Positions 1-64,000 of a stretch of 64,000 bases of DNA are shown piece after piece. The stretch's first letter is position 1. Each line of letters starts with the position of its first letter. This stretch comes from Takakia lepidozioides (Eukaryota > Plantae > Bryophyta): contig CM060734.1 in assembly GCA_030704615.1 (NCBI GenBank), forward strand, positions 33,480,001-33,544,000, given 5' to 3'. The notes beneath the pieces were generated by a model. That model saw only the letters and a program-made list of their open reading frames with translations, searched no databases and was not told the origin of the DNA. Position numbers and translations under genes: made by a program.

Positions 1-1682
1 CAGCCCAGCTACAGCGATGCGACTAAAAGGAACAAGAAAAGTATCGTAAAGGAAAGCAAGATTCACGTCTTGGCAGCGATTAAGATGTCTCTCACTGAGG
101 GAGAGGCCCGCTCAATCACTCACTGGACTCGGGTGTCGATTGTGAAAGTAAATAAGGAGTGACACGATGCAAACTCGCAGGCTTACTTAGCCGAATCCAG
201 AAGGCTAAGTTGGAAAGTGACAATTCTTCCATCCAATTTGAGCTCTTCGTCAGTTCAGTATGATCTGGGGACATCCAGCTTAGTTGGCACCTCTATCATT
301 ACAAAGCTGTGAACTTGCAGTTTGACCCACGCGTAATGTGGTCCGATTTAATGCTTAAAATGCAGCAGCAATGTAGTTGATTTATGCGTGAAGGATGCTC
401 CCTTAGAACTACATTGAGTACTTTTGATGTCACGAAAGGGAATTACACCTAGCCGGTTTTGCAACCGTCAGACAGCGCCCTGAATTTCGTAGCCTCCTAG
501 TGTAGTCCTGTGAATCACAACCGCACTTCAATTTGAACTTTTCGAACTTCCCTGGGCCCTCCATAGCGGAGCTCGCAGTCCTGAGTGTTCTCAACTGTTG
601 TGTGGCAAATCGACGACTTCAAAGCATACACGCAGTATACGGCTCTGGAGAACGAGGACCTTGCGTACCTTGCTCGAAGCAAACTAGTGCCAAATTTGCA
701 TAGCCTTGTCCATCGAAGCTAGACTTGCGTATTACAATCCAACCCATCATGAGCACCGACTGAAACCCAACATATTTCTCATGTTCAAATCCATAATTGT
801 CGGCTTGCTGTTTTGTCTACAGCCGAATTCGAGAATCTCGTACCAACGATCCTGAAGCAGCCCGCCACATGCGGCACACATCTTTAGCATGATCTCATAA
901 AAAAGGCTGCTTTACGCTATTTTAAATTTCGGACTTGTACGTTCTCCTGTGATCATGATGCCCGGAAGGGATTATTCAATCTATATTCAAAGTTTGTGAT
1001 GTCCGTGAAGAATGATCCCATACCGAGAGGAATTGATCTATTTGAAGGGAGGGTTCGTACTTAAAGGCTGATGCAGTACAGTCTTTCTCACATGCTTCGA
1101 TGGCCCCGACCAAATCCCAGTGGAGGCATCTCGTTAGGAATCCCGCCACCGATTTTCATGCTCACAACTCCACAGTCCCTTGCGATTCAATCACGGATCA
1201 TGCAAATATGGCGCACGTGAAGCTCAAGTGATTGGGCTCCCAAGGTGCCCCGCTTTCCGGAGCAGTTATGGGAAACGGAACCCACATGAAGGTAATTTTG
1301 GATGAGCTCTCTTGCATGCGTGAGACTAATCGCATTTTGTTATTCCTTTTTAGGGCACTTTCCCAAAAATAAACGAAGCGCTAACTAGGGCACGCGTGAT
1401 TGGCGTGCACAATCTGAGGTCATCGCAGAAGCGGACGAGCAATTGGATTCATCGTGCGGCCCCGGATGCTTCATTCATGCCCTAACGGTGCGGGGTTCAA
1501 ACCCCACCGAAGTAACCAGGGTCAAGAGGGAGTAGATGGATGGTGGTGGCCCAGGGCACAACAGCATCTGATTGTATGAAGAAGGCCCGGCTCTGCGTTT
1601 GTGTCAACACTCTCTCGCGCGCTGCACATTGCTGTAGCTAGCTGCTGGGGGGCTGATCGCCACGGATTTGTAAGCGGAAGCT

Positions 1683-1925
1683 ATGGATCTATCGCGAGCA
1701 TTTCTCAAGGATGTGAAGCGAGTCGTCGTCAAGGTAGCATCCCTGTTTCTTTCTAGCAGGAGCTGAATCTGATTTGGGGACACGTTGTTGGTTCTGCGAA
1801 AATGGGGGAAGGTTAGGCAGAGGGGCGGAAAGAAGTGGATTATACTTGACCTTTTGTGACGTTTTGTGCTGGGTGGAAGGAGTAAACGCAAATTTGATAT
1901 TTTCGTTTTGGTGCAGGAATAAGTC

Positions 1926-1959
<34 letters not shown>

Positions 1960-4900
1960 AAGAGGGAGAGAGAGAGGTATGTGGACAATTGGAGGGGCAG
2001 AAAAACAGAGAGAGGAGGAAATTATCGAATTTCCTAGCGTTGAATTGCTAATTTATGCATCTCAATTCATTCCTTGTCAGCCGCATCACAATTGGTTTCC
2101 AACAATTTGGTCATGAAATGAATTTTCTTGACATTGCTCCCGATACATGTGTAGTAATATTGCAGGGATGTTGCGTTGTCGGTTTGCCTCTGTCAAGCAT
2201 TTGATAGGTGCCTCTATTTCGATGGGGGATGAACTGGCAGGTTGGAACGGCGGTGGTAACCAGAAATGACGGAAAGCTTGCTTTGGGGCGGCTTGGTGCC
2301 TTATGTGAACAGGTTTGTTTCCTAAGTAATTTGCCACGCAGTTTACCATTTGCCCGATGTGCAAGTGCAGAGGAAGATATTTGGATTACAAAACGCGCTT
2401 GACGGAAGTTCAATCGTGACATGTCAATCTGCAATGCCTGACTGAAATTGGGAGCAGTCTAGTTGTTGTCTTATCAGCACTTGTCCTCGGGGAACAATTG
2501 CTGCAAGCACTAGTTCTGCGGGATCCTGCCGCTCGCATTCGTCTGAAGGTTTTAGGCAACCAGCGTCAGAAAACCCAGCCCAAAATTTGCCATTGTGCTC
2601 GGACCAATCAGATTGAACGTTGCTTTATGGGCTCGGATTGACATCATGCTGAAAATATGATGTTGATTATGAGCATTTCCCACTGTATCGACTTCTTCCA
2701 GACAAGTGCCTGTTTGCAGTCTGGATAGAAATTGCATCCAGACTGGACAGCTCTCATGGGATATGGTCTTAACTGTACTGTCATCTCATCAGTTGGACGT
2801 CATGTGATCTTCCCAACTGATCCACATCAGAGAAGGTCGCTAATTTCAAACTCAAGTCTTTAATGCTCATAAGTGAGCCATGCCTATCAAAGAGTCTAAA
2901 GTATCTGACTGTCCAACTGTGCAGCACTGTGTGTCCTTTGAAATCTTTCTCTTGAGGCCTGTTTCTCCTTGTCAACAAAGATTTGCAGGTTTCCTGTTAC
3001 ATTTTGGTTATGATTTTTAAGTCAGTGATGTGCTGCAGGTGAAAGAGCTAATGTCAGCGGGAATAGAAGTCATATTTGTGACGTCAGGGGCGGTGGGCGT
3101 GGGCCGCCAAAAACTACGTCATCAGCGCCTCATGAATAGCAGGTGTGGTTTTGTGAGACTATCTGAAATCACCTCATGAATCAAACGTCATCTTGTGGAC
3201 GCTCTACGCAGGTCTGCAGATCTTGGTGATTATGAAATAAATTCACTAACTATCCTCTCAATAGCAGGTGTGGTTTTGTGACACTCTCTCACTGAAATCA
3301 CCTCATGAATCAGGGGTCTTCTTGTGGACTCTCCACTCAGGTCTGCAGATCTTGGAGATTATGAAATAAATTCATTAACTATCCTCTGCCCGTGGAGAGT
3401 TTTTGCATGAATCACAAGTTCTCCACTCAGGTGTGTAGATCGTTAAATCTTCAAACGGATTCAGTAACCATTCCATCCTTAAAACTGCTTAAGAGGTTTT
3501 GAGCCAGTTTCACTTGCAACACTGTCAGATGAATTGGTCTCAGTGGAGCAGAACAGTGCCTGACAGCTAGAGAATTTCAATGGACACAGGGATACAGGCA
3601 GAAAGTCTTTGATAGCTTACTCTTTCACTAGTGTTTTGTTTCCTGGTAGAAAGATGCAAAATTTGGATTTTACCTCTCAATCTTCTGGATGATCATAGCT
3701 AGTTGCAAGCCTGGCCCAGAAAACAGAATCACAATCCATGCCATCAGATGGACAGACTTATTTGGCCTTGAATTGAAGTTAAGTCCAGGGAGTTCTTATC
3801 TGTTTATTGATGGTACTGGCCGTTTTCTTACTAATGATTCTATTGTTGAGGCAGTTTTGTAGATCTACAAAAACCGCAGTGTGAGTTGGATGGGAAGCCT
3901 TGCGCAGCCGTTGGTCAGAGTGGTCTGATGGCTCTGTATGACAGTCTCTTTAGCCAGGTATGTTCTCTACAGGAATGGTCTTTTTCTGGTGGTCCTACTG
4001 ATGTTCATGCTGCAAGCTCCTTGAAATCCTGTGCAGAGTATGCCTGTACTGTTTACTTCTCCCCAGAGGGTTAAATTCATTACTGTTAGTAAGCCATTCA
4101 CAGCGTGTCAGCTGGTTAATAGATGGATAAAAAGAGTGATAGCTTGCATGAAGAGTTACTGGAGGGAGGATTACACCGTGCATTTAACAGAAGGGCTTTG
4201 TTAGACTATAGGATGTCCACGTACAATGCCATGGTTGCAGTAGGCATACTTTTTTTGTCTGTCTATGTCTCTGTGCTGTGCTGACTGGATGCTTTGGTCT
4301 ACGGCTACAAGGCTAGGATAGGGAAGTCCGATTTCTTCCGCTCCCTGCTGCCACATCTTTCTGTGCCATCTTCTCTTCTTCCTTTCAGCTCCCTGCCCCG
4401 TGTGTCCTTCCTCTTTGTCAGCATTCGTCCGTCTATCTCATAGCTTTTCCTTCGACTTATTTCTAGCATTGCTCAAGTCTAGGACAAGTAGGGCAGACTG
4501 AGTGACTACTCTCTTTCTGAAAGTGCAGCTGGATGTGGCGTCATCGCAACTCCTTGTGACAGACAATGATTTCCAAGATCCTGATTTTAGAGAGCAGCTG
4601 TGTGAAACAGTCAACTCCCTACTGGAGCTTCGAGTGGTGCCTGTCTTCAATGAAAATGATGCCATTAGTACAAGGAAGGCACCATACAAGGTACGATATG
4701 CAACTTGCATTCATTCATTGGTGCACTTGTGATCGGATGGCTTAGCCTGCTCCATACAGAATTGCTCTATTGTAGGTAGAGAGGGAGTGTGCCAAATTAG
4801 CGAAGACCAAAGTATGTGGTAAGAGAGAAGTGATGCCTAGAGGGTAAGGAACCATGGAGATTAAGAGTCTGTACATGGGTGAAACCTTCTTGCAGGATGC

Positions 4901-7900
4901 AACAGGTATATTCTGGGATAATGACAGCTTGGCTGCACTGTTGGCCTTGGAGCTGAAGGCTGATCTCCTCATCCTTCTGAGTGACGTGGAAGGCCTTTAC
5001 ACAGGGCCACCAAGTGAACCAAAGTCAAAGCTTATACATACCTATTTAAAGGAAAAGCATGATGACATGGTTACATTTGGGGAAAAATCAAGGGTTGGTA
5101 GAGGGGGAATGACTGCCAAGGTGTATGCAGCATGGAATGCCGCATCTGCTGGAATCCCTGTTGTTATTACAAGGTGAGCCCGAGCCTGCTCACCTACCAC
5201 TCCCCACAACCACTTTACATACAAGTTGACATTGCTGGATGGATAATGGTCCTGTTGTTGTTGTCAAAACCACATCTAAGCAGAAAGGTGAAATGGGGAA
5301 TGGGGCAAGATGAAAGTAGAATGGACACCACCATAGCTGAAGGCCTGTTGAACTTGGAAGCTATCAGTAAGGTCCTTATGGCGCAAAGTTTGTTTTCCAA
5401 AAGCTGCAAGGGATATCATATTAATAGCAGATACAGGTGCACATATACAAGTTTGGAAGTCAGGATTGACAAGGGGTTGGTTTGTGTTTGAGGGAAGTGG
5501 GTATGCTGCTGAGGGCCTTCAGCGTGTAATGCGAGGGGACCATGTGGGCACTCTCTTCCATAAGAATGCCCATCTGTGGGTTGACATGAAGGAAACAGGT
5601 GCCCGGGATATGGCGGTTGCTGCCAGGGATGCCAGCCGTCGCCTCCAGGTTGTGAGTTCTAACTGATCTGTTTGCGCTTTTTTCAATCTTCCTTCCCATC
5701 TTGAAGGAAAAATAAAAACCAGGAGTTGAAGTGCAAGCGTGATGGAGACAATGCATCCTATGCTTCAGTATGAATTGGAGTGTTCCTACAACTGGCTTGT
5801 GTAGGACTCACAGTTGAAGGTACCTCTACTCACCAACTTTCAATGATTGGTTTATATTGCAGGGGCTTTCATCAGAGGATCGGCAGCAGATGCTGATTGC
5901 AGTTGCTGATGCATTGGTGGCCAATGAGGCAATTATCAAGGCTGAAAATGAGGCTGATGTTGAAGCAGCCCAGCTGAATGGCATCGCCAAGTCATTGATT
6001 GGTCGCTTAACAATCAAGCCTGGCAAAGTGAGTTACATATTCCTTTTGCTTTATAGGCTTGCTGGAGGATGAATATCCCTTTCACTGGTGTTAGCCCATA
6101 ATCTGGTCATGGCCTTGGATAGTTAATACATTTTTCAGTGTTGATATTACAAGTGTTCTCAGGACTGGATTTTCTCTGTCTGGAAGTGAAGATCTTGATG
6201 CCCTTAAGTTCTGGTGAATTCTAGTCGTATTTGACTATGCACTTTGCAGATTTGGCGAACTCCTGAGTTCTTTGAGACTGGAACTACGAGGAAGTTGTTT
6301 TCCAGTAAATGTTACTGGAGATTGTCATTTGTCTGGAAGTTAAGATCCACATGCCCTTCAGTTCCGACAAATTCTCATTGTGTCTGGTTTTGCAGATTGC
6401 AGATTTAGCGAAGTCCCTCAAGGTCCTTGCAGAGATGAAGGAGCCAGTTGGGCAAGTGTTGAAGCGCACTGAGGTTGGTGTCTCTTTCACCTTCTAAGTA
6501 ACTTGGCTTCACATTCAGTGAAAGGGTTTTGTTTACTTAGAAGGCGAGGTAGCCTTATAATTCATGGACCATCAGTAGGCTGTTTGTGTGTGAAGACAGA
6601 GAGATTGTACTCATAAGACGTTGTTTGCCGTAGCCTTGTGGCCATTGACCCCGCGCCCAGTTTGAGCGGGAACAAAAGGGACAGAACCTACCTCTGTCAG
6701 GGGCTGACGTTGGTAGTAAGACTTACCTCCATATAAAGAATTAATCCGGGTTTTCCAGACATCCTCTAGAAATCCCTTCACACAAGCATCAATCTGCTGT
6801 GTGTGATTTGCCCAAAAACTAGGCCTCAGGAGGGCCTGGGCTTTTGGCTCAGCCTCGAGACTTTCAAAGTTGGTAAACAGGGGTACAGGCACAATTCCCT
6901 TAATAGATTTGAAGAGAGCGTCTCTTTGGTGAGAGAACCCCGGACAGTGTATCAGAAAATGAATACTGTCTTCAGATTGCCCACACAACGGGCAATTGCA
7001 CTCTCCCTTTCCTCTCTGCTTCTGTTTGCTGTTCAAAGGTAGGCTTCCTGCCCTGAGTTTAAATTTCAGTCTAGTGCCGAGAGTGGGTAGACCCTTGAGG
7101 TCATCCAAGATGTCCTCCCCCATGTCACAGACTGGAAACAAGGAAGTTTTCTGCCTAACTTCATTTTCATCAGACAATCTCATGGCAACAGACATGGCTG
7201 AGGACACTACAGCCTCTAAGTCAGATTTATCCAGCAGGGTCAAGACTTGCGGATCCAGGTCCAGGTCCTTGAGGATCTCTTCTACTCTCTTCTGCCAGGA
7301 CTTAGCCTGTTTGACAGGGCGGTCCTGTTTCCAAGATATAGAGTCGATTAACTTAGGATATCTGGTGTTGGGCATATGTTGCAGCTGACCCCACCATCTG
7401 ACCTTGAATTCATCTCGTCGGGAGCTTAAGAACGGAATGCCAAACTCACCCCGAACAGCCACATTTGCTGTTTTGGAGCATGCTGACATACACTCCAGCA
7501 CCCCCACTTGAATGGATTCTAGAGACTTAGCCTGGTTGGAGTTATCAACCCATATAGCAGATCCGTACTCCAAGGCAGGTCTAATAACGCGACAAAGCAT
7601 GGTTTTCTGAAGACAGAGAGAGTGACTTAGGAGGTTTTGCTCGCCATAGCCTTGAGGCCACTCTCACTGCTAAAGGCTTGTTTGCGTAGGTTTGTGGGAG
7701 AGAAATAGAGTCCTTTTGTGGAAGATATTTTTCAGTTGACGTGTCTTAACAAAGTTTGTGTATCAGGTAGCTGAAGGGCTAATTTTAGAGAAGACGACGT
7801 GTCCTTTGGGAGTGGTCTTGGTGGTGTTCGAGTCTCGGCCAGATGCTTTGGTTCAGGTATTGTTTTGTCTGTCTCCTCCCTACGCTATTCTTAGCCACGA

Positions 7901-10900
7901 CAAGTGATTCATTTGTTAATTTCAGTGACATGTTTTGAGCGGGTGAAGAGAATACGTTCTCTTGAAGCGAAGTCTAAAGCCCCAAAGCATGTATCGCAAC
8001 TCAATGCATGTATGTTTGTAAGGGAATGCATTGTTCAAAGGAAATAAGACTGCTCAAGACTGAAATAAGTTTTCTTGAGAATCCTGATTTGAGATTTTAC
8101 TTATTTCTATCTATGGCGACCTGAAATATGCCTTCGGCTTCTTCTGCTTGGCCCACTGGTCTGTCTACCAGGATCATGGTCAAATTCTGCAATTCCCATA
8201 TTCCTGCTTCCACATGGTCTTTTGAAGGAGTGCCTAAACTGCAGTGGCTCAAGCACAAGAAAAAAGAGAAATGAATTAACATCACCGGGAAATTATGCCA
8301 AAGCCTGGAGGATCTTCCACATGCATTACAAGTATGCGCGGTTAAATCTGTCACTTTCAAAGATAGTTACCAAATATGTTCTCCTGTGTTATATTGTGTG
8401 GGGGCAGATAGCATCACTGGCCATTCGTAGTGGGAACGGGCTTCTGTTGAAGGGTGGCAAGGAAGCTGCTCGCTCTAATGCCATACTACACAAGGTGCTC
8501 AGTTTTGCTTCAATCCTGCTGAAGGACAAATGAATCTATTAGATTATTGTGTATCATTTGAAGGCTGTGCAATGGTTGAATCTATTGCAAGAGGTCAGAC
8601 CATGTATCAGTAATTTTCTCCTGTAAGACGGAACAATGTGTGCAGAAGGTGCACAGTTAGCTAACCCTAGCTAAGGAGGTTTGGTTGCTGGTCCTTCTAT
8701 TGTAACACCTAATCAAGCTTCTAACTGTTCAAGGAACATATTTTCTTTTCAGCTACTTAAGGATTCAACTATTGAGTAACCAAGTTAGCATGTGGTGGTG
8801 ACGCTTCCAGAATCACATTGCAGACATGTGTTTAGCTTTAAGGTATGTGGGGCTTTGAACAAGGGAGTTAAATGGATCTGATGCAGGTTATCACTGAAGC
8901 GCTGCCTAAGTCTGTGGGTCCAGCCCTCATTGGTCTTGTTATTACCAGGGAGGAAATTCCAGACCTTCTCAAGGTACAGATATGTGCTGAAAACTGTAGT
9001 TTTCCTTGCAGCGCTTTTTTTCTTTCATAATTAGAACCTCTATTGTAAGTACGATCTCAATTATTTTCCCATCTAAGAAAGTTTTGTTTTGCAACTCTAC
9101 TCCGACTAATAGATTTCGTTTAATTTGCTTGCTAGTTGGACGATGTTATAGATCTGGTCATACCCAGAGGGAGCAACAAACTTGTTTATCAGATCAAGGG
9201 GGCCACGAAGATTCCTGTCCTCGGCCATGCTGGTCAGTTGTCTATCACCACCATAGTGTTGTTTGTGTCAACGCTTTCAACAATCTTGGTAAACACTTGA
9301 CACAATGTAAGGTAGAGAGCAGATAAGCAGTGCTTACCATTATACTTGTGTGATGCCAATGGCAGTCATATCAGCACTAACTATCCTGGTAACCCAAAGG
9401 TGATTATTTGCATGCATTATGGCTATTCAGTCTGAACCTCAATGACATCCTGATAGGTGTAAACCTATCACCAACTCAGAGGGCTTAGCATCCGGTGGGG
9501 ATTATACCCCCAAAGAGATGGCATGGCCAACATTCACAGGGTGCGTTTTATCGAATTTTATCTTTGGTTGACTTACAGAAGTGCAGGTTGTCTGTGCCTC
9601 GAATGTTCAGTCAGTCAGTACCTGTCACTATTATGGCCTTAACTATTCAATCTGAGCCTCAACGATATCTTGATAGGTGTAAACCTATCACCAACTTCGG
9701 AAGGCTTAGCATCCTGTGGGGATTATACCCCCAAAGATATAGCATGGCCAACATTCACAGGGAAGTGTCAATCAAAATTTATCTTTGGTTGACTGACAGA
9801 AGTGCAGGTTGTCTGTGCCTTGAATTTGATTAAAGAGGTCAGTAAGTCAGTACCTGTCGCTATTATGGCCTTCAGGCTATTCAGTCTGAACCTCAATGAT
9901 ATCCTGATAGGTTTACAACTATCACCAACTTCGGAAGGCTTGGCATCCTGTGGGGATTATACCCCCAAAGATATAGCATGGCCAACATTCACAGGGAACA
10001 GTTAATCAAAATTTATCTTTGGTTGAGTCACAGAAGTGCAGGTTGTCTGTGCCTGGAATTTGATTAATGAGTTCAGTAAGTCAGTCTCAACAAGTTTAAA
10101 ATGATAGAAAATGGTGCTACTGTACATTCTCACTTGTTTCTGGTTATCTGGTCAGATGGTGTTTGCCATGTGTTTGTGGACAAGGCAGCTGACCTTGAAA
10201 AAGCCAAGCGCATTGTGGTGGACTCCAAAACTGATTATCCAGCTGCCTGCAATGCATTGGTAGGAAAGAGTAACCCTTTTCAGAGATGTGTACCAGATTT
10301 TCTTGAGTTGACGTTTACATAGAAGTTATCAGTTGTTATAGAGGAGAGAGTTTTGTTGCTGTAAACAGCCGATGACTAAATAATCGCATATGAACCATGC
10401 CAAATTTTCCGGCTGGGGACTTGTGGCCCAGCACTACGGTCAGTGTTGGGAAATGCATGTTGAAACTGGGGACAGGAAGGAAAGGGAATGTTGAATGATG
10501 GCTACCTTGTCTTTTATACCACAGCACTAGTACTGAACATGGATGGTTTCCACATAGCAGAAAATAGGAACGGTTAAGCACTGTATATCAATTGGAAAAG
10601 TTTGAACAACTCCAAACACGGCCTTTAAGTCCCAGGTCCCAATGGGCAAGAGCATATGAGAACAAAACTGTTGTCAATTCCCGAGGTTGTGAAGAGTGTT
10701 TGTTTGCATGTGCTTGCAACTGACTCAGGTCTTCAATGGTGCACGACAAAGGAGAAGCATTTGTTCTGATGCTTGAGTGGTTTGCAGGAAACGTTGCTGA
10801 TACATGAGCACTTAGTTGGTACTGGTGGCTTGGAGATGCTTGTTTTTGCTCTCCAGTCTGCAGGTAGTTATCTGCCACTTTGTATTGAAGAATTTAGTTT

Positions 10901-13421
10901 TATATCCCAGTCACTGCCGTTTTTGTAACCGAAAGAGTTGTCTTCTATGAGGAAATTAATTGAGACGTGTGCTTTCTGGGCATGGCAGGCGTTACACTGT
11001 ATGGGGGCCCAAGGGCAGTGGCGTTGCTGAAGCTGCCTAAGGCCACCAGCTTCCACACTGAGTATAGTGCATTGGCTTGCACTGTCGAAGTTGTGGACGA
11101 TGTGCATGCTGCCATCAATCACATCCACGAGCATGGCAGGTGATTACGAATTTTCTGACCCTGTGGAGATCCCCCTTTCCATCTCTTTCATTTTTTATGC
11201 CCTCTGGTTTTGTGAAGAGGAACTGTGGAACTCTGTGAGTTGGAGTCTTCACCTGTATGCATGAAGTTGACCTTTACTTTTGAAGAGACAGAAATGAGTA
11301 GCGCATCCGGAGAGAAAGAGGTTGGGTTCTCTGGCACTCAACTGATTGGTGAGGGGTGTTGACAGTTCGCACACCGAGTGCATTGTGACGGAGGATATCG
11401 CTGTCGCCGAGACATTTCTGCGTGATGTAGACAGGTGCGTGCCCAGGTTTAAGGAGCAATATGACCATCTGTGACTGCTGCGAAGTTGTGCACTTGGACA
11501 GTCTGAACCCCTGCGTATTGCAAATCATTTTCTTTAAATTAGCTCAGCACGTTTGGATAATTGTATGATGGGACCTTTTCAGTTCAGGTAGAGTCATCTC
11601 GTTGGTCATTCCTCTGTGGGTTATAATCCTCTTCTAGGCAACAATTGCATAGGTTCAGAAGTCTCATCGAGGTATTGATTTAAACTTGGAATGATTTGTA
11701 TTCTCTACAATTTGGCGCCTCTGTTGGCTGCAGTGCTGCTGTCTTCCATAATGCAAGCACACGCTTCTCTGATGGAGCTCGCTTTGGGCTTGGTGCAGAG
11801 GTGCTCTCTCTTTCACAGACCACTACTTCTCCTTCCCCCTGCACATTTTTAGGCAGGGTATGCCTTAGCCAACATGTACAGGAAATGGTGGCATTGAGAG
11901 TTTTCTTTCTTTCATTCTTTCATCTCTCTCTCTCTGCCTTTGGGCCTGTTGTGGATGGAATGATAAAACTAGAAGGCCAGAATCTCTCCTACCTGTACCA
12001 TCCAGAAATACTGACAGTATGATTTCTTCTCCTCTCGTTCTGCTTACTGCAAGATTTGATGCAGATACTATTGCCTATGTAGCTTTCAGCTTTGAAGATC
12101 CGAAGTGCCTGGCAGCCAACCTGCATGAGGTGCAGGCACTTCATCTTCAGCCATCATTTGATACTACCTGAAGCGGTTTTTTGTTGTTCTACTTTGTCCC
12201 ATGGGCCCTCGGCCCCCTGTGAACATTGATGAACTTTCCTTCTTTCTTCATTTCATTTCATTTCATTTCTTTCCCTTGCTGGTTTTGCTCTACCCAATGC
12301 TTGCGTAGTCTATGAAGCCTACGACAAGCAATGTTGTATGTGAGCATCTCTCTGTGGGAAGTAAACCTCTAAATTTTTCTCTTCGTTTGTGCCTTTGTTC
12401 CACCACTTCCTAGTTTGGACCGAGATCAAAAGGTGTTTTCCCAACACCTAGAGATCTGTGAAACATTCGATTCAGAAGTGGCGCATAGAAAAATCTATAA
12501 TGAAGAGGTCAAGGCTGAGTATGTCCAGGCCTTGCAAGAGGCTCTCCCTCATTTTGTCCACTTGCTCCAAGACCAAAAGTTTGCTGGAGGATGACAGGGA
12601 ACTGTTTTTTGATTATCCTGCAGGTCGGCATAAGCACTGGTAGAGTCCATGCGCGAGGCCCAGTTGGAGTTGAAGGTCTCCTCACCATTCGATGGTACGT
12701 AACAAATGTGCCTTTTTGATAAATACGAAGAGCTAGCTGTCTTTGCTTTCAGTGCACTCATCCACCTCCAATTGGTGATCATATGCCTGTCAAATTGATA
12801 ATGGAGCATAGCACTGCAGTATGATGTTAGTGCCAGCCTGAAAGTTATTCTTCAGAGCATGTTTTTTAGACGCTCTTAGATGAATTCATTTGATTTTCTG
12901 TGAATACAGAAAATGATTAAATTATTCGACGCGCTCCAGGTGAAGAGAAGTAACCAGTATAATATTAATAGGATTAGCTTAAGGTTGGCAGTAAGTACAT
13001 TTCTCCTATTTAGTACTTTCCTGTTGCAGTTAGTGAGTGTCCAGATATACACGTAAATTGCGCATGACCTCTTCAATCCAGATTGTGTGTTAGACACAGA
13101 ATTGGGCCTAGCCAATCGAGTGTTGTGAGCCCCATGGTCGAGGCTGTCTGTAATTGTTGGTTGGAGTGTGATGGCAGGTTGCTAAGGGGCAGTGGCCAAC
13201 TGGTGGACAGTGATCACGGTGTAGTTTACCTCCACAGGGATCTACCAGTTAACACAGAAAATCGGGCTCAGAGAGCTGTTGCAAATGGAAGCCATGTCCT
13301 GAGCAATGGAAACGTCACTGCAGGTCATGAGACTGGGTTGAGCAATGGACCACACATCAAAGCTATTCCCTCCAGTAATGGGCCCATCACTAGCAATGGA
13401 GTTCCATCTGCTGTACAGTAA
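1683..13421 (+). CDS. P5CS: Delta-1-pyrroline-5-carboxylate synthase (bifunctional gamma-glutamyl kinase / gamma-glutamyl phosphate reductase), 20 exons, ~768 aa
   Basis: GT-AG exons read by hand: 1683-1733, 2241-2312, 3039-3142, 3855-3957, 4529-4690, 4896-5173, 5498-5648, 5863-6027, 6396-6473, 7767-7856, 8408-8494, 8887-8973, 9136-9232, 10156-10259, 10788-10863, 10989-11139, 11366-11434, 11734-11800, 12624-12694, 13178-13421 (sum 2307 nt, in frame). Motifs: [83 protein letters not shown] (catalytic Cys), [26 protein letters not shown]. Confidence 0.97.
1926..1976. repeat. (GT)n(GA)n compound microsatellite in P5CS intron 1
   Basis: gtgtgtgt...gagagagag run seen directly. Confidence 0.9.
3135..3387 (+). 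repeat. Tandem duplication (~125 bp x2) spanning the P5CS exon 3 donor
   Basis: aatagcaggtgtggttttgtga...attatgaaataaattcaytaactatcctct at ~3135-3257 and ~3260-3387. Confidence 0.9.
6605..7607 (-). mobile_element. 5'-truncated non-LTR retrotransposon (LINE) in P5CS intron 9, antisense; RT C-terminus plus CCHC zinc finger
   Basis: Open 329-aa ORF 6611-7600(-) with [11 protein letters not shown] (end of RT/thumb) and CPLC...HFLIHC zinc finger. 14-bp target-site duplication TGAAGACAGAGAGA at 6591-6604 and 7608-7621. Confidence 0.9.
9416..10085. repeat. Tandem repeat, 3 copies of ~215-230 bp, in P5CS intron 13
   Basis: Units start at ~9416, ~9630 and ~9861 (tattatggc...tgataggtgtaaacctatcacc...ggggattatacccccaaag...acagaagtgcaggttgtctgtgcct). 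Confidence 0.92.
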
Positions 13422-14558
13422 AAGTCCATTGTTTGAAGAGTAGGTGAGAAAGTGTTTTGGGGGATACTAGACTGACGTATTTGTCTGTCTTGTTCCGTTT
13501 TGGGGCTGGTTTAGAGATTCCTTCTTCTAAGTGGGAAGCATGACTTTTGCCTCCCTATTATTCATTGGAGATTCGACACACCGGGATCAAAGGGCTGCTG
13601 TTAAGAACAATCAAACATCTGCCAAATTGTACCATTTCCTGTCAGATTTTTTCTAAGTAGGTCTGCCCCAAGCTTTTTGAGAGAGCTTGTAGTGCTAATA
13701 TGCGAACTCGAGTGACAGAGACCTCGTAAGATCGTTAGTGTGAATAGTGACTGCACAGCGAGGGCTCATGTCATGCAGGGCTCAATGCAGCCTTAAATAA
13801 TCAGTAACAACCCTGTCATTGGTCTCAATTTTTTGCTTACTACCATGAGTCTTCAGGCAAGTCACTTCTCCCGTCCTTTTTTATTCCTATATAAACAACT
13901 ATGAGAGGTCATAAAATCTGAAGATTTTTGTGCAGCTGCATACATGTTAGCCCTTCGTCTTTGTTTCCAGAGAGAAGTTGTAGCCCAATTGTAAAGCATG
14001 TGCCGAGCATGTGAGTAGTACCAGGATTTTGATATCTGTCTATGTCGGGGGCTGTCCCAGCTTGTGAATGGCTTCCATTGGGATGGGCTCATTGCTGCTT
14101 AATGTATCTGACAACCAGTTAAACCCATTCGTCATTTGAGGGGGATGGGGTGTACATTGGAAAGAGGCCCTAAGCAGTCTCCTGGCCAAAACCCATCCAG
14201 TTTTGCTTGGACTCTCTTGCAAGTAGGTTGGTGATGTGCATGATGGTTTGTGCAGATTTAGATTGCTGGTGCATATGGTAAGGGTTTAGTCAACAGCATG
14301 CGCACACGGCTTGAACTTGTATAATGCAGATTACATACATTTTCATGTTGTGAGGCAATATGTCGAGCTCTCTAGATGAGCAAGGCCTGCCCTACAAGGT
14401 CTGGCTCATCCCATCTTACTCATAATATACAAACAAAATTGGGATGCATACAGTCTAAAAACAAACCGTACACATTTCTTTGGATATACACTTTGTAAAG
14501 ATTGTCCGAGACATTTTATGAACAGTGGATGGAGAAAATCCCCATTGGGCTTCTCAAC

Positions 14559-14916
14559 CTGTGTTGGGCGGGTATTAGAGTCATCGGGATGTCAAAAGCA
14601 GGATATCAACCTGGGTATAAATGTATCCAGACCTGGAACCGGCATTTTTTAGTATCCGGGATAGATGCATTTATCGACGGATATGAAAATACGAAAATAA
14701 TAATAATCCTATACCGGTGTAATACACGGCAGATATCCGGCCAAAATCCGTCAATACCTGGCGGATCTCAGCCCTAAACCTAATAACTGTATGCATACCC
14801 AGATATGCTGTTGGTCATGTTGGTAATGCCCGGAACCGGCGGATATCTAAAACCAAAAGTTTTTAATATTCGGAACCGGCGTATATGAAAAAAAGGTGTA
14901 GATCCGCCCAACACTA
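14559..14916. mobile_element. Non-autonomous TIR element (MITE), hAT-like
   Basis: TIR gtgttgggcgg (14561-14571) / ccgcccaacac (14904-14914). Flanks ttctcaac / ttctccaa resemble a decayed 8-bp TSD. Internal ggaaccggc and atatcc repeats. Confidence 0.7.
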
Positions 14917-15886
14917 TTCTCCAACCACCCCATTGATAGCAATGCCCCCATCCCTTGGCCTTCTCTAGTGGACAAGGACAAGGCTGAGATCAACTAGAAT
15001 CACAAAAAGAACCGAGAATCCAAGGTGAATGAGCACCTCAATTTTGAACAACTCTGTCGCAAGCGCTGAAATTCAGATTGGTTGTGATAGCCCCATGGTC
15101 TCCTGTGAAGTTATGTTCAACTTTGGCTCCCCAAGCTTGGCTGTGGCATCCCAAGCAACATGATGGCTCCTCTCCCACTCATTGTAGTGACTCTTGTTGC
15201 AGGGCTATGTTAGGATATAGCAATACGGGGAGTCACTCCGGAGTCTCTTGGCTCAATCAACTAACCTCTAGTCCCCCTTTTTCTCCCCTACTGTAACACA
15301 CTTTAGGTGCCCGACAACGATAATCTCGCAGCTCTTCCTCAAGCTTCATCTAGCTTGCCTTCTTCAGGGGTTACAAGTCATCTCCCATTCATCCTCCTCA
15401 TTTCATATTCTTGGCATGTGATCAATGGATCACACAGGACCGTACTCTGGTTACTCCGTTTGATTGTCTATTTGCTCTCTACATTTCTTATAAGCTTGGA
15501 CGGTTTGGGTGTTACCCAATCCCTATGATGTACCTGCTTTACAGGAATGCTAGAGTGCGAGCCTAAAGACATCATGAGCAGGTTTTTGTTCACAATCTCA
15601 AGGTCGCTATGACAGCTGGGGGCCCATAACCATGGAGAGAAGATCTAATGTGACAACGACATGGAAACAAGTAGGGTGGTCATACTTTTTAGATTACGGA
15701 ACTTGAGGGCTATAATCTTGCTGTCTACCAAAATCCAATCAGATACGGATCCAAGAAGATATGGCTATTTGAAAAACAAGGTGCAACCCAAAACGGGTCA
15801 ACCCCGCGTTTAGGGGTTAAGCGACAAACCAAGAAGTGAAGACATTGACAAAACATGTGTAATTTTCGTGTATTGCACGACAAATA

Positions 15887-16164
15887 TGTTGGATTCGTAA
15901 ACTAAAACAAATCGGCGAGCAGAGCACATGAGACTCATTCCTATAAGTACTAAGAGGACCCAGTTGGCCCAAGGGGCTGGTCTAAGGCTTGCCCTCGATC
16001 CTGAACTAATAGGTGGGGCGTCACTACCTCATAATGAGCACATCTACACAAAACAAAATAAAACAAGTGTAACTGCTAATCATGATAAGATAACCTATTA
16101 GTAACAACTCCAACCATACTAAATAATAAGTGCTGAGACACGTAGAGTGTGGGTAGTTCCAACA
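15887..16164 (-). repeat. 3' LTR of copia element
   Basis: tgttggattcgta...ttccaaca; diverged match to 20082-20347. Confidence 0.88.
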
Positions 16165-19100
16165 CCTCTTCTTACTCTTATGTTCTCATCACAATGTCAG
16201 AGATTCCATTAGCTTAAAGAAAGAGTATTTCTTTGGCCATGGGGAGGGTAACAACATTCTCTGTTCCTTCTTAAGTATGCATTTAAAGTTAAGGTGTTAA
16301 GTCAACGCTTAGCTGAGAAGCTCTCAATCAAGAAGTCTTCTTGGTATTCCAAAAGTGACGTGATTGACATTGACAAGAGTTGATACAGAGGGACGGATGC
16401 CTCCTCTTGATCGAATTCTCTGCTCTTTTCTCCTATCAATAAACTCGTATTCACTTATTTCAAATGCTGCAAACTGGATCGCGAACACACACTTAACCGA
16501 AACCTAAGTTTCTGAAATTGTCTTTCCAAGAGGTTTGACTAGTATGTCTGTGATCTATTCTGCAGTGGGAACATGAGTAAGATCAACCTCCAAAGATTTT
16601 ACCAGCTTCTCCCTCATGAAATGGTGTTGCACCTCGATATGTTTGTTCGGACATGGAAGATCGGGTTCTTTGCCATTTTGATGCTACTCATGGTATCACA
16701 CCAAAGCTTCACTAGAGTGTTCTTTGTCATCTGCAGTTCAAGGGTCAATCTGTTAAGCCAAATTTCTTCCTTCGTTCCCTCCGTTAGAGCTTGGTATTCA
16801 GCCTCGGTAGATGAGCATGCAACAGTTGCTTGTCACTCGCCCATGTAATTGGTCCATTGCCCAAGTCAAAACGTAGCCTGTTGTGGACCTTTTGGTGTCA
16901 GAATCTCCAGCCCACTCAGCGTCTGTAAACCCTATTCATGATCTTCGTTTCTCATTTTTTTTCGTAAAACAACACAAATTCTACTGTACCATTGAGGTAT
17001 CTAAGAACATGCTTGGTTGCATCCATATGAGGCTCTTGGGGGGCTGTCATGAAACGACTGATCACTCCTATCGCAAAAGCAATATTTAGGCCTGGTGTTT
17101 GTAAGATAAATTAGCTTTCCTACCATGGTCTGATAGAGGAGTGTGGTAGCGGGAGCTGCCCCCATCTCAGCTACCAATTTTAGTGGCTCTAGCATAGGTG
17201 TTGAGGCTGGATTACAGTTTGACGTGCCAAACTGTTCCAATAGCTACAATACATAGACTCTCTACATCATAAAGATTCCACTATCAAAATAAATAAATAC
17301 AATGCGGAGATAGTGATTCATGAGGCCTAATATGTTTGTCATGTCAAACCTTTTGCTTAGCTGTGTTTGTATCCACTCGATTTTCTTAGCATGGTCTCTA
17401 GTAATGGGAATGTTGTCTACATATAAGACAATAATCATAATCTTTCCATTTCGTACCATTCACGGGGAGCTTGCTTCAATCCATAGAGTGCATTATTGAG
17501 TCTGCATACCTTGCTCTCTTTTCCTTGGACAATGAAACCTTATGGCTGCAGCATATAGGCCAACTGTTTTAGGTGACCGTTGAGAAATGGTGTTTTAACA
17601 TCCATGTGATACATGGGCCAGTTTCGTTGAGCTGCAAGGGCCACTAGAGCTCTCAAAGTGCTCCACTTGGCTACTAGGACAAAGTTTCCTCGTAGTCCAC
17701 TCCTTGACGTTGCTCAAATCCATGAGCCACCAACCGAGTTTTATAGATTGGTTGAGCTTCACCTAAGCCTTATTTCAACTTATAAACCCATTTTGCACTA
17801 ATGGGCTTCGTTCCCTTTGGAAGGTCTACCAGATCACATGTAGATTTTCGGTCAAAATTGCGCATTTCCTCGATCATAGCAGAGATCCAAGCTGGGTCCT
17901 TGCATGCCTATTCAAAAATTACATGTTCCTCAGAAGTGGTGACTGCATGAGCCGAGGCTTTGTGATTCCAGTGATGATATAATCCTTGTGCCAGTTGGGT
18001 GCATGTCTTTCACGAGTACTTCGAAGTGCTTCAATCTTGAGCCCAGTTTCGTGCTCAGTAAGAGCCTTGAATCTCCGGAAGACTATCAGAGTTGCCTCAC
18101 ATTTCATGCTGTAAAATAAATCCAGCTGGTTTATCTAGAGAAGTCATATGTGAAGGTAAGAAAGTACCTAGACCCCTTGAAAGATTTGTGGCTAGGGGGC
18201 CACATATATCAGAGTGAAGGAGTTCTAAAGGTCTGCTTGCTCTATTTTCACTTTTATTTGGAAATTCTCTCTGCATTGCTTGCCAAATTGGCAAACCGTC
18301 ACATACACAGGTAATGAGAGATAGATAGGGATTTTTTTTTTGTCACATTTTGGTTGGACAAGTGGCCATGAAGACTTGGATAATATAGGTGCCCCAGTGT
18401 ATTGTGCGTGCACAAATGTTCATCAACCTTTCCTTCAACTAGAGTGAATTCTATTCCTAGTAGTTTTGGAGGTTTCTTTCCCGGGTCAATGTCGAGTACA
18501 TACAAACCTAACTTTCATCTTCTAGATCCTCTAGCAATAAATTGCGATTTTTTACTTAAATGGTGAGTAGAAGGCACTTGCTACTATCAAATAGAACAAC
18601 AAGATTCTTACCGACTAAAGCACCTACAATTAGTAAGTTCTTAGTCAGACCTAGTACGTAGAGAACATCAGCAAAATCCTTTATTTCTCTAGAATTGCCA
18701 CAAAAGGCTAGTCATAGTGCTAGTTCCTTGGACTTTGTAGGCACTCCCCCAGTTGTGGCCACATTGTAAGACTTGGTGGAGGGTTTGATTTGATCTAGCA
18801 GAGCTGGGCTGCCCGTAACATGCTTGGATGCTTCGGAGTTGATGATCCAAGAGGGGTCGTCTGTCTCTATTGCCAGAGCTGTGAGTGCTTCCTCAAAAAC
18901 CTCTAAAACTAGGCCCTCAACTTCCTCAGTGTCTTCTGCACTAGGATCTATCTCATGCGTGTCACACGTTGTGAAATGAGACTCATAGGGACGAGTCGAC
19001 CCTACCCAGTTGTAATGAGTACACTCACGGGCCCAGTGGCATGTCTTGCCGCATTTGTGATAGACGTCAGCCTTTTTGGATGACCCGTAGCTGTCCTCAT

Positions 19101-20081
19101 ATGCTCGTTTGGCATTGAAGTGGCCATGATGTTTGCGCTGTTTTAACAGCTTCCGGAAATGCACTATGATGGCATCCTCCCAGTCATTCCTCTTGGTTCG
19201 GTTGATCATCCTTGCTTCTTCCAAGAGCATGTGGCCAGTTAGTTCTTCCAAAGAAGGAAGCTCCTTCTCACTGCAAGAAGTGGCTCGGATGAATCCATTG
19301 TAGCTGTTCAGGAGGTGTTGATGACATGCTCCACCACCATGCAATTGTCGGGTGCTTCATCTGCAGCCATGAGATCGTTCAACAATTCTCTTACATGTCT
19401 CATGAAATGAACAACTGAACTGCCTTCAGACATCTTGAGGTTAGTGAAGTGGTGTCTCACAGTCAGCCATTTGGGCTTTGTTCTTGACATCTTTGTGATC
19501 AGGACCTCCCAACATTCATTTGGACCATTGCAGTTCATGATGAACAGGACAATCCGATCCCTAACAGACAATATTAGGATCGCAAAGGTCTTCCTCAATC
19601 TAGTTCTCATGGAGTCCGGTCCTGTACTGACCAATGAGATTTCGCTCAGAGTATCGAGGTTCATGATTTCCCCCAATGTGCTTGTTGGAGATGTGACAAT
19701 ATCCCATAAGTCTTGACTCTCTAGGATACTTTGGATCCTGAACTTCCACATATTATATAAGTTTGAGGCTCCCTCAAGTTTGTAACAATCAGAGAGAAAT
19801 TGCTTAATTCCAGGCATACTGTAAGACTCATCATGTGACACAAGAAACAAACAAGAAGAAAATGTGATAACTCACAGCAGTGGGTAAGGTTGCATTCCCT
19901 TTACGACAAAAAGAACTGATGCACTCACCACTAGCCTTAAACCTAAGCACCTGCACTAGCTACTAACTCTATACCACTAGTCAAGGTGGGCCCTTACTTC
20001 GACTACTAACTGTAGAGTATCGAATTGGCTATCCAGAAGACCTCAACCGCTAACCTTATAGCGTTAGGCGTTGTGATACCA

Positions 20082-20347
20082 TGTTGGATTCGTAGACTAA
20101 AGCAAATCAGCGAGTAGAGCATAAGAGGTTCCTATAAATATTGAGAGGGACCCAGTCGGCCCAAGGGGTTGGTCTAAGGCTTGACCGTGAACTAACAAGT
20201 GGGGTCCTACTACCTGATAATGAGCACATCTACACAAGACAAAAACAAACAAGTGTAACTGCTAATGATAAGAGAAGTTATTAGTACCAACTCTAGCCAT
20301 ACCAAATAATAAGTACTGAGATATGTAGAGTGTAGAAAATTCCAACA
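20082..20347 (-). repeat. 5' LTR of copia element
   Basis: tgttggattcgta...ttccaaca, preceded on + by tgatacca (PBS complement). Confidence 0.88.
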
Positions 20348-20476
20348 GAATAGAGTAAAAAACTCATACAGAGGAAGACGAGGATCCACTGCTACTCCAA
20401 TAGCTTTAGTTTGAAACAGAAGCACTATTATCTATGAAGATGGTAGCCTTGCAATGGAAACCTGCACGTCCATCAT

Positions 20477-21794
20477 GGGGATTGCTAAAGCGTGAGCAGA
20501 AAATTCCGTGAGCAGATTTCTGCTCACGCTTTAGGATCTGCTCACCTATAACCGCGGACACCTATTCGGCTTAGAGGACCTATTACTGCGGGTAGTGTCC
20601 AGTATAACATGCATACCAATTCATCGTTATGGATGAATGACGGATGAATGATGGATGAATGGCCGATGAATTTCTGTTGGACGAATGACACTGGATGAAT
20701 GTAGTTTGTGGATGAATGGAAAATTAAAAAGCATTTTTTAGTAGTGGTTGCCGAATCCCCCGAGCTCCAGAGTGAACCTGTGCTAACTGAGGAGGGTTGT
20801 GGTTGTCCTTTTACCAGGATCCTAAGTCGAGAGAGATGCTCACACCCAATTGCAAAGAAGGTGGAGAGGCCATTTGGTGCTTTAATAAAAATCGTTTGAA
20901 AACAGTCGATTCATTCCGATGAAGAATATCCACTGCTACTGGAGTCAGTGTGTAAAACGAAGGCACAACTGTCTATGAAGACACTAGCCCTGCTTTGCAG
21001 AAAACCATCTCTGTCATAAAGCACAAGAGGGGGAGATGAGATAAGACTAAATTGCCCGCTGCAGCCTCCGCATAACATGACAACTCAAAATCTGTTTGCA
21101 AGTTTTCCAAAAAAAAAAGCAAAACAAAAAAAAGTCCGATTTTTATTTATTTATTTCCCCGAATGTGCTAGATTAAGGTGTCGTCATCAACGACACCTTA
21201 ATGCTGGGTAAACTCCAGATCTTTTGCTTGCAAAGCAGGGGTCGGATTCATTTGCAAGTTTTCTTTCCCTCCCCCCCCCCGCCCCCCCCAATGTGCCAGA
21301 TTAACGATACCTTAATCTGGCTGCGCTTCTGGTGTGTTATTTGGGGTGAATGACATCTACAAATTACTTGGACTACATAACTTATGATTCGTTGTCATGT
21401 CCCAACAGGGCTGGGAATTAAGATGTCGTTGACGACACCTTAATCTGCTTCCCTTCACAAAATAGATGTTGTTGCAATCATCCACAGTTCAATTATCTGG
21501 GCAGTTTTTCATCCGCCACTCATCCAACGTTCATCCATTCCCTTTTACATCCATCCCAAATACATTCATCCGTAAATTTTTCACATTCGTGCCACATTGT
21601 CGTCATGGAGCCTGTCTGTCTCCGGTCCGATAGAGAGGAGATTGTGTCGTTGCAGTGGAGTTTGCGTCCACGGCAATAGGCCCACTTGTTCCCTCGGTTC
21701 TAGGGTCCGCATCAATAATCTGCTCACGCTTCAGGGAACCTGCTCACGCACAAAGGAATCTACTCACGGGTTCTGCTCACGCCTTTGCTGCCCT
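20477..21794. mobile_element. Non-autonomous TIR element with ~10-bp TSD (Mutator-like length) and GTGAGCAG subterminal repeats
   Basis: CGTCCATCAT at 20467-20476 and 21795-21804. Imperfect TIRs carry repeated GTGAGCAG/CTGCTCAC. Inner inverted arrays GGATGAA (20631-20720) / TTCATCC (21506-21572). Confidence 0.7.
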
Positions 21795-23368
21795 CGTCCA
21801 TCATGGAGGACCTTTGCTAGTGGGGATGGAAGGAGACTGAACTTCCTAGCAGTTACATAAAGAAATGGACATTCCGCAAGAAATGATGGGGAGTTTGCAA
21901 TACATGGCATACAACTTGCAATATCCATGTAGTACAAACAGTTGTGATGCAAACCGAGCAACCTGCATGACTCATGTTTAGACTTACTCACAAAGAAAAC
22001 TCAATGTCCATATCATGAATCGACGAGGACTTGGGAATGACGTTTGTGTCTCTTTGAGTCACCGAAGAGGATCCCTCTAAAAAGTAGCATACATGCGGAC
22101 ATAACATTTCTCATAGCACATATTTGCAGATGTACACTCTTCAACTTCCCCATCATTGGCTTCACGTCAGGGAACATGTCTACTTCTTCTGCTGCCATTT
22201 ACTTGTCCCTGCACCCTATTTGTTTCCATGTCATTGTCGCATTAGGTGCTATGTAGGTCTTCTCTCCCCCAGCTGTCACAGCTAGCAAGCTTGAGATCGT
22301 GAGCAAAAACCTGCTCATGATTTCTCAGGCTTGCGTTCTAGCATTCCTGCTTTAGGGTCAATTGACACCATAAACTACATGGAGGCTTGCTTCGGCAACG
22401 CCTTCAACATACATCTATTACTGCGATCTTATTTACAAAGACGCACTTCCCGAATACAAATTTTATCTTCCTCAAAGTTTAAAGACCCACTTGAGCAAGA
22501 GATTATAAGTCTTATTAGCTTTGATGGTGTGTGGCATAAAAACTAAAGTCAGAATGTACTTGATGTTTTGATTTTGGGACTAAGAAATATTGGATAAATC
22601 ATAAAAATATCAAGATGACAAAAGTGAATGATAGATGGATGGGTGGATTACTGAGTAGGGAGTCGATCTTCCACCAATAATTCACCATCTACAGCATTAC
22701 GGGCTTGTATTGAATTGAGAAATTATGATAGTCATCGATACCCCACCTTCCAAAGGGAAGACAATAGCCCTTCAAAGTTAGGTGACACCACAAATTACGG
22801 TTGTTTCATTACAAGAAATAAAGACTTTGGCCACTAATAGCCGTGTAACTAATACCCACATTACCTTGCGGTTATTGCCCCTTGTTGGGCTCCACATCCA
22901 ATATATACCTATGTAGCTTTGAACCCGTGATCAGTTGCATTGTGCCCTAACCAATGGGCCCTCTAATAGATGTTGGTTGCTTTGATATACTTCCAGCTGA
23001 TGACTGTCGCTCAATACATGTCCAAGTCCAACCCATCTGCATGCTAGGCATCAAGCCCAATCTGGTAGTGCAGCCTGTTTTGTCAACCTCAAACACTTCT
23101 TCCACATCTCGTATATCCACATCATTCTTTCTTTTCTTTCTTGTGGATACCTTCTTATGGGCATAACTACACGTGTGGTTGCCTAAATCTCCCCTAAAGA
23201 CTCAAAGTCTCTGAGTACATAACACACATTAGGTTATATCCGGTTTATACAACTGTCATTTTATTAGCTAAAAGTTATAGGTGACATCCAATATACACCT
23301 ATGTAGATTTGAATCCGAAAATGGACATTGGACATTTGTACTTGTGGGTGTTCTGAATATCTTGTCTT

Positions 23369-23465
23369 AGAGAGAGAAGACTCCGGCCGAGGCCCGCATA
23401 ACTAAGAGCCACTTCGCCTTACTGCTACTACTGCCCCTTTCAGGGGTGGGCCCTTTACAATTTAC
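23369..23465 (-). mobile_element. Short structured retroposon (SINE-like / LINE 3' end), family copy with TSD
   Basis: 13-bp TSD AATATCTTGTCTT (23356-23368, 23466-23478). Homologous to 36471-36546, 22821-22893 and 36362-36391. Confidence 0.75.
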
Positions 23466-23636
23466 AATATCTTGTCTTGCGATACAAAATGTTTAATGTG
23501 AACCCCTAATGGATTAAGATGTTTGCTAATCATATGGATGTCCGAATATGCCACCATGATTTTAGAGCAAGAATTAAGTTAAAGAGAAAAAGTCTCTAAA
23601 AGATTAAACTAATATTTGGGACCGTGTAATTAGAAA

Positions 23637-23816
23637 AATAAAATAAAACCAGACGCCTCTCCAAGGGAGCGTAAATTATGGTGTCTCTTCACCACAAGGG
23701 CTAGTGCCTTCGAGCTGAAAGACCTTCATGACACACCAGACCGTGGTTTGAACCCACAACCACAACCACATCCAACGTGGTATGTGCCCATTACCACCAG
23801 GCTACATGCTAGTTGT
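23637..23816 (-). mobile_element. tRNA-derived SINE
   Basis: On minus: A-box-like TAGCCTGGTGG, B-box GGTTCAAACC and a T-rich tail. 14-bp TSD CGTGTAATTAGAAA (23623-23636, 23817-23830). Confidence 0.8.
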
Positions 23817-26379
23817 CGTGTAATTAGAAACTGTGGGGAGGGGTTGGGGAGTGCACAAGCCTCTTGTTGCGTCGATGTACTACAGTATACTTTAAATCTT
23901 GAGGATTTTCCATTATGCTAATGTGAAAGTGGCCGTATAGACACATTAGCCAACAGCTTTTGGTAAAGACTAAAGACGTTAAAGAAACTTTATCTTTGTC
24001 TTTATCGGTTTAGAGCATTTTACACAACTGTCAGACGATTCACGTAACAAAAGTAAGTTTCTCAGGGACCAAAGTGATCATTATTGTTGACTATTTTAAA
24101 CCTAACGGCACAAGCACATTAACAAAACGACATTAAAGACCCTATGGGTTAACCATGGATTGGATTTTCCAGTAAGGTAATGTGCAGTGCGGCCGCTGTA
24201 GTCTTTAGCTACCTGAGAACAGCTAGTTCTTTTCTGTTAGTTAATGTTGTGTGCGGGCCCTAAGTGTGTGTCTTGCCCGGGAGGAAGGTGTGCAGGAGTC
24301 TGCGAGTTGTAGAACCTCTGAACGAAATCGGATCCACGCATCGTCAAGAGACATGTCTTAGAAGGTGACATGCTGCAGAAGCTTGTGGTACTCTTTCCTT
24401 CCGCTAGGTGAAACTATTTCTAAGATAGTTGACTTGCTCAAAGCAGCCGTTCCACCCCGGATACAACTCTGAACGAGCTTTGATCGTACACAAGAAAGTT
24501 CGTTAAACACAAGACTCCTAGCAGCATAGTCGCAGCAATCACGATCTTGGTTCGGTTCGGTAGCTGAGTTGATAAGACTCCTTCTAAGCATGTCAGCATG
24601 GCAGCCCTCTGTATGAACTTAAAGCTTCCGATGGTGTAGTCAATTGATGGAAAAGTAGCTTGCCGCGGCATTGGCAACACACCCGAAGAAGGAAGGAGGA
24701 AGCATCGAACCCAGCTGCAGCTCTTCCTAGATTTTCACCGACCTCATGTCAAGTCTAAATTTTTGAAAGAAAATTGTTCTAAGTTCAGAGATGCTAACTA
24801 AGGCTTGACAAATCAAAAAATTACAATTGAAGGATGATACATAAATTGACTGCCTTAATTGTGACTGGGAACTTAAAGATCACCGAAACGTAATTGAACA
24901 ACTTAAACCCGCCCGGGAAATAATTCATCCAGTACATGCGAGGTTCTTGGAATTCAGGATACAGTTGACAAGATCCTGGTCATGGACAAGCTGAACAATT
25001 CCTAGTACAAAGTGAGGTACAAGTCACAACGTTGACAAAACTTGAGCAGATGCTTGGTTGTTTCAGAGCCTCGACTACCATTCTTCACATGAGGTTCAGA
25101 TAGAGAGTCTTCACGAGTTGAAGCAGTTGAATGTGTTCAGTTTCCATTCCAGCATGTGCAGCAGTAAAGTGGATGATCAAATGTGCACGAGCTTTTTTTG
25201 CAGAAAGTTCCTGGTTCTTCTGGCCGGGCTTGGGCGGGGATAATTAATCGTAATGGGGGGGGGGTAATCATTAGAAACAAATCTTGGGTAATAAGATTAG
25301 AGGGTATCCGTTCTGAATGTGTCTCTTTTGTACCGCATCCGCGGCCATGATTCGGGAAAAGCTTCAGTTACTGCTTTCTCATTAGAAATATATACTGATA
25401 CCTCAATCATTTCATCATTTCACTCCGAAATTCCTGCATTTTATGGCCACCTAGACAACGGGCCGGTTGGGTTGCATGCCTTTGCAGCCTGATCTCTCAG
25501 CTCGATCTCTCATGACTCAAGGAAAGTCCTGGAAGCTGTACGTCTCCTGTACGTCTCCTGTACGTAGAGGACCATCGCCCGACCATCGATTTAAAAGCCG
25601 ATGAGAGAGAACTCCAGAATCTGCAATCTTTTACCAAGCAACTTCTAGCCAGACCCTGGCATATCACTTGAAAAAGATTACGTGATGGATTACATTGATC
25701 TGATTCTTTGCTTACAGTTATAATGTCTGAAACTTCAAGTCTCAGAAGTTCACAATATAAGTATTGAGGTTGGGGCCACACGGGGCTTGGCCGATGGCGG
25801 CCTTAGAAGTCCAATAGGAAGGCTCTTGGAACCCAAGCGTAGGCCGTCGTCGACGGCTGATCGGTCGTAGGCGCTAGGACCCACGAGTCTATGGACGGTC
25901 GCCGCATTCGGGCCGCATTCAGGGAACTTTAGAAACAAAATAAATAAATAATGTGGAGCCAGACAAAATATTTCCAAGGGAATCTCCAGGTCATATGATC
26001 TCAGTTTTGACAAATCCGAGAATTGGAGAGTCACCATAGACTGCCATGATTTTGTGCCAGAGGATCGCAGTTTGAGTGAGCAGCCAACCAGGACCAAGAG
26101 AAAGCAACGGAAATTGAGAGAGTCCGAACAATATTGACAATCTTGATCGATAGTATCTGATCATGTGAAGTTACATTGCCAGTAACTACTGTAGCTCGGG
26201 TTACGGCAGTTTAATAGCGCTGCCAAACGCCGTTGACAAATCCAAATCCAAACAAATAAACTATCCACTTGCTCCTTTTATCTCTTCTGTGGAAGGAGCT
26301 TACTCAATTTTCAGTCCCAAGGCAAGGCATCATGGGACCGGAGAAAAGTCACACATATTTTATGTTGTGTTGTCCATCG

Positions 26380-26670
26380 CACTGAAACATATTCTACAAA
26401 CTTCAACATGCAATTGAGCATACGTTGGTTGAGGGGCCACCGATTTCCTTGATACTGGGGAATTTCAACGCAAGCCTCAAAAAGTTGGCCAGGGTGATGG
26501 CGATGACGACGATCATGACTGCAACAATCTGTAGTTTCAAAGGTCCTGTGCATATAGTGTGAGGAGATTTGGACTTGAATATGAATACTAGCCAGCTCAA
26601 TGATGTCGACAGGTCTATATGTTATCAGAGTGGCCGATATTATTTTGTCGATCCAATCGGTTGACCTCCA
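26380..26670 (+). mobile_element. Possible decayed LINE AP-endonuclease remnant
   Basis: Translates IFYKLQHAIEH...SLILGNFNASL, resembling the GDFNA endonuclease motif. Interrupted by stops. Confidence 0.3.
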
Positions 26671-28477
26671 CAAGTAATCGCAAGTTACAAAGGAAAATCG
26701 AAGTCTAGTGTCCAGCACTCGCACCTGGATATCCAAAAGTCCTGATTTCGGTGTGAACAACTTGATGTTATGTCGCTTGATGGATGGCTTTGGACTATAT
26801 TCCTCTTTAACGTTTAATGTATAAGGAAATATCCATTTGGAGGAGGAATATAGTCCTAGTATAGTAAAGTTCTCGAAAACCTAAGGACCCACCTGTAAAT
26901 TACAAGAATGTGAGAGGCTTATGAAATCGAGCCTGGGCAGCGGATTGGGACCCGTCCTGATTTCTGGTCGAGTTTTATGTGAGGGAGTTTTACGTAATAT
27001 GAACAAGGAAGTGTTCCAGGAGCCCACAGTCCTCTTCTCCGACGTCGTCCACTCGTCCTCTACAGTTCATCCTGCCCGCCGCAGGCTTCCGAAGCTCTAT
27101 CTCTCTCTAGTCTCATTTGGCTGCTGCTAAGGCAGCCGACATCTTCTCTGAGATGAGACCTGTAAATCCAAATCTACACACAAGCTGTTTAAGGTGCTGG
27201 CGGAGGATGGCGGCCGCTGCAAGATGCAAGCCAACAATTCAGCTCAAGTTCAACATTGACGTCACACGGTCAAGGAGGTGCGTAAGCATATGCAGACTCA
27301 CAACCTCAAACTTATCCATAGCAATGACCCACGTATTCAGGCGAGGGTATCGGACACTGGTGCTGCAGCTGACATCATATTGTCAATGTGCGCCCCTTCA
27401 TTTCAATCCTTAGGGGCCCCCCCCCAACCCCGCCCCCATGTTGCGAGGCCGCCGGGGCCTAGCCCTCATTCGATATCAAATGCTTTATTTATTACTTCAT
27501 ATATAGATTCTAACGGGAAATGGTAGCGTGGTGATTTCACATGCATTGCCGGTTTCTAGGCTTTTGCGCCCACGCGAGAACCGAGGATGATGGTGCTGAT
27601 GATGGAAACTCCTCCAAGCACATCTTCCCAACAAAGGTCTCCCCATTGCCACGCATCCTCCGCTCGACCATTTAAAACCAATCTAAATGCAGAGAAACCA
27701 AAACTCATCCGGACCATATCCCGGGTCCTTGTGGATTGAGACTTTGACTCCACCTGATGGTCCTGTATCCATGGCCCAAGTGCAAATAAGTTATAGAGAG
27801 CCCGCATTTAGTCCAAGTTGTTGCTCAAATCTCACTTCCCCCCGAGGCTCTTTTGACCCTAGAAAGGTGCTCGCCATTTGACCTCCACACAGCTCTCATC
27901 AAACCGCTGCTCTTCAGATCCTTGCGAACATGTTTGTGGGTTTCTGATACGATGCCAGACTTGACCCAATCTGCCAGCAGCTGCCCATCAATAGCGGCTG
28001 ATCCGTAATGATGCAGATTGTGCTACGGAAAAGGTAGCGAATATAGAATGTCCAACATTTATGAATCTTTGCCCGCACACGTGTGCTTTGTTCCATTCTT
28101 GGACCTTTCCAACACCCAACATACCGTACTCTCTCACCTTGGAAATAGACTGAATTTCACGGCCTAAAATATCATAAAATCTCAGAAATTTTAGCAACAA
28201 ACAAAACAAAAACTCACTCTTGTATGTAAGACTTTTGAAGAAAAGAAAAAAATCTAGTTTTTGACTTTTGAAATTTTTGTCTTCTTATGGAAAGGAAACC
28301 CAGCAACGGCTCACAATTGAGGCTACAAGAGGTGGGGGAAAATAACCCCCTTTCATTGAGACTGCCCAAGGCCACGAAACCACACCCGACAGCGGAACAG
28401 GATTCGAGCGCAAAACCACTTGAGAGGCAGACAGCGCGCTAATCAGAACTAAATTCATAATAAATATTTCTCAAGTC

Positions 28478-28587
28478 TGTCGGTAGCCCAGACGGATACA
28501 GCACTGGGCACAGTAGGTGATCCTGGGTTCAAATCCTGTTAAGTACTATGTTCTGTCCCTTGGGTTGAGCCTTGTGCTCGGCGCCTC
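28478..28587 (+). mobile_element. tRNA-derived SINE head
   Basis: A-box-like TAGCCCAGACGG (28485-28496) and B-box GGTTCAAATCC (~28526-28536). Followed by a TIR-like insertion. Confidence 0.5.
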
Positions 28588-28592
28588 CTTAA

Positions 28593-29485
28593 CCCTTCCG
28601 GGCCCATTTTCACGACACGCTGTGAAAAAAGGACCCTGGCCCACTAATCTTTTTTATCTCCCAGATTTCTAAGCCCTGTAAAAGTGACCGTTGAATTTAC
28701 TGCCCATCTACCCAAACTATGACCTCAAAAAATTGCAGCCGTGTCCAATTGCCAGATTAGAAGATTATAATATGCAGATGTGCCCTAAAAAGAATCCTTC
28801 CTAAAAATGAAGAGCATAAAAAACCAAGAAATTTACCAAATTTGGGGGTCTTGGGAATTGTGTACCTCACTTGATGCCACACCTTCCCTGAAATTTTCGT
28901 TTTTTCTGACTTGTTTTCGTGTGGGCTGCTCTGTACTCACAAATTGGGGGGTCTCCAACCCCAATTTGAAGCGGGCAGAACAAAATTTGAGCTTCAAAAA
29001 CTACGTAGGACACATCTACCGTCCAATTCTCAATCTCTCTGGTCCATGTCATCATTGCATGCAAACGTTGTTGTAGAAAAAAATTCAATCCAATTGGGAA
29101 ATGTTTTAGGCTATTTTCGGGCCCTGCCCTGTAATTCCCAGCCCAACCTATATTTTGGCCTGCAGCCCTACCGTATTTCCTACTGTAGCCCTTGTACCTA
29201 GCCCGGGTGGAAACCCTTCCCCTAGCCTGACCGTGGTTGCCATGTAAAGCAACTCGGGCAAGATGATTCAGCAAAAATATGTCAAAAAAGCTGAGTTAGC
29301 TCCAAATTGGGGGGTCTTACTCCATGCATATATTTCTTTTTTGAAGATTGGCCAATGCCATTGTGTGTAAGAGGTTTTTTCCTATCTAATGAGCCTAATT
29401 TGACTCAAATCAGTTAACCCCAGTAAGAAGTGGATGGTTAAAGAAACCTAACCAACCCAAAACGGGTCGGTTTGACACTTAAGGG
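28593..29485. mobile_element. Possible piggyBac-type non-autonomous element
   Basis: Left TTAA|CCCTT, right AAGGG|TT. The right end aacccaaaacgggtc...agggtt recurs at ~15786-15820, ending in TTAA. Confidence 0.4.
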
Positions 29486-30244
29486 TTCGTCCCGGCTTTT
29501 CCCGTATCAAACACATAAATAAAAATAAAGGGTGTTTTCTAGAACATGAAAATATATCCTTGAGCCTAATTAGGGGAAAATTATTATTCTACTTTGAACT
29601 TAATTATTCGACAGAGCAATGCTGCCTCGCTTCTTTTTCTTTCTCAGTGCATATCTAGCTTTTCGTCCTTTAAAAAAAAAATAAAAATAAAAGGGGATGG
29701 AGCCCATCTATTTTATTCAACGTGGGGAAAAAATAAACCCCTGTGGCGCCATTTCGTCCCTTTAAAAAAGAAGAAGAAGAAATATTGCATTTATTCCAAA
29801 ATTATGGGGAAAAAAATAAAACCCCTTTTTACTGTCCTTTCAGTTTGTCAAGAAATTGTTTGAAAGCACAGAAATGTGTATCTAAAACTTGGTTGATTTC
29901 AACATAAAATAGAATAATTTTCTCTATAAAAAGTTAAAATAAGGAGCCTGACTTGTGAGCTGTCGCTCCCAGGTGTTTCCCTTTTAACAGTTTAAAAAAA
30001 AGAAAACAAAAGAAAGGAAAATCGTCGGTACCACCAAGTTGAATGATGGATGAAAGCTTAGAAGTGTTTTCATTCGAAAAAAGGGCTTTCAATGACGTGG
30101 TCATCCATCATGGTTGAACATAATTCATCCGACGTGATATGCGGCGATAATAGACTTAACAGGGCCCACAAAAGATATTTGAATGGATAAAAATAACAGA
30201 GATTCTGAGTTCAAACTGCCGACGGGAAAGCGGCAGATCTACAC

Positions 30245-30566
30245 TTGACTGGCGGAAGGAGGTAGTCTAGGCTTACGTGTCCTCCGCAGCCGGTGGCAGC
30301 GGTATTACGTTGACGTAGAGTTGACATAAGGCTGCACTTGGCACGTGCGGGAGCGCCAGAAGCCGAGAACAGTCGTCGTCTCCAGTCTGCCAGCTTATAA
30401 TATTGGATCATCTCTCCGCCATAGCTCGGCTAGCCTTGACTTTCTTGGCCGTCCTCAAATATAAGACCAGAAAGAGCGGGCAGAAACCTAGTATGTTGTG
30501 GAGACACTTACCAAGTCTTATCACATCGCCTCGTCTGGACTATTTCTGCGTATCTAGTCAAGTCAA
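30245..30566 (+). promoter_or_regulatory. W-box cluster plus G-box/ABRE upstream of the WRKY gene
   Basis: TTGACT at 30245 and 30436, tandem reverse W-boxes AGTCAAGTCAA at 30556-30566, ACGTGTC at ~30275, CACGTG at ~30342. Confidence 0.5.
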
Positions 30567-30817
30567 TCGAGTCTACCACATGTGCGTGATTCTTCTACAA
30601 GGCCCAGAGCTTTCCATCCGCATGAACACAAAACCAAATCGAGGGTTTCTTGCACTAGCACAATCTCGCGCACATTCGGACCCGTACCATCCTGCCCGCA
30701 GAAACAATCAATCTGCTGAACGAATCTCGCATCTCTCATCTCTGGAGCGGAGGCAATAAGCTTCTTCTTCTCTCTCTCCCCCCGGATGTTTAAGAGCTCT
30801 CGCGCAAGGCTAGCTGG

Positions 30818-34605
<3,788 letters not shown>

Positions 34606-36470
34606 TGCATTGGGTGTCTTGTACAGCGTTAAGTTACTTCGGCATTTTATTCCAATGGGCCTCCAGTTTCAGATCAGAGATCCCCTATTGTTAGATCAGA
34701 ATTTGTACACCATTTTTTGGAGGGCGAAGCAAGGATGCCTCCTATATCATCTCGATGGGACGGGTCCAAGTTGCCTCACCTTTTTACAGAGTGGATACTA
34801 GGTGACGACTGAAAATGCAGCGTTCAAGCAGGCTTTCAATCATACATAGATCCTGGCATGTGTACATGCAATTCTTTAATGTGTAAATTAGCATGGGTTT
34901 CATACCGCATGCGAAGATAAGCCATGATTCACAAGTACTAAAATTCATAATATGGTTCATGCTCCATCTTTTCCTTATCGCCCATGCTCTTCTGCATTTT
35001 AGTAGAACTCCCAGTGAGCACTGCACAAATCACCTAGAGCTTTATGTAACTGAACACCAGGTAGCTTGCTCTCCGGACGAATCGTTTATTAAAAGTAATC
35101 CGGATGTCACATACTAAGCACTAGGTTTCTAAGTCGATCGTGTGGCATAAACTTGGAAATTGAACTAATAGAATGTTTGGTCAACGCTCCCCGGGTATAT
35201 CGGAATGCCTGATCTGAATTGCTCGTAAAGTGACGGTAGGAGCTGGCCCTACGACACTGTATATACTGGTAAGCTTGAAATTAGTTAGACAGATTCGAAG
35301 GTGAAATTTGAAGGATCGAGCTATCCGATCAGCATTGTTTGACTGCACTGGAAACCGAGTGGAAACCAAGCAACATCTCGGCAACATCTGCGTTTACAGG
35401 CAGTAGGAAAGAAGGTATTTCAGAAAATTGCAGTAGCTTACAGGTCTTGCGGTTGCTGGTGTAAATATTAAGGCATTGCCTGCTCATCTGCTCCTCCATT
35501 CCCTTGGATAGTTTAACTCTTTCTTCCAGTCTAAGCGACTGCCACTCTTCTAAGAAAACATGTGCCCGCAAAAAAAGTTGTAGGTCGGCCATACGTAACT
35601 AGTAACAGCCAGAACTGTGCCCACCTCAGGAGCTCAATGGCTGCTGAGCAGTAATCCGACACTCCTCAATTGAAGCAAAGTCCTGCCTGCCAGTCATTGA
35701 TCAGTTCTATCTCAGTGAGTCCGTCCATCCGCTAACATCTGTATCTCCATCTAGCCTTCAAATCAGTGGAATCTGCGCCTTAGACTCCTCGTGGATGTCA
35801 TCATCCAACTTAGAACAGCGTCATCAACCAGTCTAGATCCATCATATGCAGACCAAAGAGAGAAATCTTTGCTGCCACCAAGTTGTGACGGACTCCTGAA
35901 TCATTGCTGCAAGGTCTGCTCTTAATCAACGCTCAGATCCTCGTCTTCTTAAGCAGTTTTAACTTCCACAATAAAAGGTCTCGAAAGGTATGAAATTGAT
36001 TCATCCATCCATCCACCGATATATAGGGTTTTCAATGAAAATGAAATATGAGAAAAACATTAAATCCAATTAAATACAGTCTTTAACCTCTTTAATAATA
36101 TGACACCTAGAAGAAATGGAAAAAATGTCATAATATGGACGTGTCACATAATCGATAATATGACAATTGAATGGACCAAAATGTCATATTATCGAATAAT
36201 ACTTAAATATCACTAAATTGACAAGCTAAGCTTTTATGTCCGAGAAAGAGAAGTGTCCAAGGTTGTTTGTTGTTGCCTACTAGGGTTGGCAATAGTCATT
36301 TTGTTGAGTTTCCCTAAAAGTGTATAACATCATCAACATTAAAAGTTTAAGGGTTATCAATAAGACTTTGGCCGAAGCCGACGTCACTAAGCACATTATA
36401 GATTGTGGTACAACTTTAGCAAGATCACTTGGTCCTAACTACATGTCAAATTGGGACAACACCCACTCTA

Positions 36471-36546
36471 GAAAGAGAGAAGAGCCGGTGTAACTAAGAG
36501 CCACTTCACCTTACGGCTACCGAAACCTTTTCGGGGTGGGCCCTAT
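36471..36546 (-). mobile_element. Short structured retroposon copy inserted in the pogo ORF
   Basis: 12-bp TSD ACACCYACTCTA (36459-36470, 36547-36558). Homologous to 23369-23465. Confidence 0.75.
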
Positions 36547-36627
36547 ACACCTACTCTAATAACTTAGCCTTGTAACGGACTTTGAATGAGGCTATAATTC
36601 CTTGATCCAATGGTTGTACTACACTCT

Positions 36628-37280
36628 TGGGGGGGGGGTCACTCCCCGTATTTTCAAAACCATGTGAAAACAAATATAGGGTGTGATTTATTATTTTGAA
36701 GTAAATTTTAGAAAAGTTTTACTCAGAAAATATGATAGGGCATATCTTTTCACCAGTTTTTTAAAAGAAATGTCACCAAAAATCCAAAGTTTTACGTAGA
36801 ATGTTAATGTAATTAAGGGTTTTATCTACAGTATAATGTATCCATCCCTTTGAAGTTTCTCATATTTCATCCAGCTCTAATCCATCAGGATGAAGGTCAC
36901 CTGAAGTTCAACAGTGATACATAGTTGATTGATATTTGATACCATAATCTCAACAGTGACTATGGCATTTGAACCATCTCAAAACTTGTACTCTTTAGAT
37001 CCAAGTTCTTGGGTCCGGCATTTGACTTATGTTATATGGAATGTACTTGTTTTTGTATATGCTTTGAAATTTTACAATTATTTAAAAACATAAATTAAAA
37101 TAGGTCTGATTGATTGTTGCAAAAAAAAATTATAAAAAAATAGGGTGTTAGAAAACAAAGGTTTTTACAATATTACCTTTGTATAGGGTGGAAAAAAATG
37201 CCAAATTTTAAAAATATAGCCTAGTATAAATATACCTTTGTACGCACGTGATATGGAAAAAATACATATAGTGACCCCTC
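36628..37280. mobile_element. AT-rich MITE with GGGGTCACT TIRs inserted in the pogo ORF
   Basis: ggggtcact (~36635-36643) / agtgacccc (37270-37278). Splits PPNVTNVV from VVQPLDQG, with duplicated tgtagt. Confidence 0.6.
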
Positions 37281-38422
37281 TGACTACATTGGTAACATTC
37301 GGAGGAAGGAAAATTATTGTAGTATGACTCAAAAGTAAAGTGTTGAATCTATACAAGTTTTGACCCGTGACATTCCCAAGGGCATTAGTGGATGAGTTAT
37401 CTATAATCATCAAAACTTTTCTACCCTCATTTTTTAATTGACTGTTCAATCGTGTAAACCAGTCTTAAAAAATATCTGACTTCATCCATGCTGTCATGTT
37501 CCAATACCAAGAAACATATCATGTTGGCCTTCATCTTCCAAAGCACCTTGGGCGTTGAGCCTTGTAAATCACCACTAGTTCAACAGCCAAAGCAAACGTC
37601 AAATGATCTTTGGCAATTTTTCTCCATGTGACCTTTCTTTGAGCCAACGTCTTACTTGGTTGAGCCCGATAGTAAAGACCAGTCTCATCCATGTTATACA
37701 CGTCCTCGAGTTTATATTGTCCGATCAAAATTGGCATGTGCCTCATTGCTTCGGCCAGAGAGAAGCTACGCCATGAGCAGATTTGAGTACTTAACGTGAG
37801 CGAATTTAAATCGTGAGCATGATGGAGAAGCATAGGCTGTAGCCATGGGAAAACATGGACCTTATTACCTGGATACAAAGTGATGTGAAATGCAAAATTG
37901 TGGAAGCTGCCAGGGACCAAATAGAGCAGATGGGAAATGAAAACAAGACAAACCTTGGACATGCTCACAAAAATTGGTGAGGAAAACATGACGCACGGAG
38001 TGATGTCGTCAACATAACAAATACACTTCAGGTTGTGTTGAGTTTGGATAATCAACCCATTCTATTCATATACGTAGGATGAATGAAATGCAATACGCAT
38101 TGAAATCATTAACAATGATAAATTTGACGAAACTCGAACAAGAACATTGAGATAAAGAATACATAGTAAACGATTGAAAGTTTGAATGTGCAATGCAAAT
38201 GTCAACATCATTGCACATGGCGATGACAATGCCAATCACATGAGATACAATATTGTGAAGGCTGCAAAAACTGTCCGCTGTATAGTGCAGAGGTATATTC
38301 TGCATTATTTGAAGTCCAAGAAGAGACCATCAATGTTAGAAGCAACAGTGGATGATTGAGACCAGACAAATGCACAACTTGGAAGTGGACAAAATTAAAC
38401 TTGCTTCAAAGCAAGCATAATT

Positions 38423-38670
38423 CAGTTATGAGATATGGTGGACTTGGAAGTGCCCAAAGTCCCTGCAAAGTTTTTTTTTTTTTTTTCCAAAGTTCCCTTT
38501 GAGGAGGCCTGGAAATTATGCGTACGTGAAGTTTTTTTTTTTTCTTTTTTTTTCAAAGTTCCTTTTTAGGAGGTCTGGAAATCACACAAAATTCGAAGTC
38601 AGTTTTTTTTTTTTTCAAAGTTCCGTTTGAGGAGGCTTGGAAATCATGCTTGCGTTGAAGTCAGTTTTTT
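38423..38670. repeat. TSD-flanked insertion made of three ~70-bp T-run-containing tandem units
   Basis: 15-bp direct repeat AAAGCAAGCATAATT at 38408-38422 and 38671-38685. Units aagttcc...tttgaggaggc..ggaaat...gaagt + poly-T. Confidence 0.7.
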
Positions 38671-39739
38671 AAAGCAAGCATAATTACGCTTATTACGGAA
38701 TTATGTTTGATTGTGAGTAAGTCATTGTTAATGTTCATAATTTCCATGATAGTTAAATTCCACTCATCTTCCAATTCCATTCATTTTTGCTGGTCTGTAA
38801 AGTTTTGTGTTTGGCTGCTCCTATGCAAGAGACCATTGGGTTCGACCCCACTTTTCCCGGCTAATCAAAGCAATGACTTCATTTCAAGCCCACCCCTATC
38901 TTTTGAGCTACCAATGTACGCAGAGGCATTTGCAAGACTCATGTCTTTGCAAGGGACCTGTAGCCCTTCCAGGGCCAGCCTAGGGAAAAAACGTCGTGAT
39001 TATAGGGCTAGGATGTTTGTTGATGACGCTGCTATGAGAGTTGAGCATCTCTTATGGGACTAGATCTTCTAAAGAATAAAAATGAGTTTGATCCCTCCCA
39101 ATCATTGCATGTGTTCGTGACAACCTCTTCAACTGCAATATCGCGAACACCTCAAGTTGTCATCAATCTTGATGATTACATTGACCTGTCTGATGAGACT
39201 CCCAATAGTACTAATGCACCTCATCTACAGTCACTGCCCAACTTTCAAGAGATAGGAAATACAGGAGTGAAACGGAAGTGACAGCGAGAACTCAATCCAA
39301 TGGTAGAAGCCCTAAACAAAGATAATTCTTCTATTGTGGAAGCTTTGACGAAACAAACAAAAATGCACATTGAAGCCGAAAATGCAACAATGGAGATTGA
39401 GAACCATAAGATCAAAACTACCAAAAAGCTTGAACAACGTCGTATTCAGCATGATAAAGACATGGAGAAGAAGAACTTGTCTGTGCCACCAATTACAAAC
39501 ACGGACCTCATAAATGTTTTATCTTGTCTGTGTGATACCATAGAAGTAGGTGCAACAGCCAAGAAGAAGCAATGAGCTTCGGGCTGAACTGAGGTCTCAG
39601 TGGTATGTATCGACTTAGATGCATCCATCTGCCTTAATAATTGATAGCTCTTAAAGGCTTCATCTCACAATCTGAAGTGACATGACAACAAACTAAAAAA
39701 AGCTCCTGCACAAAAAAATAAAAAAATAAAAAATTGGCT

Positions 39740-40150
39740 AATTTTTGGGGTCGCATTTATTTTTTATTTTTTAATAGGTGCGACCGCCAGAATTGGTGAT
39801 CGTATTAAACCTGAACTTCATTAGTTCTGTATGGCTCTATATCTTCAATGCGGTGTCTCAACGTTGGTTTTCTTATCTGTCATTTGGGTGGGATCACTTG
39901 CAGGCCCCTGCGTGGCGGGGGTGTCCGCCAAAATCTTGCGGTCGTATGCTATTTTTAAATTACGTGTAATTATCAAAATTCAGCGGTAGCATGTAATTTT
40001 TTTATGAAAAAAATAAGTACGACCGGCTAAATTCGACGGTCGTCTGTAATTTAATTTTTCAAAAAACAATATAACCGCCAATTCTGGCGGTCGCACATAT
40101 TAACAAAATAAAAAATTACATGCGATCGGCAGTCGTACCAATTTTTGAGA
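39740..40150. repeat. Array of palindromic GCGACCGCC-N5/7-GGCGGTCGC units with AT-rich spacers
   Basis: Degenerate units seen directly; colinear with 50870-51150. Confidence 0.75.
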
Positions 40151-41630
40151 AAAAAATGATAAAAAAAGTTACTCGTAATCAAAGTTCAGATAGCGGATCG
40201 GAAAAGAGATGGGCGCTCCACATTTTTCGCTACACGTCTGACGCTGGTCTCAACGCGCGAAGACAACAGACACCTCCTCCCCTTCGTTTTGCACCTCAAG
40301 TTAATGCTTCTCTGTTTGTTGCACAACAAAGACTGAAGTCTTATCCCCTCAACCTTTCTCTATCATGGTTTTCTGGAGGGTTTTTTGATAAACTGCCGTC
40401 TTTTGGTGTTTTTGTCATTTTTCATCCTGTGTGAAGCACTATCTATCTGTTTAGACGGCATTGGTGACATTACTGACAGTATTCAAGTTTCACATGTGAC
40501 ATAACTGTGTGGTGCTTTGGCACTCATTCTTCTCTCCCCTCATTCATCCTTGCTTTTAAAAATTGTCTAAAACTGCCTAAATCTGTCTAAGATGGCTTCT
40601 TTCGTCTCTTGTTGTTCTAACACAAAGGACCCAAAATGATTTTTGTAATATAATGTTATGCTACTAAAGCAATTTTTTCACTATTCCTATAGTGAAAGCA
40701 ACAACCATAATGTATTGTATGTAACTATAAAAATAATTGATGATAAACTATTCTTGGCCTCTTTGGGATGATTTAGAAAGTTTTTTTTTTAATAAAAATA
40801 TATATTTTATGTATTGTACTACATGAAAAGTATTTAAATTTTCTCTTGACAACATACACATAATGTTCTATGTGACTAAGGTGGTATTTACATAACGCTT
40901 CAAATGAGTATTACGATACCTATACCACTTTGATAGTAATTATCAATTTTTATTGGTACCTCTCTAATAAATGTACTGCACTACATTAATAATAAAATAC
41001 TCATGGAGTAAGTTCTTAGATTTTTTTAAATTATTAAAGTGATCTGTAAAATCTTATATTTTTTACATTATCTAATGAAATTAGAGCCTCATTACCTACG
41101 ATTGATTCAATTTACTGAAAAAGTTGTTGGCATACTAAGCAAATAACCGGTACAGTGGTTTATCCCTTTACAAAAACTTGAAAAAAATGATCATATATTT
41201 TATGTGATAATACTTAAAACCTTCAATCTGTCTATGTATGGTAGCTGGAGTATCCATAAAATTTATGTATAGCTCTCACTAGACACGTATATCTAACCCC
41301 TAAAGTTTAATAAATTTGCTATACCAACAAATAAGTCATTTCACATCCCCCATTGTTTGTGGCCTAGTTGCACAAAATGATGTGACGTGACGCTAACACG
41401 TTACCGTCACATCCGAAGTCCCTACATAACGTCACCTCCAAAACTAGTTTTACGTTGTTTAATGTTTTTAAAAAATTAACTATTTTATTACATAGTTTAC
41501 CATAATAACACGTAAGCCATCATGTCAAGTATAGTGGTCCAAAAATTTTAAAAACTATTTTCAAAACATTGGATCGTTGGATCGTTGGATCTAATGGTAC
41601 TAAATTTTAAAGAATTTACTTAATAAATTC

Positions 41631-42496
41631 GGGACCGCCAGCTTTGGCAGCTGAATTTTGAAAAGAAAAACTAATAAATCGGGACCGCTAGCTCTGGCAG
41701 TCCCAAAATTTAGTAAATCGAGACCATCAACTCTGGCGGTCCTAATTTTAAAGAAATGATTTAATAAATTCAGGACCCTAAGCTCTACCAGGCATTTTTC
41801 TTCAAAAACGTATCTAATAAAATGGGACCGCCAGCTTTGGCGGCCCCCCCCCCCCCCCCCCCCCCTCCCCCTTAAAAATCCGGACCGCCAGCTCTGGCGG
41901 TAATTTTTTTTTTTTTTTTTAAGGATCAAATTGCATGCATGCCCGATTAATTTTTTTAATTTTATGGATACAATTGGGACCATCAGCTTTTAGCAATCCC
42001 ATTTTTATTGAAAAATAAAATAAAGACCGCCAGCTTTGTCTGTACCGGATTTAATAAATTAATTAATTAATTAAGACCGTCATCTCTAACGGTCCCAAAT
42101 TTTAAAAACAAATTCAATTTTTTTTTAAAAATCAGGACGGTCACCTTTGGTAGCCCGAATTTAATGTAGTAAAAATTAAGAAGATCGGACCTCTACCTTT
42201 GGTGGTCCCCGAATTTAACAAGAAAAATGAACATTAAAAACCGGGACCGCCACCTTTGGCAGTTTCGAATTTAATTTTTAAAAAAATTAAAAATTAAAAA
42301 TAAAATAAAAGATTAGTCCACTATCTCTAGCAGTTGCGTTTTAATTTAAAAAATTAAGATTTTGAAATCTAGGGACTGCTACCTTTGGCGGTCCCGAGTT
42401 TAGAAAAATATTTGATAAATCGGGACCACCAGCTCTGGAGGTCCCGATTTTTAATAAAATATTTAATAGATCTGGACTGGTAGCTTTTGCGGTGTC
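41631..42496. repeat. Array of ~16 palindromic GGGACCGCCAGCTYTGGCGGTCCC units with AT-rich spacers
   Basis: Units at ~41631, 41681, 41720, 41772, 41824, 41882, 41977, 42024, 42074, 42133, 42187, 42243, 42315, 42372, 42422, 42474. Confidence 0.85.
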
Positions 42497-43319
42497 AAAT
42501 TATCAAGCTGAGAAATTATCAGAGCTCACTTGGCAATTTATATTTTTTGGTATAAAACTAACGTGACATAGGCCCACATCAGTTTCAGATCCGAGATGAT
42601 CTGACGCGACTTGACATCAAGGTTAACCATTACCAACGTTCTATACTGCCAAGAGGTGTAGTCACCACTTTGCCACCATAAAATACTTCAACGACCTGTT
42701 GTATGTCATTTTTCTTTTTGTGTGAATCATATTTTTTGCGTTAATCCCATTTCTTGTCTATGCCCTTATCCTTTTTGTGTAACCACATCGGGCTTCTCGA
42801 CAGTCTCTTCTGTAGGCACTGAGGGGTGTAGAGATTCAATCTTGCAATGGGACAGCTCCAGGACAGTTTCTTCTACATGTAATGAGTCAGATTCTGTGTC
42901 AATCTATGTCACAATCTCTTTGAAAGCATTGAGGGGTGTGCAGGCTCAATCTTGCAATTAAACAGCTTATGGACAGTCTCTTCTAAATGTAGTGAGTTAG
43001 ATTTTATGTCACTTCGTATTACAGTCTCTTTTCAAGGCACTGATGAGTCAAATTTTGTGTTATTATCACATAGTTCTTGTTCTTTCTGTTGCTCTACAAA
43101 TAGCCTTCGCATAATTTTGACAATCTCACCAGGCTTTTCTTGGATTACAGAGGGTGAGAACCACTTGGACGAGAGCTGCAAACAATTTGGTCACACTGAG
43201 AGTAAGGGCCCAACACCAACAACCAGAAAACAATGATTACCAGTCAAGAGTAAGCCTAAGAAACACTTCAAACACGTTTAGTTTACAAAATTTTGAGATG
43301 GCTTGGTAAGAGAGGTAAG

Positions 43320-46300
43320 TGTCGTGACATATCTTTTCATGTACTCCGTCACGAACCACCCATATGTATTACTCTCGTCTAGGTACATCGCAGGAAGTGA
43401 GCCTGAGAAGCTTATTGAGCTTTGTAGCATTGAGTCATTTTCCCACATAGAGTTCTTCTAGCAACCTACAAAAATTGTCATACATGCCCATAAGGTCAGT
43501 GTTCAGATGACACTAGTTTGGATGAAAAGCTGCAAGTGTCAAGAACGAGAACATAACTGAACACAAACAAGATATCAGACTAGAGGTACAAGACTAGGCA
43601 AGAAGTCAAGGTTGGCATGGCCGTATGCACGATGAGTAAATAGGAATCAAGGCGATCTTTATAACAATAAACAAGTGTACAAGATATTGGAACACGACTT
43701 GAATACTGGAATGCTGGAAACTGGACTGAATTACCAGATACTGGAAACTGGGCTAGGGTACTGGGAATTGGAAACAAGAGTAGCTTGAACTGGTGTTGGC
43801 GAGATTGAAGAGTGTCCAGTCTCGCCTCCTATATATACTGGCTACTAAGAAGCTTCCCTAATAAGCTTCCCCTATGGAGGTTTCTTGCTGGAGAAATTTC
43901 CAAGATTAAACAAATGTTTCTTGATGGAGAAGCTTCCTTAAACAAATGAGATATTTTGATGGAGAAGTTTCTTCCAAATGAAGCTTCCTGAGCAGTTTCC
44001 CAAGTTACTTTTGGTAATTTGATAAACTCCCGGTAACTTGGTAAGTAATGATAAATCATGGTAGATCATGATAAATCACGGTAAGTCATTGTAACTTTTG
44101 ATAACTTGATAACTTGGTAACTTCTGATATTTACTCTTGGTAAGTTCCTCTGGGCTATGTCCGTGACATCACCCCCTCCTCTAACGCCGAATTCCTCGAG
44201 GAGCGATAAAATCTTGGACTTGCTTAGAGTTGGAAAAAATCCAAAATCCGGCGAATGGTACTTGTCCAGTATTCGGCTCTTCGTTCTTGATTCAAATGAT
44301 TTATAGGTCCCTGCAACCATCGATAATGTCCAACACCTTGAACTTGGGACCACGCAGTGATTTGAGCATTCTGATTCTCGAAGCTGCCTTCAAACATGAT
44401 TTCGTTGCCCTCTGCGTCCGAAACCTCAACCTCCAACAGAATTATCAGACTTCGAGTAGGCTCCACTTGCCGTCGTACGGGGTCCAGATGAGGAAGTACG
44501 CGTCGCATTGGTGGCCCATCGTCTCAAGAGCGTCGGCGTGATGTTGAAGGTCGTGAGAGTCGGAACGGCTGATCTGGTAGCTGGGTAAGCGACAACTCAA
44601 ATGTATCTGGTTCCTGTGACTCCATACTGCCAATACAAGATGCAAGAGTGCTGGAAGTGTAGCTATATATACTGATGTGTGGTGTTCCTCCCTCCTTAGC
44701 GTGTATCAGGTACATTGAATGTACCTTGAAGCTAACTTGGCTGACATCATCATTGTGACGTCTTATTGACGTGTAGCTCGGGGCTTAGCTAAATATCGTT
44801 GATGAAACTCTTGGACTTTGTCAGATGCATTGGCGAGATTGGATGAAAGTTCCCACGTTCGTTCGTTGATGTCGTAGCCTTTCCAATGTACGAAATATTC
44901 AAGACGTTTATACTTGATGCGAGAATCTAAGACTTCATCGACTTCATACTCAATTTCCTGATTGACTTCGATTGGTGGAGGTGGTACGGAGACTCTCCCT
45001 AGAATATTCGATAGATGATACAACTCCAATAATGAAACATGAAAGAATGGATGGATGCGCATACTTCGTGGGAGTTCAATCCGAAAACTGACCGGATTTA
45101 TTTGTCGAATAATTTTGAATGGTCCCAGGCGTTGATAATCCAACTTCATTGATGGTCGCAAGGTTTGTATGTCCCGTCGAAGAAGCCACACACGATCTCC
45201 GACCTTAAACTGGGGTTGGAGTTGACGACGTTGATCTACATACTCATTGTATTATTTTTTAGCTCCTGCGAGGTGGAATGTAAGCTCTTTGTGAATCATA
45301 GCAAGATGAGAAACAAGGTTTTCTACAGGGTTTCCAACAGTCTTCATGTGGAAAGGGTTTGCTCGACGATAATGACCATAATTGGAGAAAAATGAAGTTT
45401 GTTTAGTCGAAGAATGTATAATGTTGTTGTAGGCAAACTCAGCCAATGACTGAAGGTCCGTCCAATTATCTTGATGATAATTTATCGTACAACGAAGATA
45501 CTGTTCCAAAATCTGGTTTACACGTTCGGTTTGACCATCAGTCTGTGGATGATTAGCTGTAGAGAGATTGATCTTAGTATCCAATATGTGAAATAATCCC
45601 CTTCCAGAAATTTGATATGAACTGTGGTCCTCGATCAGATACGATGTCCTTTGGGAATCCATGAATGCAGTACATATTATTGAAAAAGAGTCTAGCAGTT
45701 TCCTCGCTGGTAACCGTCTTATTACATGGAATAAAATGTGTCATCTTCGTAAAACGATCTATAATAACAAGGATTGAATCGGTGGTCTTGGAAATTGGAA
45801 GGTCCGTAATAAAGTCCATGATAGACACGGACGACCATGGACCCTTGGGAATGGGTAATGGTTGAAGAATGCCGTAAGGTCGATGTCGTGGTCCATTCGC
45901 TCTAGCACACGTGTCGCAAGATTTTATAAATTCTTTCACGAGTTTCCACATCTGTGGCTACCAATAGTCCCTGGATATCAATTTCATTGTTTTGCTGAAG
46001 CCGAAATGTCCTGCAGCCGGAAGATCATGACATGTTTGAAGAATTCGAAGTCGTTTGTAACATGTGGATTATTTCGAGGTCGATTTAATTGACTTCGTAG
46101 TGTCGTGGCAAATTGGTCGCTCTTCAGTGCTTCCTGGATCTCTTTTATGATCTCTACATTATCATAGGTGGACATTGATAGCATATTCACTTGGAGATTT
46201 GCTGGTTTCAAGATGATGGATTTCTATTGGTCAAAAGTTGTATCCCCTTCTTTTGGCGCAAGATACGATCGTCGAGAAAGAACATCTGGTTTTCTTTGAA

Positions 46301-48578
46301 GATGTCCGGGACGGTAGGTAATAACAAAATCAAACCTTGCTAGTGACATATTCTATCTCGCTTGACGTCAATTCAAAACCCGAGCACTCATAAAATACTC
46401 GAGGTTTTTGTGATCGGTATAGACTGTGACTTGATGTATAGATGATGTCATTCCTCAAAAGCATCAATAATCGCTAGAAGTTCTTTGTCATGGATTTCAT
46501 AATTGATCTCCGCAGCGAAAAATTTGCGAGAACGAAAACCAACAGGGTGAAGTCGGCCATCTGTACCGTATTCAGAGAATACCACGCCAAGTGCAAAGTC
46601 CGATGCATCTGCTTCCAAAAAGAATGATTTAGATGGGTCTGCTTGTACTAGTATTGGAGCCGTTGTGAATGTCTACTTCAGCCTTTCAAATGTTTGGTCA
46701 GCCTTCTCGTCTCATACAAATTTGTCCTTCCATGTGAGTCGTGTCAATGGTGCAGCAATTTTGGAGTAGTCCTTGATGAAGATTCTATAAAAATTTGCAA
46801 ATCCTAGAAAACATTGTACATCTCGGACCGAAGTTGGTTTAATTCACTCGATGATGGTTTGTATTTTCTTCTGATCCATAAAGATTCATTTGTCGGAAAT
46901 AATGTAGCCCAAAAATTCGACTTCAGATTGGTGGAAAAGACATTTTTTCAACTAGGATCTCATACTTGTTCGGTAACTTAAAAATGGCATGTACAACACA
47001 CTCCCAAAGTTTCAAATCAATCTAAAATATAGTCATTTTTCCCTCAATTTATCAAGGACAAGGCATACATGACGACCATGTTCTTCTTCATTCTATGAAA
47101 ATATCAAAATGTCGTCCAAATAGATGACTACAAAGTCATCTAAAAATTCTTGAAAGATGTCATTTATCATGTGTTGAAAAATTGCTGGAGCATTTGTAAG
47201 ACCGAAAGGCATAGCACTGTATTCGAAATGTCCGTACCTTGTGCGAAAAACAGTCTTCTATTCGTCTCATTTTCTTATTCGTACAAGGTTGTAAGCTCCT
47301 CTCAAGTCGATCTTTGTGAAAAAATTTGCTCGTCCAAGTTGCTTGAGGAGTCCCGAAATCAGCAGTAGTGGGTAACGATTTTTATAGTGACTTTGTTGAG
47401 CCCACGATAGTCCACACACATGCGTAACGATCCGTCCTTCTTCTTCACAAATAAGATACGTGCTCTCGCGGGTGATTTCGAATGTCGAATGAAATTCTTT
47501 GACAAATTTTCATCAATGTATTCGGGTAAAGCAGCTAGCTCCGTCTGAGATAAATTTTAGATCGGGCCGAATGGTGGTTGAGCTTTTTTTTGCAAATCAA
47601 TTGCACAATCATGTTTTGGTAACATGTCTGCATTTTTCTTCTCGAAGACATCATTGAAATCTTGATATTGAGTGGGTAATGTCGAAGTACCTTGGTCTCT
47701 TAAGGTTTTGATCGGAGTCGCATAAAGTGCAAATGTCGCGTCTTTTTTCATAGCTTTCATGAAGGCTCTAGCTCCAAGAGACGGGGATTGAATACCTTTG
47801 GTACATTTTTATCTTGCCAAAAATTTTCATGATCGCGCTCCAATGTCAGGATTATGAATCGGACAGCATCAATCTACATAAGATCATTACCGGATGTCTG
47901 ATGGATCGTTGTGTTTGGTGTCGTAGTAGGAGCGGCATGGTGCGTCGTCGACCATCCAGATCGCTTCTCTTGACGTCTTTCAAACAAACGATTATCGCAT
48001 GCAATGATTTGGGTGATGAATTCACTCAGTATACTCACGTTTGGCATTGTCAGTAACAAATCTTTTGCATCCTCTTTTAGGCCACATCAAAACTGACTAA
48101 TGAGACTCTTCTCATTCCAGTCGAAGTCGCACGCAAGTTGTCGAAATTCGGCAGCATAAACGGAAGCTGGACGTGCTCATTGTCGAAGATTTCGCATCTT
48201 TGTCTCTGCAACTCTCTCTCTATCATTCTCTCCAAACGTTGCAGTGAACTCAGACATGAAGCTTCAAAATTGTATAGTAAATACGAATTTTTCTCTAATA
48301 GCGGTGCAAACCAAGATAGGGCAGTGCCGATTAGAATGGTGCCTACAAATCTCACTTGAATACCTTCATCAGGGTAACGTTGTGGATGTAGTCGTAGGAA
48401 CAATCGTACTTGTTGAACAAAACCGCGAAATCTTGATCTTGTCTCATCAAATTTTTCGGGCATGCTGACATTTGGTTCCATTGTAATCTGTTGAAGATTT
48501 GTAACTTCCGGTAACATGGTAATTTGGTAACTTCTGGTATTTACTCCTGGTAAGTTCCTCTGGGCTATATCCGTGACA
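43320..48578 (-). mobile_element. Degenerate Ty3/gypsy chromovirus (Tcn1-like) LTR retrotransposon
   Basis: 3' LTR 43320-44168 with PPT (agaggagggggtga) next to it. Only ~80 bp of the 5' LTR remain (to 48578). Flanks gtaag/gcaag. Gag MPEKFD.TRSRFRGFVQQV, RT ([29 protein letters not shown]), RNase H (EADASDFALG), integrase (MDFITDLP, SDRGPQF, HPQTDGQTERVNQ), GPF motif and chromodomain EYEVDEVLDSR...YFVHWKGY...TWE. Protease region deleted. Confidence 0.93.
44224..44625 (-). pseudogene. Extra ORF of unknown function between gypsy pol and PPT (~133 codons, one internal TGA)
   Basis: MESQEPDTFEL...RRRS*DDGPPMRRVLPHL...RRILDFFQL read in a single frame. Confidence 0.5.
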
Positions 48579-49929
48579 GCAAGGCTCATACACTACAGAA
48601 AGACTTACTTTTTTAAGGTGTCATGGATGGTCATGTGGGTACCATTTGGAGAGTTCAAATGTAGTGTTTGGGGTGATTTCATGTTGATGACAACTACACT
48701 CCAGTGTTTACTACATTCAAGACAACCACATCAAAATCAAGAGGGGGCCAAGCGATGAGATCGTAATGAGCAATTGGAAAGGCCAAAAGTAACGTACTAG
48801 TAAGATGGATGCTTAGTTCACTCAAGCTCTACTCTCCAATACATCAATGTACAAAGTATCTAACAAAATGAAGAAGAAATGTACTTACTCTTTGTTGATG
48901 GGGATCAGTAGGTGATTTTTCCTAGTGTTGGGCACACCGCTTGATTCCATTGTAGCCTTCTAATTCAAGCTTTGTGAAAAAAAAACGCGGCTATATACCT
49001 CACATTTCATGCTTTCATTAAAGCCTAAAGTATGATACTTACTTGGAGTAGAATTCCATGAGTTTGTCGGTCATCCAATCACTTTGTTCAGCACATAAGA
49101 GGTCTATTGGCTGAAGCACTGTTAAGTTACTACCCCAAGCATATCTCAAGTTGACATCTCCTCTTCAATATCCTCCTTTTCGAGATGCTCTGAAGGGTGG
49201 ATCTTCCTGAACTCAAAAGTCTTTATCCTCAAAAGATTACAATGTACATTGAGTCAAACGAGCAATAGATGATGACAGTGACATTCTTCTCAAACATTTT
49301 CTTTTCTTTCTTTCTTTTGTTTTCTCATCTTTAGATTTATTGTCTGTACGTCAATGTACAACCCTGGTTTGTGATGATTCTTTGTCATTATTTAGAAAGA
49401 GCAAGATGCAATCTGTAATGTAAACTTCATTGACCTTGAATATATGGTAGTATCCCTTATGAATGAATATCCCTACAATGGTATGTATCTTTTCTTGAAA
49501 ATTTTATTACAACTTCACTCAGCCCTGTCTCATTATGCTGTAGGATTGCACAATGTGACCTTATCGCAAGATCTGAATTACAGATAAATATACCCAACAT
49601 AAAACAAACATTAGCCGCCTAACTTCATTGTGATGTCAATATTTCATTACAAAACTAAATTTAATTTCAAATAGTTTATGATTACCTTATGTACATCAAG
49701 GTTTTCTATATTAGAGATGTCAGACGCGTCAGACCATACGCAAACATGGCCTACGTCACGTCAATTTTAGGTGTGGATAATGTAATTTCCGGAGGGGTGA
49801 AAAATGTGATACGTAAGCGACCCATGCGTAGGACTCGGATTGCTGGGCAATGGCCCTCTATTCAATTCTTCTCCCATCATAACCGTTTAGATATGGAGTG
49901 AGGATGCGGACGTGGTGGATGAATCTCAC

Positions 49930-50600
49930 CTAGTGCTTAATCTGGACATGGATATAATTCAAGCTCAAACGTAAGCCGTAGTGGAGCAAGGTATCTTGAT
50001 CCATTTCCCTGGATGAGCACGAGACAAAACTTTGCATCTCCATTATATCTAATTTGACAGAAAATGCAGCTAAGGCCTTGAAGTTCAATGTGCGGCGCTC
50101 CAAATTCAGAGTGCACATTTTTCCCTAGTCCTCCAAGTAGGGACACAAAGGTGGTGTTACCTGCAAGCCCTGTACCTCCCCGAGAATTATTTACGCTCAC
50201 TCCCCGAGATTGGTACCCATTTCGAGGTATACATTGGATCCATGGGAGTTTTTGAAAATGAAGATTTAGATATTCTAATCATCGACCTCCTCTTCAATGA
50301 CATTGAAGAATGGGGTATCCCCCGCATTGTCGTGATGATGCCTGAGAATGTCTCCATCGAAGGTTATTTGAAGTTGCCTACTTTAGACAAATCTTTTATT
50401 TCTATCGTCGTCCAAGAATAAATGCTTAGTATCATCTGTCACTTTTGTCATTGTGAAGATCACATAAAAGTTAATTGTCCTACCTTCTTGAAGTCTAGAA
50501 TGGAAAAAGAGACCCTTTCAAATGTTACTAAGAAAGCGAATTGGGTGTAGGTTCAGGCTAGAGACTCTGCTGCATCCTCGAGAAAGCGGTGAGACCCCTA
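49930..50600 (+). mobile_element. L1-type LINE ORF1 remnant
   Basis: Zinc knuckle CHFCHCEDHIKVNC (CX2CX4HX4C) at 50437-50478; stops present. Confidence 0.5.
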
Positions 50601-50719
50601 CAAAGAGGGTCTCATCTGATGTGACACCTGTGCAATAGTGACATTTTTAGCACAGCCACATCATATTGACTGATATATTGGCATATTATTCAACATCATA
50701 GTTAATTAAAAATTTCAAA

Positions 50720-51565
50720 AATAATAACTGCGACTTCCATATATAAAGAGCCGCATCTAATTAAAAATTTGGCTGTCATATATAATTTTCTTAAAACAAT
50801 ATGTGCGACCACTTAAATTCGGTAGTCGCATAATATTTTTTATTTAATAATATGTAAGACTGCCAAAATCCTACGGTCGCACGTTTAAAAATAAATAAAA
50901 AATAAATGCGACCGCCAAAATTCGACAGTAGCATGTAATTTATTTTGGAAAAACAAACGCGATTGCCCAAATTCGGCGATCGCATGAAAATATTTTTTAC
51001 ATAATAAGTTTGGCCACCAAAATTCAGCAATCACGTGTAGTTCAGTTTTTCAAAAAATTAGTACGATCGTTAATTATGGCGGTCGCACATATATAAATAT
51101 AAAAAAAAATCACATGCGACCGCCAACATTGGCTATCGCACCAATTTTTGAAAAAGACAACAAAAATATTTATTTATTTTTTAAAATGGGTGCGACTGCT
51201 AATTATGCTGGTCTCACCTATTTAAAAAATAAAACTTTCATGCAACCCTTGCAGTGACACCAAATTTTTTTTTTAATGTGTTTTTTATTTTTTTTTGGTG
51301 AAAATGGATCCGACCGCCAATTTTAGGCATATATTTTAAAAAATAAAAAAATTTCATATGATTGCCAGACTAGCAATCGCATCCACTTTTAGAAAAGAAT
51401 AAAAAGTAATTTTGTTACCAAAATTTGGGTTGACTGCCAATTATGGCGGTTGCACTTTATTTTATTTTTTAAAAAATATTAATTTCTTTAAAAAACTGAA
51501 AAATCAAAATTTGTAGCTTATCAAAAATATTGAATTATCAAGCGACCGCCAATATTGGCAGTCAC
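50720..51565. repeat. Palindromic GCGACCGCC/GGCGGTCGC array immediately 5' of the transposase relic
   Basis: Multiple units (e.g. 50908, 51074, 51116, 51190, 51310, 51431, 51542) separated by A/T runs. Confidence 0.8.
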
Positions 51566-51618
51566 ATATAGTCAAGGAAATTTCTACTAAGGTGAAGTTT
51601 CTTCCTTGTGATGATAGC

Positions 51619-54600
51619 ATGAGCAAAGACATACATGAAGAAGAGGGGCTGGTGCAAAACTCGGATAGGCTGAAAAGCAAGTTGGCCAAATATGCAGATT
51701 TTGAGAAGTGACAAAAAGAGATTAGGGGCGTTCGAAGGAAATTGAGGGCACAAGGTCGTTTTGATGATGTTGAGCTCATGACAAAAGATGTGGAAGGAAA
51801 TGTGTTGTTTCAGCTCTGGTATGATGTATGTCAAGAGGTTTATGCCCGAACAGGAAAGAGCAAACCTTATGAGGCATGTCAGAATTATCTCAGGTCTCAT
51901 GTGAAGTCTGATGGGCACCAAATGACGTACCAAAAGCGCTATGGGAAGGGGAAAGATGATCATATTGTGAGGCCTCCAAATGAACAGGAAATCTTGGCTG
52001 CCAACAAGGAAATAGTCAAAGAGGTCATAGAGGAGGTTGATAGCTTTTGCGTAGACAATCTAGGTTCAGCTTTTGAGATTGTGGAGGCAACAATTGGGGA
52101 TTACTCAAAATTGGGATCTATGAGATTAAAGTGTATGACCAATTCAAAGTGGATAGTCATGTTCTCTAAGACAGGTTCTCTTATGTTTTCATTGACAAAG
52201 CATGTCAAAGGAAAAACTCATTTGGTTGCGGGGACATGCAAGCTGAAAGATGTTGATGTAGATCTGAAAAAACGAGTTGGGAGGCCTCCAAAGTCTTCTA
52301 TTGCCCATGATAGAAAGCACAGGGATCTAAGTTCTTTCTTGATCAGCCAACCTATCATCAGATTTTCAAATTATATCACTCCAGCCACTGCAACAAACAT
52401 TTCATTCTCATCTATTATGGAGAAGAGTGATGTTTCAACACGTGACTTGTCACCGGACATCAACATTGAAGATGCATCCCCCATTTGACAACCACATGAA
52501 GGGTCCCAACGCAACAATAGGAAGTCGATGCTATGTTGGGGCCTATGGGACGAGTGGTGGGAGTACAATCGTGACAAGGTCAATCTCAAACCATTTCTTG
52601 AAGACACCAAGAAACAATTGGTATGCCGAACCTCTAACCAATGTAACCATCATTATTAACCATCGCTCGCATGTGATTGCTGGTACATTCTGACATAATG
52701 ACTGTTTGAGAATATCACTGGATGGATAACCTTTTCCAGCCATAAGATGTTATTTTTGTTCTTCAATTCCATCTGAAAGAGACTTCACAATGAAGATTTA
52801 TAGAGAGAGAATCATTGCTACTCAATTAAGAGGAGAGAGGGACACGAGAAAAAGAAGAAAGTTGTATTATCTTGGCAATTCAAAAATTATCAATCAAGTG
52901 ATCAAGGACAAGAAAGAGTTGAGAGAATTGAGGTTGACGTTGTGGGAAACAAGAACGAGAGTAGCGAGTCTTTCTGTGCGTTGTAGGGGCTTGAAGGAGG
53001 CTACTGCAGAGGCTATTGGAAGAGGAAATGTTCACAAATTCTGTCGGGACATTATGCATGCGCATAGGTCGAAGAATTTTGAAGGGAGAGAGAATTTATG
53101 GGATTTTCTTGTGGACATTGGCAAGAACATGGGCAGATCTGGAAAATGGAAGAGGTATAGCGATAGCAGAAAGATCATGTTTGAAACTATTCAACTTTGG
53201 GGTGGTCCAAAATTGTCTCATTTTTTGGCAACCAATTTGGGTGGTCCCGCACTTGATACTATAAAGCGGTCCTTGAGGAAAACAATGACATATAGGGTGG
53301 GTGAAAGGCCTGATGTGTTTCAACATGTTGCTGAAATATATCGATATGCAATTGAGAGTATGGCCCTTCTATTGGCAACTGTCCCTGTCATGATTGCTGA
53401 AGATGAGACCGTGGTGAAACGATTGGTTAAATGAGTTGCTAGGGATGATATTCTTTTGGGATTTTGCGGGGTTCGAGAAAATCATGTTTGTGTGTCAGAC
53501 TTTGTAGTTGAAATAGGAGAGGGTGAAAGAGCATTTGGCAAGATTGTAGATGCCTTCAAAGACAACACGATAGCTCATTATGCTAGAGTGTTGATAGCAA
53601 ATCATTTGCATATTAGTTTGCCTCGATTGGTTGTTGTTGTGCATCTTACATGCAATAGGTTTGACAATGAGTTCGTGAGACGTCAATGGGAGAAAATGAG
53701 GGTGTTGTGGAATAAACATGTGAGAAGGGTAGTTGGACCAATAATTGGTCATACTTTAGATGGTGATAGTCGAAGGATGAAGCTAACGTTGGAAGACTAT
53801 GACAATGGGGCTGGAGAAAGATTATTCATCCCTTGGGAAGACTAGTTATTTTCAGCAAAGGTGTTGGGGAATGGTGGAGATATCTATGGGCTACACGACC
53901 AAGACTTCATTCACAATGGCAAGAAGTTGTGAATCCATTGGACAACCCTTCACGACAACTAATCTTAGGTAAGGAACTTGCAACCTTGAACCACGTGCTT
54001 TTGGTTTATCAAACGTTTTCAAGTGATAAACATAGACTCCAAGAAGGTGATGTCAAAAAGGAAGACCGGCAAAATTGGGGGGCAGCTCAACGCATAGTTT
54101 CTCGCAAAGTGCAAGCATGCTTGAAAGAGTTGCAATCAAGTCGTAACCATCGCAAGGAGAGGACTAAAGGGACTGAAATATATCTACATGTTGTTTCATG
54201 CTACATAGATATTTTTCCTTCTTCTCACCTATCTTTGGGTGGAAGGGTACGATCTGCAACCAAAATATCGTTCTTTTTCAGATTACGGAAGCTATGGATA
54301 CATCATCATGCACTCTACAATCTGAAAGCTTACTTCATCAGCAGGGAGGCCTACTTGGACTTGCAAGTTTCATGTCATTATGTGGTTCTCCTCATCAAGC
54401 TCTTCAAAAATAAGTTCAGCCATTTGCAAGTTCCTTTGAGCATTGTCGGATCTGATATTTGTGAGATTTTTTTTCAGCAAAATTGGAGGCATGTTGCGAA
54501 ATGAGAAGACGTATGATGGCTGCGATCTCATTGAAAGTATTGATGCACTAACACGAATTTCGGAGTTTGAGGCAAAACCAAAGGGGCCAAGGTTTGCGAG

Positions 54601-55237
54601 AGCACACAAGAAACAAGAGCATATTTGGTTCACGTTGGAGAAAGATAACTCCATCCCTTTTGCTGACCTTGGTGATTTCTCTTCTGTTCAGTCAGATTAT
54701 TGCAGTGTTGAGGCTTTGAAATCTGGTTTTCTTGAAGCCCAAGACCTATGTAGCAGCTTGGGAATGAAACCGTGATGTGACCAGATCTGAATGGTGGAAT
54801 CAACCATGGAATATCGAAAAGAAGAGAGAGGTTCAGCTTTTCAAATGCATGCAGGAGGATGCCAGGATGGTGACATTGTTATTGATGATCTTTGTTTGGA
54901 AGTTGATGGAGAAACCCATGTCGAACCTGAAACTATGTAAGATCCTTCTTTAAGTGCAATGGAGGATATTTCGGACCCTTTGCAGGTGCATACAGAGGAT
55001 ATTATTGTTCAAAGCGAATTTCGGGATACCTTGGATGCCCTTATTGATGAGCAAGAAGGAGAGGAAGAATATGAGAAATCACCTATCATTTCATTTGTCA
55101 CAGTCGATGGAAAGGCTATTTTCAAGAGTACCTTGGTTAGCCAATTAAATGGCAACCCCACTCTTTCCAAAGATAGGTTAACACGAGTTCGAAGTGGAAT
55201 TTCACTTTGCAAAGAGAAAAATTCTAGCCACATTTAA
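51619..55237 (+). pseudogene. Decayed large DDE-type DNA transposase, P-element/THAP9-like motif order
   Basis: Intronless coding relic (ORF pieces 51742-52488, 52790-53434, 53456-53845, 53833-54504, 54443-54775, 54959-55237) joined by premature stops and frameshifts. Candidate motifs AEDET, GHTLDGDSRR, DQDFIHNGKK (DxxH) and GSDICEIFFSKIG. N-terminal C/H zinc-finger-like patterns. Confidence 0.65.
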
Positions 55238-55664
55238 AAAGACCATATCACGTGCGTGCATTAGTCAATAAAAAATACCCTTGTATATAGGTTACTTCAT
55301 GAATTTATCATATGTATACATATATTTTAAATTTTATTAAACCCCCTAAAGTATTTATATAAAATAATATTTTAATGAATAACAACACCCTGTTCATGTG
55401 TTGATTCAGAATATAATAAACCCTTTATTTATGTATAATTTTTAATACAAAATTGTGATAAAAGTTTTACATCAGATTTAAAAAATATTTAAAATAACTT
55501 GTATAACAAATAAAAATTAGTGTCAAATTTATTTTCCATTGATAAAATTGTCAAAAACTGTTTTATTATTTGGATCGAGCTTATACCTATTAGAGGCTGC
55601 ATCATACTTTAAAAAAGCTAATGCTATGATAGACTCTAAATCAACCATCATAAGAGTGCACCCC

Positions 55665-56117
55665 CCAGGGATTTCAACATGGTTGACAATCCTTTGGACA
55701 GATCTGAAGTAGCCAATCACAACCTTTTTCTGCTGGAAAGAGACTCCTGGGATGCTTTGTGCCATTACGTTGGTTTGATTGATGTGTCCCCTCCCTCTGG
55801 CCAAGATTTGAAATTCACTTGGTCAAATAATAGGGCTCCTCCCAATCTTAGGATGGCCAGACTTGATAGATTCTACTGTTCTTTTTGCTATCTCTATTTG
55901 ATCTAAGTCCTTGCCTTCTGGCTCCATATTGCCGGACTTTGATCATGCTGCCATCTCCTTTTCTTTTGTCACCCCTAGAGCAAAAATTAAAGGCAAGGGT
56001 TATTTTAGGCTCAACCCAACTTCAGCTGCTTTACGTTGCTTTAGCACCGATACTTTCGATTATGCTTCCAATTCGACCGAGACAGTTGCCATCAGAATAT
56101 TCTGTCCATATTTCTAA
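55665..56117 (+). mobile_element. L1-type LINE ORF2 endonuclease remnant
   Basis: GDFNMVDNPLDR, FTWSNNR...MARLDRFY, DFDHAAI...YFRLN motifs. Confidence 0.7.
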
Positions 56118-57028
56118 CGAATGACATCCCATGGATGAACAGTTTCATGTCACAACCAGTTTTGTTTGGCCTTTAGGTCTGGAGTTCAACTTCGTGTGCA
56201 TGCCATAAATGAGGATATTACCCTGCGTGCCACCGGGGTGATTCAAGGCTCAAATCCTGTTACCACGACATTTAGTAATAAACTGTGTGTGATCTTCCAA
56301 ATTTTTACTATCTATTCATAATTACTAAAGGGCAGGGCTTGCATGAATTGCATGCATTTGTTAATATATTTTCGAGGGCCTCCATCCCCTGTTCATTAAA
56401 ATTTTAAAAACAAAATTAAAAAAGGAAAAAAAGGGGGTACCTGCCTCAAATTGTAGGGTAGTATCTATTTTTGGGTTTGGTGCTTTGGCAAATTTAAGGC
56501 TTCAAATCTCGTCCCTGGTGCTCAAAGATTGGATCATTGTTGTAAGTTCTAACCAGTGTTGTATTGGTACATAGGGTTAAGGCGGGTATATAGTAGGGTA
56601 TGTGGAATGGTCTCTCAAATACCCTACTAAGGTGGGTATGAGCTGGGGGTTCTAAGTTCTAACCTGCTTTCACAGTGGCATTACCAGTTTACATTTCGCA
56701 ATGCAAATGGTCAAAAGCCCATTTGAGTTTTAATGAAGCCCCATAACTGCTTGTGGCGTTCTGGCCTTCCCCATCATGTGTGTGAGAATGCCAGGGTTGT
56801 GGAGCCTACATTTATGGTCAACGACACAAAAAGTTAAGCTATGGTGAATATGTTGTTTAGACACTGGCTTTCCGTTAGGAAGTCTGTTAGTAGGTGGTTA
56901 GTTAGCTACGATGCAGAGGGCCCCACTAAACAGCACGTGCCATCCTGTTACGTCCATTACTGTAGTTAGGCTACACAGTGCCTATTACCTCTAACCTAAC
57001 CATTTTGTATCGACCTCACGATCTTGTG

Positions 57029-57138
57029 TTAGGCTGATTTCACCCTAACAGGACCTAAAACCATATCAAGGTTACCTATTAGGCTGATTGTACCCTAACA
57101 GGACCTAACCAATTCGGTTAGGCTGACTGTACCCTAAC
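57029..57138. repeat. Three short direct repeats ttaggctgaytgtaccctaac(aggacctaa)
   Basis: Copies at ~57029, ~57079 and ~57118. Confidence 0.75.
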
Positions 57139-57975
57139 TAACGCGCACGCACTCCACGCGTATACACTATACACACGACAAGTTTGTGGGGCAGGAGAAT
57201 CCAAATTCTGACTCTTGGAAAAGAAACTTTCCCCTTTGGGCAGAAACAACCGGCTGTAGCCAGTCGTGAGCCCATGGGATGAGCCTTAAATAACACAACT
57301 GGAAATGGAAAATTTCTAATCTGGGCAGCCATGACCGGGTATCCAGGCACGTTGGCTGGCTGACCGGGTAAAGCCGGTGGAACTGGCAGGGTGGCCACCG
57401 GCAACCGGCAACAATAATGCAAACTACAGGTCTATCCTTTCGCATCGCTGCCACGTCAGAAGTTGATTTTGCACCACTCTAAGATTTCCACGTGGAGATC
57501 TCAGATTAGGGGCTTGTGGATGGCGTTGGATGCGCTGCTTTTGGACCCTGGGTTGGATGTTAACCGGAGTTAAGCCATCGTGCAGCGCAAATGGAGAGGA
57601 GAGTGAAGAGGTGAGGAAATCCAGCGGTTTGTGTGTTGGCATTCTTCCTTCTGACAATGCAGTTGACAGGTTTGGCTGGTGCTGAATTGAGGGCTTTTCA
57701 GTGATGCTCAGCAGAAGACAGAAGAATTGATGGTCGGTGTCTGGTGAAGTATGTAAGTAAGTAGTCGGTGATGTGGTGGAGATGGTGGGCTGATTTTGTT
57801 TATTATATACATGTAGCGTGCACGACGTAGTGTAAAGGGAGGAACTCTATCCAGATCTGATATGGAAAAGGTTTGATGACGGGTCCACCAGCCTGGGACG
57901 CGCACGAAGACTAGTCTTTGCTGCGGTGGGAATTGCACGCGCATTGAGGAGGATACAGACAAGTGGGAGAGGAAA

Positions 57976-58003
57976 GTGTGAGAGAGAGAGAGAGAGAGAG
58001 AGA
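57976..58003. repeat. (GA)n microsatellite in the remorin 5' region
   Basis: Direct observation. Confidence 0.85.
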
Positions 58004-58169
58004 GCAGAAAGCGTCCCCTAGGACTCCGACATAGACAGTGGTGGAGAGGTTCAGAAGGTGAAGTAGTCTCACGAGAGGGGACTGAAAACCAACCGAAGTT
58101 GTTACATACAGCGGAAGTTTTGCCAGCAGCTGAAGGCTTTTAAGACTGTACGAGTGGAAGCTCTAGGCT

Positions 58170-60410
58170 ATGACGGTCACCGAACCGCAACCTCTGTCTA
58201 ACGGAGCTCCTGATGGGGTTCCCCCAAAGGTGGAGGAGGCGACCCCGACATCTGTCAACCCCGCCCCGACACCCAAAGGTAATCATCATACTCCGCTCCA
58301 CTCTGGCACCCTTCATAACGTCAGTGATGTGAACAGAACAGATAGGGAAATTGAAGCACCAGGGATGTGAACAGATAGGGAGTTGAAGCACCAGTGAGTT
58401 GACGAAAATCTTTCTTTGTTTTGCAGAGACGGGGACGCCTGTAGCACCTTCCCCCCAGCTGGCAGAGGCGAAAGAGACCCAACGTATGCATTCGCTGCCC
58501 TTCTTATCGTCCACAATCACATTCCCACGGAAGTAAGGTCGAAGGAGAAGGTGTTAGACAATTATGATGCTGAGAACCATAGAGTTCCTGCTCCTAGTCA
58601 GTGAACACGAATGTGCACGATACAAATATGGGAAGAAAGTACATTCAGAACGAGATTGGTCATGGGCGTAATGTTGTGCCATGTCCCTTATATGACCCCT
58701 CCTTGCCTGTGATACTCTTGCAACTCCGTCATGGCCCTCTCACAGCCACGCCCATTTCCTAGAAGTAAGCTTACTCTAATTGCTCTCTAGAACTACAGAG
58801 GTACTGGGTGGTGCCACGAGGACCGCCCCTCTGGAGTGTAGACTCTAAGGAGGCATTTGGGTTGTTCAGGAAAGTCGAGAATTGAGTGATACCTTCCAAG
58901 CCTCTTCCAAGTGGATATTATAATGAAGCAAACTGGGCTAAAACAGTGTTAGTTTCAAACTTCCCACCGAGACCCTGGAAAGTTCGTCCATGCGTGTGCG
59001 CGTACTGAAAGGGGGCCCACGGCTTCATCCTTATGCTGAGATACACTTAGTGAAATGCTCCAGGAAAGTTATCCTGCCCATCTGAGAGCGGAAGTTTAGA
59101 TCGTGTAAACTAGTAACGCTCTAATATTGTTTTTTCTCATGCAGATACCGAGACTGCTCCTGGAGCTCCGAAAGGCCACCCACAAGCAACAGACCCAAAT
59201 GCAGGTAATAAACTCTTGGTCGCACGTGCATTTGAGGGTGATGAATAGGAGCCTGCACTGGGACCGTCAGGGATCTGCCCATAACAAGTAACAATCGCGT
59301 TCAGGTTCCCATGTCAAACTCCATACCTCAAGCACAGCAGATTGCTGTGTTTAAGACTTTTCTTTGCTGGACTCTTAAACACTGCAGTCCGACTAGTGTA
59401 GTACCATGGTGGACTCGAGTCGACCTCACAGCTGTAAGTTTGGGTCCACTGCAGGGGCGCTTGTGCCTCAGGAGCCCAAGACCGAAGGAAAACCGGAGTC
59501 TACTGCAGCTCCAGTGCTGGAGACTTCCGCCTCAGAAACCGCCCTTGCTAAAGTGCAGCACGACAAGATGCATTCGCGTGCAAGAGCCTGGGAAGAGAGT
59601 GCCAAAGCTAAATTGGCAAACCGGTGAGCACTTCCACAGTTATCTGGCACCATTCATGATTGAACTAGCATGTGGTAGTGTTGCAGATTCCGTAGATAGT
59701 AATTTTTGTGCTACAAGTTACAGTGCAACACTTGGCCAATTCTCTTGTGATGGGTGAGCTTATATGTGTACATTGGTTCTCTATAGGGCTGCAAGAGAGG
59801 AAGCCAAAATAACGGCCTGGGAGACCAATATGAAGAACAACGCGGAAGCGCGCTTGCATAAAGCTGAGGCAAGCGACTGGCACCTATCTACACCTCCTTC
59901 CCACACGTATTTGTCTACCATATGTTATTTTGTGGGTGAAGAAACGAGCTACATACATCCATGAAAATCCAAGTGTTCATGGGAACGGCATAACAAACAA
60001 AGAACTGTGAAAGCTACTGTCTCCCCACAGTCTCTGAAGACAAAATACTTACTATCACCCTCAGATAGAATGGGGGCAATGTTTCTGTGCACAGTGAGGA
60101 AATGTCTTACTTCGTGAACCAGCAACTTTGTCAGCCTATGTATGAGAAGGAGCGATGGTTAGATCAGAGATCGTACAATTCCTGACAATATTTGTTATTT
60201 GTTGGACACCAGCAATACTTGGAGAAACAGAGAGCCAAGTACACGGAGACGATGAAAAATGAAGTGGCGTTGGCCCACCGAACGGCTGAAGAGAAGAGGG
60301 CTGTCGTGGAAGCAAAACGGGGCGAAGAGTTCGTCAAAGTAGACGAGCTCGCTGCCAAGTACCGCGCTACCGGAAAACTGGCTCGCAAATATCTATGCTT
60401 CACACCCTGA
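58170..60410 (+). CDS. Remorin family protein (group 1-like), 6 exons, ~224 aa
   Basis: Exons 58170-58278, 58427-58483, 59145-59204, 59455-59623, 59787-59868 (GC donor), 60213-60410 (675 nt, in frame). Pro-rich disordered N-terminus; Remorin_C RARAWEESAKAK...KITAWE...LEKQRAKYTETMKNEVA..H..AEEKRAVVEAKRGE...AAKYRATG; C-terminal anchor YLCFTP. N-terminal exons are less certain. Confidence 0.9.
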
Positions 60411-61710
60411 CTCCAGACCCTCTCTTCCTCTTCCTCCTTCAGAAGCTGTACACTACACCGCTCATGCCAATCATTGTTTGTACTTGTAAAGCATATTCGT
60501 ACTATCTTGTACCCGTCTGTATACCGCGATGACTCCTTATGTGGATAGATTGTACTTGGCAAAATAAAATCTAGTTAAACACTCAGCAATCTTAGCCAAT
60601 CTACAATGCTTCCTACAATGCTATGCTTATGTACTGAATACAATATTTTCTACATGAACGATGGCTTGTGATATACTTTCCGTAATGCAAACTACAACTT
60701 TCTCATCTCGAAATATTCTCTTTCTGCAAACTCCTTCGCACATTCCTTGAAGATAGCACTTCTTGGAAGAGAGAACCATATGAACAGCAACAAAGAAAAT
60801 AGCTTTTGAAGCTATTCCCCAAACAGATGGAAACACTACAGCTAAGTAGCTGGCTCAGTGGCAACCGCATGAAACTGCTAACTTGCTGATCATAGGGCGC
60901 TTGAGAATAACCATATGAAGTGAAACATCCTGTCCATGCTAATTTCGGTGGAGGACTACTTTCACTGTGAATGACAGAAGGACCAATGTACATCATATAC
61001 AAGGAGAGAGAAACTCCATTCAATAAAAGCCATCAATTCAAATTGCACCAAGAGGAAAGACACCTTTATCAGTTGTCACCATAAAAATATTGAGCAATTG
61101 GGCCCCCTCACATGAAAAATATACCATTTTCATTGATAAGACAAGAACAAAATCCAGCTTCCCCTCAATTTTTACTAGGACCTAGCCCAGCTCCTATTGT
61201 TCAATCATTCAAAGCTGGAAAGTAGACCTTAAAACTCCAAAAAGCCATTCCATCTTAATTGCTGAGGGACCTGACATTCACTCAGCTCAGAATTTATTCT
61301 CCGTCAACTTAAACCAGTTTAGAACCCTGAGACCCGACCTCAAGATGTGGCAAAACTGAGGAAGTCCACAACTGAAGTTCAAGATATGGAGGGTACCAAA
61401 CATAGAACAGACACTATTCTGGGAGTACGACTGTAAGGTCCATACAAGAACCCATGGATCTTGCAACGCAACAGACAGGAGGAGAGATGTTAACTCGGAC
61501 ACTCTCAGAAACTTCCTTAGCTAGTTGTCAAATTACAAGTAAGGAAATAAACTGATATAACATCCGATGCCCTAGGACGCAAGTGCAGGTGTGCACAAAC
61601 AAGCCATCCTTCCAAATAAATCTCCAAACCTGCCAGAAAGCCAAGAGATCATCCAATTGCAAGTCTCTCCTCAATACACCTCAACCATCTCACCACAAGA
61701 CTCTTACAGC

Positions 61711-63361
61711 CTAGTTCTTGGGCCCGATATCCTTCAGAGCGCAGATCTGCTCCTCTCCCATAGCAGCCATAACAGTCACCACCAGATCCTTTCCGACAGC
61801 AAAGCCCTCTGTCAACTGCAAATACCAAACTTTCAGTTACACATTGGGACATACTCAGATACATTCAGACTAACATCACAGCCCAACCTCTGCAGCTCAC
61901 CACCCACTACTTGGGGGCTTTCGACTTCCATGGACATCAAAGAGATAAAGACTACCAACCCTAATCAACTCCCCCACCATACCTGACCAGGATTATTACC
62001 CAGAACATTACCTGAGGAAGAAGCTGGTCATCAGTGGGAAGCCGTAGGTCATCCTTGGTATCCCCATTCTCAGTTAGGAGGCTCACCTGTATTCACAAGG
62101 TGGGAAATTAGTATGACCAGAAGCAAAAGAGCCTGTACAGTGTCCAGTAAGGGGAAAGAAGATGGCCAATATACAATGAACGACAATTGCTGGCCTTAAG
62201 GACTCAGAAGCCCGTAAGATTTGCTGGGACAGAGCATAAATGATGCAGTAGGGCAGATGACACTTACAAATCCATCCTCAGATATGTCAATCAGCTGGTA
62301 ATCAGTGCGCACCACCTCTGGAACCTGTCACAAGCACACCATAATTGTAAGCTAAACAGCATCTCTGTTATTATTAGCAAAACTCAGCCACACAAAAAGC
62401 AAGTGGGTCCAGATAGACTCTTACATCACAATTGTGAGAAGAAGGAACAATATCCTCCAACTTCTTCCCAGTAAAGATGTCTATTCCCACGAAGTGACAC
62501 TTGGCGTGACCGTGCTTTCCAGTCTTCGACGTTGACACCTCAACAACCTTCAGAGGACCACACACAGCTTATGAGCCTAGCTTCATCATTACACTTCTGT
62601 CTGCGTCAAGTCTAACTCATCATCAGACATAAACATGCAAGTTCATCTCTACTTGCTAGAAGATTCAAAGTGTCCATTTCGGCCGGCGGAGTCTCACAAC
62701 CCTCCACCGTTATGCTCTCCTGCACTCCTTCCTACTGTACTGAAAACTTAACCAACCTGAACTAAGATCAAACGCTGCACGTTGCCGTACTAAATAATAC
62801 GAAAAAATTCAATAACCCTTGGTTGATTCGATATACAGACAGACCCAGTCTCTCCCGGTAAACACATTCCAAAAACGCAGCATTCGAAGCAATTGACCTA
62901 CGAATCTAAATTAACGAGAGGACCAGCGTAACGTGAAAGCGACAGGACACCTAGGCTTCCGAGGACAAGCCAGGAACAACCTTCGAAACCAACAAAAAGC
63001 GCGAATGAAACACATGTAGAGGCATGTCTACCCGCGGGGGATCAAGTATAAAACACGACTGGAGGACAACCTCTGCACCAAGAAGGGCTGTACAGCATAC
63101 ACCCCTACCAGGCACACTGTCAAAAAAGAGTCGTAAGGCAACTTGCCAGGGACGAAAGAGCGAAACCCTGAAAGTCAGTCTGTGGCTCATAACTCATAAC
63201 CCTCAACACGCATACAAACGAAGAGACCGGAAGAGTACCTTGCAAGGCCTCTGCTTGATCACAATGTAAGCGTTCTTGCGAATGGTTCCAGCCTGCTGCG
63301 GGAAGGTCTTGGAGGCGCCGGCATCGGCCTTGGAGTCGAAGTGATGATCATCATCCGACAT
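61711..63361 (-). CDS. eIF5A: Eukaryotic translation initiation/elongation factor 5A, 5 coding exons, 160 aa
   Basis: Minus exons 63361-63239, 62547-62425, 62324-62268, 62086-62012, 61815-61711. [30 protein letters not shown]..., hypusine loop [14 protein letters not shown]-terminus [16 protein letters not shown]. Confidence 0.97.
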
Positions 63362-64000
63362 GGCTATATCTCCTCTGCTTCTTGTGTGCAGGCAGGCGGG
63401 GATTGAGACAGCGCAGGAGATCCCAAGCTCTTGCCGCTAGATCTCCCCGCTTCCTCACCTCCGAGAGGAATCGCCCTCTCCGCTGCCTCCCAATCCGCGC
63501 GCCCAACCCTGCGATCAAGAAACAAACAAAGGGCGATAGCAGATGCGAGCGCGCCAAAAGACAGCGTCGGGACTTTCCTCCAGGGCTTCGAGGCGGCCAC
63601 CCCCTCACCGTCCGATCCCCATCTGGACGGCTCCTGCCGCTTCTCCCCGCCCCCGCACCACCGCCCATTTAGGGCTTCACCCGAGTGGTTAGAAACTTGT
63701 GCCACCGCCTACTCCCGGTCACCCTCGCTCCCCGCAACTCCCCTTTCTTCCTTTCGCCACCGCCACCCGAAGGCCCTATTCCGCCCTGCTTTAGGTCGAT
63801 CCGGTGGCATAATCTGCCATCCACACGTGGCGGCTGACTCTCCGTACCTGCAGAATCAGCAAGCGCTGCTCATTCTGCAACGGGAATCGGCCCAGTGGGG
63901 TGTATTTTTTCAGATTTATACGCGTTGATCGTATATACGTATCGTACACTGATAACTGCCTTCGAAGCTCCTTGGAGGTACCCCTGTTTTCGACGAAGAA

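Follow-up and report, generated by a model that had tools for sequence, protein, structure and literature searches.

The interval from 51,619 to 55,237 on the + strand of the stretch of Takakia lepidozioides DNA analyzed here (64,000 nucleotides, hereafter the window) is, with a probability that we put at about 0.75, a dead copy, free of introns, of a transposase gene from a cut-and-paste DNA transposon family that represents a deeply divergent branch of the P superfamily or a sister to it. The initial annotation had proposed the relic of a P-like DDE transposon in a land-plant genome, and homology, fold and conserved catalytic residues bear this out; the decay of the window copy is equally plain. 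Placement of the family rests on Pfam, the PDB, the ESM Atlas and published sets of Kolobok sequences, with published values used for Dada and for the Drosophila buzzatii P element.

The coding relic

The reading path of this P-fold DDE transposase pseudogene runs from an ATG at 51,619 to a terminal stop at 55,235–55,237 on the + strand, without introns, and comprises 1,205 codons interrupted by nine internal stops (at 51,709, 52,486, 52,691, 52,727, 53,432, 53,843, 54,773, 54,788 and 54,938) and three frameshifts (near 52,609, 53,928 and 54,475). A broken intronless relic of ~1,150 codons had been annotated across 50,620–55,660. The long frame with its scattered stops and frameshifts is real, but only 51,619–55,237 is coding; in the earlier interval the first 0.9 kb is taken up by a non-coding array of palindromes, and the last 0.4 kb by AT-rich DNA in which no feature was detected. 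No second coding copy was found in the 64-kb window, and the copy present is probably an inert pseudogene with no present function.

A word-indexed search with a 234-aa piece of the relic, in which candidates were limited to 129–410 aa, gave no match. An exhaustive HMMER search with that piece returned at least 246 relatives (best E 1.6e-49), and a profile search added 193 more, clusters of 100–300 members among them; named sources are Calypogeia fissa, Riccia sorocarpa, Amphiura, Mytilus and Clytia. The relic aligns collinearly, at 25–58% identity, with intact intronless proteins of ~1,000–1,500 aa, its separate pieces with proteins of 800–1,500 aa, and at 57 of the 64 near-invariant positions that it covers it still has the family residue. 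As the 234-aa piece has 246 relatives and all pieces are collinear with full-length proteins, a long coding relic is far beyond chance, and the collinear alignment to intact intronless members of so large a family upholds the core reading of a P-like DDE relic.

Catalytic core, predicted fold and relation to other superfamilies

Conservation was counted in an alignment of 92 homologs, whose numbering is used here. The first catalytic aspartate lies in AEDET (53,396–53,410, + strand, as are all motifs of the gene; D268, 91/91), and the second in DGDSRR (53,759–53,776; family SDGDxRR; D388 88/88, D390 87/88), the relic carrying Leu in place of the invariant Ser that precedes this motif. DQDFIHNGKK (53,897–53,926, with DQDFIH itself at 53,897–53,914) holds the D(2)H signature (D441 88/89, H444 86/89, KK 86/89), and the third catalytic residue, E629 (70/71), lies in GSDICEIFF/FFSKIG (54,448–54,487), a motif interrupted by a frameshift. 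Across the homologs D268, D388/D390, D441xxH444 and E629 are 97–100% conserved, and all catalytic residues are retained in the relic. The counts for D268, D388 and E629 answer the test of a conserved acidic triad that the initial annotation had set, and the motif order that it gave, of zinc-finger-like segments, a coiled coil (here a helical stretch), AEDET, DGDSRR, DQDFIHNGKK and GSDICEIFF/FFSKIG, is present in full. The D(2)H signature is common to the P, hAT, Kolobok, MuDR and Dada superfamilies and so is not exclusive to P (PMC9587614). Within the RNase H domain there is also a near-invariant Cys/His/Cys/Cys set (GFCG..H.C ... TCNRF, 53,459–53,662; C289 90/91, H296 89/90, C298 90/90, C352 89/92), a pattern of residues that possibly forms a structural zinc site.

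The predicted structure of the family clearly matches the Drosophila P element transposase (PDB 6P5A/6PE2), with the P-type overall fold including the large insertion domain within the RNase H fold. In the model that holds the catalytic residues (pLDDT 93.5), D1 is on strand beta-1, D2 follows beta-4, and E is carried by the helix that comes behind the all-helical insertion domain. A helix-turn-helix-like segment (YSDSRK...IKRSL, 53,156–53,275) precedes the catalytic core and lies in the part of the model, from residue 137, that matches the P element transposase. The modeled insertion domain superposes on the GTP-binding insertion domain of the P transposase, and the family may use GTP as well. 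The Pfam-labelled neighbors in the ESM Atlas are all P/THAP9 clusters (TM 0.59–0.74), and a separate language-model lead agrees with P/THAP9. A second tier of structural matches is formed by Transib/RAG1 and hAT (Hermes), which, like the family, have an RNase H-fold DDE domain with an insertion domain.

By sequence the family stands apart. Pfam gave no match to seven relic pieces at E≤1, to nine long relatives at E≤0.01, or to 20 family members even at E≤5, so that the curated P/THAP9 models PF12017, PF21787, PF21788 and PF21789 do not recognize it, and phmmer and profile searches of PDB sequences found nothing, the family profile missing even the P element transposase (6P5A). The N-terminus differs as well. 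The DNA-binding-like region at 51,817–52,293 follows the family pattern (alignment A3) of two C-x2-C...H-x5-H modules, the first at 51,817–51,918 with its first Cys lost and the second at 52,126–52,221, followed by a GRPPK AT-hook-like motif (52,279–52,293), and it is 42–45% identical to the upstream ORF of a young relative, L007. A THAP9-like N-terminus had been proposed and was not recovered: THAP (PF05485) matched none of 20 family members, neither THAP nor BED was matched by Pfam in this region, and nothing significant came up when the N-terminal model (pLDDT 73) was compared by fold with the PDB. The P superfamily has a THAP (C2CH) domain at this end, whereas the family has CCHH fingers and the AT-hook-like motif instead.

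The enzyme follows the architecture of the P element transposase: behind an N-terminal DNA-binding region come a helical oligomerization-like stretch, then a helix-turn-helix, and finally a DDE catalytic domain of RNase H fold that a large all-helical insertion domain divides. Intact members would be expected to excise and integrate in the manner of P elements by metal-dependent DDE chemistry, and may need a nucleotide as cofactor in that insertion domain.

In the Drosophila buzzatii P element, residues D313, D386 and E610, with H422, give spacings of 224 (D2–E) and 188 (H–E), to which the 241 and 185 of the family come close, in favor of P; the D1–D2 spacing of 73, against 120 in the family, speaks the other way (PMC3698922). 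Between its first two catalytic Asp residues the family has ~50 extra residues that bear the conserved C/H/C/C set, and it differs from the P superfamily (P, 1360, Galileo and vertebrate THAP9) further in SDGDxRR at D2 and in having bryophytes among its hosts; P elements have 31-bp-type terminal inverted repeats (TIRs) and 7–8-bp target-site duplications (TSDs), neither of which was found in the family copies examined. It is conceivable, though unlikely, that we are dealing with a separate unnamed lineage of superfamily level that shares an ancestor and fold with P but is not P proper, with a DNA-binding domain of its own, an additional zinc site and perhaps other kinds of ends. The failure of every Pfam P model and of the profile to connect the two, a structural identity to the P transposase of just 14–15%, the CCHH fingers in the place of THAP, a C/H/C/C set and a 120-residue D1–D2 spacing not described for P, the lack of P-type TIRs and TSDs in the copies examined, and closest Atlas clusters that are unnamed would all fit such a lineage.

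To our knowledge neither Kolobok nor Dada has a solved structure, so the ranking of PDB matches cannot by itself exclude them. That the family belongs to Kolobok is nevertheless very improbable. The two share the C/DxxH signature, a broad eukaryotic host range (animals, fungi and algae for Kolobok, overlapping that of the family) and the lack of a Pfam model, and some Kolobok lineages have SDGD at D2, a string found 12 times in the supplementary sequence sets, as well as a CCHC finger that directly follows D1 (PMC9587614). Against this, none of the strings AEDET, GFCG, TCNRF/CNRF, NPLH, DRQNW, HNHKK, DQDY, DGDSRR and SDGDSRR occurs in the Kolobok sequences (1.13 M characters), where EDET is matched once, away from D1, and the Pfam-labelled Atlas neighbors point to P/THAP9 without exception. 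The Kolobok signatures, with D1 in a DxxW/Y context (DCAW/MDASY) and E in an N.NE..N context (NFNEAFN), are not found in the family, which has AEDET and GxDxxExxFS; Kolobok elements also have a TTAA TSD and 5'-RR...YY-3' termini, whereas no termini were definable in the family copies examined. Dada likewise resembles the family in its DDE domain with DxxH, long proteins and poor Pfam coverage, but is described with a D-68-D-176-E core, an N-terminal CCCC and a C-terminal CCHC finger, genes that mostly contain introns, and small-RNA genes as targets (PMC3706591), where in the family the spacing is D-120-D-241-E, the fingers are CCHH and the genes lack introns.

Copies, ends and flanking DNA

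In the tree (LG+G4, quick search) the relic and all labelled liverwort copies fall in one fully supported clade, apart from the animal clade. This relic clade has 14 sequences, the unlabelled ones among them coming from ENA ERZ25073677, ERZ25073694 and ERZ24794493 and from JGI 33000568xx samples. The grouping with the liverwort copies argues against recent horizontal transfer, and the horizontal acquisition raised in the initial annotation finds no support; the lineage has probably long been resident in bryophytes. The family occurs in liverworts and animals, and probably in fungi. The Calypogeia copies are mutually divergent (65–78%), too far apart for ends to be defined from them; a Calypogeia protein of 1,529 aa is an intact member. 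P0190 (1,307 aa), a member of the relic's clade, occurs on 12 contigs, which represent one locus in many samples.

Ends were sought in several sets of copies. In the window no TIR was found between 50.5–51.7 kb and 55.2–55.8 kb, where AT-rich chance matches alone appeared, and no TSD is visible; the AT-rich tail after the stop (55,238–55,639, 29% GC) yielded no repeat, TIR or motif. No TIR or TSD was seen in liverwort loci or in a metagenomic representative, and the loci L001 and L002 showed no TIR, subterminal repeats or TSD. The young family L007/L008/L009 (89% identical) has edges without TIR or TSD, and two marine copies (L019 and L021, 99% identical) show no boundary within >6 kb and no TIR or TSD. 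A metagenome scan gave one 1.4-kb contig. Presence of a TIR or TSD in some copy had been set beforehand as a test, and none was seen among copies of which few are full-length with flanks.

This lack of ends would accord with the bryophyte lineage being a transposase-derived host gene family, comparable to vertebrate THAP9, and the window copy being a pseudogenized duplicate rather than an insertion, as would the span of the sequence shared by the young family, from only ~20 nt before the ATG to ~240 nt past the stop, and P0190, intact and identical at the same single locus in at least nine samples. Such an origin is nonetheless highly unlikely, given that L007, L008 and L009/L010 have unrelated flanks and have decayed independently, that one liverwort genome holds three divergent copies, of which one, L003, is broken beyond its called ORF of 738 aa, that clusters at 90% identity have 28–43 members in the relic's clade and 100–306 in the animal clade, and that the catalytic residues are all conserved in a family whose window copy lies among transposon debris.

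The palindrome array noted before the relic is real. It occupies ~50,790–51,570, is AT-rich with a ~51-nt period, consists of degenerate ~26-nt palindromes (TGCGAYCGCCAA-NN-TTGGCGRTCGCA), and ends ~50 nt upstream of the transposase ATG; TGCGACCGCCAA, two mismatches at most being allowed, was counted 19 times where 2.7 would be expected. Related arrays lie at 39.7–40.1 and 41.6–42.5 kb, the copy at 39,737–40,152 being 70–86% similar, and all 14 occurrences of the array core GACCGCCA in the window fall within the three arrays, with none next to a relative's copy. Membership of the array in the element was therefore rejected as unsupported, as it is found elsewhere in the window and is missing next to every relative examined. 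Gypsy LTRs that could show the arrays to have once been contiguous were not found. The surroundings of the window copy as a whole are a transposon graveyard.

The relic had also been described as an insertion separating LINE ORF1 from ORF2. On the right, 55,640–56,114 (+ strand; RDFN...FTWSNN...RLDRF...FDH) lies outside the P-like gene and looks like the C-terminal part of a LINE-like EEP/APE-type endonuclease, with Atlas features at 0.94 to Exo_endo_phos clusters as a language-model lead only. It reads RDFN and not GDFN, matches nothing in Pfam or among PDB sequences, and has no reverse transcriptase downstream. On the left, the CCHC knuckle at 50,437–50,478 is weak (E 0.14). The N-terminal part of the endonuclease, presumably ~190 residues judging from L1 endonucleases, is absent from the window, so the arrangement is not a clean insertion between the two LINE ORFs, and no TSD marks one.

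A P-fold family in bryophytes

P-type elements have been recorded from insects, Ciona, vertebrates and Trichomonas (PMC3698922). A survey from 2025 that covered 1,007 plant genomes and relied on Pfam models to look for P reported recently active elements from only seven superfamilies, none of them P (PMC12973397). As the family escapes every Pfam model, screens of this kind would miss it. The family is large, unnamed and outside the standard domain databases. A more far-reaching and less likely reading is that bryophytes carry an old resident lineage of P-fold DDE transposases, unseen by curated libraries, and that this lineage and its relatives in animals and probably fungi make up a sister superfamily of P not described before, characterized by CCHH fingers, a zinc site inside the RNase H domain and unconventional ends without obvious TIRs. 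Some members, such as the fixed and intact P0190, may have been domesticated. If confirmed, the family would extend P-fold transposases to land plants (one moss and at least two liverworts). Work on the evolution of the P/THAP9 architecture would then also have hundreds of divergent sequences and a high-confidence model to draw on, among them a variant whose DNA-binding domain differs and which probably has an additional zinc site. A profile built from the family (alignment A2) would turn many animal, fungal and bryophyte 'hypothetical proteins' into recognized transposase genes.

The relic and its protein family

The relic is a dead transposase gene copy, and the family to which it belongs is a divergent, Pfam-invisible group of P-fold DDE transposases hosted by bryophytes, animals and probably fungi; the core idea of the initial annotation, a relic of a P-like DDE transposase, is judged right. 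Three-frame translation of the forward strand shows a chain of long segments without stops from 50,600 to 55,700. The reading path, set by mapping intact relatives back onto the window, starts at the ATG at 51,619 (frame coordinate mod 3 = 1), passes to mod 3 = 2 near 52,609, back to mod 3 = 1 near 53,928 and once more to mod 3 = 2 near 54,475; with its terminal stop at 55,235, it comprises 1,205 codons, nine internal stops and three frameshifts. The motifs listed in the initial annotation are all present in the order stated, and its interval of 50,620–55,660 does contain the coding relic, but the first 0.9 kb is a non-coding array and the last 0.4 kb is AT-rich DNA. Of the near-invariant family positions covered, the relic keeps 57 of 64, including D268, D388, D390, D441, H444, K447/K448, E629 and C289/H296/C298/C352 (numbering of the intact member P0039), and has lost seven (G185W, P336H, S387L, R394M, R493K, V565I and W572R).

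Neither Pfam, searched with every relic piece, nor PDB sequence searches with the relic gave a match. An exhaustive HMMER search with a 234-aa relic piece ending in AEDET identified 246 relatives (E below 1e-10 for 79), and a profile search added 193. All relic pieces are collinear with proteins of 800–1,500 aa at 25–47% identity, and many relatives represent 90%-identity clusters of 100–306 members each, copy numbers that are typical of transposons. Named hosts are two liverworts (Calypogeia fissa and Riccia sorocarpa), a brittle star (Amphiura), a mussel (Mytilus) and a hydrozoan (Clytia). Pfam searches with nine long family members and with 20 members at E ≤ 5 returned no consistent family match. 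As the liverwort gene P0199 (1,529 aa) and P0190 (1,307 aa) are single-exon, the family is intronless, in agreement with the initial annotation. Two relatives, P0265 and P0251, carry additional precomputed Pfam domains, Peptidase_C48 (ULP protease) and DDE_Tnp_4, which may be fusions or adjacent genes joined by gene calling; Peptidase_C48 has been seen fused to plant Mutator/CACTA transposases.

Fold, catalytic residues and rival superfamilies

An AlphaFold2 model of P0039 residues 130–760, built from an input alignment of 92 rows, had a mean pLDDT of 93.5 and a pTM of 0.92. In the Foldseek comparison that the initial annotation had proposed, its top PDB match was the Drosophila P element transposase (E 2.5e-12, TM 0.66–0.70 on target), ranked above RAG1 (1e-4), Transib (1.4e-3) and Hermes (0.03). 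In the ESM Atlas the closest entry is an unnamed basidiomycete cluster (TM 0.86), and the neighbours with Pfam labels are all P/THAP9: a rotifer 'THAP9-like' protein (0.74), P transposase clusters (0.61–0.65) and vertebrate THAP9 (0.59). Atlas neighbours also add Basidiomycota and Mucoromycota as probable hosts.

The acidic triad is kept among the 92 homologs (D268 in 91/91, D388 in 88/88 and E629 in 70/71), as are D390 (87/88), D441 (88/89), H444 (86/89) and K447 and K448 (86/89 each). In the model the RNase H sheet carries D268 on its first strand, D388 comes directly after strand four, and E629 sits on the helix behind the helical insertion, a predicted arrangement that is the canonical DDE placement. 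From D2 to E the family spacing is 241 residues and from H to E 185, compared with 224 and 188 in the D. buzzatii P element (D313/D386/E610, H422; PMC3698922), whereas D1 to D2 is longer, 120 versus 73 residues. Alignment of the family puts the near-invariant Cys289/His296/Cys298/Cys352 (window 53,459–53,662) within this extra segment, in the N-terminal half of the RNase H domain; the P element transposase lacks the segment, and the four residues possibly form a structural zinc site.

Compared with the ORF that lies upstream in the young relative L007, the N-terminal region of the relic has 42–45% identity. In an alignment of nine members this region contains two modules, C-x2-C-x20-24-H-x5-6-H and C-x2-C/D-x17-H-x5-H, with GRxGRP and CWGLW after them. 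The modules have a CCHH pattern, whereas that of THAP is C2CH; THAP and BED models did not match the 20 family members searched, and a structure search with the N-terminal model (pLDDT 73) gave no significant match, so the 'THAP9-like' N-terminus of the initial annotation is not upheld. The family agrees with the P superfamily in fold, triad and D(2)H, but not in sequence models or THAP.

Among other superfamilies, some Kolobok lineages share SDGD at D2 and carry a finger behind D1. Published Kolobok alignments, however, show DCAW/MDASY at D1 and NFNEAFN at E, and nine other near-invariant family strings occur nowhere in 1.13 M characters of Kolobok sequences. Dada differs in spacing (D-68-D-176-E versus D-120-D-241-E), in fingers (CCCC and CCHC versus CCHH) and in having introns (PMC3706591).

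Ends, mobility and surrounding DNA

No TIR or TSD was seen at the window copy, at the loci L001 and L002 or among three divergent Calypogeia copies. The nearest family, the P0209 cluster (28 members), is 56% identical to the relic, and its copies with unrelated flanks are ~89% identical to one another. Sequence shared by these young copies begins ~20 nt ahead of the ATG and runs to ~240 nt past the stop codon (L007:235/L008:7426; L008:11965/L009:1966), with no inverted repeat or duplication seen at the edges, which is unusual for a cut-and-paste element. Two marine copies (L019/L021) are 99% identical across >6 kb without a boundary being reached, and a metagenome scan yielded one short contig. 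Because no TIR/TSD or defined ends were found, we infer mobility from the copy number and from the occurrence of decayed copies at dispersed sites. About 380 nt downstream of the intact Calypogeia gene, L002:10,971–11,215 holds four 49-nt repeats in tandem. P0190, an intact member of the bryophyte-type clade, recurs identically with the same neighbours in at least nine metagenome samples (L011–L018, JGI samples 33000568xx), reflecting either one abundant organism repeatedly sampled or a fixed, possibly domesticated copy.

The AT-rich palindrome array at 50.8–51.6 kb (19 motif matches versus 2.7 expected) ends ~50 nt before the ATG. A related array at 39,737–40,152 is 70–86% similar with the same core, and a variant array at 41,600–42,500 has the variant palindromes GGGACCGCCAGC...GGCGGTCCC (GGGACCGCCAGCTTTGGCGGTCCC); both arrays are AT-rich with GC-rich palindromes spaced ~50 nt, and neither adjoins a P-like ORF. 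All 14 occurrences of the core GACCGCCA in the window fall within the three arrays. Because similar arrays occur elsewhere in the window and the core was never found beside relatives' copies, we leave the array unassigned to the P-like gene, and the array part of the initial annotation is not supported.

Nor is the proposed LINE insertion supported by a clean signature: the right flank reads RDFN, not GDFN, and looks like an EEP-type endonuclease fragment with no reverse transcriptase behind it, and the left zinc knuckle is a candidate. Elsewhere, a WRKY-domain ORF (E 4.5e-18) followed directly by a 370-aa ORF without a Pfam match (32,914–34,602, forward strand) probably represents what is left of a WRKY/GCM-type Mutator-like transposase, and the reverse strand at 44,766–48,589 holds a Ty3/gypsy chromovirus remnant (SH3_Tf2-1 and chromodomain, integrase core and gag-like DUF4939 ORFs) for which no LTR pair was detected.

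Phylogeny and origin

The phylogeny that the initial annotation had also proposed is a maximum likelihood tree of 96 sequences (LG+G4, quick search, SH-aLRT; all rows kept; midpoint for drawing only), for which the breaks in the relic and in two broken loci were bridged with X. The relic falls in a 14-member clade (support 100) with all three Calypogeia copies, L005 and nine unlabelled sequences, and the labelled animal sequences, four in number, all belong to a different clade of 56 members (support 100), a topology that lends no support to the possible horizontal acquisition first suggested. Identity within the bryophyte-containing clade is 31–58%, indicating deep divergence. Although 10 of the 14 members of the relic's clade carry no taxon, the clade split and this divergence give no sign of recent transfer from animals and fit a long residence of the family in bryophytes.
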